From IMG/VR virus record IMGVR_UViG_2843834578_000006: a stretch of DNA of 64,000 nt. One strand, 5' to 3'. The stretch's first letter is position 1. The number at the start of each line of letters is the position of its first letter. Made by a program: the position numbers and the translations under genes. The notes under the pieces were generated by a model. The model was not told the DNA's origin and searched no databases. It worked only from the letters and a program-made list of their open reading frames with translations. Below, in pieces: positions 1 through 64,000 of the stretch. This DNA is from an uncultured virus (IMG/VR IMGVR_UViG_2843834578_000006). Taxonomy: Duplodnaviria > Heunggongvirae > Uroviricota > Caudoviricetes.

Positions 1-23
1 TTTAAGTTGCAAAAGGCTAAACG

Positions 24-57
24 AAAATCACCGCTTGTAGTAACAAGCGGTGATTTT
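24..57. terminator. Bidirectional hairpin built from an inverted pair of Actinobacillus-type DNA uptake signal sequences
   Basis: AAAATCACCGCTTGT-agta-ACAAGCGGTGATTTT perfect inverted repeat directly beyond the stop of the minus-strand gene. Confidence 0.85.
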
Positions 58-60
58 TTC

Positions 61-863
61 TCAACGACTTGCAATTAATGAAGCCATTCTGCTTTTTCTA
101 CCACGGTGTAACGTGTCACCATTATATTTTAATCGCACTTTTTCTTGGCGAGTATTTTCTGATTTCAACTCTCTACCTATATCATAAAACCCTGTACTCC
201 AGATATTTTGAGTAATATCCGCTTTTACAATAATATCATTGAAGCCGTTGGTCTGTTTGTTATCCATTTGCAATACCAAGTTTGTGTTTCCGTTTTGGTT
301 TCTTTATCATCTAAAATAGACCAAAAAGTCATCGGGTAATCAAAAACAAGTTTTAACTTTTCTTTTTCCGGCACAAATAACATCAAATGATCATTTGCAG
401 AATACTCAGGAGCACTTGGACCACGAGCAGCATTATTAAACCTCACGCCGAAAGCTCTTACTTTGTCGTTTAGAATATAACGGGCGGTATCAATTTTAAG
501 ACTATCTGCATTCACATCGATAGAGGCATCGATCTCCATATCCTGCTCCCACGATTGCAATATCGCATTATCATTCACACGAGCAACAAAAAGCGTCCAC
601 TTAGGTGTGTTTTCGTCGTTTTGATAATTTTCTTTGCTGTATTTAGGCTCTATTACCGCATAACTCACTAAGGTTTCCGTTGAATTGTTAGGAGCTGTTT
701 TACAGGCAGAAGCTAAAGTACGAGCAGAAAGTTTCTCTTGAGAAATCTTAAAGTAATGAGCAATAATTTGATGTTGTTGCTCAGCACAAACCTGTGTGTT
801 ATTACCTTCATCTGCTTGAGTTGCAAGCGTAAGTAAAAGAACTAAGAGGAGTATCTTTTTCAT
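61..863 (-). pseudogene. Host exported protein, frameshifted near 280 (ORFs 225..863 and 61..279)
   Basis: Signal peptide MKKILLLVLLLTLATQA; IDTARY..VRAFGVR motif; plausible C-terminus continues in another frame (LVLQMDNKQTNGFNDII). Confidence 0.6.
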
Positions 864-906
864 ATAGATTTATCCGTATAGAAAGATAACTCATTCTATG
901 GGGTAC

Positions 907-1070
907 TGACTCTTTTTGCATAGAGAGAAAGAAAAAAATTTGGTCGGAAAAATAACGGCGAGCCTAGCGAAAACAAGGGTTCGCCGTTATTGTTTGGTTG
1001 GAGCTATGCAAAAAACAAAATGAGCAGGATTAGAAAAAAATGAGCAGTTTTTGCGATATTTTTTGCATAG
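907..1070 (+). repeat. Putative Mu left end (attL) with transposase-binding repeats
   Basis: TG at 907 followed by TTTTTGCATAG at 913-923, inverted at 1004-1014, direct at 1060-1070; lies between host gene and repressor. Confidence 0.6.
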
Positions 1071-1104
1071 GTTTGATCGGTTTTAAAACTATTTTAAATC
1101 TGTT

Positions 1105-1824
1105 TTAAACTAAAGAGTGTCCGATGTGGACTACCTGCCCGATGATTTGGAGGTTTTGAGCTTCTTCGGCGGTAATCTGTATTGGGCGGTAGGACTCGTT
1201 ATCGCTAATTAATTCAATATAGTCCCATTCTTTTCTAATCCGTTTAACCCATACGCTTTCCCCATTCTGCACAAGATAAATCTTATCATCACCACGAGGC
1301 TCTCGTTTGCTGAAATCTACCAGCATTTGGTCACTGTCTGCAATGGTAGGGTGCATTGATGTTCCATTTGCCCAAAACACGCCGCAGTTGTGGGCTTTTA
1401 CGCCGAGGCTTTGCAGCAGGCTGTCGGCGTAAGGTTCTTGCCCGTCTGGCTTCGTTACGCCCTCGTTAAAGCTGCCAAAGCCTGCTGAAACGTTGATTGT
1501 TCTGAAGCTGTTAATCATTGAAACAATATCATCAGCCATTTTTTCTAGTCGCTCAAACTCTCTTGCCACAATACTGGTATTCTCTGATTGTGGTTTGCTT
1601 TCCTTACCTGTTGCCAGCCATTCAAGGCTCACATTTGACACCTCTGCTATTTTTACAAGATTTGAACGAGATGGATCTGCCTCTCCTTTTACCCACCTAG
1701 ATAGTGATGCTTGGGCTACCCCCACTGCTCTTGCAAACTCACTGTAATTGTCCTTAAAGCTATTTTTTGCAATCCATTTCATTCTTTCTGAGAAGCTCTC
1801 ATCGTAAATGTTTGGTTTACTCAT
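1105..1824 (-). CDS. Phage repressor, XRE HTH + S24 peptidase
   Basis: N-terminal HTH (SEFARAVGVAQASLSRW), AG cleavage site (VSAGFG), GTSMHP and VKR catalytic motifs; divergent from ner. Confidence 0.93.
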   Translation of the reverse strand: MSKPNIYDESFSERMKWIAKNSFKDNYSEFARAVGVAQASLSRWVKGEADPSRSNLVKIAEVSNVSLEWLATGKESKPQSENTSIVAREFERLEKMADDIVSMINSFRTINVSAGFGSFNEGVTKPDGQEPYADSLLQSLGVKAHNCGVFWANGTSMHPTIADSDQMLVDFSKREPRGDDKIYLVQNGESVWVKRIRKEWDYIELISDNESYRPIQITAEEAQNLQIIGQVVHIGHSLV

Positions 1825-1991
1825 CTTTTACGTTTCCATTAATAAAGTTTTACTCGTAAAACATACTCATAAACCATTGATTTTTAAGTTATTTATGAAT
1901 AAAGCAAAAATATTTTAGATGTTTTTATGTTTTACGGTTGATTTGTTTAAAGTTTTACGGTTAAATACACGCATCAAATAGATAAAAAGAG
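1825..1991. promoter_or_regulatory. Divergent repressor/ner promoter-operator region
   Basis: AT-rich; palindrome GTTTTACTCGTAAAAC (~1847-1862); repeated TTTACGGTT. Confidence 0.55.
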
Positions 1992-2000
1992 GTGTATCGA

Positions 2001-2279
2001 ATGAGTGTATTAAACGATGTTAAAAAAACCGCACAGAGAGATTGGCATAAAGCCGATATTCTTGCGGAACTTCGTAAAAAAGGTTGGTCACTTCGTTCTT
2101 TGGCTAAAGCAGGCAATGTTAGCCATAACACGCTGAAGTCTGTTTTAGACAAGCCTTACCCCAAAATGGAACGCTTAGTTGCAAATGCCATAGGGGTTGC
2201 CCCTGAAGTGATTTGGGCTGGGCGAACAGCAGAACGCATTGAACGTAATCGGCGACCAACTTTAACTAATAAGTTTTAA
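2001..2279 (+). CDS. ner: Ner-like DNA-binding protein
   Basis: DWHKADILAELRKKGWSLRSLAK..PYPKMERLVANAIGVAPEVIW is the Ner/SfsB pattern; ATG 2001 (GTG 1992 alternative). Confidence 0.92.
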   Translation: MSVLNDVKKTAQRDWHKADILAELRKKGWSLRSLAKAGNVSHNTLKSVLDKPYPKMERLVANAIGVAPEVIWAGRTAERIERNRRPTLTNKF

Positions 2280-2323
2280 TCATAAATGATCTTTAACGTA
2301 AAAGATATAGGAGAAGAACATTT

Positions 2324-3092
2324 ATGAGCGAATTAAGTTTAAAAACGCACTATTCAGTGGCTGAATTGTTAAGTTTTAAGTTATCTAGCCTACCAAGTGC
2401 TCATAAAAATGTGCTTGAGAAAGCAATAAGGGAAAACTGGCAATCTCAAAAACGCAAAGGCAGAGGCGGCGGGGTTGAATATGAATTAATCAGTTTACCC
2501 ACCGAAGTCCAACAGGAAATCCGCACCAAGTTACTCAAACTTCTTCCTGCTGAAATCAGCAAAGGCGAATTGAGTGTAGTGCGACAAAACATTGATTTGG
2601 AGCAGATAACCGATAAACAACTTTCTACGGCAGATGCTCGCATTATGGTGGTGCGGTGGTTCTTGATGCAGGAAGTGCAGTTGGGGCTAAGCCGCACAAA
2701 AACGCTAGACCAAGTCATTGCAGCGGTGGCAAGCAGTGAAATTCCTGCTGAAATTTGCAAAGCGATTATGGCGGGCAATAGTAAAGCCGGTGGAAAGTTA
2801 AAGCTATCTAAACGCACCTTGCATAGTTGGGTGCTGGCGTATGAGGCAGGCGAAAATTCAGCGGAACGGTTAAAACAGATGATACCGCTGAAAACACAAA
2901 AACGTGCCGTGCCCGAGCGGTGTGGTTGGTTGCAAGCCTTTCTGCCGTTTTATCAAACCTTTAGCAATGTGGCACTCACACAGGCTTATGCTCAATTTGC
3001 AATGCAGTATGAGGGCGAAGATTTACCTACAGAGAGCCAAGTTCGGTATGCCTTGAAGCAGTTGCCCGATTATGTGGTGCAACAAGGGCGGA
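2324..3092 (+). pseudogene. Mu transposase A, N-terminal fragment (no DDE core), cut at junction
   Basis: Mu-type HTH (RENWQSQKRKGRGGGVEY); follows ner; sequence switches to tail sheath at 3093. Confidence 0.85.
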
Positions 3093-3606
3093 AATTGCCG
3101 GTGAAGAAGATCCGGCTCGCCCGTTAAATACCCTTGAAGTTAAAGGCTTAACGGTCGTAGATGACTCGCAGAAACCGTTATTTAGCGAAGTAAACCAAGC
3201 GTTATATCACGGTTTAAGCCCGATTGAGGTGGTGGCAAGCCGTGTGCAGATTACCCGTGCGATTACTACATACACCAAAAACGTGACGAATACTGATGAC
3301 CCAAGCTATTTGGATTTAACCACCATTCGTACGCTTGACTATGTGCGTAAGGCAATCCAAACCCGTCAGCGTTTGCGTTTCCCTCGTGCGAAAAACTCCC
3401 ACCGTATTGTGGCAAAAGTACGCTCGGAGATTTTAGATGTGCTTTATCAGCTTGAGGGCGAAGAGGTAATCGAAAATGTGGAAGCGTGGAAAAATCGCTT
3501 ATTAGTGGTGCGTAATCAAGACCCGACTTACTTGGATTTAGAAATCCCTGCGGATGTGGTTAATGGCTTGCACGTTATTCGTAACAAAATTACGTTAATT
3601 TTATAG
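3093..3606 (+). CDS. Mu-like tail sheath, C-terminal part (continues 30979..31894)
   Basis: Frame reads IAGEEDPARPLNTLEVKG...RAITTY...IPADVVNGLH; first 20 bp identical to 31875-31894. Confidence 0.9.
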
Positions 3607-3616
3607 GGGGTGCTAG

Positions 3617-3991
3617 ATGTCAATTGTTTATGAAGGCTCTTGCGTGCTTGAGGTAGATGGCGTTGAGATTGAAATTACCAAACTTGATGTAAAAACCGTA
3701 ACCGGTCGCAAGCTGGTTAAAACGATGAACAGTTCCGGACGTGCAAGAGGTTATTCGCAAGGCATTGCGGAATATACCCTCTCGGTGACTGCAGTTGAGC
3801 CTCAAGACGGTTCGGTAATTGATTGGGATAACATTAAAAATGCGAAGCTCACTAAATACCCGTTAGACAATAGCGAAAAACGCACCTCTTATTTAGGCTG
3901 TTTTACTACCGATGTGAGCGAGTCTTACACCGTTGATGGTGAGTCGGTGCGTGATATTCAACTCAACGCATTGCGTAAGGTGAATGAATAA
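3617..3991 (+). CDS. Tail tube protein
   Basis: 124 aa directly after sheath; beta-rich Mu-like tube. Confidence 0.75.
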   Translation: MSIVYEGSCVLEVDGVEIEITKLDVKTVTGRKLVKTMNSSGRARGYSQGIAEYTLSVTAVEPQDGSVIDWDNIKNAKLTKYPLDNSEKRTSYLGCFTTDVSESYTVDGESVRDIQLNALRKVNE

Positions 3992-4359
3992 TGAAAATCA
4001 CTTTAAATCTTGGCATTGAATATAACGGGAAAATTCGCCGTGATTGTACGGTGCGATTGCTGACGATGGGCGGTCAATGCACGGCTCAAGAAATGATTGC
4101 GGATTTAGGGTTTGAGGAAAACTCGGAAGCCCTATCAAAGCGTGAACAAACCTTGGTCGATATGGCTTACCTTTCGCAGCAAGTTACCTTTGATGGTATT
4201 TATCAAGGTAATGTGACGGCTCAATTTTTATTTGACAATTTAGCTACCGAAGACTACTGGCAGTTGATTGAGGCAACGCTCACACTCCGAAAAAAGCGGT
4301 TAGAAAATGGGGTGAGCCAAAGCGAGAGCGAAAGCCCGGCAAATCCCGATTTGGCGTAG
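3991..4359 (+). CDS. Tail assembly chaperone (Mu gp41-like)
   Basis: Between tube and tape measure; contains A-AAA-AAG at 4290-4296. Confidence 0.75.
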   Translation: MKITLNLGIEYNGKIRRDCTVRLLTMGGQCTAQEMIADLGFEENSEALSKREQTLVDMAYLSQQVTFDGIYQGNVTAQFLFDNLATEDYWQLIEATLTLRKKRLENGVSQSESESPANPDLA

Positions 4360-4577
4360 CAGAAGCCTTTAAGCAGTACCGACAAGCGGTGATTTTACTC
4401 TCAAAATTTGCAATTACCGCCGAGCAGGTATGGCAAATGCCGTTGCTTGAGGTATTTGCGTGGATTGAGAGCTACTTGGAGAGTGAGGGCGTAAAAACAC
4501 CGCATAGCCCAATGGGTGCGAATAGCGAAGTGAAACGCGAAAGCTATGTCTTTACTCGGTGTGGCAAAATTGAATAG
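4290..4577 (+). CDS. -1 frame extension of tail assembly chaperone (G/GT-like)
   Basis: -1 frame open from the slippery site to 4577, in frame with ORF 4389..4577. Confidence 0.7.
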   Translation, partial: KKAVRKWGEPKRERKPGKSRFGVAEAFKQYRQAVILLSKFAITAEQVWQMPLLEVFAWIESYLESEGVKTPHSPMGANSEVKRESYVFTRCGKIE

Positions 4578-4597
4578 GGGCGAAAGCCCCTTTTTTG
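4577..4597 (+). terminator. Rho-independent terminator
   Basis: GGGGC-GAAA-GCCCC followed by T7. Confidence 0.7.
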
Positions 4598-4629
4598 TAC
4601 TTTAAAATTAGTTTAAAGAGACTTTAAAA

Positions 4630-4972
4630 ATGGCAAAAAATATGAAAGTGCAACTGGAATTGACGGCAAAAGATACTGCCTCCCCAGTTTTAAACCAAGC
4701 CGCTAAAACCGCCGAAAAAGCCTTTAAAAATACAGAGCGAGCGGCACAAAAAAGTGGCAATGCTCAAACGCAAGCAGCACAGAAAGCAGCGAATGCTACA
4801 GAAAGCTCAAATCGGAAAATAGAACAGAGTTACCGTAATGCCCGCCGAGTGGCTGCCGATGTGAGCCGAGCCCGTGAAACATTAGGTGTTCGGGCGGAAA
4901 ATGCAATCCAACGCGAAATTGAACAAACTCGTGCAGCCTATGACCGCTTAAAACGCTCAGGTGTTGCCTCGC
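4630..4972 (+). CDS. Tape measure protein, N-terminal fragment
   Basis: MAKNMKVQLELTAKD start, Ala/Lys/Gln-rich helix; continues on minus strand from 11582. Confidence 0.85.
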
Positions 4973-5009
4973 CCAATGCCTTGCCGTGTTTAGAGTTAAT
5001 CGTTACCAT
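4973..5009 (-). pseudogene. First 12 codons of gp48-like baseplate gene, cut at junction
   Basis: ATG overlapping gp47 stop (TGATG): MVTINSKHGKAL. Confidence 0.55.
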
Positions 5010-6070
5010 CACATCAACTCCACAGTTACATCACCCAATCTGAACCAGCCCATTTCACGGTAGGCATCAATCGTTTGGTTTCTGGTTGGCTGTACAATCT
5101 CACGATCTACTACGCCCACTAAATCACTAATTACTGCCTCAATTTGCGAAATAATTAAGGTGTCAGCAGGTTTGAGTGATAAAAAATAATTCTCTAAAGC
5201 GTTTTCGATTTCCGCTTTTACACCATCAAGCGTCGTATCCGTATCAAGTTGCACTTTGATGTTAAAATTGACCCGTTTTTCAACTGGCTTAAGTACATAA
5301 ACCGATTTAGCCGTAACAGGGCGGACTTCATCAATATAAGCTTGAGTTGCTCGCACGATTTCATCACTTGGCACGGTATCACCTGAGGTGATTGCAATAT
5401 CTACCGTACCCTCGCCACGCCGTAATGGATAAACAAACGCAGAGGTTACGCCATCAACGCTTTCTGCCCATTGGCGGAAGTCATTTTTATTCCCGCCTGA
5501 CGGTGGTCGGCGAATCTGCTCTAATAACCGAGCCAGCAATGCCGCATCGCTTTCCACTTCCGTCCCGCCTGTCACATCAGGCAATAACAAGCAATCGCTT
5601 GATACGCCAGCAGGAGCAGCAGTCAGTTGTGCTTTACTTTCAGATTTAACATTGCTTGATGCCCCTGTTGCCATTGAAATCACTCGCACCGTTGCAGAGC
5701 CATCATCACCAATAACGTCCGAGCTTTTGGTTACATAAAAACGCTCGCCAAATTTAACTTGCAAGCCCTCATTGATTACTGAGCCAGCAGTACCAAAAAC
5801 TTTCAACGAACCACTCGCATAGGTCGCATTTTTACGGTAAAGATTTCGCAATTTAGCGTGCATTTCGAGGTATTCGGAGTCTGCCGTATCTGGGAAATAC
5901 TGACGAACAATCCAGTTTTGGTGAGCATACAGCCCCACCACACAGCTTGCCAAAGCGGAGGCACGAACAAAATAATCCGAATCCACCTCAATATCAGCAG
6001 TTGGCTCTAAAGATTGAATATCTCGCAGAATTTCTCTTCTAACATCTTCAAGCGTTGGGATTTGATACAT
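5009..6070 (-). CDS. Baseplate J / Mu gp47 family
   Basis: GGTEVESDAALLARLL..RRPPSGGNKNDFRQWAESVDGV..YPLRRGEGTVD signature. Confidence 0.93.
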   Translation of the reverse strand: MYQIPTLEDVRREILRDIQSLEPTADIEVDSDYFVRASALASCVVGLYAHQNWIVRQYFPDTADSEYLEMHAKLRNLYRKNATYASGSLKVFGTAGSVINEGLQVKFGERFYVTKSSDVIGDDGSATVRVISMATGASSNVKSESKAQLTAAPAGVSSDCLLLPDVTGGTEVESDAALLARLLEQIRRPPSGGNKNDFRQWAESVDGVTSAFVYPLRRGEGTVDIAITSGDTVPSDEIVRATQAYIDEVRPVTAKSVYVLKPVEKRVNFNIKVQLDTDTTLDGVKAEIENALENYFLSLKPADTLIISQIEAVISDLVGVVDREIVQPTRNQTIDAYREMGWFRLGDVTVELM

Positions 6071-6082
6071 TTTAAAAACCAC

Positions 6083-6433
6083 CTAAACCAGTTTTACAGG
6101 GTGTTTAAACTCAAATTTAACCCCACGATTATCAATAACGGAGATTAAAAGATTTAACGAGCCGTCTTTTGGCTGCTCGTGTGTCACCGTAATGCTTTTG
6201 GCTCGTCCGTCATCAATAATCGGCTGCAAAGCCTCTTCGGCGTACTGTTGAGCTAATAGCCCCACACGGCTTAAATCTTTCTCACGTTGAATAAGATGGA
6301 GCAGAGAACCTACACGCCCATCTGCCCACCACGAGCCTTTCGGAGTAGTTAGTCTGATATACACGGCATTTTGCAGTGTAGTTATATTTTCACTTGTATA
6401 GTCCCGAGTGAGCGGGCTGATTTCTCTGTCCAT
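6083..6433 (-). CDS. Mu gp46 family baseplate protein
   Basis: GSWWAD..GSLLHLIQREK..AQQYAEEALQP. Confidence 0.9.
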   Translation of the reverse strand: MDREISPLTRDYTSENITTLQNAVYIRLTTPKGSWWADGRVGSLLHLIQREKDLSRVGLLAQQYAEEALQPIIDDGRAKSITVTHEQPKDGSLNLLISVIDNRGVKFEFKHPVKLV

Positions 6434-6461
6434 ATTGCTATGGTAGAGACATTAAAGACAG

Positions 6462-6485
6462 GAGTAACGGGGAGAGACTTCCACA
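6462..6485 (-). promoter_or_regulatory. Putative Mor/C-type late promoter motif
   Basis: TGTGGAAGtctCTCCCCGTTACTC, also at 19376 and 27282. Confidence 0.65.
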
Positions 6486-6551
6486 AATGGCAAGCGGTCT
6501 TTTTCTACAAAAAATTTGCAAAATTAGACCGCTTGTAAATTAGCTTGTAAG

Positions 6552-7214
6552 TTAAATTGGAGCAGAGGTAGGTCTGCCATCGCCTTGTTCGTTGTGTTGA
6601 TGTGTAACCAGTGATTTACCCGATGCCACCACATCACCATCAGTTGAGATACTGCCTCCTTGTTGTGTTAATGAGCCAGTGAAACTTGCACCACTTCCGC
6701 CTTGAACTACCATTCCACCGTTGCCGCTGATCTGCCCTTGAGACACAAACTGCTGGTCGGTTTCTAGTTTCGGGGTGTTAAAATTTGCTCCACCGCTTGC
6801 GGTGACGGAATATTGCTTGCATTTAATGTTAAAGCTATCGCACTCAATATCAATCACTCGCCCGTTTTTTAATATGATAGTTGAGCCGCTTGAATCATAA
6901 ATAGCCGTCTCACCATTTTTTAGATTTTTAACCCTAAACGAGCCGTTTTCAGTCGCCACAATAATACCGTGCGTGGTTTTACCACCTAAGGGGATAACAA
7001 CCGCTTGCGTGCCGGCAGGTGGCACGGAAGTGAAACCAAAATGCTGCATTAGCTCTAAATCTTGGATAGTTTCGTCCGCTAAAGCGGACACCTGTACCTG
7101 CTGAATATCACTGCCACTCTTGACTAAATTTAATACCCCTCTAAAAGCAGCACGCACGCTATCTTGCACACCTTTTGCCACCTCTTTAGTCTGTTTTGCT
7201 AATTTTCTCATCAT
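6552..7214 (-). CDS. Baseplate spike / Mu gp45 (gpV-like)
   Basis: ELMQHFGFTSVPPAG; C-terminal HxH (THQH). Confidence 0.92.
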   Translation of the reverse strand: MMRKLAKQTKEVAKGVQDSVRAAFRGVLNLVKSGSDIQQVQVSALADETIQDLELMQHFGFTSVPPAGTQAVVIPLGGKTTHGIIVATENGSFRVKNLKNGETAIYDSSGSTIILKNGRVIDIECDSFNIKCKQYSVTASGGANFNTPKLETDQQFVSQGQISGNGGMVVQGGSGASFTGSLTQQGGSISTDGDVVASGKSLVTHQHNEQGDGRPTSAPI

Positions 7215-7215
7215 A

Positions 7216-8343
7216 TTATTTTCCCAACTCCCACGAGCCTACATATTCTACAGGCTCTTTTTTCTTACGTCCTTTTTTGCCTTTACGCTTGCGAGCCTCT
7301 TGTGCTTTAGCTTGATAAGCATCAGGTGTCCACACGCCATCCAGTTTTAACCGCAATTCGGTGGTTGTGCCACCCGTGCGAGAGAGTCGAAAACGTCGCC
7401 CCATTAAAAAGAAAATACCATCTAAATCATACTCCTCACATACCACGTGCACACGTTGCCCAGCTTGCCACAACGTGCCGTCTTTGGTTTTATGGTCAGG
7501 TACAATAATCGTGAGGTTAAATGACTCCAACTGCCAATCTGATACCTGTTTTTTCGCCTGTTTCATCAAGGCTTCGAGGTTCTCCACATCGCCCAGCACG
7601 ATAGTTTTCGGTTTATAAAGCTCCATTTCCTCATTTTTATACACCCATTTAAAATCGTGCTTGGCATTATCAGAATCTTTGCCGTGTTTTTGAGCAAGAA
7701 AAGTGACCTCCGAATAGCTTTGCGACACATCATAAGAAAGTGTTGCATCAACAAAGTTATTTTTACGGCTATCCCCCGACTCTTTCACGCAATATAACGT
7801 GGCAACGGGCGGTTGAGCGTAATCCGCACCGCCGACAATTAACACGCCTTTGGGGTCAAACCAACAATGCAAACCTGCCGAGTTGGCACACCGCATAATC
7901 GCCTCCCACGCCGATTCACCCACATCAATATCCACCTTGCTTAAAGTCGGGTTTTTCTCGGCTTTCAGTTGCACCTCTTTAATCCCAAGAGGGGTTACAA
8001 TTTTTTTAACAGCATCAAGCAAAGAGAGCCCTTGCACATTGGTAATCGGGGCAGAGCAATCCACCAAAATAGCGGCTTTATCACGTCCATTTAGGCTAAA
8101 CCCACGCCCGCTTTTGCTAATGGTGTGATGTGTGGTATCCACAATGCCAGTGAGCACCGTTTTGCCATTGATTTTAACTATTGCCGTTTTGCCCGAATAA
8201 TTAGGTAAAACCTCTATATTGCTAGATTTACCCAACTCAAAATTAAAACTATCAGCAGGAATTAAAAAATCGCTGTCAATATCATAACTTTTCCAGTTTT
8301 TATGCTGCGAGCCGTCAATCTCCACCACAATTTCATTTTCCAT
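7216..8343 (-). CDS. Baseplate hub / Mu gp44 (tail protein P)
   Basis: WKSYDIDSDFLIPADSF..GRDKAAILVDCSAP. Confidence 0.9.
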   Translation of the reverse strand: MENEIVVEIDGSQHKNWKSYDIDSDFLIPADSFNFELGKSSNIEVLPNYSGKTAIVKINGKTVLTGIVDTTHHTISKSGRGFSLNGRDKAAILVDCSAPITNVQGLSLLDAVKKIVTPLGIKEVQLKAEKNPTLSKVDIDVGESAWEAIMRCANSAGLHCWFDPKGVLIVGGADYAQPPVATLYCVKESGDSRKNNFVDATLSYDVSQSYSEVTFLAQKHGKDSDNAKHDFKWVYKNEEMELYKPKTIVLGDVENLEALMKQAKKQVSDWQLESFNLTIIVPDHKTKDGTLWQAGQRVHVVCEEYDLDGIFFLMGRRFRLSRTGGTTTELRLKLDGVWTPDAYQAKAQEARKRKGKKGRKKKEPVEYVGSWELGK

Positions 8344-8345
8344 TT

Positions 8346-9638
8346 TTACTCCCAATAACAATTTAACAGCGTGCCTCGCTCAATAAAGTTTGGCTGGCGA
8401 ATATGCGGATTAAGACGTAATAGCTCATCCGCTCGCTCATAATCCCCATAAAAGGCGTGAGCTACTTTATGGATTGTGCCGCTATCCATTACCATTCGCA
8501 CGGTCAAAGGCGGTTTTTTATTAATTACCGCAAGCACAAGTGCAGTAAACTGATGGGCAACATTACGGATATTGTTGATCAGCTTTTCTGCGGTCTCGTA
8601 GATAACTTTTGTCTTATCACTCGGCACGCCTTTTTGAGTGTTCTTCTGTTGCTCACGCAGTTTGTTGATAATATTCAGCCAATGCTCACGCACAATTTGG
8701 TTAATTAACTCTAAATCACCAATTAGCAGCTCTTCCTCACGCTCTTCTACCAGCTCAGTCAAGACTTTGGTGAGCTTAGTCGTGGCAATAAGGTCAAGCA
8801 TAATGCCAAGCTCAACCACATCAGAGCCAAGTAACTTAACCGTTTTTGAGCGGTTAAAACCCTCATCTCTAGCCACTTTGCTCACAATCGCCTGAGTGTT
8901 ATCTATCGCATCAGTAATATTGAGTAACTGAGATTTAAACGAGAGTGTCGTTAAATCAGCACGCCCCTGAATACCGCTATCCACCATTTCTTTTAACTGA
9001 TTCAATGCCCCCGAACCGTCTCTTAAATAGGTGCGTTGTGAGGTTGATGAGGCAATGCTGTATTTTTTCTTGTCCAAGTCAAACAGGTTACGCACCGCCT
9101 CAAACGAGGCAAACAACGCCCCCCAAAGCCCAAGCAAACGAGATTTCAGATCAAACACCCCAACGCTATCCCAAAAACGCAAGCCATCATCAAACAGGTT
9201 TTCGAGATCAAGTAGCAGCTTGTCGATTTTCGAAATCAGCGAATCTTCAAAGGCAAAAATCGGCTGCATTTCGGTTGCCTCTTTAAAGGTCAAATCTAAG
9301 GCAACATAATTGATATTTTCGGCATCGGTATGTAGATTCGCCGAAACGAGTAACATATTCGGTAAACGCCCACGAATAGGGTGGACTAATACATCAGCCC
9401 CTTTTTGCTGCAAAACTGAAAGTAAGCGGATATAGTCCGTGTAATAGCTTGAGCCAAAAAAGACCGCTTGCAGCCGAATAGTTTGGGTGTTTAGCCCCAT
9501 ATCCTCTAAATCAGCCCCATTTACAAAAGGGTAGGCGTGTTCAACTACCGCTCGCTCAAAGCTATCATCCACTGCAAGCACGTCAAAACGCACACCTTTA
9601 AAACTCGCCTGTTGAATAGGCATTGTCCAACCGCTCAT
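8346..9638 (-). CDS. DNA circularisation protein (Mu gpN)
   Basis: ASFKGVRFDV..VEHAYPFVNGADLEDMG; C-terminal ELLRLNPHIRQPNFI. Confidence 0.92.
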   Translation of the reverse strand: MSGWTMPIQQASFKGVRFDVLAVDDSFERAVVEHAYPFVNGADLEDMGLNTQTIRLQAVFFGSSYYTDYIRLLSVLQQKGADVLVHPIRGRLPNMLLVSANLHTDAENINYVALDLTFKEATEMQPIFAFEDSLISKIDKLLLDLENLFDDGLRFWDSVGVFDLKSRLLGLWGALFASFEAVRNLFDLDKKKYSIASSTSQRTYLRDGSGALNQLKEMVDSGIQGRADLTTLSFKSQLLNITDAIDNTQAIVSKVARDEGFNRSKTVKLLGSDVVELGIMLDLIATTKLTKVLTELVEEREEELLIGDLELINQIVREHWLNIINKLREQQKNTQKGVPSDKTKVIYETAEKLINNIRNVAHQFTALVLAVINKKPPLTVRMVMDSGTIHKVAHAFYGDYERADELLRLNPHIRQPNFIERGTLLNCYWE

Positions 9639-11582
9639 TACGCCATCCTCTTGTTAAAATTAAACTGATATTCAGCCACTTTTTCAGCCACCACCGAACC
9701 GTCCAGCTCCACGGTGATTTGATTTGCAATCGTATGAGATTGCGAGGCAAGCCCTGCCTCAATACCGGCTGAAATCGTTGCCCCAAAAGCCTGAAAGTCG
9801 GCTTGATAGGTGGATAGGGTTTGAGTAACCGAATCAACTTTAGGGCGTAACTCTTGTAAGCTCGGAATGGTACTTAAAACCCCTTGTACAGCTCCCATAG
9901 TATTGCTATTCTTTTGCTTAGCCTCATAAGCACTCACATCTTTCCGATATTGCTCAAGGGTTTCATTACTACGAAAAAACGAGTGGAAACGGCTACCTAA
10001 AATCTCTTTTTTGTACTCGTACATTTTACGAGCTTGATAATTAGGATCTCTTAACTCTGCTTTTCGCTCCTCACTCATCGGGGCTTGGTCGCCGTGTAGC
10101 ATTGTGGCAACGCCTGCAACACTAGCAAAAGAGCCACCAACCGAAAGCAATTTACCTACCTTACCTTTACCTCCACTAGCTTTTGATGATTTATCCAAAA
10201 CATCACCAATTAGTCCGCCCTTGTCTTTTTTACCGGTTAATAAATCAAGCACACTTGATGCAGCAAGAGCTGCTCCAAAAATTTTAACGGCATCTGTTGC
10301 ACCACTTAAAAATTGAGTTAAGTTAGGGTATTCATTGGCGTATTTATTCAGTAATTCAGCTAATGTGCCTAACACTCCATTTACTTTTTCAAAGTTTTTC
10401 ATTTGTGCAAATTCAGTTGTATTTTTTAATGATTCAACTTTATGAGCATTAGTATCCCGAATAACAGCGTGAGAGGTTTCAACAGCTCCTTCACTATTCT
10501 GAATATCTTTCTGTACTTTTTCACCTAATTGAACATTATTCTTTATCCCTAATAGAGCCATTAATGCTTGGCGATCAGAAATAATTTCTCCAATTGCCGT
10601 ACCTTCAACTAAGTTTGTTAATTCATTGAATAAGCGTTTCTGCTCTTCGCCTTTAGCAGTTTTAAGTTTAGCTTGTAGTTCTTGATAGCGTTTATCACTC
10701 CCGACAACGTCATCCATAATAGACATAAAAGCCTGCAATGAATCTTGCCCTTTTCCCTTGTAATGCTCCATAGATTTTGCAAAATCAATCGCTTTGGTTT
10801 TGCCAGTTTTCGGATCTTTATATTCAATATTCTTAAAACGCTCATTAGTTTCTTTAGCAGTAATCTTACCCAACAGATTCACTAAATTATTACCAGCCTC
10901 GTTACTTGTACCGGCAGTGACACGAGCCTGTTGGTCGCTCAAATCCCTCAATGCCGCTTAAGCCAGCTTGTTTTGCAGCGGCCATTTGTTGAGGCAACCA
11001 ACTTGCCATATCTGCAAGCTCAAAGCTACCGGCTTGCCCAGCGGCAACTGCCATATCTAAGACTCGACCAATATCCTCTTCTTTAATCCCAAATTGTTGC
11101 ATTGAGGAAATAGCAATTTGAGCCATATCATTTGCACTTGCCCCTGTTGCGACCGCACCTTTCTGCAACGTTGGGAGTAAATTGAGAGCGGTTTCGGTAG
11201 AAACAGCACCTGAGGCAAGTAAAGCGTCTAGTGAGCTCAACGCTTCTTCTTTTGAGCCACCGCCTACACTTACTGCTTTCTGTACGGCATCAAGTAACTC
11301 TCTTTTCCCATCAATACGCCCTTTCACATCACGATCTGAAAAGGCGGTATTCGCTACCATTGCAAGCTGTCTATCAAATTCCATTTGATTTCTTGCAGGC
11401 TGGCGAGCCATTGCTGCACCTGCAGCAATTCCAACCCCTGCACCCATCAACCCACGCCCAAAACTTCCTGCCTTATCCCCAAAACTGGTTTTACCCAATT
11501 CAGCATTTAACTCTCGGACTCGTTGCTTAGTCGCTTCTGAGGCACGGCGTAGCTCATTTTGCGAGGCAACACCTGAGCGTTT
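9638..11582 (-). pseudogene. Tape measure protein, middle and C-terminal part, frameshifted near 10935
   Basis: ...GIEGFER then 1-nt offset to QQARVTAGTSNEAGNN; AGQAGSFEL.DMA motif. Confidence 0.85.
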
Positions 11583-13134
11583 CGAAATGCCACCGCACTT
11601 GGCGGAGCTGGTTGCCGTAGCAAATGCTAAAAAGACGGCAAAACGCACACTCTCGGTGCGAACCTTAAACGGCTGGGTGGTGGATTACTGCAAGGCAGAG
11701 AACGCCGAGCAACGGTTGAAACTGCTTGCCCCACAGGTACGGCAGGAGACCAAGCCGGAAGAAATTTGGTGGCTAAGTGCTTTTTTAGGCGTATATCGGC
11801 AGAAAAACGGTATTTGCCTCACCGAAGCCTACCGAGAATTTGAGGTGGAATGGGCGTATCAGTATGCAGACAACCCGCTACTGTTGGCACAATGCCCCAG
11901 CCTAAGCCAAGTACAGCGAGCGATGAATAAGTTGCCGTTGTATGTGAAAGAGTACGGCAGACGCACCGGCTCGCATTACAAGCAGTTACTGAGCTATGTG
12001 AAGCGGGATTGGTCGGTACTTCGAGCAAATGATGTATGGATTGGTGACGGTCACTCACTGAAGCTCAAAGTAGCCCACCCGATACACGGTAAGCCGTTTA
12101 CCCCTGAGCTGACAATGATTGTCGATGGTGCTGGTAGAAAAGTGGTGGGCTGGTCGCTGGCACTCAGTGAGAACGCCTTTGCGGTGGCTGATGCACTACG
12201 CCACGCCATTAGCCTACACGGTGTGCCGGCAATCTACTACTCGGATAACGGTGGTGGTGAAAAGAATAAATTTTTGGATGCGGAAATCACGGGGATGTTG
12301 CCCCGCCTCGGTATCCGACACGAAACAGGGATTGCGGGCAATCCGCAGGGGCGAGGCATTATTGAACGCTTAAATAAAACCATCGGTATGACGATTGCCC
12401 GACAGTTTGAAACCGGCTATGCAACCGGTGCAGATCCGGAAACCGTTCGCAAAACCCTGTATGCGGTGAACTCACTGGCAAATGCCAAAGGGGAATTAAC
12501 CCCACTACAACGTAAAGCCCAAGGCAAATTGCCAACGTGGCAACAGTTGATTGAAGTAATCCAATCGGTGATTGACTGGTACAACAACGAGCATATTCAC
12601 TCGGAAATCCGTACCACGCCGGCACGCAAATATCAGCAGATGTTGCACGCAGAAGATGTGGTGATGTTAAGCCCTATTGAGTTGCGGGATATGAGCCGAC
12701 CGGAATTTATCCGTAAGCCGGATCGAGGTTGGGTAAGTTGGAATAACAACCACTATTTTAACTTGAAATTACTGGATTTTGACCGTGAAGAAGTGGTGAT
12801 CGGGATTGATATTCACAATGCCGAGAGCGTGCAGGTGCGTACCAAAGACGGCAGGTTTATTTGCGAGGCAATTTGGAACGGTAACACCCGAGAGGCATTC
12901 CCGGTGGCGATGGTAGAACAGCAGCGTAAAGAACGCCATAAACGCCGAGCCAACCTTAAACAGCAACAGCTTGATGAGATTAATGCGGAATTAAACCCGG
13001 TTTTAACCATTGAGCAGAAAAACGATTTTAGCTTGCTGGCAACGGCAAGAAAACCGAAAAAAGAAGTAGAACCGATTTTTTTGACCCGAGCAGAAAAAGA
13101 GGATTACGAAAAAAAGTTAGCAGTGGGAGGCTAA
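11583..13134 (+). CDS. Mu transposase A, 5'-truncated (DDE core and C-terminus)
   Basis: WIGDGH, YSDNG, GRGIIER catalytic motifs; followed by MuB. Confidence 0.92.
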
Positions 13135-13137
13135 ACG

Positions 13138-14019
13138 ATGAAAAACCAAGAACTTAGAGCCTTAATGGATAGCAAAGGCTATCAACAAAAACAAGTGGCA
13201 CAGCTTTTAGGTGTATCCGTTGCCACAGTCAGTCTGTATCTCAAAGGCGATTATAACGGCAATGTGGCTGAAATGGATCGCAAAGTAGACGAGCTGATTG
13301 AGCGTGATAAGGCAAAAGTGGTGGAAGCGAAATATAACGCTGCTTTTGTGCCAACTTTGGCGGCACGCAGAGGAATGGAGGTAATGCAGTTTGCCCATAT
13401 TGAAGGCGAAATTAATGTGATTTTTGGGGCAGCCGGCTTAGGTAAAACCCAAATGCTCAAAGAATACGAACGCAGAAACAGCTCTGCAACATTAATTGAG
13501 GTTGATCCGAGTTGCACACCTAAAGTCTTGCTCCGCAAGATTGCCGAGGCGGTGGGGGCAAATGCCAGAGGGGTAAATAACGAACTATTAGAAAGCATTG
13601 TGAACAAGTTAAAAGGCTCTGAAAGGTTGCTAATGATTGATGAAGCTGAATTACTTTCGACCCGCTCGCTGGAGTTTATCCGCCGAATCCACGATTTAAC
13701 CAGCGTGGGCGTGGTGTTAGCCGGTATGCCGAGATTGTTGGTTAATCTTAAAGGTAAAAATAATGAGCTGGCACAGCTTTATAGCCGAGTAGGTTTTGCT
13801 TGTGATTTGGGAAATGCCTTGAGCGAGGAAGATTTGGGGCTATTAGCCGAAAGTGCGTTAGGTACAAATGAATTTAATGCCCCGCTAATTAAAGCTTGTC
13901 ACGGCAATGCCCGCCGATTAAGTAAGTTAATGCGTGGCGTGGTGCGGTCTAGCGAGATTAACCAAACACCAATTAGTAAAGATTTGGTTGAGCAATATAG
14001 CAAGATGTTGATTAGCTAA
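13138..14019 (+). CDS. MuB-like transposition AAA+ ATPase
   Basis: N-terminal HTH, Walker A GAAGLGKT, Walker B MIDEAE. Confidence 0.93.
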   Translation: MKNQELRALMDSKGYQQKQVAQLLGVSVATVSLYLKGDYNGNVAEMDRKVDELIERDKAKVVEAKYNAAFVPTLAARRGMEVMQFAHIEGEINVIFGAAGLGKTQMLKEYERRNSSATLIEVDPSCTPKVLLRKIAEAVGANARGVNNELLESIVNKLKGSERLLMIDEAELLSTRSLEFIRRIHDLTSVGVVLAGMPRLLVNLKGKNNELAQLYSRVGFACDLGNALSEEDLGLLAESALGTNEFNAPLIKACHGNARRLSKLMRGVVRSSEINQTPISKDLVEQYSKMLIS

Positions 14020-14029
14020 GGAGCAAGTT

Positions 14030-14350
14030 ATGCAAAAGGTTTACAGCGAAAAAGCAGGCGAAATGATGAACCCCTTAAATGCGTTTATCCACGACAGCCT
14101 TGTGAAGTTAGAAATTGCCACTTTGGAATGTGAGGCGATGGAGTTGGAAGTTGAACGAGTGGAGTTTGAAGCGAAAAGCCCACCCCGCTTGGTCTTACGG
14201 GATAACTGCAAAACACAGGATTTAGTCAAGAACGGCTTGGCAAGCCTGTTTGGAATGAAAACCAAAGGCGGCAGACGGTATGACAGCTATCAAATGCAGG
14301 TGCGGGGGGTGAAATGCGTGTGGGAGTCTGAACGTGTTACGAAGGTGTAG
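14030..14350 (+). CDS. Mu-like early hypothetical protein
   Basis: RBS AAGGAG; operon context. Confidence 0.7.
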   Translation: MQKVYSEKAGEMMNPLNAFIHDSLVKLEIATLECEAMELEVERVEFEAKSPPRLVLRDNCKTQDLVKNGLASLFGMKTKGGRRYDSYQMQVRGVKCVWESERVTKV

Positions 14351-14352
14351 AA

Positions 14353-14544
14353 ATGAAAAAACGGCGAATGATTTATGCCCTGTATGTTGGCGAAGAGAAT
14401 GTGGCTGACGGTACGGCGGAAGAGTTAGCAGAACGGTTGGGGGTGGAGGCGAAAACAGTGCGGTTTATGTCGTCCCCTGCTCACAACAAAAGAGTGAAAT
14501 ATAACGGTAAAGCAATCCGCACCGTGAAAGTCGGGTTGGAATAG
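14353..14544 (+). CDS. Small DNA-binding protein
   Basis: YALYVGE..DGTAEELAERLGV HTH-like pattern. Confidence 0.7.
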   Translation: MKKRRMIYALYVGEENVADGTAEELAERLGVEAKTVRFMSSPAHNKRVKYNGKAIRTVKVGLE

Positions 14545-14556
14545 AGAGGAAGTATT

Positions 14557-15174
14557 ATGAGTAAAGTAACAATCGGTAATGAAATTTACTGGAAAGATGC
14601 TGATGGCAATTTAAAGCCGGAGGCATTAGTAAAAGAAATCGACAAAGAACGTGATGAATTAGTTCGCCAATTTGTAAGCAAAGCACAAGCGTTAAGCAAA
14701 GCGTTAGGTGATTTTAAACAATCCGTATTTGATGACGTGGGGGCTTTTGTCAGCCTATCGGCTGACAAATATGGAGTAAAAATTGGCGGTGCAAAAGGCA
14801 ATATCACACTATTTACTTATGACGGTGAATATAAGTTGCAGTTAGCAGTGCAAGAGAATATTCGCTTTGATGAGCGTATTCACGCAGCAAAAGCCTTGAT
14901 TGATGAATGCTTGCACGATTGGTCGGAAGGGGCAAAACCGGAGCTTAAGGCCTTAATTGATAATGCGTTTGAGGTGGATAAGGAAGGTAATTTATCTACA
15001 GCAAAAATTCTCTCTCTCCGCCGTGTTGAGATTGATGATGCAAGATGGAATCAAGCAATGACAGCGATTTCAGATAGCGTACAAGTGATCGGTAGTAAAG
15101 GTTATATCCGTTTTTATAAACGTGATGAAAACGGAAAGTATCAGCCGATTAGTTTAGATATGGCGGGGGTTTAG
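14557..15174 (+). CDS. DUF3164-family Mu-like protein (position of Mu gam)
   Basis: GGAKGNITL..FDERIHAAKALIDEC..AFEVDKEG..YIRFY. Confidence 0.82.
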   Translation: MSKVTIGNEIYWKDADGNLKPEALVKEIDKERDELVRQFVSKAQALSKALGDFKQSVFDDVGAFVSLSADKYGVKIGGAKGNITLFTYDGEYKLQLAVQENIRFDERIHAAKALIDECLHDWSEGAKPELKALIDNAFEVDKEGNLSTAKILSLRRVEIDDARWNQAMTAISDSVQVIGSKGYIRFYKRDENGKYQPISLDMAGV

Positions 15175-15175
15175 A

Positions 15176-15382
15176 ATGTTTATTACTTTTAATGTTAATT
15201 ATACGGATAAACCTGTTGTGGTTAATACAGACAAGGTTTGTTCAATAGAAAATATTAACGGGAATGTAACAGTACACTTTTGTGATAACAAAAAATTAAT
15301 AATGATGGACTTTGATGATAAAGAATATGCATCGTTATTAAATCATTTGCATATTTTAAATCAGTTAAAAAGAAAGTCTTAG
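15176..15382 (+). CDS. AT-rich hypothetical protein
   Basis: Coupled to upstream stop. Confidence 0.6.
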   Translation: MFITFNVNYTDKPVVVNTDKVCSIENINGNVTVHFCDNKKLIMMDFDDKEYASLLNHLHILNQLKRKS

Positions 15383-15422
15383 TTAAAAAACCTTTTCAAT
15401 GCCCTTTAAAAATCTCCCCTAG

Positions 15423-15443
15423 CCCCTCTTTTTCAAAGAGGGG
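15423..15443. repeat. REP-like palindrome, copy 1
   Basis: CCCCTCTTT-ttc-AAAGAGGGG; same arms at 23562-23582. Confidence 0.7.
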
Positions 15444-15492
15444 GACAAGATAGAAGGGCATTTATAAAGTGTTTTAACCACAGGAGGAAAAA

Positions 15493-15696
15493 ATGAAAAC
15501 AGAACAAAAGGCGACCGAGTTTGACCGCTACAAACATTATGCCGAGAAAGCAGCGGAAGCCGAACGTAAAGGCAATTATGCAGAAGCCCAAGACCATTGG
15601 AAAGTTGCAAAATTATCAGCAAAAAAGACCGCTAACTGAGACTGGGCGGGGCAACGAGCGGTATTTTGTAAACGTATGCATAAGAAACCGTTTTAG
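15493..15696 (+). pseudogene. ANR-family small protein with in-frame TGA at 15637
   Basis: RBS AGGAGG; MKTEQKATEFDRYKHYAEKAAEAER...AN*DWAGQRAVFCKRM. Confidence 0.7.
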
Positions 15697-15702
15697 GAGG
15701 AG

Positions 15703-15888
15703 ATGATGACCGAACAAGAGAAAAACGAACTTAACAGCCAATTAAACGAGGCGTTAATGCAGATTATTCAGGCACAAAAATATTTAAAACAGAGTGACTT
15801 TATTCGCAGTGGTGTTTATCTCGGCACGGTGCAGGATTTGTTGCCAAAGGTGCATTTGAAGTTATTAACGGCAAATCGGAAACATTAA
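15703..15888 (+). CDS. Hypothetical protein
   Basis: RBS AGGAGG. Confidence 0.65.
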   Translation: MMTEQEKNELNSQLNEALMQIIQAQKYLKQSDFIRSGVYLGTVQDLLPKVHLKLLTANRKH

Positions 15889-15910
15889 CCACCCCAGTAA
15901 GGAGTTAAGA

Positions 15911-16486
15911 ATGAAATTTAGATTTTTTAAAGGGGATATAACCCAAGAGCCACTAAAAAGCATTTATGCAGATTATCAAGTATCTAAAGAAGAACGCAAG
16001 GATAAGCTCAATGCTATTTTAGAAAAATATCCTTTCAATGATGGATTAATTAGTAGGTCAGGCTGGTTTCATAGAATAGTTATAGGGATTGCTTGTAAAG
16101 CAACCAATATTAGCCAAGTTTTAGATGTTAAAGGGTTCAAGGTCGGTAAATTTAATGATGAGTTTTACCTCGTCAAACCTGATAAACGTTACGAAAAAGG
16201 GAAAGAACTTGCAGAAGATTTTAAAGCAATTAATGAAATTTATGAGAAACATCGTGATTTTTCGCCCTATATCTTAAAACGTTTGAATATGCTTTATTTT
16301 GTAAGTGATTTTAGTTATTCCCCAACATCAGGTAGAAGTTATTTAGCCGTAGCAGGCATTTGTGAAAACACCTTACTGGTTGAAATGCCAATGCCTATTG
16401 ATAAAAATGATGAACCATTTCCTGAGATTGCAGAGGGATTGGTTGAGATTAAAGAAAGTGAGTTTTTAGCAATACAGGGGAAGTAA
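15911..16486 (+). CDS. Phage accessory protein (Eac-like, C-terminal EIKESEF)
   Basis: RBS AAGGAG; AT-rich. Confidence 0.6.
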   Translation: MKFRFFKGDITQEPLKSIYADYQVSKEERKDKLNAILEKYPFNDGLISRSGWFHRIVIGIACKATNISQVLDVKGFKVGKFNDEFYLVKPDKRYEKGKELAEDFKAINEIYEKHRDFSPYILKRLNMLYFVSDFSYSPTSGRSYLAVAGICENTLLVEMPMPIDKNDEPFPEIAEGLVEIKESEFLAIQGK

Positions 16487-16556
16487 TAAAACCCATTTAC
16501 AGCCCATTTAACCCCTATTTAAGTGGGCTGAATAATGTGTTTTATAGGAGCATAAA

Positions 16557-16727
16557 ATGGAATATCAAAAAATTCCTGAATATCGGTTATGTAAAAAGAA
16601 ATCGGGAGAGATTGTGTTACAACAATTAGTTATTTGCGAGCTAACTCCAGCAACTTGGCATAACCCATACCCTGATAGTCGAACTTATTGGGTTGATCTC
16701 GAAACAATAGAAGAAGGAACAGAATGA
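16557..16727 (+). CDS. 56-aa hypothetical protein (absent from ORF track)
   Basis: RBS AGGAG; MEYQKIPEYRLCKKKSGEIVLQQ...WVDLETIEEGTE; stop overlaps next ATG. Confidence 0.65.
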   Translation: MEYQKIPEYRLCKKKSGEIVLQQLVICELTPATWHNPYPDSRTYWVDLETIEEGTE

Positions 16728-17281
16728 TGAAACTATGCAAATGCCCGATTTGCCATTCCGACATCTCGTTTGAGGCGTTGATTGAAGATGATGCAGGGCG
16801 TGAGTTGTTAAATACGATAGTCAATATCGGTGGGAATTGTGGGCGTGCGGTGGTGGCGTATTTAGGGTTATTTAAGCCACAGAAAAACAGCCTTGCCAAT
16901 AGCCGAGCCTTGAAAATTGTGCAGAGTTTATTGGAGCTTTACCCTCCCTCTAATGTGTTAGAAAAAGCCTTAATGGATACGGTGGAACAAGTAAGACGGA
17001 ATCGGCGTGAAACTGGCAGATGTGAGCCGCTGGCAAATCATAATTACTTGAAGAAAGTATATGAAAGCGTGAAGCCACAATTTGCAGTAGTAAGAAGTGA
17101 AGCGAAAGCAGTGAGTAGCCTTGAGCAACAGCAACGGCAAGCAGACCAAAAGAAACACGATGCCGTGATGTATGTGGAACGAATGAAGCAAATGGGGCAA
17201 CTGGAAGCCGTTAAGAACACCGAAAGTTATCAAATTTGGCTGAAATGGCAGGAGGAAAAGCAAAATGCAACCGCAAACTAG
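16724..17281 (+). CDS. Conserved Mu-like protein with N-terminal CxCPxC
   Basis: MKLCKCPICH..YLGLFKP..PLANHNYLKKV. Confidence 0.75.
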   Translation: MMKLCKCPICHSDISFEALIEDDAGRELLNTIVNIGGNCGRAVVAYLGLFKPQKNSLANSRALKIVQSLLELYPPSNVLEKALMDTVEQVRRNRRETGRCEPLANHNYLKKVYESVKPQFAVVRSEAKAVSSLEQQQRQADQKKHDAVMYVERMKQMGQLEAVKNTESYQIWLKWQEEKQNATAN

Positions 17282-17690
17282 AAAGCAGATGATACAGAAA
17301 ATCCATATCGGCAAAAATGAGCTAAAACTGGATGATAACGCCTATAAAATGCTGTTGTTAGAGGCGGTGGATAAACCAAGCTGCTCAATGATGACCGATA
17401 GCGAATTAATGACCGTACTGCAAACAATGAAAGCTAAAGGGTTTGTGGTGAAGTCGAAAAAATACGGTAAACGCCCAACAGCAAGTAAAACCGCCCCTCA
17501 CCGGCAAGGGTTGATAAATAAAATCGGGGCGTTGCTGTATCAAAGCCAAAAGCCGTGGGATTACGCCCACGCCATTGCCAAACGCTCGTTTGGTATTGAG
17601 CGGGTGCAATGGCTGACAGATGATCAGTTGCATAAATTAGTGCAGATATTGGCGAGTTATAACCATAGGCACGGAATGAGTGTTAAATAA
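17265..17690 (+). CDS. gemA: GemA / Mu gp16 family
   Basis: IQKIHIGKNELKLDDNAY..SCSMMT..KIGAL. Confidence 0.85.
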   Translation: MQPQTRKQMIQKIHIGKNELKLDDNAYKMLLLEAVDKPSCSMMTDSELMTVLQTMKAKGFVVKSKKYGKRPTASKTAPHRQGLINKIGALLYQSQKPWDYAHAIAKRSFGIERVQWLTDDQLHKLVQILASYNHRHGMSVK

Positions 17691-17778
17691 TAAATTTATT
17701 GCATAGCCCACTTTAAATAGTGGGCTTTTTTGTGGTAGATTTTAGGTGTTTTTTAATCAACTTTTAAAGGTATTTAAA

Positions 17779-18126
17779 ATGAAAGAACTGCTATTAACAA
17801 CCTTATGCTTATTGTCGTTACCAGCAATAGCAATGACAGAAAAAGCTGAACAAGAAACAGCAAATGCTCTTGTAAGTGGTGATTATCAACAGTTAAGAAA
17901 TGTAGCTTACGGAATGGAAACTGGTTCGTTTGGGCACGATCACAATCCTATTGCTGCTTGTGCTTTACGCCGTGTTATTTTGCTTGTTAATTCGGACAAG
18001 GTTGATATGACTGACTTTAACAACGAGGCGATTGCTTGCCGTAAAATTGAGGTTACAGATAATCAACAGGCTTGGGAAACTGCCTTTACCATTGCAAAAT
18101 CCATTTCTGCAACCAAGAAAAAATAA
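17779..18126 (+). CDS. Secreted moron protein
   Basis: Signal peptide MKELLLTTLCLLSLPAIA; hairpins at 17705-17726 and 18131-18150 flank it. Confidence 0.7.
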   Translation: MKELLLTTLCLLSLPAIAMTEKAEQETANALVSGDYQQLRNVAYGMETGSFGHDHNPIAACALRRVILLVNSDKVDMTDFNNEAIACRKIEVTDNQQAWETAFTIAKSISATKKK

Positions 18127-18194
18127 ATTTAGACCGCTTTCAAGCGGTCTTTTTTATTTACATAAAAAAATTTAAGAAAAAAACGAAAAATCAC

Positions 18195-18222
18195 TTGCAA
18201 TAGGTAATTATATTACTATAAT
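18195..18222 (+). promoter_or_regulatory. Sigma70 promoter with palindromic operator
   Basis: TTGCAA-16-TATAAT; GTAAT-tat-ATTAC in the spacer. Confidence 0.75.
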
Positions 18223-18251
18223 GCACCCATAGCCAAACAGGAGAAATTAAA

Positions 18252-18644
18252 ATGACAGATTACCAAAAACTTTTAAATGCTTTACTAAACGATGCCGATG
18301 AAGACTGCTTCGCTGTTTATGGTTTAAGAGCAACTACAGATGTGCATCAAGTTGGCGATGAATTAGGAAATTCTTTTGTTTGGGTCGATGGTGAAAAAAC
18401 AGATGAAGAATTAGACGGCATTTGTACAATGGGAATCCAAAATGCAGATGAAGCAGGTTTGTTAAATGCTATTAAAAATCTAGGTCGTGATGCTTGCAAA
18501 AAATTTGATGTTGAATTTAAAGGTTTCCAGTCATACTGTGGGCAAAACTTTATCCTAGTTAAAGGCGATAGTGCAAGAGGCGGAGAAGATAAAGGCGAGA
18601 GCATTATTAGAAACCCTATCGTTGTTGCTGTATTTAATAGCTAG
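18252..18644 (+). CDS. Acidic hypothetical protein, candidate anti-CRISPR/anti-defence
   Basis: 130 aa, about 23 D/E vs 12 K/R; own promoter; directly upstream of aca3-like gene. Confidence 0.6.
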   Translation: MTDYQKLLNALLNDADEDCFAVYGLRATTDVHQVGDELGNSFVWVDGEKTDEELDGICTMGIQNADEAGLLNAIKNLGRDACKKFDVEFKGFQSYCGQNFILVKGDSARGGEDKGESIIRNPIVVAVFNS

Positions 18645-18662
18645 TTTAATGGAGGGAGGTGA

Positions 18663-18878
18663 ATGATTGAAAACCCAGAGTTTGGATACACACCAAGCAA
18701 CTTAAAAATGCTAAGAAAGCACCATAACCTCACACAAACAGAGGTAGCTAACATATTAGGGGTCGGGCAAAGAATAGTAATGCGGTGGGAGACAGAACTG
18801 TCATCAACCGCAGCTAGATCAGATATGCCGTACACAAAATGGGCTGAGCTTTTAAAAAATTTGCAAAAAAATTTTTAA
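18663..18878 (+). CDS. Aca3-like XRE HTH regulator
   Basis: MIENPEFGYTPSNLK..LTQ.EVA..WE..SDMPYTKW closely parallels Neisseria Aca3 as recalled (IDNPELGYTPANLK..SDMPHTRW). Confidence 0.75.
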   Translation: MIENPEFGYTPSNLKMLRKHHNLTQTEVANILGVGQRIVMRWETELSSTAARSDMPYTKWAELLKNLQKNF

Positions 18879-18948
18879 GTAAGTATTACAGATTTGAATA
18901 ACCCCCTTGGATAATGGCTTTCGTGGAAATTATTCAAGGGGATTTTTT

Positions 18949-19374
18949 ATGTCTGAATTTGAAAGTGTCGAACATTATTTGCCGGAAACGGTGAAAGAAA
19001 TTGTGGGCGTGATTGGTTTGCCGGCAACTGAAAAGCTAATCAAAGCCTTTGGTGGCTTTTCATTCCAATTTTCTAACGGAAAACTCTATTTTAATAAGCT
19101 CAAAGAGGTATTAGGGCAAGATGATGCAGTGAAATTACAGGCTTATATGGGAGCTTGCGAGGTCTATTTGCCACGTTGTGAAACCGCATTAAGAATGTTG
19201 CGTAATCAGCAGATTTATGCCGATTATTGTCAATTAACCGAGCAAGGAGGGCTAAGTGGCAGGCTTGCGATTATGCAAATTTGCCCTAAATACAGCGTGT
19301 GTGATCGTGTTGCGTGGGAGGCAGTACGATATTATCAGCGTAAGCATACCGTTTCGCAAGCTACCTTGTTTTAA
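18949..19374 (+). CDS. Mor/C-family transcription activator
   Basis: LPETVKEIVGVIG..FGG..VYLPRC..RNQQI; upstream of lysis genes. Confidence 0.88.
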   Translation: MSEFESVEHYLPETVKEIVGVIGLPATEKLIKAFGGFSFQFSNGKLYFNKLKEVLGQDDAVKLQAYMGACEVYLPRCETALRMLRNQQIYADYCQLTEQGGLSGRLAIMQICPKYSVCDRVAWEAVRYYQRKHTVSQATLF

Positions 19375-19375
19375 G

Positions 19376-19407
19376 TGTGGAATCCTTTCGCCTGCTCCCC
19401 GTTGCTC
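19376..19407 (+). promoter_or_regulatory. Putative late promoter motif (lysis operon)
   Basis: TGTGGAA..CTCCCCGTTGCTC. Confidence 0.6.
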
Positions 19408-19459
19408 TAAATCATTAAAGTCTCTTTAAATCATCATTGAATTTAAAGAGGCTTTTTTT

Positions 19460-19993
19460 ATGACTGAACCTATCAAAAACAAGGCAACTATTGCTGACTT
19501 TAATCTTGCATTTGACCGTCTTATCGGACACGAGGGCGGTTATGTGAACGACCCGAAAGACCCCGGTGGCGAAACGAATTGGGGTATCACTATCCATACT
19601 GCCCGTGCGAATGGCTATACCGGCTCTATGCGTGCAATGAGCCGTGCGGATGCGAAAACTATTTACCTCAAAGCCTTTTGGCAACGTTATAACTGTGAGC
19701 AGTTCCCGCCTGAGTTGGCTTTTCAGTTTTTAGATGCGTGTGTAAACCACGGTTCGGGCAATGCTAGCCGAATGTTACAGCGAGCGGTAGGTGTGGCTGA
19801 TGACGGCATTATCGGTAAAGTGACTTTGGCTGCGATTGAGCGTTATTCGGTTGCGGATGTGGGCTTGTTATTTCAGGCAGAACGCCTTGAGTTTTACACC
19901 AAACTCAAACACTTTGACCGTTTTGGTAGAGGTTGGATTAACCGAATGGCGGGTAATTTGCGTTATTTTGCCAAAGACACGGTGGAGGAATAA
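19460..19993 (+). CDS. Endolysin, GH108 with peptidoglycan-binding domain
   Basis: HEGGYVNDPKDPGGETNWGIT; FGRGWINR. Confidence 0.93.
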   Translation: MTEPIKNKATIADFNLAFDRLIGHEGGYVNDPKDPGGETNWGITIHTARANGYTGSMRAMSRADAKTIYLKAFWQRYNCEQFPPELAFQFLDACVNHGSGNASRMLQRAVGVADDGIIGKVTLAAIERYSVADVGLLFQAERLEFYTKLKHFDRFGRGWINRMAGNLRYFAKDTVEE

Positions 19994-19995
19994 TC

Positions 19996-20241
19996 GTGAA
20001 GCAATTTTTACTTGATTTAATTACCAATAAAGACGGCACAGCCAGCACCACTGGCTTTATTCAGTTTATGAGCTGGTTAGTGTTATCGGGCATTTTAATT
20101 CACGCCTACCTTTACGATAAGCCGTTTATTTCCGACTGGTGGTTTGCTTATGCTGGTATTTGTGTATTGGGTAGCCCAGCCACAAAAGGGGTGGTAAGTG
20201 CGTTAAAACAAAAAGAACGCTCAAGGGAGGCTGAAGAATGA
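19996..20241 (+). CDS. Putative holin (DUF2644-like)
   Basis: Two TM segments; LITN.DG..STTGFIQF. Confidence 0.75.
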   Translation: MKQFLLDLITNKDGTASTTGFIQFMSWLVLSGILIHAYLYDKPFISDWWFAYAGICVLGSPATKGVVSALKQKERSREAEE

Positions 20242-20597
20242 TTACTCAACAAATTGCAGGTGTGGTTGGTGTAGTAAGCACAATTTTAGCCTATGCCTTT
20301 TATAAAAGCTGGCAATTAAAGCAGGAGCGGAAACTTACCGCTACATTAAAGGCGGAAAAGCAGCAACAAGCGGTCGAAATTCAACAAAAAAATGCAGAGG
20401 TTAAAAATGCCAAAATTCAGCAAAAACACGTTAGTGAAACTCGCCGTATTCAGCCTAGTGCCATTGATGAGCAGTTGCACCAACACGGTTACTTCCGTGA
20501 CGACAACGGGTTGCACGGCGTTCGGTCTGATTTACCCGAGCCGTGCGGACACAATGGAAACGAAACGCCAAGTGCTTGCACACAATCTGACCTATGA
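20238..20597 (+). CDS. i-spanin (Rz-like)
   Basis: N-terminal TM plus coiled coil. Confidence 0.75.
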   Translation: MITQQIAGVVGVVSTILAYAFYKSWQLKQERKLTATLKAEKQQQAVEIQQKNAEVKNAKIQQKHVSETRRIQPSAIDEQLHQHGYFRDDNGLHGVRSDLPEPCGHNGNETPSACTQSDL

Positions 20598-20625
20598 GGA
20601 AGTTTGCCAGAATGAAGTTAATTAA
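20407..20625 (+). CDS. o-spanin lipoprotein (Rz1-like), overlapping in another frame
   Basis: Lipobox LMSS-C; overlaps i-spanin 3' half. Confidence 0.75.
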   Translation: MPKFSKNTLVKLAVFSLVPLMSSCTNTVTSVTTTGCTAFGLIYPSRADTMETKRQVLAHNLTYEEVCQNEVN

Positions 20626-20767
20626 AAAACTCAGACAGCGTTGGCAACAATGGCGTTTTTATCGCCGCCGTCCTGACCTTGCAGAATTGCATAACGTGGT
20701 GCGTGCGGCGGTGGCACAAGGTAATCAACACCCGGTCGGGCGAGCCAAAAGGGGGCGTTATGATTGA
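20612..20767 (+). CDS. 51-aa basic hypothetical protein (absent from ORF track)
   Basis: RBS GAGGA; MKLIKKLRQRWQQWRFYRRR..; fills the operon gap. Confidence 0.5.
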   Translation: MKLIKKLRQRWQQWRFYRRRPDLAELHNVVRAAVAQGNQHPVGRAKRGRYD

Positions 20768-21017
20768 TGAAAAACTGTTTCAGATGCTGATCTCTTTTGT
20801 AGTTGCTCCGTTAGTGGCGTTTGTAGGCAAGGTCATATTTGATCGTATCAACCGCAATGAGCAAACGGTAAAAGAGCTAAAAGCAGAAATGGAGAGCAAA
20901 TATCAATCCAAAGAGCTTGCCCACGAAGTGAATAGAGGGATTAAGGAAAAGCTGGACGATATTTTAGACTCGCTCAAAGAAGTAAACCAAAAACTTGATA
21001 AAAAGGCGGATAAGTAA
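20760..21017 (+). CDS. TM/coiled-coil protein (Mu gp25 position)
   Basis: MIDEKLFQMLISFVVAPLV..; coupled. Confidence 0.7.
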   Translation: MIDEKLFQMLISFVVAPLVAFVGKVIFDRINRNEQTVKELKAEMESKYQSKELAHEVNRGIKEKLDDILDSLKEVNQKLDKKADK

Positions 21018-21271
21018 TGAGCCGTAAAAAACAAAAGCAAACCGATTCGGAAAAATTAGACCTGATTTTAGGTGGATTAAATGAGCTAAACGATAAGGTG
21101 GATAAACAAAACGAAGAAATCGAACGCTTACACCGTGAAATCCAAGCGACTAATCGTTTAGTGAATGAAATGGCACGTAAAAACCGCCGTGATGCTGTAG
21201 TTGCCGGTGGCTTGGGTGGTGGCATTGTTGCTGTGGGTTTTGAGTTGTTACGCCTGAAATTTGGAATGTAG
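21017..21271 (+). CDS. Coiled-coil protein with C-terminal TM
   Basis: AVVAGGLGGGIVAVG. Confidence 0.7.
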   Translation: MSRKKQKQTDSEKLDLILGGLNELNDKVDKQNEEIERLHREIQATNRLVNEMARKNRRDAVVAGGLGGGIVAVGFELLRLKFGM

Positions 21272-21278
21272 AGGGCGT

Positions 21279-21779
21279 ATGGCACACGATGTTGAAGTAC
21301 AAAAAGCGGTTCGGCAAGCCTATGTGTTTGACCGTTTAAGCCTCGAAATGGCAGCAGAACGTGCAGGGGTATCATTCGGCACGGCACGGCGTTGGAAAGC
21401 GGCTGCTGAAAAGAACGGTGATAACTGGGAAAAAGCTCGTGATGTGCAAGCGATGGCAAGCGGTGGTATTGAGAATATCGCTCAAGGCTTGTTAGCCGGT
21501 TTTTTAATTAAGTACCGCACGTTGATGACGGAGCTTGAGGAAAACACCGAAATGCCAACCGCAGCTAAGGTTGAGGCATTAGCTGCTCTGGCTGATTCGT
21601 TTGCGAAGATGACGGCATCGAGCAAGAAACTATTGCCTGAAACAAGTGCAATGGCAACCGCTATGCGTGCGATTGAGATGATGGCGAATATCGTCAAAAC
21701 CAAGAAACCGCATTTATTGCCTGACTTTTTAGAAATGTTAGATGAGCTAGAAGTGCAATTCAAAAAGGAGTTTAAGTAA
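21279..21779 (+). CDS. Mu gp27-like (DUF1804), putative terminase small subunit
   Basis: MAHD..YVFDRLSLE.AA..GVS.GTARRWK..GDNWEKAR. Confidence 0.85.
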   Translation: MAHDVEVQKAVRQAYVFDRLSLEMAAERAGVSFGTARRWKAAAEKNGDNWEKARDVQAMASGGIENIAQGLLAGFLIKYRTLMTELEENTEMPTAAKVEALAALADSFAKMTASSKKLLPETSAMATAMRAIEMMANIVKTKKPHLLPDFLEMLDELEVQFKKEFK

Positions 21780-21925
21780 TGGCTAAGAAAAAACAAACTG
21801 TAGTGCATAAGCATTACTCTTTCCGTTGGATTGTCCAACTTGCTTGTATTTTCGGAGCAATAAAACTAATGCTCAACGGTACAGACGGTTGGGGCTGGTT
21901 GTTGCTTATCGCAGCTTGTATGTAA
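21779..21925 (+). CDS. 48-aa membrane peptide (absent from ORF track)
   Basis: RBS AAGGAG, TAATG coupling; ..DGWGWLLLIAACM. Confidence 0.6.
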   Translation: MAKKKQTVVHKHYSFRWIVQLACIFGAIKLMLNGTDGWGWLLLIAACM

Positions 21926-21928
21926 TTT

Positions 21929-23554
21929 ATGAAAATCAAAGAATTTGAAAAAGAACTGGAAGAATTACGGCGACAGTTACAACAAAATATCGAAGCGAGT
22001 TTTGAGGGTTGGGACGATAAACCACAAGCCATTAGCGAACGCCGTCAAAAGGTTTTAGACCCTGTTCACGGCTTTGAGTATTTTGTGCAGGCTTATTTTC
22101 CACACTATGTGCGGTCTGAACATAAATCACAGTTGCATCATTATCTCTTTGAGAATTTACCGCTTTCGGTAAGTGATCTTTCTAAGTCAGTCCGCCAAGC
22201 GATTGCAGCCCCTCGTGGCGAGGCAAAATCAACGATTTGTACGCAATTATTCCCGCTGTGGTGTTTAGTCCGTGATTTAAAAAGATACATCATTATTGCG
22301 ATGGACACCAAAGAACAGGCATACAGTATGCTTGAAGCTATTAAAGTGGAAATTGAATCTAACCCTCGTTTAAGAATTGATTTCCCCGAGGTTGCACAAG
22401 GCAAGGTTTGGCGTGCAGGTGTCATTATGACGGCTAAAAAACAAAAAGTTGAAGCTGTGGGGGCTGGGCAAAAATTGCGTGGTCGTCGCCACGGAGCTTA
22501 TCGTCCGGATTTAGTAGTACTTGATGATATTGAGAATGATGAAAGCGTAGAAACACCTGCACAGCGTAATAAATTGCATAACTGGGTTTTAAAAGCAGTT
22601 TTAAAACTTGGTGCTGCAGGTGAAAAGTTTGATGTTATCTATGTCGGCACAATTCTACATTATGACAGTGTGCTTAGCCGTATTTTAAATACAAAAGGTT
22701 GGCGGCGAGTTCGTTTTAAAGCCATTTTACGCTTTCCCGGCAATATGGCGTTATGGGACGAATGGGAAAATATATACCTCTCGGAAGAAGGGGACGATGA
22801 CACTATGTCTGATCTCTTTTATCAACAGCATAAAGCAGAAATGGATAAAGGAGCGTTAGTCTCTTGGTTAGCTCGCCCTATCCTCTACTTGATGAAAATC
22901 CGTGCTAGTGATGGGCACTCAGCATTTGACTCCGAGTATCAAAATGACCCTGTCTCGGGTGATGATGCGATTTTTGCCAACAGTATCCAGTATTGGACGG
23001 AACTGCCTGATGACCTGATTTATTTCGGGGCGTTAGACCCCTCAATGGGGAAAGCTGGGGCAAGCCGTGACCCATCTGCAATTTTGGTCGGTGGCTATCA
23101 TCGTGAGAGTGGCAAGCTCTATGTTGTTGAGGCACAAATCAAAAAACGATTGCCGGATTTAATTATTGAGGACGTGATTAGACTGCATTCGCAATATAAC
23201 TGTCACCGCTGGTTTGTGGAGACGGTGCAATTTCAGGAGTTTTTGCAGACGGAACTGGTCAAGCGTTCTGCCCAGCGTGGTAAGCCGGTGCCGGCAACGG
23301 CAACCAAGCCGAACAGTGACAAGATGTTACGGATTGAGAGCTTGCAACCGCATATTGCCAACGGTTTGATTTTGTTGCACCGCTCGCAATCTACGCTTGA
23401 AAGCCAGCTTCGCCATTTTCCGAAAGCCGATCACGATGATGGTCCGGATGCGTTGGAAATGTTATGGCGAAATGCACTCAGCAGCTCTGCCCCGATTGAG
23501 TGGGAGAGTGTAGATGATTTTGACGGTGAGTATCGCAGTAAGTGGCGGCATTAA
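21929..23554 (+). CDS. Terminase large subunit (Mu gp28-like)
   Basis: APRGEAKST, RPDLVVLDD, ALDPS, HDDGPDA. Confidence 0.93.
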   Translation: MKIKEFEKELEELRRQLQQNIEASFEGWDDKPQAISERRQKVLDPVHGFEYFVQAYFPHYVRSEHKSQLHHYLFENLPLSVSDLSKSVRQAIAAPRGEAKSTICTQLFPLWCLVRDLKRYIIIAMDTKEQAYSMLEAIKVEIESNPRLRIDFPEVAQGKVWRAGVIMTAKKQKVEAVGAGQKLRGRRHGAYRPDLVVLDDIENDESVETPAQRNKLHNWVLKAVLKLGAAGEKFDVIYVGTILHYDSVLSRILNTKGWRRVRFKAILRFPGNMALWDEWENIYLSEEGDDDTMSDLFYQQHKAEMDKGALVSWLARPILYLMKIRASDGHSAFDSEYQNDPVSGDDAIFANSIQYWTELPDDLIYFGALDPSMGKAGASRDPSAILVGGYHRESGKLYVVEAQIKKRLPDLIIEDVIRLHSQYNCHRWFVETVQFQEFLQTELVKRSAQRGKPVPATATKPNSDKMLRIESLQPHIANGLILLHRSQSTLESQLRHFPKADHDDGPDALEMLWRNALSSSAPIEWESVDDFDGEYRSKWRH

Positions 23555-23561
23555 TGTAACT

Positions 23562-23582
23562 CCCCTCTTTGCTAAAGAGGGG
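23562..23582. repeat. REP-like palindrome, copy 2
   Basis: CCCCTCTTT-gct-AAAGAGGGG. Confidence 0.7.
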
Positions 23583-23622
23583 GACTATATTGAGCGTAAC
23601 TAAGCTCTGAAAAGGAAAATTT

Positions 23623-25248
23623 ATGAGCAAAAAGAAGCATAACAAGCAGATTAAACCGAATTTAAACCCGATTAAAAATCAAGAATTGCAGACGGATTTA
23701 GCCGAAATTACCGCTACAGGTCGGGTACTCTCCGACCATCCGAGCAATTTTATTACGCCTGCTAAAATGAAAGCGATTTTTGAAGATACGGAGAATGGCG
23801 ATATTACCGCTCAACACGAATTATTTATGGATATTGAGGAGCGGGACAGCTCTATTTTTGCCAATATCCAAACCCGTAAGCGTGCCGCATTAGGCGTAGA
23901 TTGGGCGATTGTTGCCCCTCGCAATGCCACACCGCAGGAAGAAAAACTGCGTGATGAGGTTGATGAGTTATTTTATCAGCTCGGCAACCTTGAAGATTTG
24001 GTGATGGACTGTATGGACGCTGTGGGACACGGTTTTGCTGCCCTCGAAATTGAATGGGCGTTTAACGGTAAATTGTGGTATCCGAACGCCTTTATCCACC
24101 GTCCTCAATCGTGGTTTAAGTGGGATAAGCACGACAATCTGTTGCTGAAAACCCGACAAAATACCGAAGGTGAGCCATTACGAGAATTTGGCTGGGTGGT
24201 GCATACGCATAAATCCCGCTCCACACAGGCGGCACGCAATAATTTATTCCGCTCGCTGGCTTGGCTGTATATGTTTAAACACTACTCTATCCACGACTTT
24301 GCCGAGTTTTTGGAGCTGTATGGTATGCCTATCCGCATTGGTAAATACGGTGCAGGGGCAACACCAAACGAAAAACAAACGCTTAAACGTGCATTAGCGG
24401 AAATCGGACACAACGCTGCCGGAATTATGCCGGAGTCGATGAGTATTGAGTTGCATAACGCCGCTAATGCAGGCGGTGCAGCCGGCAATAATCCGTTTTT
24501 GCAAATGGTGGATTGGTGTGAGAAGTCTATCGCCCGCTTGATTTTGGGGCAAACCTTAACCAGCGGTGCAGACGGCAAAAGCTCTACCAATGCACTCGGC
24601 AATGTGCATAACGAAGTGCGGCGTGATTTGTTGGTGTCGGACGTGAAACAGCTGGGGCAGACGTTTACCCAACAAATTATTCTGCCGTTTCTGCAAATTA
24701 ATTTTGGCAATATCGACCCAACCCGCATTCCGAGTTTTGAGTTTGATACCAAAGAGCCTGCCGACTTGGCGTTATTTGCCGAGAGCTTGCCGAAATTGGT
24801 GGATATTGGAATGCCGATTCCGGTGCAGTGGGCGATGGATAAACTCGGTATTCCCGAAGCTCAAGAAAATGAAGCGGTGTTAGGGCGTTCTGCCCCGCCA
24901 CAAGCGGTGGGGTTATCCGCAAATTTTCCGCAAAAAATGACCGCTTGCGAATGCGGTTGTGGGGGCAAGGTTCACGCTTTGTCGGCCCAAACCAAAACGG
25001 GCATTAAAGAGCAAGATGCCTTAGATGATTTGGCAGACGAGGCTTTTTCCGTGCCGGATTTTAACGCCCAATTTGACCCCATCACGAAAAAGGCGGTGGC
25101 GGTGGTAATGGCGTGTAGCTCTTATGATGAGGCAGCAGAAAAATTGGCGGCAGCCTACCCTGATTTAGTGAGTGAAGAACACGACCGCTATTTAGCGAAT
25201 GCGTTATTTTTGGCGGATTTATTAGGGGCTGCGAATGCAGAAAGTTAA
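23623..25248 (+). CDS. Portal protein (Mu gp29, DUF935)
   Basis: FLELYGMPIRIGKY..ILGQTLTS..ALGNVHNEVR. Confidence 0.93.
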   Translation: MSKKKHNKQIKPNLNPIKNQELQTDLAEITATGRVLSDHPSNFITPAKMKAIFEDTENGDITAQHELFMDIEERDSSIFANIQTRKRAALGVDWAIVAPRNATPQEEKLRDEVDELFYQLGNLEDLVMDCMDAVGHGFAALEIEWAFNGKLWYPNAFIHRPQSWFKWDKHDNLLLKTRQNTEGEPLREFGWVVHTHKSRSTQAARNNLFRSLAWLYMFKHYSIHDFAEFLELYGMPIRIGKYGAGATPNEKQTLKRALAEIGHNAAGIMPESMSIELHNAANAGGAAGNNPFLQMVDWCEKSIARLILGQTLTSGADGKSSTNALGNVHNEVRRDLLVSDVKQLGQTFTQQIILPFLQINFGNIDPTRIPSFEFDTKEPADLALFAESLPKLVDIGMPIPVQWAMDKLGIPEAQENEAVLGRSAPPQAVGLSANFPQKMTACECGCGGKVHALSAQTKTGIKEQDALDDLADEAFSVPDFNAQFDPITKKAVAVVMACSSYDEAAEKLAAAYPDLVSEEHDRYLANALFLADLLGAANAES

Positions 25249-26534
25249 TTTTGCCATTGGACTAGAGCCTAAGCAGGCGATTGAGTTTTTACGGCAGAAG
25301 AAGTTGCTTGCGAATAAAGTGTTTAAGCAGGAATTATTTGATTCTGCATTGGGGCGAGCCGCCACCATTAGCAAGCTCACTAGCCTTGAAATGACCCGTG
25401 ATATTTATGAGTCGATGGAAAAAGCACGGCGTGAGGGGAAATCCTTTAATGAATGGAAGAAAACGCTTACGGCAGAATTTGAACGGAAAGGCTGGGTGTA
25501 TGGACACGACGATTAGTCGTGGCATTGATGGCAAACTGCTTGCCGACCCGAAAACCGGCGAGCATTTCGGCACGCCTCGCCGCTTGAATACGATTTATCG
25601 TACCAATATGCAACAGGCTTATTCTGCGGCTCGTTATCAGCGGTATATGGATAATGTGGATAATCGCCCTTATTGGCAATATTCGGCGGTAGGCGACCAA
25701 CGCACCCGCCCTGCTCACCAAGCATTACAGGGTAAGATTTATCGTTATGACGATCCGTTTTGGGCGACTTTTTATCCGCCGAACGGCTTTAATTGCCGTT
25801 GTACCGTGATTGCGTTAAGTGAGCGGGATTTAAAGCGTAAAGGGATTGACGAAGTCGGCAGTAGCGAGCCGTTTTTAGTGAAGGCAAAACGACCGAAAGA
25901 TAAGTTAGGCAACCAAGAGGAAACCATTGGCTTTAAATTGGCTGATGGTACGGTGCGATTGGCTGATAAAGGTTTTGATTATAATGTGGGGCGTTTAACC
26001 TATAAGCCGAATTTGGATTTATACCCTGAAAAGCTGGCTTACCAATTTACCAAAGCAGAAATGAGCGGTGGTGAATTTAAGCAGGCGTTTAACAAGTTAG
26101 AAGAGGCTGTGGCACTTGCCAAAGATGGGGCGAAAAAACTCTCGCCTGATGAGATGGTTAAAGTGCGAAATGCCCTTAATCAAAACTTTAAATTTGCTGC
26201 TGGTCGGTTAAGTGAGGAAACACAACGCTTAATCGACAGTAAAGTCGGCACGGTATGGCTTTCGGATGACACACTGATTAAGCAGTTTTATAGCCGTGAG
26301 GGGCAGGATTTTGGGTTTGATGTGTATGCAAATATTCCTGATGTAATTTTTCAGCCTAATCATATTTTGCAAGAAGGCAAAAATTTCAGCTTTATACGAA
26401 ACTTTGAGCATTATCGTATTCTTGTTGTGGTGAAATACTTAGAAGAGTTTGGTGAATTATTTCTGGTATCAACAAGGGAGATTGGACAAAAAGAATTGGA
26501 TAAGCTGCTGTTGAAAAATACGGTTATTAGGTAA
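25235..26534 (+). pseudogene. Mu gpF/gp30 minor head protein with C-terminal BECR-like nuclease extension, frameshifted near 25510
   Basis: RRLNTIYRTN..D.RTRP.H..YPPNGFNCRC MuF motif; GHD|ISRGIDG frame break. Confidence 0.82.
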
Positions 26535-26635
26535 GGCTCCCGGTCACTTACACACGCTCTCGGTCATTTGAGCAGGACTTGCCATCTCAAATAGGCTGCG
26601 GCAGGGAGATTATCACCGCTTTTCTAATAACCGTA
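26519..26635 (+). ncRNA. Candidate structured RNA element after the MuF-nuclease gene
   Basis: 12-bp enclosing inverted repeat, two internal hairpins, loop-to-3' pairing CTCCC/GGGAG. Confidence 0.45.
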
Positions 26636-26684
26636 AAAGGAATATACCCCTGTTTATTTTAAAAATCAACTTGCAAGGTTAAAA

Positions 26685-27101
26685 ATGATTGAAATCCAAA
26701 TCCACGGCATTGATGAAATTATTGCCACGCTTAACCGTATTGCTGCTAAAACGGCAAATAAAACAGACTTGATGCGGAATATTGCCGGCAAAATGGAATC
26801 GGCGGTACTGACCAATTTTGATGAGGGCGGTCGCCCGAAATGGCTGGGTATAAAACATCGGCAAGGCACGCCGTTAGTTGATACGGAAAATTTAATGGGC
26901 AGCATTACTGCTGATTATAATAATGATTCGGCGATTGTTGGCACAAATGAGCCTTATGCTGCTATTCATCAATTCGGTGGTATGGCTGGGCGTGGGCGTA
27001 AAGTAAAAATTGAAGCCCGACCTTTTTTACAATTAACCTCGCAAGACAGGCAAGATATTTTGGACGATGTGCAAGCCTACTGGCAAAAACTGCTGGATTA
27101 A
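26685..27101 (+). CDS. Virion morphogenesis protein (Mu gpG)
   Basis: VGTNEPYAAIHQFGG..ARPFL. Confidence 0.92.
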   Translation: MIEIQIHGIDEIIATLNRIAAKTANKTDLMRNIAGKMESAVLTNFDEGGRPKWLGIKHRQGTPLVDTENLMGSITADYNNDSAIVGTNEPYAAIHQFGGMAGRGRKVKIEARPFLQLTSQDRQDILDDVQAYWQKLLD

Positions 27102-27281
27102 GCGATAAGATAATCGCCACAGATAGCCCCTAAATCGCTCTCTGTGGCGTTTTTGTTTTTTTTATGGTGATTTATCATTCCAACTTTTTTAAAATTTTTT
27201 AAAACGGATTTAAAGCGTTTTAAAATGGGTTACATTCCTCGCTGAATACAAGCGGTTGTTTTTTTCTGAAAATTTGCAACT

Positions 27282-27305
27282 TGTGGAAGTTGCTCCCCGT
27301 TACTC
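27282..27305 (+). promoter_or_regulatory. Putative late promoter motif (head operon)
   Basis: TGTGGAAGttgCTCCCCGTTACTC. Confidence 0.65.
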
Positions 27306-27359
27306 TTTTTTCTCAATCTTCTATTCTTTAGCCTCATTAATTTGTTTTGAGGTGTTTTT

Positions 27360-28430
27360 GTGTTTAAGCATAAATTCAAACTAAACCCCATTGCATTGAG
27401 TTTTAAACTCAACCAAGAGGCAAATGGACGTATTCAACTTTTCCCTTTTGGTTGGTTTGAGGCTCAAGACGGGCGTGGAGGACGTTGGTATGTAGGTGAC
27501 GAGAATGGCTATGCGTTAGCCGATGATATTAACAACACTGCGATTGATCTGATGATTGATTATGAGCATCAGACCCTGTACATCGCCGAGAACGGCAAAG
27601 GCAACCCTGCTGCGGGTTGGATTACCAAGGCGGAATATATCTCGGGCGAAGGCTTGTTTGCGGATGTTAAGTGGACACCACAAGCGACCCAAGAGATTAA
27701 AGACGGCGTTTATCGCTATCTCTCGCCACTGTTTTTGACAGACGGCAGCGGAATGGTAATTAAGGTACTTAATGCCGCCTTAACTAACCGCCCTGCCTTG
27801 CATAATCTGCAAGAGGTGGTTGCGATGTCTAGCCAATTTGCCAAATTTTTAACCCCCGAAGAGGAAAATCCAAAAATGAAAGAACTCTTAATTAAATTAT
27901 TTGCATTGTCGGCAAATGCGACCGATGAGCAGATTACCGAAAAACTGACCGCACTTGAGAAAGCCAAAGGCGACAGCCCGGTGGCGTTAAGTGATGTTTA
28001 TACCGAGCTGGCAAAAGAGAAAAGCCAAGTGGTTGCACTCTCTGCCAAAGTGAATCACCCTGACCCGGCGAAGTTTGTGGCGTTAAGCGACTTGCAAGCA
28101 GTGCAAACCGAGCTGAACGGCTTAAAACAGCAAATCAACGATAAAGAGCGTGATGCGTTAATTCAAACCGCTCTTTCTGACGGTCGGTTATTGCCGGCTC
28201 AAAAAGCGTGGGCGGAAAAGCTCGGTAAGCAAGATTTAGTGGCTTTATCCGACTTTTTGAAAACGGTAACACCTAACCCCGCTTTAGCAAGTACGCAGTC
28301 GGGGGGTGAAGACCCGAACAAAGGTACGGAGAAAGTGGCGTTATCTGCTGCGGAAATTGCAGCAGCAAAATCGCTTGGTTTAAGCGAAGCAGCTTACATT
28401 GAAAAATATAAAACAGAGGAATCCAAGTAA
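27360..28430 (+). CDS. Head protease gpI with nested scaffold (gpZ-like internal start at 27876)
   Basis: IDYEHQT, PAAGW, YRYLSP, AALTNRPAL; internal GAGGA..ATG in frame. Confidence 0.92.
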   Translation: MFKHKFKLNPIALSFKLNQEANGRIQLFPFGWFEAQDGRGGRWYVGDENGYALADDINNTAIDLMIDYEHQTLYIAENGKGNPAAGWITKAEYISGEGLFADVKWTPQATQEIKDGVYRYLSPLFLTDGSGMVIKVLNAALTNRPALHNLQEVVAMSSQFAKFLTPEEENPKMKELLIKLFALSANATDEQITEKLTALEKAKGDSPVALSDVYTELAKEKSQVVALSAKVNHPDPAKFVALSDLQAVQTELNGLKQQINDKERDALIQTALSDGRLLPAQKAWAEKLGKQDLVALSDFLKTVTPNPALASTQSGGEDPNKGTEKVALSAAEIAAAKSLGLSEAAYIEKYKTEESK

Positions 28431-29347
28431 TGTTTAAAAAATCTGAATTATTAAAAGCACTTGATACTGCATTTCGTAAAGAATTTAGTGCTGGTTTAAA
28501 AGTGCTTGAACCACAATGGGGAACGGTTGCAATGAAGGTAAGCTCCAGCACCGCTACTAATACCTATGCTTGGCTGGGACAATTCCCGAAAATGCAAGAG
28601 TGGGTGGGCGACCGTCAAATTAAAAATATGCAAGCACAAGGAATGACGATTGAGAATAAATTATTTGAATCAACCGTTGCTGTGCCTCGTACTGCCATTG
28701 AAGATGACCAAGTGGGCTTATTTACCCCAATGGTGAAACAAGCGGCACAAAGTGCGGCTGAATTACCTGATGATTTGGTATTTAGTTTGTTGAAAAAAGG
28801 TAAGACAACCCTTTGCTATGACGGGCAGAACTTCTTTGATACCGATCACCCTGTTTATCAGAATGTTGATGGAACTGGCACAAGTAAAACACAAAGTAAT
28901 ATCACCACAGGCTCTGCCAGCGGTAAGCCTGCGTTCTATGTGCTAGATGATAGCCAAGCCATTAAGCCGTTAATTTGGCAAGAACGTACTACACCTGAAA
29001 TTGAAACGAAGTTTGATCCAAGTGAGTCAGACCACGTCTTTATGAAAGACCAATATTTATGGGGTGTGCGTGCTCGTGGTAATGCCGGTTTTGGTTTCTG
29101 GCAGTTAATTCACCGTGTTGAAGATAGTGAGTTAAATAGTGAAACCCTTGAAAAAGTATTAACTGCAATGCGCACCTTAAAAGGCGATGGCGATAAGCAG
29201 TTAAATATTCGCCCGACCACTTTGCTTGTGCCACCTTCGCTTGAGTTTGCTGCACGCAAATTACTCGAAGCAGAATTAATTGACGGCACAACCAACACCT
29301 TAAAAGGTGTGTTAAAAGTGGTAGTGAATCCATTTATTGCTGAATAA
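28430..29347 (+). CDS. Major capsid protein (Mu gpT)
   Basis: YAWLGQFP..CYDGQNFFDTDHPV..GFGFWQ. Confidence 0.95.
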   Translation: MFKKSELLKALDTAFRKEFSAGLKVLEPQWGTVAMKVSSSTATNTYAWLGQFPKMQEWVGDRQIKNMQAQGMTIENKLFESTVAVPRTAIEDDQVGLFTPMVKQAAQSAAELPDDLVFSLLKKGKTTLCYDGQNFFDTDHPVYQNVDGTGTSKTQSNITTGSASGKPAFYVLDDSQAIKPLIWQERTTPEIETKFDPSESDHVFMKDQYLWGVRARGNAGFGFWQLIHRVEDSELNSETLEKVLTAMRTLKGDGDKQLNIRPTTLLVPPSLEFAARKLLEAELIDGTTNTLKGVLKVVVNPFIAE

Positions 29348-29356
29348 GTTTAATGT

Positions 29357-29380
29357 TGGGCGTAGCAATACGCCCATTTT
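29357..29380 (+). terminator. Hairpin after gpT
   Basis: TGGGCGTA-GCAA-TACGCCCA-TTTT. Confidence 0.6.
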
Positions 29381-29394
29381 GAGAGGGTAGCAAA

Positions 29395-29736
29395 ATGGCA
29401 AAACCAAAGAAAAATGACAATGAAGCTTTGAACACAAACGAAAACACACCGCTTGAAGATAAGGTGAATGAACAGCCTGAAGATAAAACGGATGAACAAC
29501 CTAAACCGCCTGAAAGTGAAACTAAGCCTGATGACGGTGCTTTGATAAATCCTATTGCTTTTGAAGTTAAGCTCAAATCTATCCACCCACAAGCCACCTA
29601 TGGGCGTTGTGGCTACCGTTTTAATAAAGAAACGGCGGTAGAAATTGCTCGTAAAGCCTTGAGTGATGAACAAATTATTACCTTAGCCAACGACCCTTAT
29701 TTGGAGTTTGTACCTGTTGTTGAGGGCGATGCGTAA
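29395..29736 (+). CDS. Mu gp35 / HI1506-like protein
   Basis: YGRCGYRF..L..DPYL. Confidence 0.75.
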   Translation: MAKPKKNDNEALNTNENTPLEDKVNEQPEDKTDEQPKPPESETKPDDGALINPIAFEVKLKSIHPQATYGRCGYRFNKETAVEIARKALSDEQIITLANDPYLEFVPVVEGDA

Positions 29737-30161
29737 TGTATGCGTTGGTTGATGATTTCGTTTTGCGAATTGGCGAACAGGAATCCATTGAGCTAACCGA
29801 CCGTGAAATGGTAGGCGTGGTTGATGAAGCGACTCTTGAAGTAGCTTTAGCGGACTCTTCCAGCCAAATTGATGGCTATTTAAGTGGGCGTTACCGTCTG
29901 CCATTAAAGACTGTACCGCAAAATTTAAAGCGTATTTGCTGTGATTTGGCTCGTTATCATTTAACCAGCAAATCATTAGTAACGATGACCGAAGAGGTGG
30001 AAAACCGCTACAAACTTTGCTTAAAAGAGCTGGAAAACATCTCTAAGGGCGTAGTGTCGTTAGCGGTTGATGAAACCAATGAGGAAGAATCGGCTACTGG
30101 CGAAAATACAGTGCAGTTTTTTAACGGGGGCAACCGTATTTGGGGGCGTGATAAGCGATGA
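29736..30161 (+). CDS. Mu gp36 (DUF1320) head-tail adaptor
   Basis: IDGYLSGRYRLPL..CCDLARYHL. Confidence 0.9.
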   Translation: MYALVDDFVLRIGEQESIELTDREMVGVVDEATLEVALADSSSQIDGYLSGRYRLPLKTVPQNLKRICCDLARYHLTSKSLVTMTEEVENRYKLCLKELENISKGVVSLAVDETNEEESATGENTVQFFNGGNRIWGRDKR

Positions 30162-30799
30162 TTAGCAAAATTGAGCGTGCTTTGATTGAGCGTTTAACGC
30201 TGGGCTTAGGCAAAATGGTGTATGCCGTTGCTGGGTATGCCGGGGAAATTAACGATGAGAAGTTAGATGTTCTCCGTTTGCCTGCTTGTCTTGTCTCTTA
30301 TGGTGGCTCGGCGTTCGAGGCGAAATCAATGGGAGTAAGAGGTAAACGCTATCAAGCCACTGATGTGTTTGTGGTGTTGGTTATTACTCGCTCAATGCGA
30401 AATCAGACTGCTGGGCGTTTAGGTGGGGTAACAAGTCGTGAGGTGGGGGTTAATCAGTTGCTGGGAGCGGTGAAAACCTTATTGATTAACCAGACTTTAG
30501 ACGGTTTAGTCCACCCTATCCAGCCTAAGCGAATCCGCACGATTTGGAATAATGCGGAAGTGAAGAAAGAGAAACTCTCTGCTTATGCTATTGAGTTTGA
30601 AATCAGCTACAACGAGTGCAATGTGCTTGATGATGGTAGATTCCCCGAAGGGGTTGAGCCGAATGAGCAAGTCTTTAAGCAGTATCAAGGCAAGCTAGAT
30701 GAACCGCAAGGCGATTTATCGGGCTTTAATAATCGGATTTTTGACCCGAATAACAATGCCGAAACGGCATTTAGAACAGAATTTAAGGATGGTGATTAG
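30158..30799 (+). CDS. Mu gp37 (DUF1834) tail terminator-like
   Basis: MISKIERAL..Y.GE..PACLVSYGG. Confidence 0.85.
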   Translation: MISKIERALIERLTLGLGKMVYAVAGYAGEINDEKLDVLRLPACLVSYGGSAFEAKSMGVRGKRYQATDVFVVLVITRSMRNQTAGRLGGVTSREVGVNQLLGAVKTLLINQTLDGLVHPIQPKRIRTIWNNAEVKKEKLSAYAIEFEISYNECNVLDDGRFPEGVEPNEQVFKQYQGKLDEPQGDLSGFNNRIFDPNNNAETAFRTEFKDGD

Positions 30800-30979
30800 A
30801 TGTTAAAAGTGAAAGCCGCTAAAGGGGTGCGTGTGCCGGTAGAAAACCGACCGCATCACTATATTGAACAAGAGGCAGTAGAGGTTGAAAACACCCTTTA
30901 CTATCAACGCCGCATTGCGGATGGCGATTTGATTGTCGTCAAAGAAACCAAATCCGCTAAAGAAACAGGGGGCAAATAA
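30800..30979 (+). CDS. Mu gp38 (DUF2635) protein, 59 aa (absent from ORF track)
   Basis: MLKVKAAKGVRVPVE..YYQRRIADGDL. Confidence 0.85.
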   Translation: MLKVKAAKGVRVPVENRPHHYIEQEAVEVENTLYYQRRIADGDLIVVKETKSAKETGGK

Positions 30980-31894
30980 TGTCAAAAATTGAATTTGAGA
31001 AAATCCCGAACAGTATTCGCAAACCAAGTGTGCTGACCGAATACAACAACAAAGATGCAGTAACCACCTTGCCGACCAATGAGCAAGAGGTGCTAATTGT
31101 TGCACCAATGCTAAACGGTGAGGCTGCTTTTACTGCTCCGCAAAAGATTTTTAGCGATGTGGAGGCGGAAAATTTATTTGGTAAAGGCTCGGTAGCTCAT
31201 TTAATGGTTCGCCAAGCAATCCAAAATAATCCGCTAATCCGTTTAACGGTGGTGGGCTTAAAAGACCACGAGGCAGGTATTGCAGCAACAGGGCAAGTTA
31301 GTTTTACCGGCACAGTAACTTATGCCGGTGTGGTGCGTATTACGATTGCCGGCACAGCTTACGAAGTTGCAGCCGCAAAAGGCGAAGAAGCACAGGCGAT
31401 TGTGGCTCGTTTAGTTAATGTGATTAATGCGGCGAGTTATAGCCCTGTGGTGGCAAGTGTGGAAAGTGAAACGACACTTAAACTGACCTCAAAAGCAAAA
31501 GGCGAAATCAGCAATGAAATCACGCTTGCAACACGCAATACAGCAACAGGTTTAACCCTTGAGGCTCGTGCGTTTGATAACGGTCAGCGTAATGCCCTAA
31601 TTGCTCCGGCGTTGGCGAGTGTTGCCGGTACGCATTATAACGTGATTATTTCGCCGTTTTCAGATGATGAAAATGCCCTTGCCTTGCGTAGCCATTTAGA
31701 ATCGGTTTCTGCCCCGATTGAAGATAAACCGGCTATTGGTGTAATGGGCTGGCGTGGCACTTATGCCACCGGCACAACCTTAACCGCAAGCCTTAACAGT
31801 GAGCGAATTATTGTAGGCTGGTATAAGGGAGCAACCGAATCAAATGCAATGATTGCGGCAGGGCTTGGTGCGGTAATTGCCGGTGAAGAAGATC
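30979..31894 (+). CDS. Tail sheath (Mu gpL), N-terminal part
   Basis: IPNSIRKP..FGKGS.AHLM; ends AVIAGEED at junction. Confidence 0.9.
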
Positions 31895-32503
31895 ACTTAT
31901 CGCTGGATTTGGGAGGGGGACTACTTAGAATCCTCTGATGCTCAAATCTTTAGAGATAAATACCAAGAATTAGAATTTAAGCCTAACCCTGATTTTAACG
32001 GTCCTTATTACGGGCTGGACTTTGGTTTTGCCAATGACCCAACAGCCTGTGTGAAATGTTGGGTGTTCGATGATGACTTATATATCGAGCGTGAAGCAGG
32101 GAAAGTAAGACTAGAGCTCGATGAGACCGCTGCTTATTTAGCAAATGCTTTGCCTGATTTGAGTAATTATACTGTTAGAGCAGATTCTGCTCGCCCAGAA
32201 TCCATCAGTTATTTAAAACGACATGGATTGCCTTATATTCAACCTGTTCCAAAGTGGAAAGGCTCAGTCGAAGATGGGGTTGAGCATATAAAATCTTATC
32301 GTAAAGTATATATTCATCCAAGTTGTACAGAGGTATTGAAAGAATTTCGCCTTTATAGTTACAAAACGGACAGATTAAGTGGTGATGTACTGCCTATCAT
32401 TATTGACGCTCATAACCACTATATTGATGCCATTCGTTATGCCTTAAATCCTCTTATTCAGGCAAGAGGCGAGGCGAAGCAATGTGCATTAAAGGTTTAT
32501 TAA
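31895..32503 (+). CDS. PBSX-type terminase large subunit, C-terminal fragment
   Basis: GLDFGFANDPTA, ADSARPE, NHYIDAIRYAL; no ATPase half. Confidence 0.9.
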   Translation, partial: TYRWIWEGDYLESSDAQIFRDKYQELEFKPNPDFNGPYYGLDFGFANDPTACVKCWVFDDDLYIEREAGKVRLELDETAAYLANALPDLSNYTVRADSARPESISYLKRHGLPYIQPVPKWKGSVEDGVEHIKSYRKVYIHPSCTEVLKEFRLYSYKTDRLSGDVLPIIIDAHNHYIDAIRYALNPLIQARGEAKQCALKVY

Positions 32504-32515
32504 AATGAGGTAACA

Positions 32516-33919
32516 ATGCCTAACTCCATCTCAGCCGATTTTGCGGCATTAAAAGCAAAAACAAAAATCATCGATGATTTACTCGGTGGCACACAAAAAA
32601 TGCGACAAGCGGGTCAAACCTACCTCTATAAAATGAAAATGGAAGAGGAAGATGGATATAAAAACCGATTAAATCGTTCTACGCTTTATCCGGCATTGAG
32701 GGAAACGCTTTCGCAGATGTTGGGGAGAGTGTTTTTTAATCCGATCAACGTAGAGGATGTGCATAAACAAATCGAACCATTGTTTGATGATATTGATTTA
32801 GAGGGTAACAATCTTGATGTATTCGCTTCTCGTTGGTTTTATGCTGCATTGGCTTATGGCGTATCTTATTGCTTGGTGGATTTTGTGAGGGTAGAGAATG
32901 CCCGCAGTCTTGCAGAAGAAAAAGCTCAAAATGCACGTCCGTATTTGGTGCATATTAAGCCGCAACAAGTGCTGGGCTTTAAAACAGCCAAAATCAACGG
33001 TAAAACTGCTTTTACCCAATTTCGTTATAAAGAGACAGTTACAGAAGATGATGGCGAGTTTGCTTCTAAACAGGTGAACTACATTTATGTTTATGAAATC
33101 GGACGTGTCCGAAAATATAAGAACGATGAGGGTGGCTTATCACTGGTTGCTGATATGCAAATCAAAGCTCAAAATACACCGCTTGCATTTGTGCCTATTG
33201 TTCCATTTATCACTAAACCGATTGATGTTTGGGGAATGGGTGAGCCGCCTTTAATGGAGCTGGCTTATTTAAATATTAAGCACTGGCAAAGTCAGTCAGA
33301 TCAAGACAATATTTTGAATATTGCTCGTGTACCGCTATTAGCTATTTTCTCTGATACTCAAATAAAATCCCTTGAAATCGGCTCAAGTGCAATATCTCTG
33401 CCGAAAGACAGTACAATGCAGTTTATTGAGCATTCAGGTTCGTCTATTAATGCCGGTTTAACCAGTCTGAAAGAACTAGAAGACCAAATGAAAACTGCCG
33501 GTGCGAAACTGCTAACTAAAACAGCATTAGCAATGACGGATAGTCAGGCTAAAGATGAAGCAGGTAAAGAGATCTCACAGCTTAGACATTATGCTAACAA
33601 ATTTGAAGATGCTCTCGATTTGGCTTTTGAGTACATTGGGCATTGGCTAGGTATCGGCGTTGATGAAGTTGGGACTTCGCAAATTTCAGGCAATATCGAC
33701 AATGATTTAGATCCAAATGCGTCAATGGCAACCATTATTCAGCTACGCAATGCCGGTGTCATTTCAAATCACTCTACGTTTGAAGAAGCTAAAAGACGAG
33801 GTTTATTGTCAGATAGTGCAAAATGGGAAGACGAACAAGCAAGGTTACAAGCGGAAGGTTTAAGCGATGACTTTACAAATCCATTCAATTCGAACCAAAG
33901 TGAAAACGCCGCTAGCTAA
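32516..33919 (+). CDS. Portal protein (DUF4055-like)
   Basis: LLGGTQKMR..PPLMELAYLNIKHWQSQSDQ. Confidence 0.88.
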   Translation: MPNSISADFAALKAKTKIIDDLLGGTQKMRQAGQTYLYKMKMEEEDGYKNRLNRSTLYPALRETLSQMLGRVFFNPINVEDVHKQIEPLFDDIDLEGNNLDVFASRWFYAALAYGVSYCLVDFVRVENARSLAEEKAQNARPYLVHIKPQQVLGFKTAKINGKTAFTQFRYKETVTEDDGEFASKQVNYIYVYEIGRVRKYKNDEGGLSLVADMQIKAQNTPLAFVPIVPFITKPIDVWGMGEPPLMELAYLNIKHWQSQSDQDNILNIARVPLLAIFSDTQIKSLEIGSSAISLPKDSTMQFIEHSGSSINAGLTSLKELEDQMKTAGAKLLTKTALAMTDSQAKDEAGKEISQLRHYANKFEDALDLAFEYIGHWLGIGVDEVGTSQISGNIDNDLDPNASMATIIQLRNAGVISNHSTFEEAKRRGLLSDSAKWEDEQARLQAEGLSDDFTNPFNSNQSENAAS

Positions 33920-35528
33920 ACGGATCGCTCACGCATTAACAGATCGTAAAATATTGCAGTTCCGTTTTGATGCTCATTTACGAAATCAAGTTTGGCAACG
34001 ACTCACAAAAACGCAAAAGGCATTATTAAACCGAATTAATGCAGCCGGGATAGATGCCTTACCGAAAAGAGAGTTGGATAAACTGCTCAAAGAACTCAAA
34101 GCAGAAATTGCAAAAAATTACCAAGAAACGACCGCTTACATTCAGCCTGAATTAAGCGGTTTTTTTGCGGTTGAAAAACAGGCACTGACTGAGCTTTACA
34201 ATGATGAAATCGGCTATGATTTTTTCAATCAAGTGCCGTCATATCAACGTAAAGCTACGCAACAAGCGACTATTATTGCCGGAATGCCGCTTGAAAGTTG
34301 GTTTGAAAAGCAAGGATCAGAGCTTTCGTTTAAATTTGAAAGCACCATTCGGCAAGGCTTGTTAGAGGGTAGGCAAACGCCTGAGATTGCCAAAGCTACG
34401 GCTGAATTATTTGGTATATCCAGACGGCACGCTGATACACTTGTCATTACTGCTGTGGCAAAAGTGGCGGACGATGCTCACAAGGCATTGCGAGATGAAA
34501 ATCTTGATTTAATTAAGGGTGAGATGCACTTATCAACGCTCGATACCCGCACCAGTACTGTTTGTCAAGTGCGAGACGGTAAGATGTGGGACACTGATTA
34601 CAAGCCTATCGGACACAGTTTGCCGTATCAACGCCCACCACTTCACCCTCGCTGTCGTTCGATTCTGCAACTGGTGATGAAAGACTGGAAAGAGTTAGGC
34701 TTTGATGATGTGAAAGAAATGCCGAAAAGCACTAGGGCGAGTGCAGACGGGCAAGTGTCGGAGAAGACAAACTATGAAGAGTGGCTCAGTAGCAAAACAC
34801 CGGAAGAGCAAGATAAAGCGCTAGGCAAAGGCAAGGCGGATTTGTGGCGGCGGGGAGTGATAACGTTTAGCGATATGTTAGATCAAAGTGCTAGACCATT
34901 GACACTAAAAGAGCTATATTCATTAAAAAATAGTTCTTCGGTAGATAAAATGGATAGTGTGGAACTTGTCCGTAAAAAGGCTGTTGCAGTTGAGCCTATG
35001 ATTACTCGTGATGTAGTATCAATTATTACAGCATCTGGGGGCGAGCCTGCCGGCTTAGATTTTCGCTTGAAATCACTATCATCTTTGCAGCGAAAAATTG
35101 ATACGGAAATAATGGCCGGAGTGTCAAAAGAGCAAGCGATAGCAAGTATTCGAGATGTTATTCGCTACACTGCAATCTTAGATGAACAGCGTTTTGTTGA
35201 GCAATACCAAAAAATGCAAAAAGACTTGGAGAAACAAGGTTATTCTACGATCATTGTTAAAAACACTTGGAAATCAAATAATGCTTATAAGGGCATTAAT
35301 ACGTTTGTGAGCACTTTTATTGAAAAGAATAATATAATTTTTGAATTGCAATATCATACAAAACAAAGTTTTGAGTTGAAAAACGGTAAATTGCACGAGC
35401 TCTATGAAAAATTCAGAGATCTGAATATACCTCTTGCAAAAAAATCAGAAATTTTACTTGAAATGCAGAAGTTAAGTGCTAATCTAAAAGAGCCAAAGAA
35501 CATTGATTTAATCAAGGAGAAAAAATAA
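33867..35528 (+). CDS. MuF minor capsid fused to RelA/SpoT-type synthetase toxin (Apk2-like)
   Basis: STLDTRT..C..RDG..PPLHPRCRS MuF; C-terminal RLKS..S..RK, RD..RY, YKG.N, ELQYHT, H..YE motifs. Confidence 0.88.
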   Translation: MTLQIHSIRTKVKTPLAKRIAHALTDRKILQFRFDAHLRNQVWQRLTKTQKALLNRINAAGIDALPKRELDKLLKELKAEIAKNYQETTAYIQPELSGFFAVEKQALTELYNDEIGYDFFNQVPSYQRKATQQATIIAGMPLESWFEKQGSELSFKFESTIRQGLLEGRQTPEIAKATAELFGISRRHADTLVITAVAKVADDAHKALRDENLDLIKGEMHLSTLDTRTSTVCQVRDGKMWDTDYKPIGHSLPYQRPPLHPRCRSILQLVMKDWKELGFDDVKEMPKSTRASADGQVSEKTNYEEWLSSKTPEEQDKALGKGKADLWRRGVITFSDMLDQSARPLTLKELYSLKNSSSVDKMDSVELVRKKAVAVEPMITRDVVSIITASGGEPAGLDFRLKSLSSLQRKIDTEIMAGVSKEQAIASIRDVIRYTAILDEQRFVEQYQKMQKDLEKQGYSTIIVKNTWKSNNAYKGINTFVSTFIEKNNIIFELQYHTKQSFELKNGKLHELYEKFRDLNIPLAKKSEILLEMQKLSANLKEPKNIDLIKEKK

Positions 35529-35746
35529 TGTATCAGTATTATTTAGCTCAAGTTGGCAATGAACAGCAAAAACTTATTCGTGGTATGCCTGACAATCTAC
35601 TTAGTTTCTCGGTTTATGAGCCTGAACAAGAAGATTGGGATAATAAGTTCGGCCCATTTTGGGCAGACAAGATCTTGATAAGCGGATTTGACGCTTACGA
35701 GGAAATTTCAGAAAAGGAAGCAATCCGATTTATCAAGGTACATTAA
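35528..35746 (+). CDS. Putative immunity protein (IapK-like)
   Basis: 72 aa acidic; TAATG-coupled to toxin. Confidence 0.72.
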   Translation: MYQYYLAQVGNEQQKLIRGMPDNLLSFSVYEPEQEDWDNKFGPFWADKILISGFDAYEEISEKEAIRFIKVH

Positions 35747-36160
35747 ATGTGTCAAGCTGAACAATTCGCTCGCCAACTGCATTATGGACAAACAGATAAA
35801 GCTGGAAAGCCATACATTGAGCATCTTGCTTTTGTTGCAGAAAACATTAGCACAAAAAATGAAGAGACAGAAGCAGTAGCTTGGTTGCACGACAGTGTAG
35901 AAGATACTCAGTGTTCAATTAATGATATTCGTCATATATTTGGCGATGTTATTGCTGATGCAGTTGAGGCTATTACTAAAAAGCAAGGCGAAAGTTATTT
36001 TTGCTACTTGGATAGAGTAAAATCAAATCCTATTGCTAAGGTGGTTAAGTTAGCTGATTTGACTCATAATCTTTGCCTTGAGCGATTGCCCAAGATCACT
36101 GAAAAGGATCTTAAACGAGCAGAAAAATACAAATCAGCATTGGAATATCTACAAGCCTAG
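35747..36160 (+). CDS. Mesh1/SAH-like HD hydrolase (Aph1-like)
   Basis: H.GQTDKAGKPYIEH, AWLHDSVED, VKLADLTHN. Confidence 0.9.
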   Translation: MCQAEQFARQLHYGQTDKAGKPYIEHLAFVAENISTKNEETEAVAWLHDSVEDTQCSINDIRHIFGDVIADAVEAITKKQGESYFCYLDRVKSNPIAKVVKLADLTHNLCLERLPKITEKDLKRAEKYKSALEYLQA

Positions 36161-36182
36161 CCTAAAACGCTAGGCTTTTTTA
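36154..36182 (+). terminator. Terminator after toxin cassette
   Basis: AGCCTAGC-ctaaaac-GCTAGGCT followed by T-run. Confidence 0.7.
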
Positions 36183-36277
36183 TCGCAATTTTTTACCCCA
36201 AACTGACCGTTTGTGAGCCATCACAGGCGGTTTTTTATTATCGGGCGGAAGCCCACCAGCAATGAGAGGAAGCTCAA

Positions 36278-37012
36278 ATGAAATTAAAATTAGACGAAAA
36301 CGGACATGTAGTAGTTGAAAATGGTATGCCTGTGTATATTCACGATGACGGAAAGGAAATTCCGTTCGATGCACTAAAGGCGACACAGAAAATCACACAA
36401 CTGAACGCTGAGGCAAAGCAACATCGAGAAGCTAAAGAGAAAGCGGAAGCCGACTTAAAAGCATTCTCAGGGATTGACGATCCGAAAGCTGCACTCGAGG
36501 CATTAAAGACGGTTGCCAATTTAGATGCTAAAAAGCTGATTGATGCCGGTGATGCGGAAAAAGTCAAAGCGGAAATCATCAAAGGTTACGATGAGAAATT
36601 AGCTGTGGCAACCGCTCAAGCCGAAAAACTGCAACAGCAGTTACACGCTGAATTAATCGGTGGTTCGTTTGCTCGGTCTAAATACGCTCAAGAACACTTG
36701 AATATTCCGTCTGATGTCGTACAGGCATTCTTCGGTAAGCATTTTAGTATTTCGGATGACGGCAAAGTGGTAGCTAAATTTGCTGACGGGGGCGAAATCT
36801 TTAGTCGCACCCGCCCGGGCGAAAAAGCAGATTTTGAAGAGGCATTAGAAGCTTTAGTAAGTGCTTATCCAAATAAAGACGCTATTTTAAAACCAAGTGG
36901 TTCAAGTGGGGCAGGAGCAGGTGGCGGATCACGCAGTTCATCTATGCCGAAAACATTATCGGACTGCAAAACAGATGAAGAGCGTATCGCTTATCTTCAA
37001 GCAAATTCGTAA
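36278..37012 (+). CDS. Capsid scaffold protein (DUF6651-like)
   Basis: MKLKLDENG.VVV.NG.PVY; coiled coil; before capsid. Confidence 0.82.
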   Translation: MKLKLDENGHVVVENGMPVYIHDDGKEIPFDALKATQKITQLNAEAKQHREAKEKAEADLKAFSGIDDPKAALEALKTVANLDAKKLIDAGDAEKVKAEIIKGYDEKLAVATAQAEKLQQQLHAELIGGSFARSKYAQEHLNIPSDVVQAFFGKHFSISDDGKVVAKFADGGEIFSRTRPGEKADFEEALEALVSAYPNKDAILKPSGSSGAGAGGGSRSSSMPKTLSDCKTDEERIAYLQANS

Positions 37013-37077
37013 GGTGCAAGAGGTTGCACCTTTTTTATTTTCGGTGCAATCGCACCACTTTTTAGAGGAAAATCAAA

Positions 37078-38025
37078 ATGGCATTTGACCTACAGGTTTT
37101 TAACAAACAAACGCAATTAGCCTTGACCGAAACTGTCGATCAGGCTATTGAAAAATTCAATGCAGCATCAGGCGGTGCAATCATTTTACAGAACAAGCCA
37201 GCTGAAGGTGATTTTGATATCCGTGCTAGCTTTAAAGGTATTGCCGGTTTAGTTCGCCGCCGTAATGTGTACGGTACAGGTACGGTAGATGCAAAACGTT
37301 TAGAGCAATTACTGGACGTAGCAGTTAAAGTGGCGGCAGGTACAGCACCGATTGAATACCAGCCGAGTCAATATAAATGGATTTTATTAAATCCTGAATT
37401 GGCGGCGATTGAAATCGGCACACAACTTGCCAAAGCCCGTGTTGCTGATATGCTCAATACGGCTATTGCCGGCACGGTTGCTGCAATTAGTGGCAATACA
37501 GCAATGACACTTGATGAAAAGACCGCCGCTCCGACATTCCGCATTTTAAACAAAGGTGCAGCGAAAATGGGTGATCGTGCCGGTTCGCTTAAAGCGTGGG
37601 TGTTGCACTCCACAACCTTACACGGCTTATACGATAATGCCTTAACCAATGCGGAAAACTTATTCAAGTACGAAAACGTGAACGTAATTCGTGACCCGTT
37701 TGGGCGTGTATTTGTCGTCACAGACAGCCCGGCTTTAATGGCTTCAGACGGTACATTTAACACCTTAGGCTTGGTTGAAAATGCGGTGGTAGTTTCCGGC
37801 AACAATGACTTTGACAGCGTGTTAGTGCCGAAAACCGGCGGAGAAAACCTTTCAGCAGTTTACCAAGCTGAATGGACCTATAACTTAGGAATCCTAGGTT
37901 ATAAATGGGATATGACCGCTGGTGGTAAATCACCGAACGATACCGCCCTAGGCACACCGACGAACTGGGATAAATCGGTTACCTCCAACAAAGACACCGC
38001 CGGTGTATTGGTAAAAACGAAGTAA
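37078..38025 (+). CDS. Major capsid protein
   Basis: FNAASGGAI..GYKWD..GGKSP..NWDK..KDTAGV. Confidence 0.88.
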   Translation: MAFDLQVFNKQTQLALTETVDQAIEKFNAASGGAIILQNKPAEGDFDIRASFKGIAGLVRRRNVYGTGTVDAKRLEQLLDVAVKVAAGTAPIEYQPSQYKWILLNPELAAIEIGTQLAKARVADMLNTAIAGTVAAISGNTAMTLDEKTAAPTFRILNKGAAKMGDRAGSLKAWVLHSTTLHGLYDNALTNAENLFKYENVNVIRDPFGRVFVVTDSPALMASDGTFNTLGLVENAVVVSGNNDFDSVLVPKTGGENLSAVYQAEWTYNLGILGYKWDMTAGGKSPNDTALGTPTNWDKSVTSNKDTAGVLVKTK

Positions 38026-38030
38026 TTTTT

Positions 38031-38069
38031 AACCGCTTGTAGATAAGGTTTACAAGCGGTTGTTTTTTT
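38031..38069 (+). terminator. Uptake-sequence-pair terminator
   Basis: AACCGCTTGTA..TACAAGCGGTT followed by T-run. Confidence 0.75.
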
Positions 38070-38084
38070 ATCTGGAGTTTGCAA

Positions 38085-38435
38085 ATGAAACGAATACTTT
38101 ATTTTACAACGGATTTTTCGGCAAAAAACATTGCCTTTGCCAAAGCTCACGGTGTATTAATGCGGAATCTGAACGCTTACCACCCATCAGACACCTTAGA
38201 AAATGCAGATGCAGTGTGCGGTAACGTACCTCAAGCTTATCAACATTTACCGTTGTTTGAATTGCCTGAGTCTAACCAAAAATCAGGTCAAGATTTGAAA
38301 ACCTTAAAAACCGAAGAAATTAAGGAAAAACTGACTGAATTAGGTATTGCTTTTGAGGCGAATGCCAAAAAAGAAACATTACTAACCTTACTCACTCAGG
38401 CGGTGGGACGTGACGGAACAAACGATGCTAAATAG
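38085..38435 (+). CDS. HeH/LEM-domain phage protein
   Basis: LKTEEIKEKLTELGIAFEANAKKETLL. Confidence 0.75.
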   Translation: MKRILYFTTDFSAKNIAFAKAHGVLMRNLNAYHPSDTLENADAVCGNVPQAYQHLPLFELPESNQKSGQDLKTLKTEEIKEKLTELGIAFEANAKKETLLTLLTQAVGRDGTNDAK

Positions 38436-38862
38436 TTATATGACGGTTGAGCAAGCCAACGCCTATCACGACATCAGAATGAGCCGTGAGGCGTGGAATG
38501 CGTTAAGCGATCAAGAAAAACAGCAACGATTGGTGTCAGCGTCTGATTTTCTGGATTTCAATTATCGTTTTTCAGGCGAAAAAGCAGATCTTACTCAAGA
38601 GCGTGAATTTCCACGCAAGGGTTTTGAAGCTATCGGTATTCCTAAAGCCGTGCAATTTGCGGTATGTGAGTTGGCATTGCAAGATAACTTGACCGCAAAT
38701 CAAGAAGCTCAAATGAGTAGCGTAAGAGTTGGCCCGGTTTCAGTTAATTATGATAACAGTTCACCGCAAAACAGCGTGAATCGGTTTGAGTATGTGAGGC
38801 AGTTGCTTTCCACTTGGTTAGATCGATCTTCTTTCGGCACGGTTAAGTTGGAGCGTAGTTGA
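38410..38862 (+). CDS. Head-tail adaptor (DnaT-like annotation family)
   Basis: NSYMTVEQANAY..Q.REFPR..VGPVSVNY. Confidence 0.78.
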   Translation: MTEQTMLNSYMTVEQANAYHDIRMSREAWNALSDQEKQQRLVSASDFLDFNYRFSGEKADLTQEREFPRKGFEAIGIPKAVQFAVCELALQDNLTANQEAQMSSVRVGPVSVNYDNSSPQNSVNRFEYVRQLLSTWLDRSSFGTVKLERS

Positions 38863-39233
38863 TGGCGGATTTTTACGGCAATTTAGGGAAAATCTCCCAT
38901 TCTTTGATTAAGCAATTCGGGCAGCCTTGTAGTGTAACAATTAACGAACAAGGCAGATACAACCCTGCAACCGGTGAGCGGAAAAAAGGTAGCTCAACGG
39001 TTCACGCAGGCTATTGTCTGTTTGATAATTTGGCGTTTGATTTCCGCAATCAGCAATCTGTCAGCGTTCAACAAGGCGATGTGATGATTTATCTCACTGC
39101 CGATTGCAAACCGGTATTAAATGCTGTGATTGAAGCAAACGGCGAAAAATGGTCGGTCATCAACGTCCAGCCTATACGCCCAGCAGCTACCACGATGATT
39201 TATCAAGTACAAGGGAGAAAAGCCGATGGGTAG
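38862..39233 (+). CDS. Head closure protein
   Basis: Synteny; GRYNPATG. Confidence 0.7.
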   Translation: MADFYGNLGKISHSLIKQFGQPCSVTINEQGRYNPATGERKKGSSTVHAGYCLFDNLAFDFRNQQSVSVQQGDVMIYLTADCKPVLNAVIEANGEKWSVINVQPIRPAATTMIYQVQGRKADG

Positions 39234-39639
39234 TTTTCACGCTCAAATCGCCCGTTTTGTGGAACAAACGCAACAAAAAGCGGATAGGGCGTTAAGGGTA
39301 ATTGCCCTGCAAACCTTAAGTGGGGTGCAGAAGAAATCGCCTGTCGATACCGGACAACTTCGGCGTAGCTGGACGGTGGCATTAAATGGTTTCCCGAGCA
39401 GTTATAACGGCAGTCAAACCGTGCTGAATAGTGCTAAATTCGGCGATATGATTGTGATTGCTACCAATAAACCTTATGCACCAATGCTCGAATATGGGCT
39501 TTACCCGAACCCACCAAAAAAACCGACCGGCAAGACCAAAAACGGTTATTCAATACAAGCACCTAATGGAATGGTGCGAATTACCGTGCAGGAAATGCAA
39601 GCCTTTATCCGCAATAATCCACAATTAGGAGTAAGCTGA
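39226..39639 (+). CDS. HK97 gp10-family tail completion protein
   Basis: SPVDTGQLRRSW..PYAPMLEYG..SIQAPNGMVR. Confidence 0.87.
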   Translation: MGSFHAQIARFVEQTQQKADRALRVIALQTLSGVQKKSPVDTGQLRRSWTVALNGFPSSYNGSQTVLNSAKFGDMIVIATNKPYAPMLEYGLYPNPPKKPTGKTKNGYSIQAPNGMVRITVQEMQAFIRNNPQLGVS

Positions 39640-40031
39640 TGCGACCGATTATCCGCTCGGTATTAGAGCAACATCTTGCCGAACTCAATCCGTTTAATAC
39701 GGTTTGGGAGGGCATCATCGACAGCCCGAAACTGCCGTATCAAACCGTATCAATGACGACTTCAACCAACGAAACCGCCACGATTGGTAATACGCCGAAA
39801 GCCAAACAGAGCGGTTTTTTGCAGGTCACGCTTTACTATCCGCTAGATCAGGGGACAAAGGCGATTGAGGAACGAGCCGATGAGATCTTCCGCCACTTTT
39901 TCGGGCAGGTCTGGATTGAGGAAAATGTGCAAATTCTGGTGCAACAGCCACCGCTTGTAGCCTCACTTTATCGACTGGATAACAGCATTGCCTTACCCAT
40001 CACCATCTATTTTACCGCTTATGAACTATAG
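39639..40031 (+). CDS. Tail terminator-like protein
   Basis: GFLQVTLYYP..G; synteny. Confidence 0.75.
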   Translation: MRPIIRSVLEQHLAELNPFNTVWEGIIDSPKLPYQTVSMTTSTNETATIGNTPKAKQSGFLQVTLYYPLDQGTKAIEERADEIFRHFFGQVWIEENVQILVQQPPLVASLYRLDNSIALPITIYFTAYEL

Positions 40032-40040
40032 GAGAACCCA

Positions 40041-41063
40041 ATGTCTATTCTAGGCAATTCACAAGGCACAAAACGTACGGTCGTTTTTGCCAAAGAGAGT
40101 TCTTTCGGCACGAAAGCTGCTCCGACAGGCGCAAAAATTATGCCTCGTGTTGAAACCTCACTCAATACCAATTTTGAAAGTTATCAATCGGAAGAGATCA
40201 GAGATGATTTACAACGCTCCGCCTCTGTGATCGGCTTTGAAAAGGTCGAAGGCGATATTAAAGGCGAACTAGCCGCCGGACAATGGGCGGCATTTTTTGC
40301 GGCTGCATTACGTGGTTCATTTACCGCTCAGGCGAAAAAGCCGATTATTACCAAAACCACAGACGGCACCGGCGAGAAAAACGGTAAAATTTTGATTGTG
40401 CCGAAAACCAGCCACACCTCCGACAGTTTCACGCTGGAAGATGTCTTCAAAGACATCAACGTCAGCCGCCAGTATTTGGGATGTCGTGTATCGAAACTCA
40501 GCCTTGATGTGCAACCAAACGGTATTGCCTCGATTACAGTCTCATTTTTAGGGCAACGAGGCGAAGAAAGTACAACAGCCTATTTTACCAATCCCACCGA
40601 TTTAACCCAATCCGGCAAGCTGGCAGGGGTAAAAGGCTCATTGCAGGTCAATAAACGCCCAGTCGGGTTAGTGACGGCCTTTAAACTGGACATTGATTTA
40701 GGGGCAAGCAGTGAGCCGGTATTAGGGGCAAAATACGCCCCTGATGTCTTTATCGGTACAGTGGCAGTGAGCGGATCGTTTACGATGTACTTCCAAGACA
40801 AGACGATGATTGATGCGGTGCGTAACGGCACAGATTTATCCCTTGCTTTGCGGATGGATGCCGAAGAGCGTACCAATACCGACTATTTAACCATTATCTT
40901 ACCGGGTGTCAAAGTGACCTCAAACGAGTTGGACGATGGGGCGAAAAACATTATGCAGACACTCAATTTTGACGCATTCCCTGCGGTATGGGATTCAGCA
41001 AGCCAAATCGACAACGTGCTAAAAGTCGCCACCACAATGATTGTGCAAGACAGCCTCGCTTAA
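40041..41063 (+). CDS. Major tail tube protein
   Basis: SEEIRDD..GDIKGEL..YLGCRV. Confidence 0.85.
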   Translation: MSILGNSQGTKRTVVFAKESSFGTKAAPTGAKIMPRVETSLNTNFESYQSEEIRDDLQRSASVIGFEKVEGDIKGELAAGQWAAFFAAALRGSFTAQAKKPIITKTTDGTGEKNGKILIVPKTSHTSDSFTLEDVFKDINVSRQYLGCRVSKLSLDVQPNGIASITVSFLGQRGEESTTAYFTNPTDLTQSGKLAGVKGSLQVNKRPVGLVTAFKLDIDLGASSEPVLGAKYAPDVFIGTVAVSGSFTMYFQDKTMIDAVRNGTDLSLALRMDAEERTNTDYLTIILPGVKVTSNELDDGAKNIMQTLNFDAFPAVWDSASQIDNVLKVATTMIVQDSLA

Positions 41064-41152
41064 TCGAAATTTTGCAAAAAAATAACCGTATCTAACCGCT
41101 TGCCCTCAAACAAGCGGTCTTTTTTATCCCCAATTTACAAAAGGAAACCCAA

Positions 41153-41554
41153 ATGAATTTAAACGCATTAAGTAAAGAAAAACAGTTAGCCGAACACCGT
41201 TTTGAGCTGGTTCACCCTGTTAGTGGCGAACCGCTCGGCGTGTTTATGAGCGTCGTGAGTGCTAAGAGTGATAAGGCTCAACGCTTTGCCGAAAAACAAT
41301 TACGCCAAGAACAGATGAGAGAGCTGGAAAATGCCAAATCCCGCAAGCCGAAATTCAAAGGCTTAGGCGATATGATTGCCGAAAGTCGTGCAATGGCGAT
41401 TGACCGCTTAACCGGCTGGGAGAATGTCGAATGGAACGAAAAACCGTTGGAGTTTTCCGACCAGAATGCGGAGCTACTTTTAACCGAATGTGATTGGATT
41501 GTGGAGCAAATCTTTGAGCATTCGAACGATCTGGGAAAGTTCTTGAAGAGCTAA
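41153..41554 (+). CDS. Tail assembly chaperone (G-like)
   Basis: After tube; ends with G-GGA-AAG slippery site at 41533-41539. Confidence 0.82.
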   Translation: MNLNALSKEKQLAEHRFELVHPVSGEPLGVFMSVVSAKSDKAQRFAEKQLRQEQMRELENAKSRKPKFKGLGDMIAESRAMAIDRLTGWENVEWNEKPLEFSDQNAELLLTECDWIVEQIFEHSNDLGKFLKS

Positions 41555-41895
41555 TTGATGATTTACAGGTGTATGCAGAGAAAACGTTTAAGTTGGATAA
41601 AAAACTTAAAGGCAGCGAAAGTACCTTGCGAGAGCATTTGCAGGCAATCGAAATGCAAACTGGCATTACACCAGAAGAATTGCATAACCCTGAACCCAGT
41701 CCAGCGGTGGCCTATCTGCTGGGCTGGTTCTTCGAGTTGGCAATGAGCCGACAATCGGGTATGAGCTTAAACCCAATTAGCTACACTGAAATTGATGCGT
41801 GGAGCAGGCTTTTTGCTCGTCATCTCGAACAATGGGAGATCAGCGTAATTAAGCAGCTTGATATGATTTACTTGAACGTACAACAAACGGAGTAG
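41533..41895 (+). CDS. Tail assembly chaperone T-like, -1 frameshift product
   Basis: -1 frame open from slippery site, in frame with ORF 41569..41895. Confidence 0.8.
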   Translation, partial: GKVLEELIDDLQVYAEKTFKLDKKLKGSESTLREHLQAIEMQTGITPEELHNPEPSPAVAYLLGWFFELAMSRQSGMSLNPISYTEIDAWSRLFARHLEQWEISVIKQLDMIYLNVQQTE

Positions 41896-41896
41896 T

Positions 41897-42220
41897 ATGG
41901 ATACTTTCAACTTTCAGCCCAATTGGGGGCTTAACGTACAGAGAAAGCCAGAAGTGATGAAAATCGCCTTTGGTGACGGTTACGAACAAGTCGCCCCTAA
42001 AGGGTTAAACCATAATCTCCGCACTTATTCCGCTGTTTTCACCGGCACAGAAGCACGGATTAAACAGATTGAGGCATTTTTTGAACGACAAGGCGGCTAT
42101 AAGGCTTTTCTTTGGACACCTTACGGCGGGAAAGAGGGGAAATTCCGCTGTGAAGAGTGGGAGGTAAGCATAAGCAGCGGGAAATGGACGCTGTCGGCGA
42201 CGATAAGAGAAGTGTTGTAG
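41897..42220 (+). CDS. Minor tail protein M (lambda gpM-like)
   Basis: FGDGYEQ..GLN..GGYKAFLWTP. Confidence 0.92.
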   Translation: MDTFNFQPNWGLNVQRKPEVMKIAFGDGYEQVAPKGLNHNLRTYSAVFTGTEARIKQIEAFFERQGGYKAFLWTPYGGKEGKFRCEEWEVSISSGKWTLSATIREVL

Positions 42221-42233
42221 TTTTTTCTGATTT

Positions 42234-42276
42234 TGTGAACTGGTTCACACTCTGTGGGTTGGATATAGGTTAGAAT
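42234..42276 (+). promoter_or_regulatory. CRP box and -10 element (class II-like promoter)
   Basis: TGTGA-ACTGGT-TCACA at 42234-42249; TAGAAT at 42271-42276. Confidence 0.72.
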
Positions 42277-42306
42277 TTAAGTCTAATTTGCTTAACGGAG
42301 TCTTTT

Positions 42307-42999
42307 ATGAAAAAAATTTTTGTTTCAGCCTTATTGCTCACTTGCTCGTTATCTGCACTTGGAAATTCCTCGTATGAGTTGATTATTGACTCAATGCAAG
42401 ATCTTGAAAAGCATAAACCCGAAATTCTATCTATACCAGAAGCGGATAGAAATACTTTTATTCGTTATATGATGCGAAAAGAACTGCGGATAAAGTTAAA
42501 TCAAGGCAGATTAGCGGATGGTCTAACTGTGAGAGAAGCTATTCAAAATCAACAGGCATTTGAAAAAGATAGAAATAGCAAAATGCAGCAGGAGAAGCAA
42601 AAAAAAGAAACAGAGAAAGCAGAAAAAGAAAAAGCTGTTACGGATTTTAACCAAAAATTTGAGCTATCCATTACAGGGGCGAGAAAGGCAAAAAATGCAC
42701 TAAATCAAGATATTTTGCTTGTTTCATTAAGTCTAAAAAATAACTCAGATAAGCCAATTATCGCTGTACAACCGGATATTCAATTTGTACTGGGTGAAGA
42801 TAAACAAACTATTTCATCCATGCGTCCAAAAAAATTTGAAAACGGCATTCCGCCTAATGGCTCAGAGATTTTTGAGTTTGGGTTTGATTTAGATGATATG
42901 TTTGCTTTGAAAGCAGAAAAAAATATAGAGAAATTGAGGGCAGTCTTCCAAACAGCAGAAGTTCTTTTTGCTGATGGAACAACTGAAAAACTTCAATAG
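42307..42999 (+). CDS. Secreted moron protein
   Basis: Signal peptide; AT-rich; own promoter; terminator at ~43021-43049. Confidence 0.75.
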   Translation: MKKIFVSALLLTCSLSALGNSSYELIIDSMQDLEKHKPEILSIPEADRNTFIRYMMRKELRIKLNQGRLADGLTVREAIQNQQAFEKDRNSKMQQEKQKKETEKAEKEKAVTDFNQKFELSITGARKAKNALNQDILLVSLSLKNNSDKPIIAVQPDIQFVLGEDKQTISSMRPKKFENGIPPNGSEIFEFGFDLDDMFALKAEKNIEKLRAVFQTAEVLFADGTTEKLQ

Positions 43000-43062
43000 T
43001 AATTGGTAAATCTTCATTGGCCGCTTGTAGAAATACAGGCGGTTTTTTTATTGGAGCAAGCT

Positions 43063-46000
43063 ATGGCAGATTTAGCAACACTGGCGATTAAAATCGAAAC
43101 AGAAGGCGCAAGCCGAGCAAGTGCAGATCTAAGTAAGGTCGAGCAATCTGCAAAGAACACAGAGAAAGCCGCAGATAATCTGACGCGCGCAATGGGAAAT
43201 TTGAAGCGGATTTTAGCGATTGCAGGGCTGGCTGGTGGGTTATCCGCTTACCTAGATATGGCTGAAAGAATGCAGTCGTTAAACGCACAGCTTAAATTTG
43301 TTACTAACTCTCAATACGAATTCAATAGCGCACAAAAAGAGCTTTTTGCGATTGCGCAGAATACGCGCGCTAGTTTGGAAAGCACCACGCAACTTTATAT
43401 TAAATCTTCTCAGGCACTGAAAGATTACGGCTACGCGCAAAAGGATATTCTCACATTTACCGAAACCATTAACAAAGCAATGGCAGTTGGCGGGGTTAAG
43501 CCACAAGAGCAAGCTAGTGCTTTACTCCAATTATCACAGGCATTAGGTTCAGGGAAACTGCAAGGAGATGAATTCCGTTCAATTTCAGAAGCTGCACCGA
43601 TTATTTTAGATACGCTTGCCGAGTATATGGGTAAAAGTCGCGATGAAGTAAGAAAACTCGCATCCGAGGGTAAGCTCACCGCAGACTTACTGTTCAATGC
43701 GTTTAACGGTTCAAGCGCTAAAATTACCGAAAAATTTAATCAAATGCCGCTAACATTTGGCGGTGCAATGCAGCAGTTGCAGAATGCCACATTGAAATTT
43801 ATCGGTGACCTAGATAGTGCAAATGGCTTGAGTGGAATGTTAGCTCAAGCCATTAGTTTTTTAGCACAGAATTTTGATGTGTTAGGCAAGGCTTTGATTT
43901 ATGCAACCGGTGCTTATATTGCGTTTAATGCAGTTGCCTTTGCTCAGAATTTTGCAAAAGCAACCGGTGGTGTCGGTTTATTAAGTAGTGCATTTGGTTA
44001 TTTGACTACGATGATCCGAGGTGCAACTGTTGCAATGATGGCTAATCCTATCGAGCTTTTAACAACTGCAATTATTGGGGCTGCTTTTGTATTTGATGCT
44101 TTTATCAGTGATATAGAGGTAGGTGCAGCAACCTTTGATGCGACTTGGGGAGATGTTGCGACAGCTGTGTGGGATGATTTTAAAGATTTAACTTCAGATG
44201 CGGCAGATTGGTTAGTCACTCAATGGGATAAAGCAACCGCCAGTGCAGCGAGTTCGTTCAGTTCCTTAGGTGTTGATATTGGCTCAGTATGGGAGACGGT
44301 GCAATCCATTACGAAAACATTGATCAATAGTATTATTGGTCTGTTTGTTGGAGCTTATCAAGCCATCGTGCTTGCTTGGAATAATTTTCCTGCCACAATG
44401 GAAAACTTGGGTGTGATGGCGGTAAATGCTCTTGTCGATTTGGTTCAAAAAGGCATCAATAGCATTATTCAGCTTATCAAATTACCGATTGAGCTTTTAA
44501 ACAGAGCCTCATCTACTTTTGGTGGAGGAAATCTGATTGATACATCAGGTTGGAAGGCAAGCTTAGATGATTTTAAACTAAAGGCAAGCCGCGAGGCAGA
44601 AGTTGTTGGTCAATCAATTAGCCAAGCATTTGCGGATAGTATCACCACAGATTACATAGGCAATGCAGTTAATTCAGTGAGTGACTATATTGATGGAGCG
44701 GCAGTTCGTGGGCGCTTAAAACGTCAATTAGATGAAACCGCCTCTGACGATCAAGGTACGCAGTCACCAGCTAAAAAAACATTAGCTGGAAATAATAACT
44801 CTGCTAGTGACTGGAAAAACTACCTCAATGAACTTGAACGAGCCAATGCCGATGGATTAGCCCGTATTGCACTTGAGCAAGATCGCTCAATGCGTGAAAT
44901 GTTGGAAAAGGCGAAGAAAGCCGGTGCAAGTCACGCTGAAATTGAAAAAGCCAAAATGCTGATTACAGAACGTTATGCTAAAGAGCGAATGGAAATTGCC
45001 GAGAAGTATGTGCCGAGTCTGAAGTTTGAGGAAGAACTCAAAGATCAGATTAAGGAAATTGATGAACTGCAAAAGTTAAACCTGATTACCACCGAGCAAG
45101 CAGGTCTTGCGAAAGAGGCGTTAGCAGGCAAATATCAGCCGGTAGTTGAAATCCAACAGCAATACATCAATCAACTGAGAGAGATTGAAGCATTAAAACA
45201 AGCCGGTGTATTAAGCAAACCTCAAGCAGAAGTAGCGGCCGAAAAAGCCAAATGGGACGCCGGCACACAAAAAGCCAAAATCGCAGGTAAAAACGCCGTT
45301 AGCCCTTATGAAAAATGGAAATCGGAATTTGACCCAATGCAGGCAATTCAAAATGAGCAAGCCTCAAAGTTGGCAGAAGTGCAATCGATGTACGATCAGC
45401 ATTTGATCCAATATGAGGATTTTATCAACGCTAAAGCACAAATTGATGCTAAGGCGACTGCTGATACTCATCAACTGTTTATGAACAGTATTAGTGGGTT
45501 TGGTTCGGCGATAGATACGATGTTAGGCGTGATGAAAAACGCAGGGCAAGAGCAATCAGGTATTTACCGCACGATGTTTGCGATGTCGAAAGCGTTTGCT
45601 ATTGCGGAATCAATTCTGAACTTGAATCGTGCAATTACTCAAGCAATGAGCGATCAAACAGCTATTACACCGGCTCAAAAATTTGCAAATATGGCGGCTA
45701 TTGCTAGTGCCGGGGCGAGCTTGATTTCTAATATCCAGTCAGTCTCATTAGGCGGTATGGCTCACAGCGGTATTGACAATGTGCCGAAAGAAGGCACTTG
45801 GTTGCTGGATAAAGGTGAGCGTGTAGTGGATAGTCGTACTAACCAAGACTTAAAAACCTTTTTATCCAATGCTAATCGTGGCGGTGCAAGTGGTCAAAGA
45901 TCGGCGATAAATGTCAAAATTATTAATAACGGGCAACCCGTAGAGGCGAAAGTCAGCAGTGAAGAGACTGTAGATGGCAATATCCAAATGACGGTGGAAC

Positions 46001-46089
46001 TGCTGAAGAAAATGGATCAAATCGCCGATCAACGCTACCGTAGAAATCAGTTAAATGATTTAAGAACAGGTGGAACATTATCTAAATAG
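43063..46089 (+). CDS. Tape measure protein
   Basis: MADLATLAIKI..QLSQALGSGKLQGDEFRS..GMAHSGID.VPKEGTWLL. Confidence 0.93.
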   Translation: MADLATLAIKIETEGASRASADLSKVEQSAKNTEKAADNLTRAMGNLKRILAIAGLAGGLSAYLDMAERMQSLNAQLKFVTNSQYEFNSAQKELFAIAQNTRASLESTTQLYIKSSQALKDYGYAQKDILTFTETINKAMAVGGVKPQEQASALLQLSQALGSGKLQGDEFRSISEAAPIILDTLAEYMGKSRDEVRKLASEGKLTADLLFNAFNGSSAKITEKFNQMPLTFGGAMQQLQNATLKFIGDLDSANGLSGMLAQAISFLAQNFDVLGKALIYATGAYIAFNAVAFAQNFAKATGGVGLLSSAFGYLTTMIRGATVAMMANPIELLTTAIIGAAFVFDAFISDIEVGAATFDATWGDVATAVWDDFKDLTSDAADWLVTQWDKATASAASSFSSLGVDIGSVWETVQSITKTLINSIIGLFVGAYQAIVLAWNNFPATMENLGVMAVNALVDLVQKGINSIIQLIKLPIELLNRASSTFGGGNLIDTSGWKASLDDFKLKASREAEVVGQSISQAFADSITTDYIGNAVNSVSDYIDGAAVRGRLKRQLDETASDDQGTQSPAKKTLAGNNNSASDWKNYLNELERANADGLARIALEQDRSMREMLEKAKKAGASHAEIEKAKMLITERYAKERMEIAEKYVPSLKFEEELKDQIKEIDELQKLNLITTEQAGLAKEALAGKYQPVVEIQQQYINQLREIEALKQAGVLSKPQAEVAAEKAKWDAGTQKAKIAGKNAVSPYEKWKSEFDPMQAIQNEQASKLAEVQSMYDQHLIQYEDFINAKAQIDAKATADTHQLFMNSISGFGSAIDTMLGVMKNAGQEQSGIYRTMFAMSKAFAIAESILNLNRAITQAMSDQTAITPAQKFANMAAIASAGASLISNIQSVSLGGMAHSGIDNVPKEGTWLLDKGERVVDSRTNQDLKTFLSNANRGGASGQRSAINVKIINNGQPVEAKVSSEETVDGNIQMTVELLKKMDQIADQRYRRNQLNDLRTGGTLSK

Positions 46090-46096
46090 GTGAAGT

Positions 46097-46813
46097 ATGC
46101 CAATTAGTATTTCTAACCAAATGAAACTAGATCTTGCCAAACTTGAGCAAAATGCAATGCTGGACTTGTACGAGGTTGATTTGCGCAATCTCAAAGATAA
46201 AAGTGGTAATGCTGGCAGAGTTTACCGCTTTTATTCTGGGCTAAATGAACTCAAAACAAGTATCGTCTGGCAAGGGCGGACTTACGATCCGTATCCTATT
46301 GAGGCAAGTGGATTTGAACGAAACAGTAGCGGCCCGAGCAATCGCCCGACTCTCACGCTATCAAATCTGTTTGGTTTAATTACCAGTATTGCGAATCAGT
46401 TTGACGAATGTATCGGTGCGATTGTCCGCCGGCATCAGGTTTATGCTCAATATTTAGATGCCGTGAATTTTGCCGGGGGTAATGCGAAAGCTGATCCAAA
46501 TCAGGAAATAATCAGTCATTTTGTGATTGAGCAGCTTACCAGCCTCACCCGAGAAACGGCGACCTTTACGCTGGCATTACCGATTGAAACCGATAATGCC
46601 AAGATCCCCAGCAGAATTATTATGGCGGACACCTGCACTTGGATTTACCGCTCGGCGGAATGTGGCTACACCGGCAAGCAGTATTTTGATGAAAAAGACA
46701 AATCAACCTCAGACCCAAAAGCAGATAAATGTAGTCATTGCCTTAATGGTTGTGAATTAAGAGGCAATCAACGCAATTTTGGCGGGTTTGTATCGGTAAA
46801 TAAATTGGGGTAA
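46097..46813 (+). CDS. Minor tail protein L (lambda gpL-like)
   Basis: WQG.TY.PYPI..CTWIYRSAECGY..DKC..C..GC..R. Confidence 0.94.
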   Translation: MPISISNQMKLDLAKLEQNAMLDLYEVDLRNLKDKSGNAGRVYRFYSGLNELKTSIVWQGRTYDPYPIEASGFERNSSGPSNRPTLTLSNLFGLITSIANQFDECIGAIVRRHQVYAQYLDAVNFAGGNAKADPNQEIISHFVIEQLTSLTRETATFTLALPIETDNAKIPSRIIMADTCTWIYRSAECGYTGKQYFDEKDKSTSDPKADKCSHCLNGCELRGNQRNFGGFVSVNKLG

Positions 46814-46827
46814 TGAATCTGAATTTG

Positions 46828-47745
46828 TTAGTTGAGCTGTAAAGTATGAAATACTTGCTTTGCTGCATCTTCTACTAATTTATTGTTGAATTTGGCTTCT
46901 TCGGTAAATTGCGTACTCATGATTGCCATCACAATCGGTTTGCGATTTGGTATGCGAACCACCGCAATATCATTGCGTACACCATATTTACCCGCCCCGC
47001 TTTTATCGTACACTTTCCACGATGTTGGCGTAGCAGCGCGAATCAATGGATTGCCTGTTGCGTTATTGTCCAACCAATTCCACAAAATCGTTTTTTGCGA
47101 TTCGGTTAATGTGTTGCCCAATAAATACGCATTTAAATTCATCGCCATTTGTTTGGGTGTACTCGTATCACGAATATCGTTGGGTTTGGCTTGATTTAAA
47201 TCGGGTTCTAGCCGATTGGTATGGGTTACGTTATCGCCTAATTGTCGCAAAATACGTTGATATTGTTCCACGCCACCCAATTCTTTGAGCAGCAAATTGG
47301 TCGCGCTGTTGTCGCTAAACCGCACGGCTGCTTCACATAATTGGGCAATCGTCATGCCTTTGCCAACGTATTTTTGGGTTTCGGGAGAATAACTAACCAA
47401 ATCTTTTTGGCTATATGAAATGGTACGATTTAAATCTTTTTCAGGCAGCGATTGCAACACCGCCCCAGCCAACAACGCCTTGAAAGTGGACGCATAAGCA
47501 AAGCGTTCATCTGCACGATAAGACAAAGAATGTCCCGTTTCTGTATCCCATACATAAACGCCAATTCGGGCTTGATACTGCTGTTCCAAATTCGCCAAAG
47601 TCTGTTGAAAGGTGGCTTGTGTGGCTGATTGTTGCACAGGCGCACTAGCAGGCTGCGGATTAGACGTTACCGAATGAACAGAATTGGGCGAACAAGCCGT
47701 TAATGTCAGCAATAATAATGTGCCGATTTTTAACTTATTTAACAT
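46828..47745 (-). CDS. blaROB: ROB-family class A beta-lactamase (ROB-1-like)
   Basis: STFK, SDN, EPDLN, KSG motifs; MLNKLKIGTLLLLTLTAC leader; 305 aa. Confidence 0.97.
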   Translation of the reverse strand: MLNKLKIGTLLLLTLTACSPNSVHSVTSNPQPASAPVQQSATQATFQQTLANLEQQYQARIGVYVWDTETGHSLSYRADERFAYASTFKALLAGAVLQSLPEKDLNRTISYSQKDLVSYSPETQKYVGKGMTIAQLCEAAVRFSDNSATNLLLKELGGVEQYQRILRQLGDNVTHTNRLEPDLNQAKPNDIRDTSTPKQMAMNLNAYLLGNTLTESQKTILWNWLDNNATGNPLIRAATPTSWKVYDKSGAGKYGVRNDIAVVRIPNRKPIVMAIMSTQFTEEAKFNNKLVEDAAKQVFHTLQLN

Positions 47746-48216
47746 AAATTATCCTTTGATTTTACTAAATAAATTTCTTTTCAGGCAGCCTGAAACGTAC
47801 ATTGCGCGGAAATTCGGATAATTTGTTTGTAGAACAAAAAAACAGATTTTGGCGAATTTAAGCGCAAAAGTCTAGCAATTTAGCCTTTAATCTCAATGCT
47901 TTCTACAATGAAATGCACTTTGATATTCTCAAGTAAGTTCGCCTCTAGGTATGCAATTTGCTTGTCTAAGTCTTGAAGCGGATAAATAACCCTTGCCCCA
48001 ATTCGTAGAGGTTTCACATAAATCACCCCCTTAGCACTATAAGGCTAAGCGACTAGGCTCACACTATGAACGGTAGTGCGAGCCGCCGCCATAGTGCGAA
48101 AGTGATTTTAACACATAACCGCCTAACAAGGCGGTTTTGTTTTATTCGGGACTGAAAAAGCCGTTGAAACTTGCTTTCAATGGCTTTTTTAGTCTAACAA
48201 CCGCAGGGCGTTAGCA

Positions 48217-48305
48217 GAAAGGTGCACGAATTTTCATAAAATTACACGGTAAGAAAGGTGTATGGATTTTCACAAAGGTGTACAGATTTTAATAAAATAC
48301 ACCTT
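48217..48305 (+). repeat. Three ~20-bp direct repeats in plasmid control region
   Basis: AAAGGTGcacgaATTTT, AAAGGTGtatggATTTT, AAAGGTGtacagATTTT. Confidence 0.6.
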
Positions 48306-48336
48306 AAAGCCTTTAATACCAATGCTTTAGAAAAGA

Positions 48337-49200
48337 AAAAGGGATCGAACTTTTGACATTCGATCCCTTTTCCTATAATCTGTATCAGTACGTTCTTTGC
48401 TATGATCCAGACGTGAACAATCTAATCATAGCAAAGGGTAGCTAGTAATGCAAGAGATTGCGAAGCGTCCCTACTACCAAAAAACCATTCAACGACGTAA
48501 ACAAGAAACGTAAACCTTAAATTAGACGGTCTTCAGCTCGGACTTCGGAAGAATAAACAGGCGTAGAAGTGATAACGTTCTTAATACGAAAATTAAGCTC
48601 TGTCTCCGTTTCGTGCTACGGTTAGAAAGGCGAAAGCCCCAAGAAATACAAGCACACCTGATAAGCGAGATTTAAGGATACAGCGGAATTGATTGTTTAA
48701 GTCTGCAATTCCCACCCTGATAAACGCCACAACGTTTTATTGTTGCCCCATTCACGCAACATTTGAGAACCGAATAGAAATCTTTTAGTAAAAAGCGTTC
48801 TTTTTGGGTCAGCGGTTAATGTGGACGGTTTAACGGTTTTTCCCCTGCGGGTCGTATTGAAAAGCCATTGAAAAGCTGATGGATAACTCTGCGAGTTACC
48901 CACGAGCTTTCCAACAGCTTTCCAACACTAAAAACCTACCGCCCACAATAACCACTTCCCTAATAATAAATTTTTTTATTTTTATATTGGTTCAAAGGCT
49001 CACGATGTTCGCCTAATAAAACGAAGTCGCCTATCGGCTCCGCTGATTTTTATATATCACTCTCGGGGCTTTTGGTGTACTATTGTCTTTTTTAATAGCA
49101 AGGACACAAAAAGGGTACTCTTCGAGTTTCCTTTTTGACCTTGCAAAAGGGCTTTGCCCCCTTGACCCCCGACCGCTTTCAGCGGTCAAAATAGAAGAAC
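48337..49200. other. Putative RNA-primed replication origin and oriT region
   Basis: No convincing ORF; hairpin AAAAGGGATCGAA..TTCGATCCCTTTT at 48338-48370; hairpin GACCGCT..AGCGGTC before mobC. Confidence 0.6.
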
Positions 49201-49210
49201 GGACACCATT

Positions 49211-49516
49211 ATGAAACGTGAGAAAGAGATAAAAATCAGGCTCACCGAAAACGAGTATCAAGCCTTGTTAGAGAGAAAAACGAAAGCAAGGCTTGCGGAG
49301 TGGGTTCGGGAAGTTGCCCTAGAACAGCAACCTAAGCGACAGCCGAAAGTAATCGACCCTGCGTTACTGTTCGAGCTGAACCGCATAGGCGTAAACCTGA
49401 ACCAAATCGCCCGACAATGCAACAGTCAAAAGCCGAGCATTGACCTTGTTAGCGTGTTGGCGACCTTGCGAGAAATTGAAAAAAATCTCAAAAAATTGCG
49501 AGAATTGAGCCTATGA
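49211..49516 (+). CDS. mobC: Mobilisation protein MobC
   Basis: RHH N-terminus; ELNRIGVNLNQIAR. Confidence 0.93.
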   Translation: MKREKEIKIRLTENEYQALLERKTKARLAEWVREVALEQQPKRQPKVIDPALLFELNRIGVNLNQIARQCNSQKPSIDLVSVLATLREIEKNLKKLRELSL

Positions 49517-50919
49517 TCGTTAAATTTTTTAAGAAACACGGTAAGGGAAAAGCTAGTAGTTGCAAGGCTTGTGTGGACTATTTACTAAATAAGCCTGACG
49601 ACACCGCCCAAATCCTGCAGGGCGATCCCCGACTATCACAAAGTATTGCTGATAGTCTTGATTTTAATAACACTTACACCGCAGGTTGCTTGTCTTTTGA
49701 AGAAAGCGACCTACCCGAAATACAAAAGCGTGAGATTATGGCACGCTTTGAAAAGGCAATGTTTGCAGGGCTTGAGCCTGAACAATATAACATTGCGTGG
49801 GTACAACACACCGACAAAGGCAGGCTTGAGCTGAATTTCGTTATCCCAAACGTAGAGATGACAAGCGGAAAACGCCTACAACCCTACTACGACAGGGCAG
49901 ACCGCCCACTTGCTGAAAACTTCAAGCAGGTAATCAACCACGAATACAGCCTAAGCGACCCAAACAACCCTATAAAGCAAAAAAACCTGATTGACCGCAA
50001 AGACCTACCAACCGATAAAAAACAGGCTTTACAGGCGATTACGGACGGTTTAACAGCTTTAGCGAACGCAGGGCAGATAAACGACCGACAGGACGTTATA
50101 AATGCCCTAGAACGTGCAGGTTTTGAAATTGCACGCATTACGCCAAAAAACCTATCAATCAAGACTGACGGACAGAATTTAAGATTAAAAGGGGCTTTCT
50201 ATGAGCAAGATTTTAGATTTAGCACAGACCTTTCAGCAGACATCACAGAAAGAGCTAGAGAGTACAAGCGAGATAGTGCAGAACGCTATCAAACGGCACG
50301 AGCAAAACTTGATACAGCAGTTACAGCACGCAGGGAACAATTTAGCCGAAAATATCCAAATCGAGCAGGCGAAATTGATAAAAAATACCGTGAGAATGTA
50401 TCGCTTGCCGACCCTAATCGCCTTGACGATATTAGCCTTGATAGCCATAACCGCAGGCGTTTTGACGTGGCAGGCGAAGAACGCCTATCAAGAGATGACC
50501 GAATGGCAAAATTCAGCCGAGATAGCCAAAGAGCAGAGTGGGGGGATCAAGCTATCAACTTGCAAAACGGAGAAAGGGATAAAGCCTTGTGTAGCAGTGG
50601 ACAAGGATTTTATCAACTCAACGTGGGGCGAGAACCTGAAAGTAATCGAAATCCAAGAAACCAAGAAACAGGGGAAAAAATAAATGGCGACCGAACTAGA
50701 ACTACTTTACGAGAAAACCTTGAAAACCTTGCTAGAACAGCAAGAAACAGAGCGAGTGAAATTATCGAAAGAATTAGAGAGCTTGCGAGCCGAAAACGCC
50801 TTGATCATTCAACAGTACAACGAAATCAGCGAGCAATTAACGACATTACAGAGTTTAATAAACAGCTTGAAACGGTAATATCTCAACGCAAAAGACAAAG
50901 CAGGGGTATGAGCAGATAA
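49513..50919 (+). CDS. mobA: Relaxase MobA (MOB-HEN)
   Basis: VDYLL; WVQHTDKGRLELNF HEN motif; GKRLQPYY. Confidence 0.94.
   Translation: MIVKFFKKHGKGKASSCKACVDYLLNKPDDTAQILQGDPRLSQSIADSLDFNNTYTAGCLSFEESDLPEIQKREIMARFEKAMFAGLEPEQYNIAWVQHTDKGRLELNFVIPNVEMTSGKRLQPYYDRADRPLAENFKQVINHEYSLSDPNNPIKQKNLIDRKDLPTDKKQALQAITDGLTALANAGQINDRQDVINALERAGFEIARITPKNLSIKTDGQNLRLKGAFYEQDFRFSTDLSADITERAREYKRDSAERYQTARAKLDTAVTARREQFSRKYPNRAGEIDKKYRENVSLADPNRLDDISLDSHNRRRFDVAGEERLSRDDRMAKFSRDSQRAEWGDQAINLQNGERDKALCSSGQGFYQLNVGREPESNRNPRNQETGEKINGDRTRTTLRENLENLARTARNRASEIIERIRELASRKRLDHSTVQRNQRAINDITEFNKQLETVISQRKRQSRGMSR
50201..50683 (+). CDS. mobB: MobB nested in mobA
   Basis: MSKILDLAQTFQQ..TM segment, ColE1 MbeB-like. 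Confidence 0.85.
   Translation: MSKILDLAQTFQQTSQKELESTSEIVQNAIKRHEQNLIQQLQHAGNNLAENIQIEQAKLIKNTVRMYRLPTLIALTILALIAITAGVLTWQAKNAYQEMTEWQNSAEIAKEQSGGIKLSTCKTEKGIKPCVAVDKDFINSTWGENLKVIEIQETKKQGKK
50684..50878 (+). CDS. MobD/MbeD-like coiled-coil nested in mobA
   Basis: MATELELLYEK.. directly after mobB. Confidence 0.65.
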   Translation: MATELELLYEKTLKTLLEQQETERVKLSKELESLRAENALIIQQYNEISEQLTTLQSLINSLKR

Positions 50920-50992
50920 AACAAGGGGGAGAATTATGGCAACACTTATGGAAAAAGACAGTTTAATAAATGGTATTTCTCAAACACTCGGC

Positions 50993-51112
50993 TTATTGTA
51001 AGATGTCGGTAGGAAGTACTCATCATTTGGAAGTGGTTTTTGTGTGGAAACAAAATTATATTCTAGTTGATGAGTACTTCTTTTTTTGTTGCACTTGGAT
51101 TGTAAATTCAGC
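50993..51112 (-). mobile_element. ISApl1 (IS30 family) left-end remnant
   Basis: Minus strand starts GCTGAATTTACAATCCAAGTGCAAC; transposase start MMSTSYRHLTI at 51026 then breaks off. Confidence 0.85.
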
Positions 51113-51225
51113 GAAAAGTAGGCGATTTCGAAGTGCCAAATTTTCGGTTAAGCACAAAGTATAATACGAGCCAAAAGCCTTGAATTTACTACTGTTTCGC
51201 CTATTTTTTATATACATTGTTAGCG
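51113..51225 (-). repeat. Truncated attC-like site downstream of estT
   Basis: CGCTAAC box just after the stop; 12-bp imperfect inverted repeat at 51114-51125 and 51197-51208; far end replaced by the IS. Confidence 0.55.
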
Positions 51226-51243
51226 GGTCGTTGTTTTTGTTTA

Positions 51244-51980
51244 TCAGTCATTTATGTGTTTTTCTATTCCATCAATTATTGATTTCCAATCATCAACGTG
51301 TAATTCGTGTCCTGTACCTTCAAGGGTGATTAGATTTGAACCTTTTATTTTTTCTAGTAAAAAACCTGCATTCTTATAATGCCAAATTTTGTCGTCTGTT
51401 CCGTGGATAATTAAGGTGGGTTGTTTGATTTCGTTTAATCTGTTCCAATATTCTTCACCACCACCTTGCAATGCAGCGTGATTGAACATACTTATATAAT
51501 TGTTGGCTCTATTGAACTCAGCTCTTATCAGTTTTTCACTTCTTTGTTTGTCAAATTGTTTCTTGCCACTCATTAATTCTGCACCCTGAATTAAATAGTT
51601 TACCACACTGTCTTCATTTGTCCAATTGACTGTACCTGCTTTACTATGGAAATCTAAAATACTCGTGTCCATTTCAGGTATAGTTGGGTCTGAGTCTCCC
51701 CAAGGGCCTGATGACATAAGAGTTAAGGAGTTAACTCTGTCGGCAAACTTTATTGATGCTATTTGAGAAATTAGTCCGCCCAAAGAAATCCCCACAAAAT
51801 GTGCTTTGTCAATCTTGTAGCCATCCAATATTGAAATAGCGTCATTAGTTAAGTCAACAATATCGTATGGAGTAGAACCTGGTTCATAATTAGTGGATTT
51901 TCCTACATCTCTGTTGTCGTAACGAATAACAAAAAATCCTTTTTCAGATAATTGTTGGCAAAATTCAGTGTCCCAATACA
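51244..51980 (-). CDS. estT: Macrolide esterase EstT (alpha/beta hydrolase), 5' end missing at junction
   Basis: YWDTEFCQQLSEKGFFVIRYDNRDVGKS, GISLGG nucleophile, HGTDD, GHEL. Confidence 0.88.
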
Positions 51981-52034
51981 TAAAAAAAGACCGCTTGTAG
52001 TCATACAAACGGCTTAGTAGGAAGAGTAAATTGC

Positions 52035-52093
52035 TTTACATAATATAACCTTTTATTTATACTTCATTTATAAATAGTAAGTTATAAAAGGTT
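52035..52093 (+). promoter_or_regulatory. TA promoter and operator
   Basis: TTTACA-17-TATACT; inverted repeat AACCTTTTAT/ATAAAAGGTT. Confidence 0.65.
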
Positions 52094-52098
52094 CAAAA

Positions 52099-52488
52099 AT
52101 GGCAGACCCTATAGAATGGTCTATTATCACGACTGACTGCTTTGATGAATGGTTCGGTCAACAAGATGAAAGTACTCAAGAACGTGTCTTGGCTTGTTTA
52201 ATCTATCTGCGGAAATTCGGTTATAGTCTAGGCAGACCTTATGCTGATACAGTTTATCAGTCTAAATTCCCTAATATGAAAGAGTTACGCATTCAAAACA
52301 AAGGTAAGCCAATTCGAGCATTTTATGCTTTTGACCCTTTACGCCAAGCGATAGTACTTTGTGCTGGCGAGAAAGGTAAAGACAAAAGATTCTATGAAAA
52401 AATGATCGCTCTTGCTGATGCGGAATTTACCTCCTATTTAAATAATTTAGAGAAAGAAAATGAAAACGTTAGATCAAATGCTCAATGA
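52099..52488 (+). CDS. RelE/HigB (Gp49-like) toxin
   Basis: GRPYADT..SKFPNMKELR..RAFYAFDP.RQAI.L. Confidence 0.9.
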   Translation: MADPIEWSIITTDCFDEWFGQQDESTQERVLACLIYLRKFGYSLGRPYADTVYQSKFPNMKELRIQNKGKPIRAFYAFDPLRQAIVLCAGEKGKDKRFYEKMIALADAEFTSYLNNLEKENENVRSNAQ

Positions 52489-52759
52489 ACTCTCTCCTGA
52501 ACGCCGCCAAAAAGTGGAAGATATGGCTCAAGAAATGATTAGAGAGATACAACTTTCAAAACTAAGAGAAGAGCTAAATCTCTCTCAACAACAATTAGCT
52601 ACAGCTCTCGGTATTTCACAGCCTGCTATTGCTAAACTTGAACAGAAAGATAACGATCCAAGATTATCCACGCTCAAACGCTATATTGAAGCAATGGGCG
52701 GTAAGTTAAAACTTGCCGTTGAATTGCCTACAGGCGATGAGCGTGTAATTAGGATTTAA
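52460..52759 (+). CDS. XRE HTH antitoxin (HigA-like)
   Basis: LSQQQLA..GISQPAIAKLE..LSTLKRYIEAMGG. Confidence 0.9.
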   Translation: MKTLDQMLNELSPERRQKVEDMAQEMIREIQLSKLREELNLSQQQLATALGISQPAIAKLEQKDNDPRLSTLKRYIEAMGGKLKLAVELPTGDERVIRI

Positions 52760-52767
52760 TTACTTTG

Positions 52768-52926
52768 TTAACCTGAATGCCCTCCTGAGCCAATACAGTT
52801 TTTCCCCGGTAATTGCTCTTGAGGGGCTAGTTGATAACAAAAGGTTGGTTTTGTTGTATAGTCTTGCTTATATTGAGTTGTACAAGCTGAAACCATAATT
52901 GTTGTAAGTAGTATAATTTTTTTCAT
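52768..52926 (-). CDS. 52-aa lipoprotein (absent from ORF track), Cor/Llp-like position
   Basis: RBS GGAGG; MKKIILLTTIMVSA-C lipobox; two further Cys; directly after J. Confidence 0.75.
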   Translation of the reverse strand: MKKIILLTTIMVSACTTQYKQDYTTKPTFCYQLAPQEQLPGKNCIGSGGHSG

Positions 52927-52935
52927 ATTTGCCTC

Positions 52936-55900
52936 CTATAATTGATAAGATGAACCATTTGTAGATGATATAATTGCTCGAAAATTCACTTTAGCACTTC
53001 TCCCACGCCCTGCACACCACGCACGACACGTTACTACATATTGAGTATTAGCAATGAGTATTGCCCCAGAATCATTAAATGGGTTAGATACATTAGGTGA
53101 AATAGTATTGCTAATATCAATTACAGACGGTAATGTAATTGTTGTCGGTGTCCGATTACTACCACTACCATAAAAAGTTTCGCTTTTACTCTCTCCTGTT
53201 GGAGTGTGGACAACATACAATGTTCTCGTCGCTTTTGTAGCAGGTAGTACAAATTGACATACATACTCATAATATGTATCACTTAATGCAAAACTGTTTT
53301 TCGTTTCTGAATATGTTTTACTTTTCCCTGTTGCTTTTGATGTCCAAGTTTTAGCCTCATAGATATTACCTCCGATCAATTGGTTGATTTCAAGTTCTCC
53401 AGTAAATTTACCTGTTAATCCCTCAATTCTTGCTCCTTTAATTATTCCCCCTGTAATTGTTGTACCTGAAATTGTCCCACCACTAATTGTCGTCCCTGTA
53501 ATGTTTAATAGGCTGGCTATAACAGGTATTGTTGCTAACCGTTGATTAGCCCCATCAGCACGCATCAAGAATACATAGTTGAGCCCCGTTTTTTGTATGC
53601 CGGCTGTACCCTGTACATTCAGGCTAAGTGTGTACTCTTGACCCTGTCTGATATTACTTACTTGAGCGGCTGGTGCTTGTACAATACCGGCCACACCTGC
53701 GCCACCAAGCATTCCGAGTCGTATCAACATATTGCCGCGATAGACTGTGCGTGTGATTGATGACATTTTTGTATTGTAGTTGATGTGTTGGTTGTAAGTA
53801 CTGTCTATCAGTAAGTTCCTTGCACCGATAGAAAGTGAATCAACGGCAGATTTTGCATCAGCTTTCCAAATTGACTGTAAGGAGCTTTGAGCAATACTTG
53901 CCACCTCAGTTTTATTTGCTTTGGCGGTTTCCAAACGAGAGAGCGAACCTTCCGTTGTTTTGGTGCGCGCGGTTAGATCACGCAGTGTCGTCACCGTTGT
54001 CTGATTAAGTTCCGTCACTGCCCGTTCGGTGCGAGTGAGGTTACTTTCCGCTGCCCCCATTCGGGTTGTGAGCCCCGAAATCTGCGTAGCTTTGGCTTGA
54101 TCTGCTTTAGCTTGTGCCGCCTGATAAGCGGTGAGGTTGGACTGAACCGCTGATACTTTGTCGTCAATATCCTTGGCGGTTGGTGTCCAGCCTGTGGCAA
54201 CATTACCCATTTCGAGCTTAACGCTGTGAAATGCGAACCAGTCTGTCGCCTCAAATATGCCATTTGCGCCAATCAGTAACCGAACTTGATTGCTCGTCCA
54301 CGGCGCAGTAAATGTCACTTTAGGGCGTTGGGACAATGATGCAGTAAGCGGCAAAGTTGGCAATCTAAAATTGCCACCATCTTCGCGGATAAGGTACACA
54401 TAGTTTAACCCTGTGCGGGTAAAACCTGCCGTCCCCTGCGCATTTAGTGACAAGGTATAGGTTTCACCCTGACGAATACGCGTAGTGGCTTTTTGTGTGC
54501 CTTGAGTCACACCAAAATGCCCTGTGCCTGCTTGGGTCACAAACACTTGAGTCAAGCGACGATCACCATATTGCGAGCTTGCCACTCGTGAGCTACCGCC
54601 CCAACGGGCTGTCGTCAAATACTCACTATCAACCAGTAGATTTGCACCACCGATTTTCAAGGCATCCACCGCACTTTGCGCATCGGTGCGCCAAATGCTC
54701 TGTAAGTTCTGCTGGGCAATACTTGCCACCTCACTTTTATTCGCTTTGGTTGATTGGAAATTGGTAATAGTTGATTCCGCATTTGCAACACGGCTTGTTA
54801 TGTCTGTGAGTTTATCTGCATTCTCTGTGATTTTTTTTTTCTTCCGTGATTTTGGCGTTGAAATTAGTCTCTGCTTTGGTCAAGTTCACAGATAACTGAT
54901 TAAGTTGCTGTGCTTGTGCTGAATCGGTAGCCGCTTGAGTTTGTTTATAACTCGTTAAATCAGCCGAAACAGCACTAACCGCACTGTCCACATCTTCAGG
55001 TGCTGGCGTCCAGTCTGTGGCTACGTTGCCTTTTTCAAGTTTGACGCTGTGAAACGCAACAAACTGCTCTGTGCTGGTTTGCCGAAAACCGATTAAGACA
55101 TAACCTTGTTGCGTGGTAAAAGGAGCCTTGAACGTGAGTTTGTAATGATTAAACTCAGTTTCAGAGGCAACGTTAATCACTGGTAATCTAACGTTATTCC
55201 CATCTTGACGCATTAGATAGAGATAGTCTAGTGCCTTACTTCCTCGAGCAAATAATGAGAGTGTATAAGTTTCTCCTTGTTGGAAATAAGATGTGGAATG
55301 GCGATTAGATGAAACAATACCAACAGGACCGTTAGTACCTGTTGAGGTTACTTTGATAGTTCGGCGATTTGCATTTTCAGCAAATTCAATTTGTGGGCTA
55401 CCCCATTTATTGTACGCATTGAACTCGCTGTCTCTTAATAAATTCCGACCGCCGATATTAATATTATCAATCTTAGCATTTAAATTCTGACTGACTTCAC
55501 TAATGCTTTGGGCATTATTTGCTACCGTACGTTGAATAGTTACGATATTGCTTTCAGCTGCTCCCATTCTTGCTGTTAATGCTTCACGTGCTTGAGACTC
55601 CGCTTTATCGGCGTTTGCTCGTGCTGTTTTTTCTTCTTCCAAGCCTGAAAGAGCATTATCAGCTTTTGCTGTGACAGCAGAAATCAACTGTGCTTGTTGA
55701 GCATCAACATTTTGTAACTGTGTAACAGCAGCCCCACGAGCGGTTGCTTCAGCTTGAATTTTTTTCGTTAAATTCGCACTTTCGGCTTGAATGGCTTTAG
55801 TACGGTTATTTGCTTCGGCAGTAACGGCATCTTGTCGGTTAGTAATCTCTTGGTTAATGTTGCTTTGAGCTGTTTCCGCTAATCTTCTTGCCAAATTTGC

Positions 55901-58540
55901 GGTGTTATCTGCACCTGTTAATTGCGAAATAAGGGACGTATCAATTTTAGATTTTGATAATTTGCCGGTAACATCTTCCGCAGCCACTGTAGCTGAGTAT
56001 GCTGTACCGTTCCAAGTATAGAGCTTGCCGTCAGCCTGATTGTAAACTTGAGATGACGCCAGTTTAGTACCTTTGTCGGTCAAATTAGCGACTGTTTTCA
56101 CTAATTCTAAACCTCTTGCCGGTGCAGCAACATCAAAAACCTCATTAACAATATTGCGTGATAACTGAGTGTTTAATTCGGTTAATCGAGCATCCAAATC
56201 AACCGCTGTTTGTCCTCTTACCCCCTGTTGTTGATAAAACGGTCCGACATTAATGCCTCTGGTATGACGTAGCCAATAATAGCGTACAACCTTGTTACCT
56301 TTTAGTGTGTGAGCGTAGGTTCTAGCGGTCACTTTTGCGATTTTTTTTGCAAGGGCGAAATTATCGGTTTCGGCCGCGAAAATCTCGGTTTGCGTAACCT
56401 CATTTACCCAATCCCATTCGAGGGTAATTTGCCCTAATCCACCTGTTACTACTACACCGGTCGGAGCTGGAGGTCGATCAATAGTAAAGGTTTGTGTTTT
56501 TTCGGTGACGATTTGCCCTTTGGCGTTTTTGCCGTAAATAATGACGGTATAATCGCCGTTAGGTAAATCACTTAGTTCAATGTTCGGATCGCTTAAGCCT
56601 TTTTTGTATTGATATAAATTGCCATCTTTGGTAATTTTAATATCATAGGTTAGCTTGCCATCACCGGAGCTAATATCACCGGTAATGTAGAGCTTACCGT
56701 CATAACCGGTCGAGACTTCCACTGCGTTAATTTGTGGAGCTTTGTAGAGTGTTCTAGCCGTTTCCACAAAGTGAGCGGAGTTATCAACAATTGCCTCTTT
56801 CTGCGGTTCGTGTTGTAACGCTGTGATAGTGTTTGTGCCGTCCGCATTTTCGACAATCGAGATTGAGCGATATAATCCAGAGCTGATTTGTTTAGTCGAT
56901 AACGACCAAACACCGTAGGTTTCTAAGCCGGTTGGTGTACTATCCAGCGTAATTTCTTTGCCGTTTACCGATTGGATTTTGCTAGAGTGCGTTGCCTCAC
57001 CGTTGATATAGGTAAAATAACTGGCGTTATCAATGCTAATTTCACGATCTAACGTGACTTTTCGCCCATTAATCGCCAGTACACGTCCGCCAATTTCCGT
57101 ACCGGCATAATGGCTGTCTGCCACACGAATAATATCGCCCGGCAAGTGCATTAAGCCCTCACGTCCCACGGTAAAAGTAATGGTTTCCTTTTCCCGTTTT
57201 TCGGTTTCCAAAATCCATTTTCCGGTACGGTGTGCTTGCCCCCGAGAGGTACAACCGAAAGCAGTAATTTGACTTAAATTTAAGCCGTGCTTTTTGATTT
57301 CCTCGTCATCAGAGACATATTCAATCGCACTTTCATAGCCATTTGTTTTATCCGAATAAGTAACTTGCACTGCATTATGGCGTGATTTGCGAGCAGAGTA
57401 GGATCGTTCAAATCCACCAACTACATTAGCATTTGTGTAAGTCCAAACCGGATCACGCGGACGGTCGATAATGACCGATACTTCTGTTCCGGTCCAAATC
57501 GGAATCGCACGGAATACCGAGCAGAAATCATTCAACAAGTCATAGGCAGTTTTAACTTCCGTGAGCCATACGTTACAGGTGAAACGAGGCTCCATTCCAC
57601 CCATACCGTCCGGCACAAGTTGATCGCAATAGCGAGCAACATCATACAACGCCCATTTGTCAAAACTGATTTCAACCCCAAGCATTTTGCTTAAAATCGG
57701 AGCTAAATCGTAAATTTCCCAAGCAGGGTTGTTCGTCCACGCAACTTTAAATGTGCCGTCCCAAAAGCCGGTGTAAGTGCGTTTAACTGGATCATAATTG
57801 CTTGGCACTTTGACTTTTTTCGCTTTAATTAGGTAGTTTCGGGTCGGGATATTATTAAAATACTCCGAATCAAAACTGATACCGGCAACCGCTGAATTAG
57901 GGTAGGTAAACTCGGTATCGATAATTTCGGTGTAACTACTCCAAATTGTACCGTTTTGTAAGCGTTGCGAATTGCTATCCTCGGTTAGACGCTCAACTGA
58001 GATATTAAATGGCACAGGCGGCAGGTTATCAAACACCACAGATTCAAGGTATTGCGAGCTGTATTTGCCGTTAAAGCTATGCGAATATTGCCGTGTGCCA
58101 ATCGTGATTTTTAAATCAACATTGGTGGTATTGGTATCGCCTTGATTATTTTGGTGGAATAATGACCTTACTCCCAACGTTAAACGCAAGCGGTTAATTC
58201 GTTCATCAGTTACGGTGCGGACAATAGCCCCATTCTTTTTCTTAATCTCAACACCCACATTCACTTCATTCTGTGAGCTATCGTAACCGTCCAACACATC
58301 TTGATCTTGCGTACCGACATTTAGCTGACCGCTCACATTATTAAAATTATAGGTGCCGTCATCGTTTTGGATCTGCGTGCCGTCTAGGTAAATCGATTTA
58401 AAGCCATCAACCAAGCCTTCAATTTCGCCCTCGCACAGCAATTCCACAATATTCACAATCTGTTTTGAGCGACCGGTTTCCGGTGCTTCAATCGGGGTAT
58501 GGCTACTGCCGCCACCACCTTTTGCTCCGTAAATACGCAT
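52936..58540 (-). pseudogene. Host-specificity tail tip J with repeated beta-sandwich modules, split by a frameshift in an A10 run at 54831-54840
   Basis: GAKGGGG..EGEIEGL..WTNNPAW..GCTSRGQAHR.GKW lambda J motifs; A9 would fuse ORFs 54812..58540 and 52936..54729. Confidence 0.87.
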
Positions 58541-58549
58541 AATTATCCC

Positions 58550-58592
58550 TTATTTTCTAAAGCCGGTTTTCTTGTTGCTTGCCGGTAGGTTT
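58550..58592 (-). pseudogene. Probable last codons of tail protein I
   Basis: ..NLPASNKKTGFRK* ending just before the J RBS. Confidence 0.45.
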
Positions 58593-58617
58593 GATCTTCT
58601 ACAGTAAATGTTAGTTT

Positions 58618-58858
58618 TTCTGATGTCTGCCATCTGCTAGGCATTATATATGCCTAGATTAGTTTCCTACATTTGCGTTTTTAAGGCTACGCTTCCTTGC
58701 GGATATGGTTGAGAAAAAAGTCAAGTGTTACTAATGGTTTTATAAGATGTTGGTTTGTTCTGGTGTCTGCCACCGCTAGGTCTTTATACCCTAGATTAGT
58801 ATCAGGTCTTTCTGGTGCCTGCCACCGCTAGGCCTTTACATCCTAGATTAATATCAGA
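58618..58858. repeat. Three ~50-bp imperfect structured repeats
   Basis: TTCTGRTGYCTGCCAYC..GCTAGG-Nn-CCTAGATTART at 58618, 58758, 58810. Confidence 0.85.
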
Positions 58859-58916
58859 TTGACAATGAGCCAACAACTCATTGCGTTATTAAGGTAACGC
58901 TACTTTTTTAGAACAT

Positions 58917-58945
58917 AGACTACGATGATTGGTTCCACAAGTCAA
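58917..58945 (-). promoter_or_regulatory. Sigma70-like promoter pointing into the repeats
   Basis: TTGACT-17-TAGTCT on minus strand. Confidence 0.55.
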
Positions 58946-58948
58946 TTA

Positions 58949-60190
58949 CTATACATTAAATGCAAATTTCATCTGCTCTTGCTCTTGGCGTGGAATACCA
59001 ATTTCTTTTGCGACATTTTGCCAATTATTAATTTCTTTCAGTACTTCATCATAAATCTGTACGGCTTGTTGCTTAGATAATTGAAAAAAGTCAGCAACAT
59101 CAAAGGCGAGCTGATAATCCAATCGGTTATCGCTGTCTGTTATGTTTAAATGTAATCCTTGAGATAGTGGTACTGGGTTTAAATCGTATGCGGGAGATAA
59201 TATCCACCCCTCTTGAGCGTAGATAAATCCGTGGTTACGCAAATGATCATCAGTATTCGAAATAGCAATATTGAATACAATTCTTCTCCATAGTTGAGCC
59301 AAGTCAATTCGAGTATTTGAACCACTTTCTGTTAAAAATTGAGCAATCTCAAGGTAGCTTGCCTCATAGTCTCCGTCATAATAACCCAGCTGGGTTAATG
59401 CTGACGTAAAATGGCGACGTTTTCCACAATGTCGATCAAATCTTTGTGTCAAAAAAGTATGGTGTTCTTGGTTAAAGCGTTCAATTCTACAAGTAGCCAT
59501 TTCAATTTTGGCTTGAATAGCCAGTCGATAAGCTAAATATTCCCAAAGAGCAATATCATAATCATCGTACCGACTTGGAAATTTGGCAATCCATAGTTGA
59601 TTTAGTTCATCTATTACCGAAGCTTTTGGTCTAGCTCCGCCTAGTGACGACCCTGGTGATATCAACATATGAAGCCATTTTAAATAATCCGGATCGTCCA
59701 CATTATCACTGCTTTCAAGTTGTATTGCTGCAAATTCTAATTCTCTTAAGGAAGACAGTGGTGGTGCTGCAAGACGAGTATTATTGTCCAAAAATGGACC
59801 ATTCAATTCAGTTTTAAAACGTAAAGCCCCCATTCTATTCATATCGTGTACGCCTAAAAGGTAATCACTTTCTATTAGTAACTTAGGTTTACGATTCTCT
59901 TGACTAGCTAGAGCTGCCTCCCGACGTTTCATTAACAATCTACCCCATCTATCAGGGCAAGAATCTAAAAAGATATGAAAATTTTGTGTATCTGTACTGT
60001 ATTGCTCTCCAGGGTAAAGGTATAAGTTAGGATCAATCTGCTGTACATAGGGTGAACTTAACCACTCGTTATCGTAGCTAAAACGGAAATTTTCTTTGCC
60101 TCTCACTACATCAGAAGAAAGCACCCCAACTAATTCAGGCTGTGAAAAAGTTTCCCAATCTGCAAACACATAAATTCGTTTATTCATCAT
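58949..60190 (-). CDS. hipA: HipA-family kinase toxin
   Basis: PDRWGR, SLGGARPKA, AKFP, NTDDHLRNHG, LSPAYD. Confidence 0.93.
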   Translation of the reverse strand: MMNKRIYVFADWETFSQPELVGVLSSDVVRGKENFRFSYDNEWLSSPYVQQIDPNLYLYPGEQYSTDTQNFHIFLDSCPDRWGRLLMKRREAALASQENRKPKLLIESDYLLGVHDMNRMGALRFKTELNGPFLDNNTRLAAPPLSSLRELEFAAIQLESSDNVDDPDYLKWLHMLISPGSSLGGARPKASVIDELNQLWIAKFPSRYDDYDIALWEYLAYRLAIQAKIEMATCRIERFNQEHHTFLTQRFDRHCGKRRHFTSALTQLGYYDGDYEASYLEIAQFLTESGSNTRIDLAQLWRRIVFNIAISNTDDHLRNHGFIYAQEGWILSPAYDLNPVPLSQGLHLNITDSDNRLDYQLAFDVADFFQLSKQQAVQIYDEVLKEINNWQNVAKEIGIPRQEQEQMKFAFNV

Positions 60191-60205
60191 TATTTCCTTA
60201 ATAAT

Positions 60206-60475
60206 TCAATATCCTAACTCATCATCCTTTCCAACATCAGTGAAATCTTGTTCTAGACCGAGAACACCTAAAACCATTAGGTAGTATCCAATCGCAACAG
60301 TTGGATCACCATTCATAATTTTTCTCACTGTTACACGGCTAAGCCCAGTTCTTTGAGCCAATAATGTTTGAGTAAACATTCTCCTTTTTGAGGCTAGCCT
60401 AATATTTTCTCCAAGTTGAAGCAAGGCATTTTGGTACTTAGGAAACAGAGTTGGTGATTTTGTTTTACTGAGCAT
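60206..60475 (-). CDS. XRE HTH antitoxin (HipB-like)
   Basis: LGENIRLA..TQ.LLAQRTGLSR.T; upstream of hipA. Confidence 0.85.
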   Translation of the reverse strand: MLSKTKSPTLFPKYQNALLQLGENIRLASKRRMFTQTLLAQRTGLSRVTVRKIMNGDPTVAIGYYLMVLGVLGLEQDFTDVGKDDELGY

Positions 60476-60624
60476 TATTATTACCATTTTTATGTTTTTT
60501 GGAAATTATAATATCCATTTATAGCAATTGCAAGAGCAGTTATGTAAACAGTAAAATAGGTAGAGAGGGTTTTTCGGAAAAAAATATCTGGTGAAGTTTT
60601 GACTAAATTTGAATTAAAAGAAAA

Positions 60625-61912
60625 AATAACTCTTTCCAGTTCTACTTGTGCATCCGCATTTTGAGCGACATTTGGCTCACGCATACCAGCTAAGACTGCT
60701 CGCCGAGCCAGGAGCATTTTTTCCATTATCTTACTAGTCGCAATTTCTGCAGATAAGCGTTGGCTTAATACCTCAACATCAGGATCATCTCGAAGACTCT
60801 CAATAAGCCCTCTTGTTACTGGTACAGTAGTTGAACTCAAATCAGCTAACAATTCAGCCTTAGGCACATCCATATTCAGTACATTCTCTAATTTGACAAT
60901 AGTACGAACATGTTCTTCCTCAATTTCCGGACTCAAGCCTACACCGGCTTTTGAGCTGGTTTTAGTGCCACAATCCTCTTTACAAGTCGAAATAGATTGT
61001 TCACCAATAATCTTAGTTAAAAAATCGGCTGCTGTTTGTGGATTATCCCAAGTTTGGCAAAGATTCCCATCACAGCTTGAACCTGAAATTGTACTGGTAT
61101 CTAAGGCATTACGTTTGTTCAGTAAATTAAACCCAGCTTTGACAACATCGCCAACAACATTGATAGCTTCTTGGTTTTCCCCACCTTTTTTCTGACCTCC
61201 TATCCAAACTCGCCCATCTTTCCCTTTTTTATCTTCCAGGTCTTTTTGAGCTTGTTTTGCATCAGGTTGAGAGGAGGTAATTTGCTTATAGCTTTCTAAA
61301 TCAGCTGCTTGCCCCCATTTTCCTCCCAGTGTATGATCTGCTAAAACTTTGGACATTTCTTCACAACTGGTTTTAAGACGGTTGAAATCCAGCTTACCTT
61401 GGTACATACCATTTGTGAGTAAATCGTAGAGTTGAGGGTTGGCCCGTTGCAATACCATTGCAGGCATACTTGCAACCGCACCTTTCGCTGAATCAATGAC
61501 ATTCCCCATTAAATCTTTAAAGCCGTCTTTGAGACCGTTTAAATCATTTTTAATGGTCGTTTTAATATCAAAATTACCACTCANTGACATTCCCCATTAA
61601 ATCTTTAAAGCCGTCTTTGAGACCGTTTAAATCATTTTTAATGGTCGTTTTAATATCAAAATTACCACAGGTTAAATTCGCTTTCCAACCAATTCCTAAA
61701 TCAACAACTTTGGTATTACCACGACTAGGTGGAGCCATATAACCCATTCCACCGCCGATTTGGTAAAAAACACGGTCTGAAATAATCGAATCCGACTTAC
61801 TAAATTCCAGTTTATCCGTAATCGAATCGGCATAAGATAGTCCTGATACACTTGATAATAATGCTGTCGTGATCCGTAAGTGGGATTTTTTGAAGTTAAA
61901 GTGAGATTTCAT
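60625..61912 (-). pseudogene. ICE protein (TIGR03755-like), 3'-truncated and broken by an 88-bp duplication with an N
   Basis: YQIGGG..CGNFDIKTT..QRANPQLYDLL. Confidence 0.82.
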
Positions 61913-61929
61913 TATTGCTCCCAATGTTA

Positions 61930-62871
61930 TTAGTGTGACCAATCAATACTGTAAAGGAATGTTTGCCCACGGCGTTTGCAACAACTATAAGGTCGCCATA
62001 ATGCCCAAGCATAATCACCTTGATTTGAAATTTGAGAAGAATAGGTATCTGTTTGCCCTCCATTAGGAAAAACAGAGCAGGTATTTGACATTTGAGGGTA
62101 AAGTATTTGCCATTTATGTGTTCTTGCTTGTCCCTCTTCGACCGGTCCTGGAGGCCATTCTCCTGCACCACCTGTTTTGGCTGCTGGGAAATAAATGTGT
62201 GGCTGAGCTGTTCGGCTCACAATGTCTGCCACTCTCTGCACAATGGTCGCAGAGGCTTTATAATCGTGTGCTTGGGTTACCCAACCGGAACGTGGGTAAA
62301 TATTTCCCCAGCTATCGCCTACACGGCCAACTTCCCGCATTCCCGGAGTCAGAGCTTCCGGGTAAAACATTTCCGGCATATTTTCACGCCAGGCAAAAAA
62401 ATCCAGCCCACTCAAAAAGTAAGGCATAAATGGCGTAGTTTGAGTTTTACAATAGTACCCCGTATTTCCTAATAATTGACCGATAGCTCCTTGTGGGTGT
62501 CCAAACGCATCCGCATTTTTGAAAGTGAGTTGAGAGTATTGGCGTTGTGGAGAACGGTATTCTCCACCTTTTACACCAGGATTGAGAGCTTGTAATTCTG
62601 TCCATGGCGTTTGCCCATCGTGGTTATAAGATGAAACAACCATTTCAGGTAAATAATGCTTAATTTTGGTTGATGTGCGAACCTTACATCCAAAGTAGGT
62701 ACAAAATAACCAAAAACAGGTTCCAACAACTTTATATTCCAAACAGCTTGTTGAGGCACTTGATGCAGCAATGGAAGCGGTATTCAATGAGGCTCTGGCT
62801 GGTTGAGGATATAAGGTTGTTGGGACAGCTAAACTGGCAGAGATCAGTATCGTAAGAAACGTTTTTTTCAT
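61930..62871 (-). CDS. ICE protein (TIGR03756 / TraU-like)
   Basis: CLEYKVVGTCFWLFC..WGNIYPRSG..YAWALWRPYSCC. Confidence 0.9.
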   Translation of the reverse strand: MKKTFLTILISASLAVPTTLYPQPARASLNTASIAASSASTSCLEYKVVGTCFWLFCTYFGCKVRTSTKIKHYLPEMVVSSYNHDGQTPWTELQALNPGVKGGEYRSPQRQYSQLTFKNADAFGHPQGAIGQLLGNTGYYCKTQTTPFMPYFLSGLDFFAWRENMPEMFYPEALTPGMREVGRVGDSWGNIYPRSGWVTQAHDYKASATIVQRVADIVSRTAQPHIYFPAAKTGGAGEWPPGPVEEGQARTHKWQILYPQMSNTCSVFPNGGQTDTYSSQISNQGDYAWALWRPYSCCKRRGQTFLYSIDWSH

Positions 62872-63162
62872 TTTGATTCACCTTGTTGTTTAACCCATTT
62901 ATGCCATTCATCTAATGCTTTCTGTACGTCAGTCGTACCATAAATCACACTCGGAGAAGATTGTGGATTATCAAAAAACACCGCAGGTACTTTCTTAATG
63001 CCATTTTGCCATCCACTGATCACGCCTTGATAAGCGTCTTTTAATTGTTGCTCTTGGGCTTTCCAATCTGCTGAATTAAAGAATGCACGCATTTCTTGTT
63101 CGGCAATCTCTGGTGATTTACTGAGGTTTCGACTGATTGACTCTTCAAAATTCTCTACTTGG
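62868..63162 (-). pseudogene. ICE protein (TIGR03757-like), 5'-truncated
   Basis: AYQGV..GWQNGIKKVPAVFFD..VIYGTTDV. Confidence 0.8.
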
Positions 63163-63562
63163 AAACTCCTCCTAGTAACATTGATGCCCCCATTGCTCCA
63201 ACTGTCATTGCTGTAGCAGAGCCAACCAATCCTAAGCCGATAGGACCTAACGCAAATGCAGCCCCAATTAACGCCACACCTAACACCGCTTGAAAAATAC
63301 CACCGCTTTTCGCTCCTTTGACAACAGGGGTAAAATGAATGGTTTGCCCTTTCTTCAGGCAATAAAAAAGCCCTTTTTCAAGGGCTGATGGGTCTAAATA
63401 CTGCTTACCGATACGGACTTTATAAACACCGTCTCGCAACGCTTCACGCAATCCTTTAAGCTGTGAACACAGAGCACGAATTGCCTCAGCGATGTCTTTA
63501 ACTAAAATTTTAAAATCTGTGCCGAATGTTTTAAGGTGTCCGTAAAATTTAACTGTAATCAT
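63161..63562 (-). pseudogene. Tail assembly protein I (lambda gpI-like), 3'-truncated
   Basis: MITVKFYG.L..FG..AEAIRAL..GASMLLGGVS. Confidence 0.88.
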
Positions 63563-63564
63563 AG

Positions 63565-63732
63565 TTACCACCAACGAATAGCAGTGATAAATTCAGGAGC
63601 TTTCCAGATGAACGCAAACAAAAAGAGAATTATTGCGGCTGTCCACATTGTTTTTCTGATTTCTTTTGGGGTAATATTTATTGCTTCCATAAGAACTCCT
63701 AGAAATTTGAATGTAAATCGTTTATCATTCAT
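63565..63732 (-). CDS. 55-aa membrane peptide between K and I (absent from ORF track)
   Basis: RBS GAGGA; MNDKRFTFKFLGVL..AAIILFLFAFIW..IRWW. Confidence 0.6.
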   Translation of the reverse strand: MNDKRFTFKFLGVLMEAINITPKEIRKTMWTAAIILFLFAFIWKAPEFITAIRWW

Positions 63733-63830
63733 TTAATTTATGTCCTCTTAGTTAGGTAAGTGGATATGAAAAACCCCGAAGTGCTGCAAACGCTTCGGGG
63801 TTTGTTTTTGTTACAAGCGGTCATTTTTTG

Positions 63831-64000
63831 TTAGTTATTTACAGCAATATCATTCAATATGCCATCAAAATCTAACTTCTCCGCCAGTTTATGCCGCCAA
63901 ATACTGTGGGTATGGCGTAACCAGTAGCCGTCGTATAAATCACGCTTAGATAATCGGTTGGGGCTATGATGGACTACCATCTGATCGCCAATGTAAATGG
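63831..64000 (-). CDS. Tail assembly protein K (NlpC/P60), C-terminal part; runs off window
   Basis: IYIGDQMVVHHSPNRLSKRDLYDGYW..THSIWRH. Confidence 0.9.
   Translation of the reverse strand, partial: IYIGDQMVVHHSPNRLSKRDLYDGYWLRHTHSIWRHKLAEKLDFDGILNDIAVNN

Follow-up and report, generated by a model that had tools for sequence, protein, structure and literature searches.

In the window (the whole stretch of DNA analysed, 64 kb), gene F (25235-26534, plus strand), which carries a MuF domain and a PBECR3 domain, is followed by gene G (26685-27101, plus strand; virion morphogenesis, PF05069, by Pfam). A 5-base gap near 25508, seen against the phage record and genome G001, breaks gene F into two frames here. 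Its product matched PF04233 (MuF) with an E-value of 1e-28 and PF18812 (PBECR3) with 47 bits against a cut-off of 30, so that the PBECR-like RNase-fold C-terminus proposed in the preliminary description was recovered, fused to the MuF domain as in MuF polymorphic toxins. An AF2 model of the PBECR3 domain (pLDDT 86.7) was nearest to RelE-family toxins and to the tRNase domains of colicin D and CdiA-CT, with modest Z values of 5.4-6.6, and Foldseek comparison of the model with the PDB gave no match at E ≤ 0.001. The C-terminus had also been taken for a variable toxin module; according to Iyer et al. 2017 (PMC5512222), members of the Mu F family ordinarily end in a PBECR domain, which is no toxin added on, and RNase or RNA-binding roles are proposed for it. 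According to a preprint on colicin-like BECR RNases, tRNAs are mostly the targets of these enzymes (bioRxiv 10.64898/2026.08.28.747851). The downstream immunity ORF of MuF toxin-immunity pairs was not found at the F locus: the element described below contains only a 27-aa TTG ORF, other F-G gaps are too short for a conserved ORF, and none is conserved between the two genes, in agreement with the preliminary description.

The stop codon of F (26532-26534) lies inside a compact structured element. It is bounded by a perfect 12-bp inverted repeat (TACGGTTATTAG at 26519-26530 and its exact complement at 26624-26635), which encloses a hairpin GTAAG/CTTAC (26531-26535/26547-26551), whose loop CTCCC (26537-26541) faces the complementary GGGAG (26604-26608), and a second hairpin ATTTGAG/CTCAAAT (26566-26572/26586-26592). 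The inverted repeat, both hairpins and the loop-loop pseudoknot had been described before and were all confirmed; a fourth helix, GCGG (26598-26601) with CCGC (26616-26619), had been missed, and with it the fold becomes a four-way cloverleaf. A near-direct repeat (GCTCCCGGTCA at 26536, GCTCTCGGTCA at 26556) is present in the sequence as reported, but it was not retained as a repeat among homologues and was therefore not counted as a feature. The 12-mer of the closing stem occurs in the 64-kb window only as the two arms and one site with one mismatch (chance expectation, 0.23; 0 of 100 shuffles reached 3). The element folded with a z-score of -3.89 on the plus strand and of -2.87 on the minus strand, and 0 of 200 shuffles were as stable on either strand.

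Read in the minus-strand sense, the parts are arranged as follows. A putative promoter, detected by consensus scan and kept at the same position in homologues, consists of a -35 hexamer TTGATT (26664-26669) and a -10 hexamer TATATT (26641-26646) separated by a 17-nt spacer, with the RNA start predicted at about 26635. The 5′ strand of the acceptor-like 12-bp closing stem P1 (26624-26635; compensatory changes in 8/8 core pairs) is followed by an AAAA linker (26620-26623; kept in classes I and II and 2 nt long in class III) and a D-like arm (26598-26619), in which a 4-bp helix (26616-26619/26598-26601; 4/4 pairs covarying, 99.4% of cells paired) closes a 14-nt loop bearing the kissing strand CUCCC (26604-26608), which pairs with 26537-26541 (3/5 pairs covarying). 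Arm B (26556-26597), which falls into three classes across the RNA family, takes the class I form here, namely a long hairpin (26586-26592/26566-26572) with conserved junction strands; its further lengthening on the plus strand through GGUC/GGCU wobbles was considered and rejected, being absent in homologues. A GUGU linker (26552-26555), nearly invariant in alignment A3, leads to the T-like arm (26531-26551), with a 5-bp helix (26547-26551/26531-26535; 3/5 pairs covarying, 98.6% of cells paired) and an 11-nt loop carrying the second kissing strand (26537-26541). This arm abuts the 3′ strand of P1 (26519-26530) directly, with no linker between, and this strand of P1, which overlaps the last four sense codons of F, is followed at once by a U5 tract (26514-26518), the likely 3′ end or termination site.

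A homologous element was present at 75 of the 76 related MuF loci at which the F stop could be placed. In 43 distinct elements aligned in the RNA sense, 98.2% of 925 cells were paired, and both-side (compensatory) changes were found in 18 of 22 pairs. None of 500 shuffled controls reached the observed value for four of five measures (38 of 500 did for the fifth), and controls in which the alignment was slid were 29-40% paired. An independent RNAalifold prediction recovered P1 and both the D-like and T-like arms, with compensatory changes in 15 of its 16 pairs. The kissing strands, extracted by a fixed-position rule, formed the sets CTCGA/TCGAG (21), CTCCC/GGGAG (12), CTCGG/CCGAG (4) and CTGCC/GGCAG (1). 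Covariation supports all helices of the element, including the pseudoknot; the pseudoknotted RNA element first described is real, and it is conserved.

The strand on which this structure acts was assessed from wobble pairs and flanking signals. Among the 43 viral-contig elements, 13 non-Watson-Crick pairs would be wobbles if read in the minus sense, against 1 in the plus sense; among 84 distinct units the nested helices contained, in the minus sense, 33 G.U against 7 A.C (23 against 3, counted from the listing, after removal of five misaligned rows). Promoter matches of at least 9/12 located 3-16 nt before the P1 core were found for 54/84 distinct units, compared with 1/84 in the opposite sense, and U-rich tails (8 T or more among the first 16 nt past P1) for 40/84 compared with 3/84. 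Within the window itself, promoter hexamer matches were no better than shuffles (2 found, 1.7 expected), and the case for the promoter therefore rests on conservation; its position is maintained even where it overlaps the start codon of G. All 51 covariance-model matches with F nearby were antisense to F. Of four RNA-seq runs, three consist of contigs; contigs span the region, carrying no strand or end information, and in one run there is a hole at 26442-26559, across the predicted 3′ part of the RNA. The fourth run, of raw reads, contributed 0 reads. The wobble asymmetry, the conserved sigma-70 promoter (26669-26641) and the U-tract all point to minus-strand transcription. It is strongly indicated by these sequence features that the element is a minus-strand gene, predicted to give an independent RNA of ~120 nt antisense to F and G, which are late genes, and that this RNA would run from its own sigma-70 promoter to the U-tract (26518-26514) after the closing stem. 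The earlier view of the element as a 3′ structure of the F mRNA is not borne out.

The predicted fold is, again strongly indicated by the alignment, a tRNA-shaped cloverleaf composed of P1, AAAA, the 4-bp D-like arm, the variable arm B, GUGU and the 5-bp T-like arm, in which the pseudoknot first described would be a 5-bp Watson-Crick kiss of the D-like loop with the T-like loop. Compared with tRNA, the order and lengths of the cloverleaf helices agree (4-bp D arm, 5-bp T arm beside the acceptor), and a D-loop/T-loop contact exists, formed by the covarying 5-bp kiss and not by G18/G19 with psi55/C56. The acceptor (7 bp, discriminator, CCA) does not agree, P1 being 7-14 bp long (12 here) and followed by U-rich sequence with no CCA, nor does the anticodon arm (5 bp, 7-nt loop), in place of which arm B forms either a short stem of 3-4 bp around a 9-10-nt loop or a long hairpin. 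ARAGORN found 0 tRNA or tmRNA genes over the window. Elements of classes I-III had no match in Rfam 15, including tRNA and tmRNA, at E-values up to 10, and a scan at Rfam gathering scores gave no match to the element in the whole window or in the chromosomal copies, the other matches being noise and unrelated rRNA and CRISPR. A known ribozyme, an attC site and a read-through signal were each considered and rejected: defining motifs were not seen by eye, reading frames beyond the F stop show no conservation, and none was matched in Rfam. The identity of the element as a minus-strand, independently transcribed, tRNA-shaped RNA family is, on this evidence, very probable.

Covariance-model matches were obtained in 47 of 151 Pasteurellaceae genomes and in 17 of 121 genomes of a second family, which we take, from our knowledge of Bergeriella, to be the Neisseriaceae; the model found none in 150 other families sampled. 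By record titles, the genera with the RNA family are Mannheimia, Haemophilus, Rodentibacter and Bergeriella. An exact 17-mer scan of genome contigs matched at least 120 stretches; among the 80 listed, the covariance model was applied to 8 (4 strong, 1 marginal and 3 without a match), and the remaining 72 look like chance matches by their titles. Prophages carry one to six copies, most loci having one unit, and the window holds one copy only. In an array of six units between G and F, promoters precede single units or dimers, and the dimeric units are separated by 4-7 nt, which implies tRNA-like processing. One tandem pair of copies is flanked by a duplicated terminator of ~50 bp. Stand-alone copies with their own putative promoters adjoin unrelated housekeeping genes, with no F or G nearby. 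At one locus shared by four genomes of the second family, the RNA and the upstream sequence at the promoter position are present and no F or G was detected; the flanks there look like remnants of the 3′ end of F and the 5′ end of G.

In the 151 Pasteurellaceae genomes, an RNA match lay within ~40 nt of 34 of the 35 PBECR3 matches above the Pfam cut-off, and 39 genomes with MuF lacked both PBECR3 and the RNA. It is strongly indicated that the RNA family travels with the MuF-PBECR3 lineage of Mu-like prophages. The preliminary expectation that the element would track nuclease-type MuF genes, and be missing behind those with no nuclease domain, holds within the Pasteurellaceae; three PBECR3-MuF genes lack the RNA (L097, G242 and the second G079 locus). 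The association may also amount to no more than linkage in a single phage lineage. Arm B class and PBECR3 subtype, compared by eye, were mixed, a comparison confounded by linkage. At the column where the G242 domain has His, His was found in 0 of 43 RNA-linked PBECR3 domains (E in 20, D in 8), and Arg precedes this column in 43 of 45 PBECR3 domains. The RNA-linked domains may accordingly be altered in catalysis, in which case a toxin in need of neutralising may not exist. As many as six RNA units can accompany one F and the RNA persists without F, so that one-to-one toxin-antitoxin pairing is not the rule; the same arrays and stand-alone copies tell against an element tied to the F mRNA.

Taken together, a small-RNA gene whose product would work as a tRNA mimic is the best overall explanation, and one that we consider probable, with reservations. 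The RNA would act in trans through its conserved three-dimensional shape, and its target would be a protein that recognises tRNA-like RNA, for which the best candidate is the PBECR3 RNase-fold domain encoded directly adjacent. In lysogens it might be a pseudo-substrate or an immunity RNA for this partner; alternatively, it might be a bound ligand or cargo. Engagement of the PBECR3 domain in particular is put forward tentatively and with limited confidence; an antitoxin, immunity or ligand role toward it is conceivable. In a fuller and more speculative version, the RNAs would be made constitutively in lysogens and in hosts that keep only the RNA gene, and would give immunity against, or partner, a BECR RNase-fold domain delivered by the virion, binding MuF PBECR3, whether resident or injected by a superinfecting relative, as tRNA-mimic pseudo-substrates; this seems to us rather unlikely.

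Two other functions for a minus-strand RNA were weighed. The late genes might be damped in cis by the RNA together with its convergent promoter, located at or across the start of G. Either transcription itself would interfere, or the RNA would pair at the F-G junction with late mRNA, whether this comes from its own prophage or from a superinfecting relative; the fold would then be needed for stability and kissing initiation only. Every linked copy (51/51) is antisense to F, the promoter overlaps the G start or RBS region at many loci, and the RNA, which spans the F stop codon, is complementary to the late transcript along its whole length; fast change of the P1 and kiss sequences with the structure kept, together with arrays of diverse units, would fit escape from sequence-specific antisense targeting and its broadening. 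The overlap, however, covers only the last 0-16 nt of F, and in the window the RNA, with its start at about 26635, stops short of the G RBS (G ATG, 26685). Antisense action needs neither a loop-loop kiss within the molecule nor a conserved four-way junction, stand-alone copies have no cis target, and the class II arm B loop is constant in sequence across units whose stems differ, which suggests a ligand in trans; we regard regulation in cis as a minor possibility. The RNA might instead be a moron of the prophage, unrelated to PBECR3, that serves as a tRNA-shaped decoy or ligand for another tRNA-binding factor, such as a host anticodon nuclease or other defence RNase, RNase P or a modification enzyme. 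The tRNA-like order and lengths of the helices, the RNA's own putative promoter, the processing implied by closely spaced dimers, the retention of the RNA after prophage decay and at housekeeping loci, and its absence from three PBECR3 genes would all suit such a decoy. It would leave the fixed prophage site right after the PBECR3 coding end (34/35) and the lack of the RNA with other MuF types (39 genomes) to be explained, and beside the stand-alone copies only unrelated housekeeping genes were seen, with no candidate partner; another factor as the target is, in our judgement, doubtful.

The remaining two explanations dispense with a minus-strand RNA. A plus-strand structure at the 3′ end of the F mRNA, serving as a cis antitoxin, substrate, autoregulator or F-G processing or stability element, would draw on the plus strand folding equally well (z, -3.89), on Watson-Crick covariation being blind to strand, and on the F stop codon lying within the element at many loci. 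In one RNA-seq run, moreover, a contig starts inside the element at 26560 and continues through G at ~5 times the depth of the F contig, and this start and depth step could be a processing site. The wobble counts (1 against 13, then 7 against 33, plus against minus) and the promoter and U-tract signals on the minus-sense side only speak against this assignment, and the stand-alone copies and arrays with their own putative promoters have no upstream ORF to serve, which makes it very unlikely. An element acting as DNA (a MITE, a recombination site or a cruciform) would account for the perfect 12-bp terminal inverted repeat, the dispersal of chromosomal copies at unrelated sites and the tandem pair flanked by ~50 bp of duplicated terminator. 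Ends recognised by a transposase would be conserved, whereas the arm sequences here covary; the nested cloverleaf, covarying kiss, strand-asymmetric wobbles and positioned promoter are signatures of RNA, and only one copy exists in the 64-kb window. We consider a DNA-level element extremely improbable, and the tRNA-shaped minus-strand RNA remains the preferred reading.

This RNA family, carried by Mu-like prophages, is apparently undescribed. No description of it was found in full-text literature searches, and none of the 4227 families of Rfam 15 matched it, despite strong covariation that includes a tertiary kiss. The Neisseria meningitidis small RNA NMnc0031 was considered as the same RNA and set aside, its sequence being different, and the motif of the family was absent from the supplement of the NMnc0031 paper. 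The family occurs in well-studied pathogen genera and has unusual traits, lying antisense inside a late operon, expanding into arrays and existing as a stand-alone gene with no detectable F or G. For the uncharacterised PBECR3 domain found in head proteins of the Mu F type, it offers a concrete RNA as candidate ligand. Should the RNA prove to be a tRNA mimic by which a phage RNase is blocked or loaded, a task for which only proteins have been known until now would have an RNA solution.

Known tRNA-like structures include the tRNA-like domain of tmRNA, the 3′ TLS of plant viruses and YrlA. With tRNA and such structures the RNA family shares the order of closing stem, short linker, 4-bp arm, central arm, 4-nt linker and 5-bp arm stacked beside the closing stem, with the first and last loops in contact. 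Many of its T-like loops are GGUUCGAGCC-like, as in tRNA, and its dimeric units imply precursor processing. It differs from tRNA in the closing stem of 7-14 bp with no encoded CCA, in the covarying Watson-Crick helix of 5 bp that makes the loop-loop contact, and in the absence of a canonical anticodon arm. Antitoxins of the ToxI type are short repeats of ~36-45 nt that precede the gene of a ToxN-type toxin in a shared transcript and are processed by this toxin. The present RNA resembles them as a pseudoknotted RNA, its loop-loop helix covarying, beside a gene for an RNase-fold protein, with tandem copies at some loci; unlike the co-transcribed upstream repeat array of type III systems, its units are 90-125 nt long and diverse, lie downstream of the gene on the opposite strand with their own putative promoters, and are single at most loci, and the neighbouring protein is a BECR-fold domain of a head protein. 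Small RNAs of phages and prophages include P4 CI, P1/P7 C4 and the stable RNAs C and D of T4, some of which are processed by tRNA-processing enzymes and some of which are of unknown function. The RNA described here is likewise a small structured RNA encoded by a phage, and differs from these in genomic position and fold, with no similarity in sequence or model; Rfam, which we take to include C4, gave no match to the element. In comparison with the immunity genes of BECR and polymorphic toxins (colicin D/ImmD, CdiA-CT/CdiI and MuF pairs), as described in Iyer et al. 2017 and the BECR preprint, the predicted product is an RNA with no conserved ORF, and some PBECR3 genes lack it, whereas its position right after the coding end of an RNase domain and its constitutive-looking promoter are alike, and its arrays and orphan copies recall orphan immunity arrays. 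If the immunity reading were true, the diverse arrays and the orphans on chromosomes would correspond, at the RNA level, to the orphan immunity-gene arrays of polymorphic toxin systems.

The element at the 3' end of gene F (26519-26635) was found to contain every sequence feature listed in the preliminary description, namely the perfect 12-bp inverted repeat (26519-26530/26624-26635), the two hairpins (26531-26551 and 26566-26592), the near-direct repeat and the complementarity of the loop CTCCC to GGGAG (26604-26608). Sites for the 12-mer in the window were restricted to the two arms and one site with a single mismatch (0.23 expected by chance). The F stop codon falls within the element at 26532-26534, the start of G (PF05069) is at 26685, and the region 26100-26700 matched that of Mannheimia phage vB_MhM_3927AP2 at 100%. 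The expected PBECR-like C-terminus of F was identified as a PBECR3 domain alongside the MuF domain. Gene F (25235-26534) is broken into frames of 93 and 378 aa by a 5-base gap near 25508, as judged against phage record KP137440 and one sampled genome (G001), and represents either a defective prophage copy or an assembly error.

With F as query, viral contigs gave 79 loci, and the F stop was placed in 76 of these, the other three running off the contig. A homologous element was located at the F stop by script in 74 loci and by covariance model in a 75th (L055, whose F gene is frameshifted), and was absent from L097. The 74 elements comprise 43 distinct sequences. A fourth helix, GCGG (26598-26601)/CCGC (26616-26619), joins the two hairpins and the outer stem in a four-way junction. 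When pairs were counted at fixed positions in a MAFFT alignment of the 43 sequences made without regard to structure, Watson-Crick cells numbered 327/344 for the 8-bp core of the outer stem, 212/215 for the 5-bp hairpin, 170/172 for the 4-bp helix and 210/215 for the loop-loop helix. The loop-loop pairing proposed from the window sequence takes several forms across homologues: CTCGA/TCGAG (21 sequences), CTCCC/GGGAG (12), CTCGG/CCGAG (4), CTCGG/CCAAG (2), CTGCA/GGCAG (2), CTCCC/GGAAG (1) and CTGCC/GGCAG (1). In the RNA-sense alignment, 98.2% of 925 cells were paired and 18 of the 22 pairs had changed on both sides, so that the structure is conserved in homologues; sliding the partner by 1-3 columns as a control lowered pairing to 29-40%, and shuffles equalled the observed values in 0/500 cases for four of five measures and in 38/500 for the fifth. 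The three nested helices were predicted independently by RNAalifold.

Because Watson-Crick covariation does not tell strands apart, the strand was assigned from wobbles. Among the 43 sequences, the plus sense held one G.U pair and 13 A.C or C.A pairs, each of which reads as G.U on the minus strand; three of the 13 fall in the loop-loop helix (the kiss). In 84 units (the 43 and 41 distinct ones from genomes), the nested helices read in the minus sense held 33 G.U against 7 A.C, or, counted from the listing, 23 against 3 after removal of five visibly misaligned or weak rows; the kiss columns of the 41 added rows were misaligned and therefore left out. A promoter-like block on the minus strand (TTGATT, 17 nt, TATATT) ends 5 nt ahead of the outer stem, and this single match in the window was no better than in shuffles. 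Across the 84 distinct units, a promoter match of at least 9/12 ending 3-16 nt ahead of the stem core was present in 54, against one in the opposite sense (65 against 8 at a threshold of 8/12); its position is unchanged also at loci where promoter and G start codon overlap, and the units without it include second members of tandem dimers. At least eight T in the 16 nt after the stem were found in 40/84 units in the minus sense and 3/84 in the opposite sense, the window having five T directly after the stem. Search of the window with the covariance model R1 returned a single copy on the minus strand (26523-26631, 71 bits), and all 51 covariance-model matches with F nearby were opposite in strand to F. 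From the wobble asymmetry, the positioned promoter, the T-rich tail and the antisense orientation to F, we infer a minus-strand RNA of approximately 120 nt as the functional molecule.

By R1, the RNA gene was detected in 47 of 151 Pasteurellaceae genomes (64 matches), in 17 of 121 genomes of the family of Bergeriella denitrificans (G303), and in 0 of 150 genomes taken singly from other families of the class; it also occurs in Haemophilus phage SuMu, Haemophilus influenzae M10489, Rodentibacter trehalosifermentans and Bisgaard Taxon 45. One genome (G045) carries an array of six units between G and F, with TTGACA-17-TATATT promoters ahead of single units or of dimers whose members are only 4-7 nt apart, and Bergeriella has four units in a row. 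The 570-base F-G gap of SuMu contains an RNA unit (2874-2969, 88.7 bits) followed by an annotated 66-aa hypothetical ORF (3022-3222), which indicates that other cargo can occupy the site.

PBECR3 matches above the Pfam cut-off numbered 35, in 33 of the 151 Pasteurellaceae genomes, and 34 had an RNA match within about 40 nt of the domain end. The lone exception, a second MuF-PBECR3 gene in G079 (L295, 933-2243), had no RNA match even with filters off; it has an in-frame stop and the top PBECR3 score of the sample (82.7 bits), and its domain has a His and a 10-residue insert that are missing from the RNA-linked domains. MuF domains were present in 78 of the 151 genomes, and 39 genomes have MuF and neither PBECR3 nor RNA, in agreement with the proposed association of the element with MuF genes carrying a nuclease domain. 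The RNA was present in 13 Pasteurellaceae genomes with no PBECR3 match and absent from the PBECR3-MuF genes of L097 and G242; D108 (MuF_C), BcepMu and Pasteurella phage AFS-2018a have neither RNA nor PBECR3. The link is strong within one phage lineage, neither universal nor exclusive, and shared ancestry could explain it.

For 13 of the 64 tabulated Pasteurellaceae matches (11 loci), no F, G or portal gene was found within the flanks taken. These stand-alone copies, with promoters of their own discerned by eye, adjoin housekeeping genes (among them 5S rRNA and inositol monophosphatase; an AAA_2-family ATPase; AcrB and a two-component system). Of 12 loci in the second family, five lacked F and G by tblastn, and four of these (L287, L288, L293 and L294) are one common chromosomal locus, where neither F nor G was detected around the RNA and the sequence upstream of it. 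Since short pieces resembling the 3' end of F and the 5' end of G flank the RNA there (by eye), this locus is read as an RNA gene kept after prophage decay. It lies among repeated elements, which presumably are of the Correia type together with uptake sequences, and its flanking 370-aa ORF had no Pfam match. A chromosomal tandem RNA pair in L129 is flanked on both sides by a near-identical terminator-like sequence of about 50 bases (4741-4790 and 5078-5127), which points to recombination at repeats of this kind as the route of insertion. In the window itself, ACAAGCGGT words recur, often as inverted pairs behind genes (43-74, 4382-4413, 6490-6538, 27248-27305 and others), the G-I gap (27248-27305) holding one pair; we interpret them as uptake signal sequences that also serve as terminators. 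An 88-base unit is present twice, head to tail (61493-61668; 99% identity), the second time with an N; this could reflect a duplication of recent date or an artefact of assembly.

The conserved kiss, the conserved loop of one class and the stand-alone copies without F and G suggest that the RNA would act in trans, through its shape. The adjacent PBECR3 domain is tentatively considered the best candidate partner, since the RNA gene sits at a fixed place at the domain's coding end, and no immunity ORF is conserved between F and G, as the preliminary description had noted. Colicin-like BECR RNases, which by analogy point to the same partner, prefer tRNAs as targets according to a preprint (bioRxiv 10.64898/2026.08.28.747851). 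An AF2 model of the domain (pLDDT 86.7) had RelE-family toxins, the colicin D tRNase domain and CdiA-CT tRNases as its nearest solved folds, at modest Z scores (5.4-6.6) that are merely consistent with the Pfam assignment. At the column of the G242 His, which the RNA-less G079 domain shares, all 43 RNA-linked domains have another residue (E in 20, D in 8, others in the remainder), preceded by a near-invariant Arg; one PBECR family with Arg replacing the catalytic His is described by Iyer et al. (PMC5512222).

Another tRNA-binding partner, which the shape of the RNA would also suit, is possible though doubtful, and so, to a like degree, is antisense or interference control of the late genes, with which the opposite orientation to F is in keeping and against which the copies standing apart from F and G speak. 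The plus-strand cis element in F mRNA originally proposed has the lower folding z-score (-3.89, against -2.87 for the minus strand, both beating 200/200 shuffles); wobbles, promoter, T-tract and the 51/51 antisense copies favour the minus strand, and this reading is judged quite improbable. An element acting as DNA, against which both the covariation and the wobbles speak, is the least credible of these. Of four RNA-seq runs, three consist of contigs, carrying neither strand nor ends, and the raw-read one contained no reads for this stretch. In one of the three (X5), a contig of depth 58 covers 26560-27111, from the element's interior to just past G, and an F-side contig of depth 11 ends at 26441, leaving a hole at 26442-26559; the step in depth could mark a processing site or a merging of sense and antisense reads.

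The trans-acting RNA favoured here belongs to what the data strongly indicate is a conserved, tRNA-shaped RNA gene family with its own predicted promoter. Read in the RNA sense, it begins with the closing stem P1 (7-14 bp across the family, 12 bp in the window), followed by a linker, AAAA or in one class 2 nt long, a 4-bp D-like arm whose loop holds UGA(UA)AUC together with the first kissing strand, the variable arm B, a GUGU linker, and a 5-bp T-like arm, which bears the second kissing strand in its loop and abuts P1 directly. Arm B falls into three classes: in class I, that of the window, it is a long hairpin with a dispensable tip (a short tetraloop hairpin in some relatives), and in class II a short stem with the conserved loop UGAAAUAG. 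Three near-identical class II elements (L023, L024 and L026) differ almost only at two arm B loop positions, the RNA-sense triplets after U or C being GUA, GAA and GCA; either drift or a site of specificity akin to an anticodon loop could account for this. No Rfam 15 family matched any RNA class, the whole window or the chromosomal copies, and no description of the family was met in full-text literature searched with exact motifs included, outside subscription journals and with one supplement covered. A tRNA identity was rejected, as neither ARAGORN nor Rfam gave a match and the likeness is one of shape.

Among known systems, the arrays and orphan copies of the RNA recall those of immunity genes, a resemblance that may also favour PBECR3 as the partner. 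With tRNA the family shares helix order and helix lengths, and many of its T-like loops resemble GGUUCGAGCC, whereas the elbow contact is a 5-bp Watson-Crick helix; its kin in kind are rated to be tRNA-like structured small RNAs and phage-encoded small RNAs.
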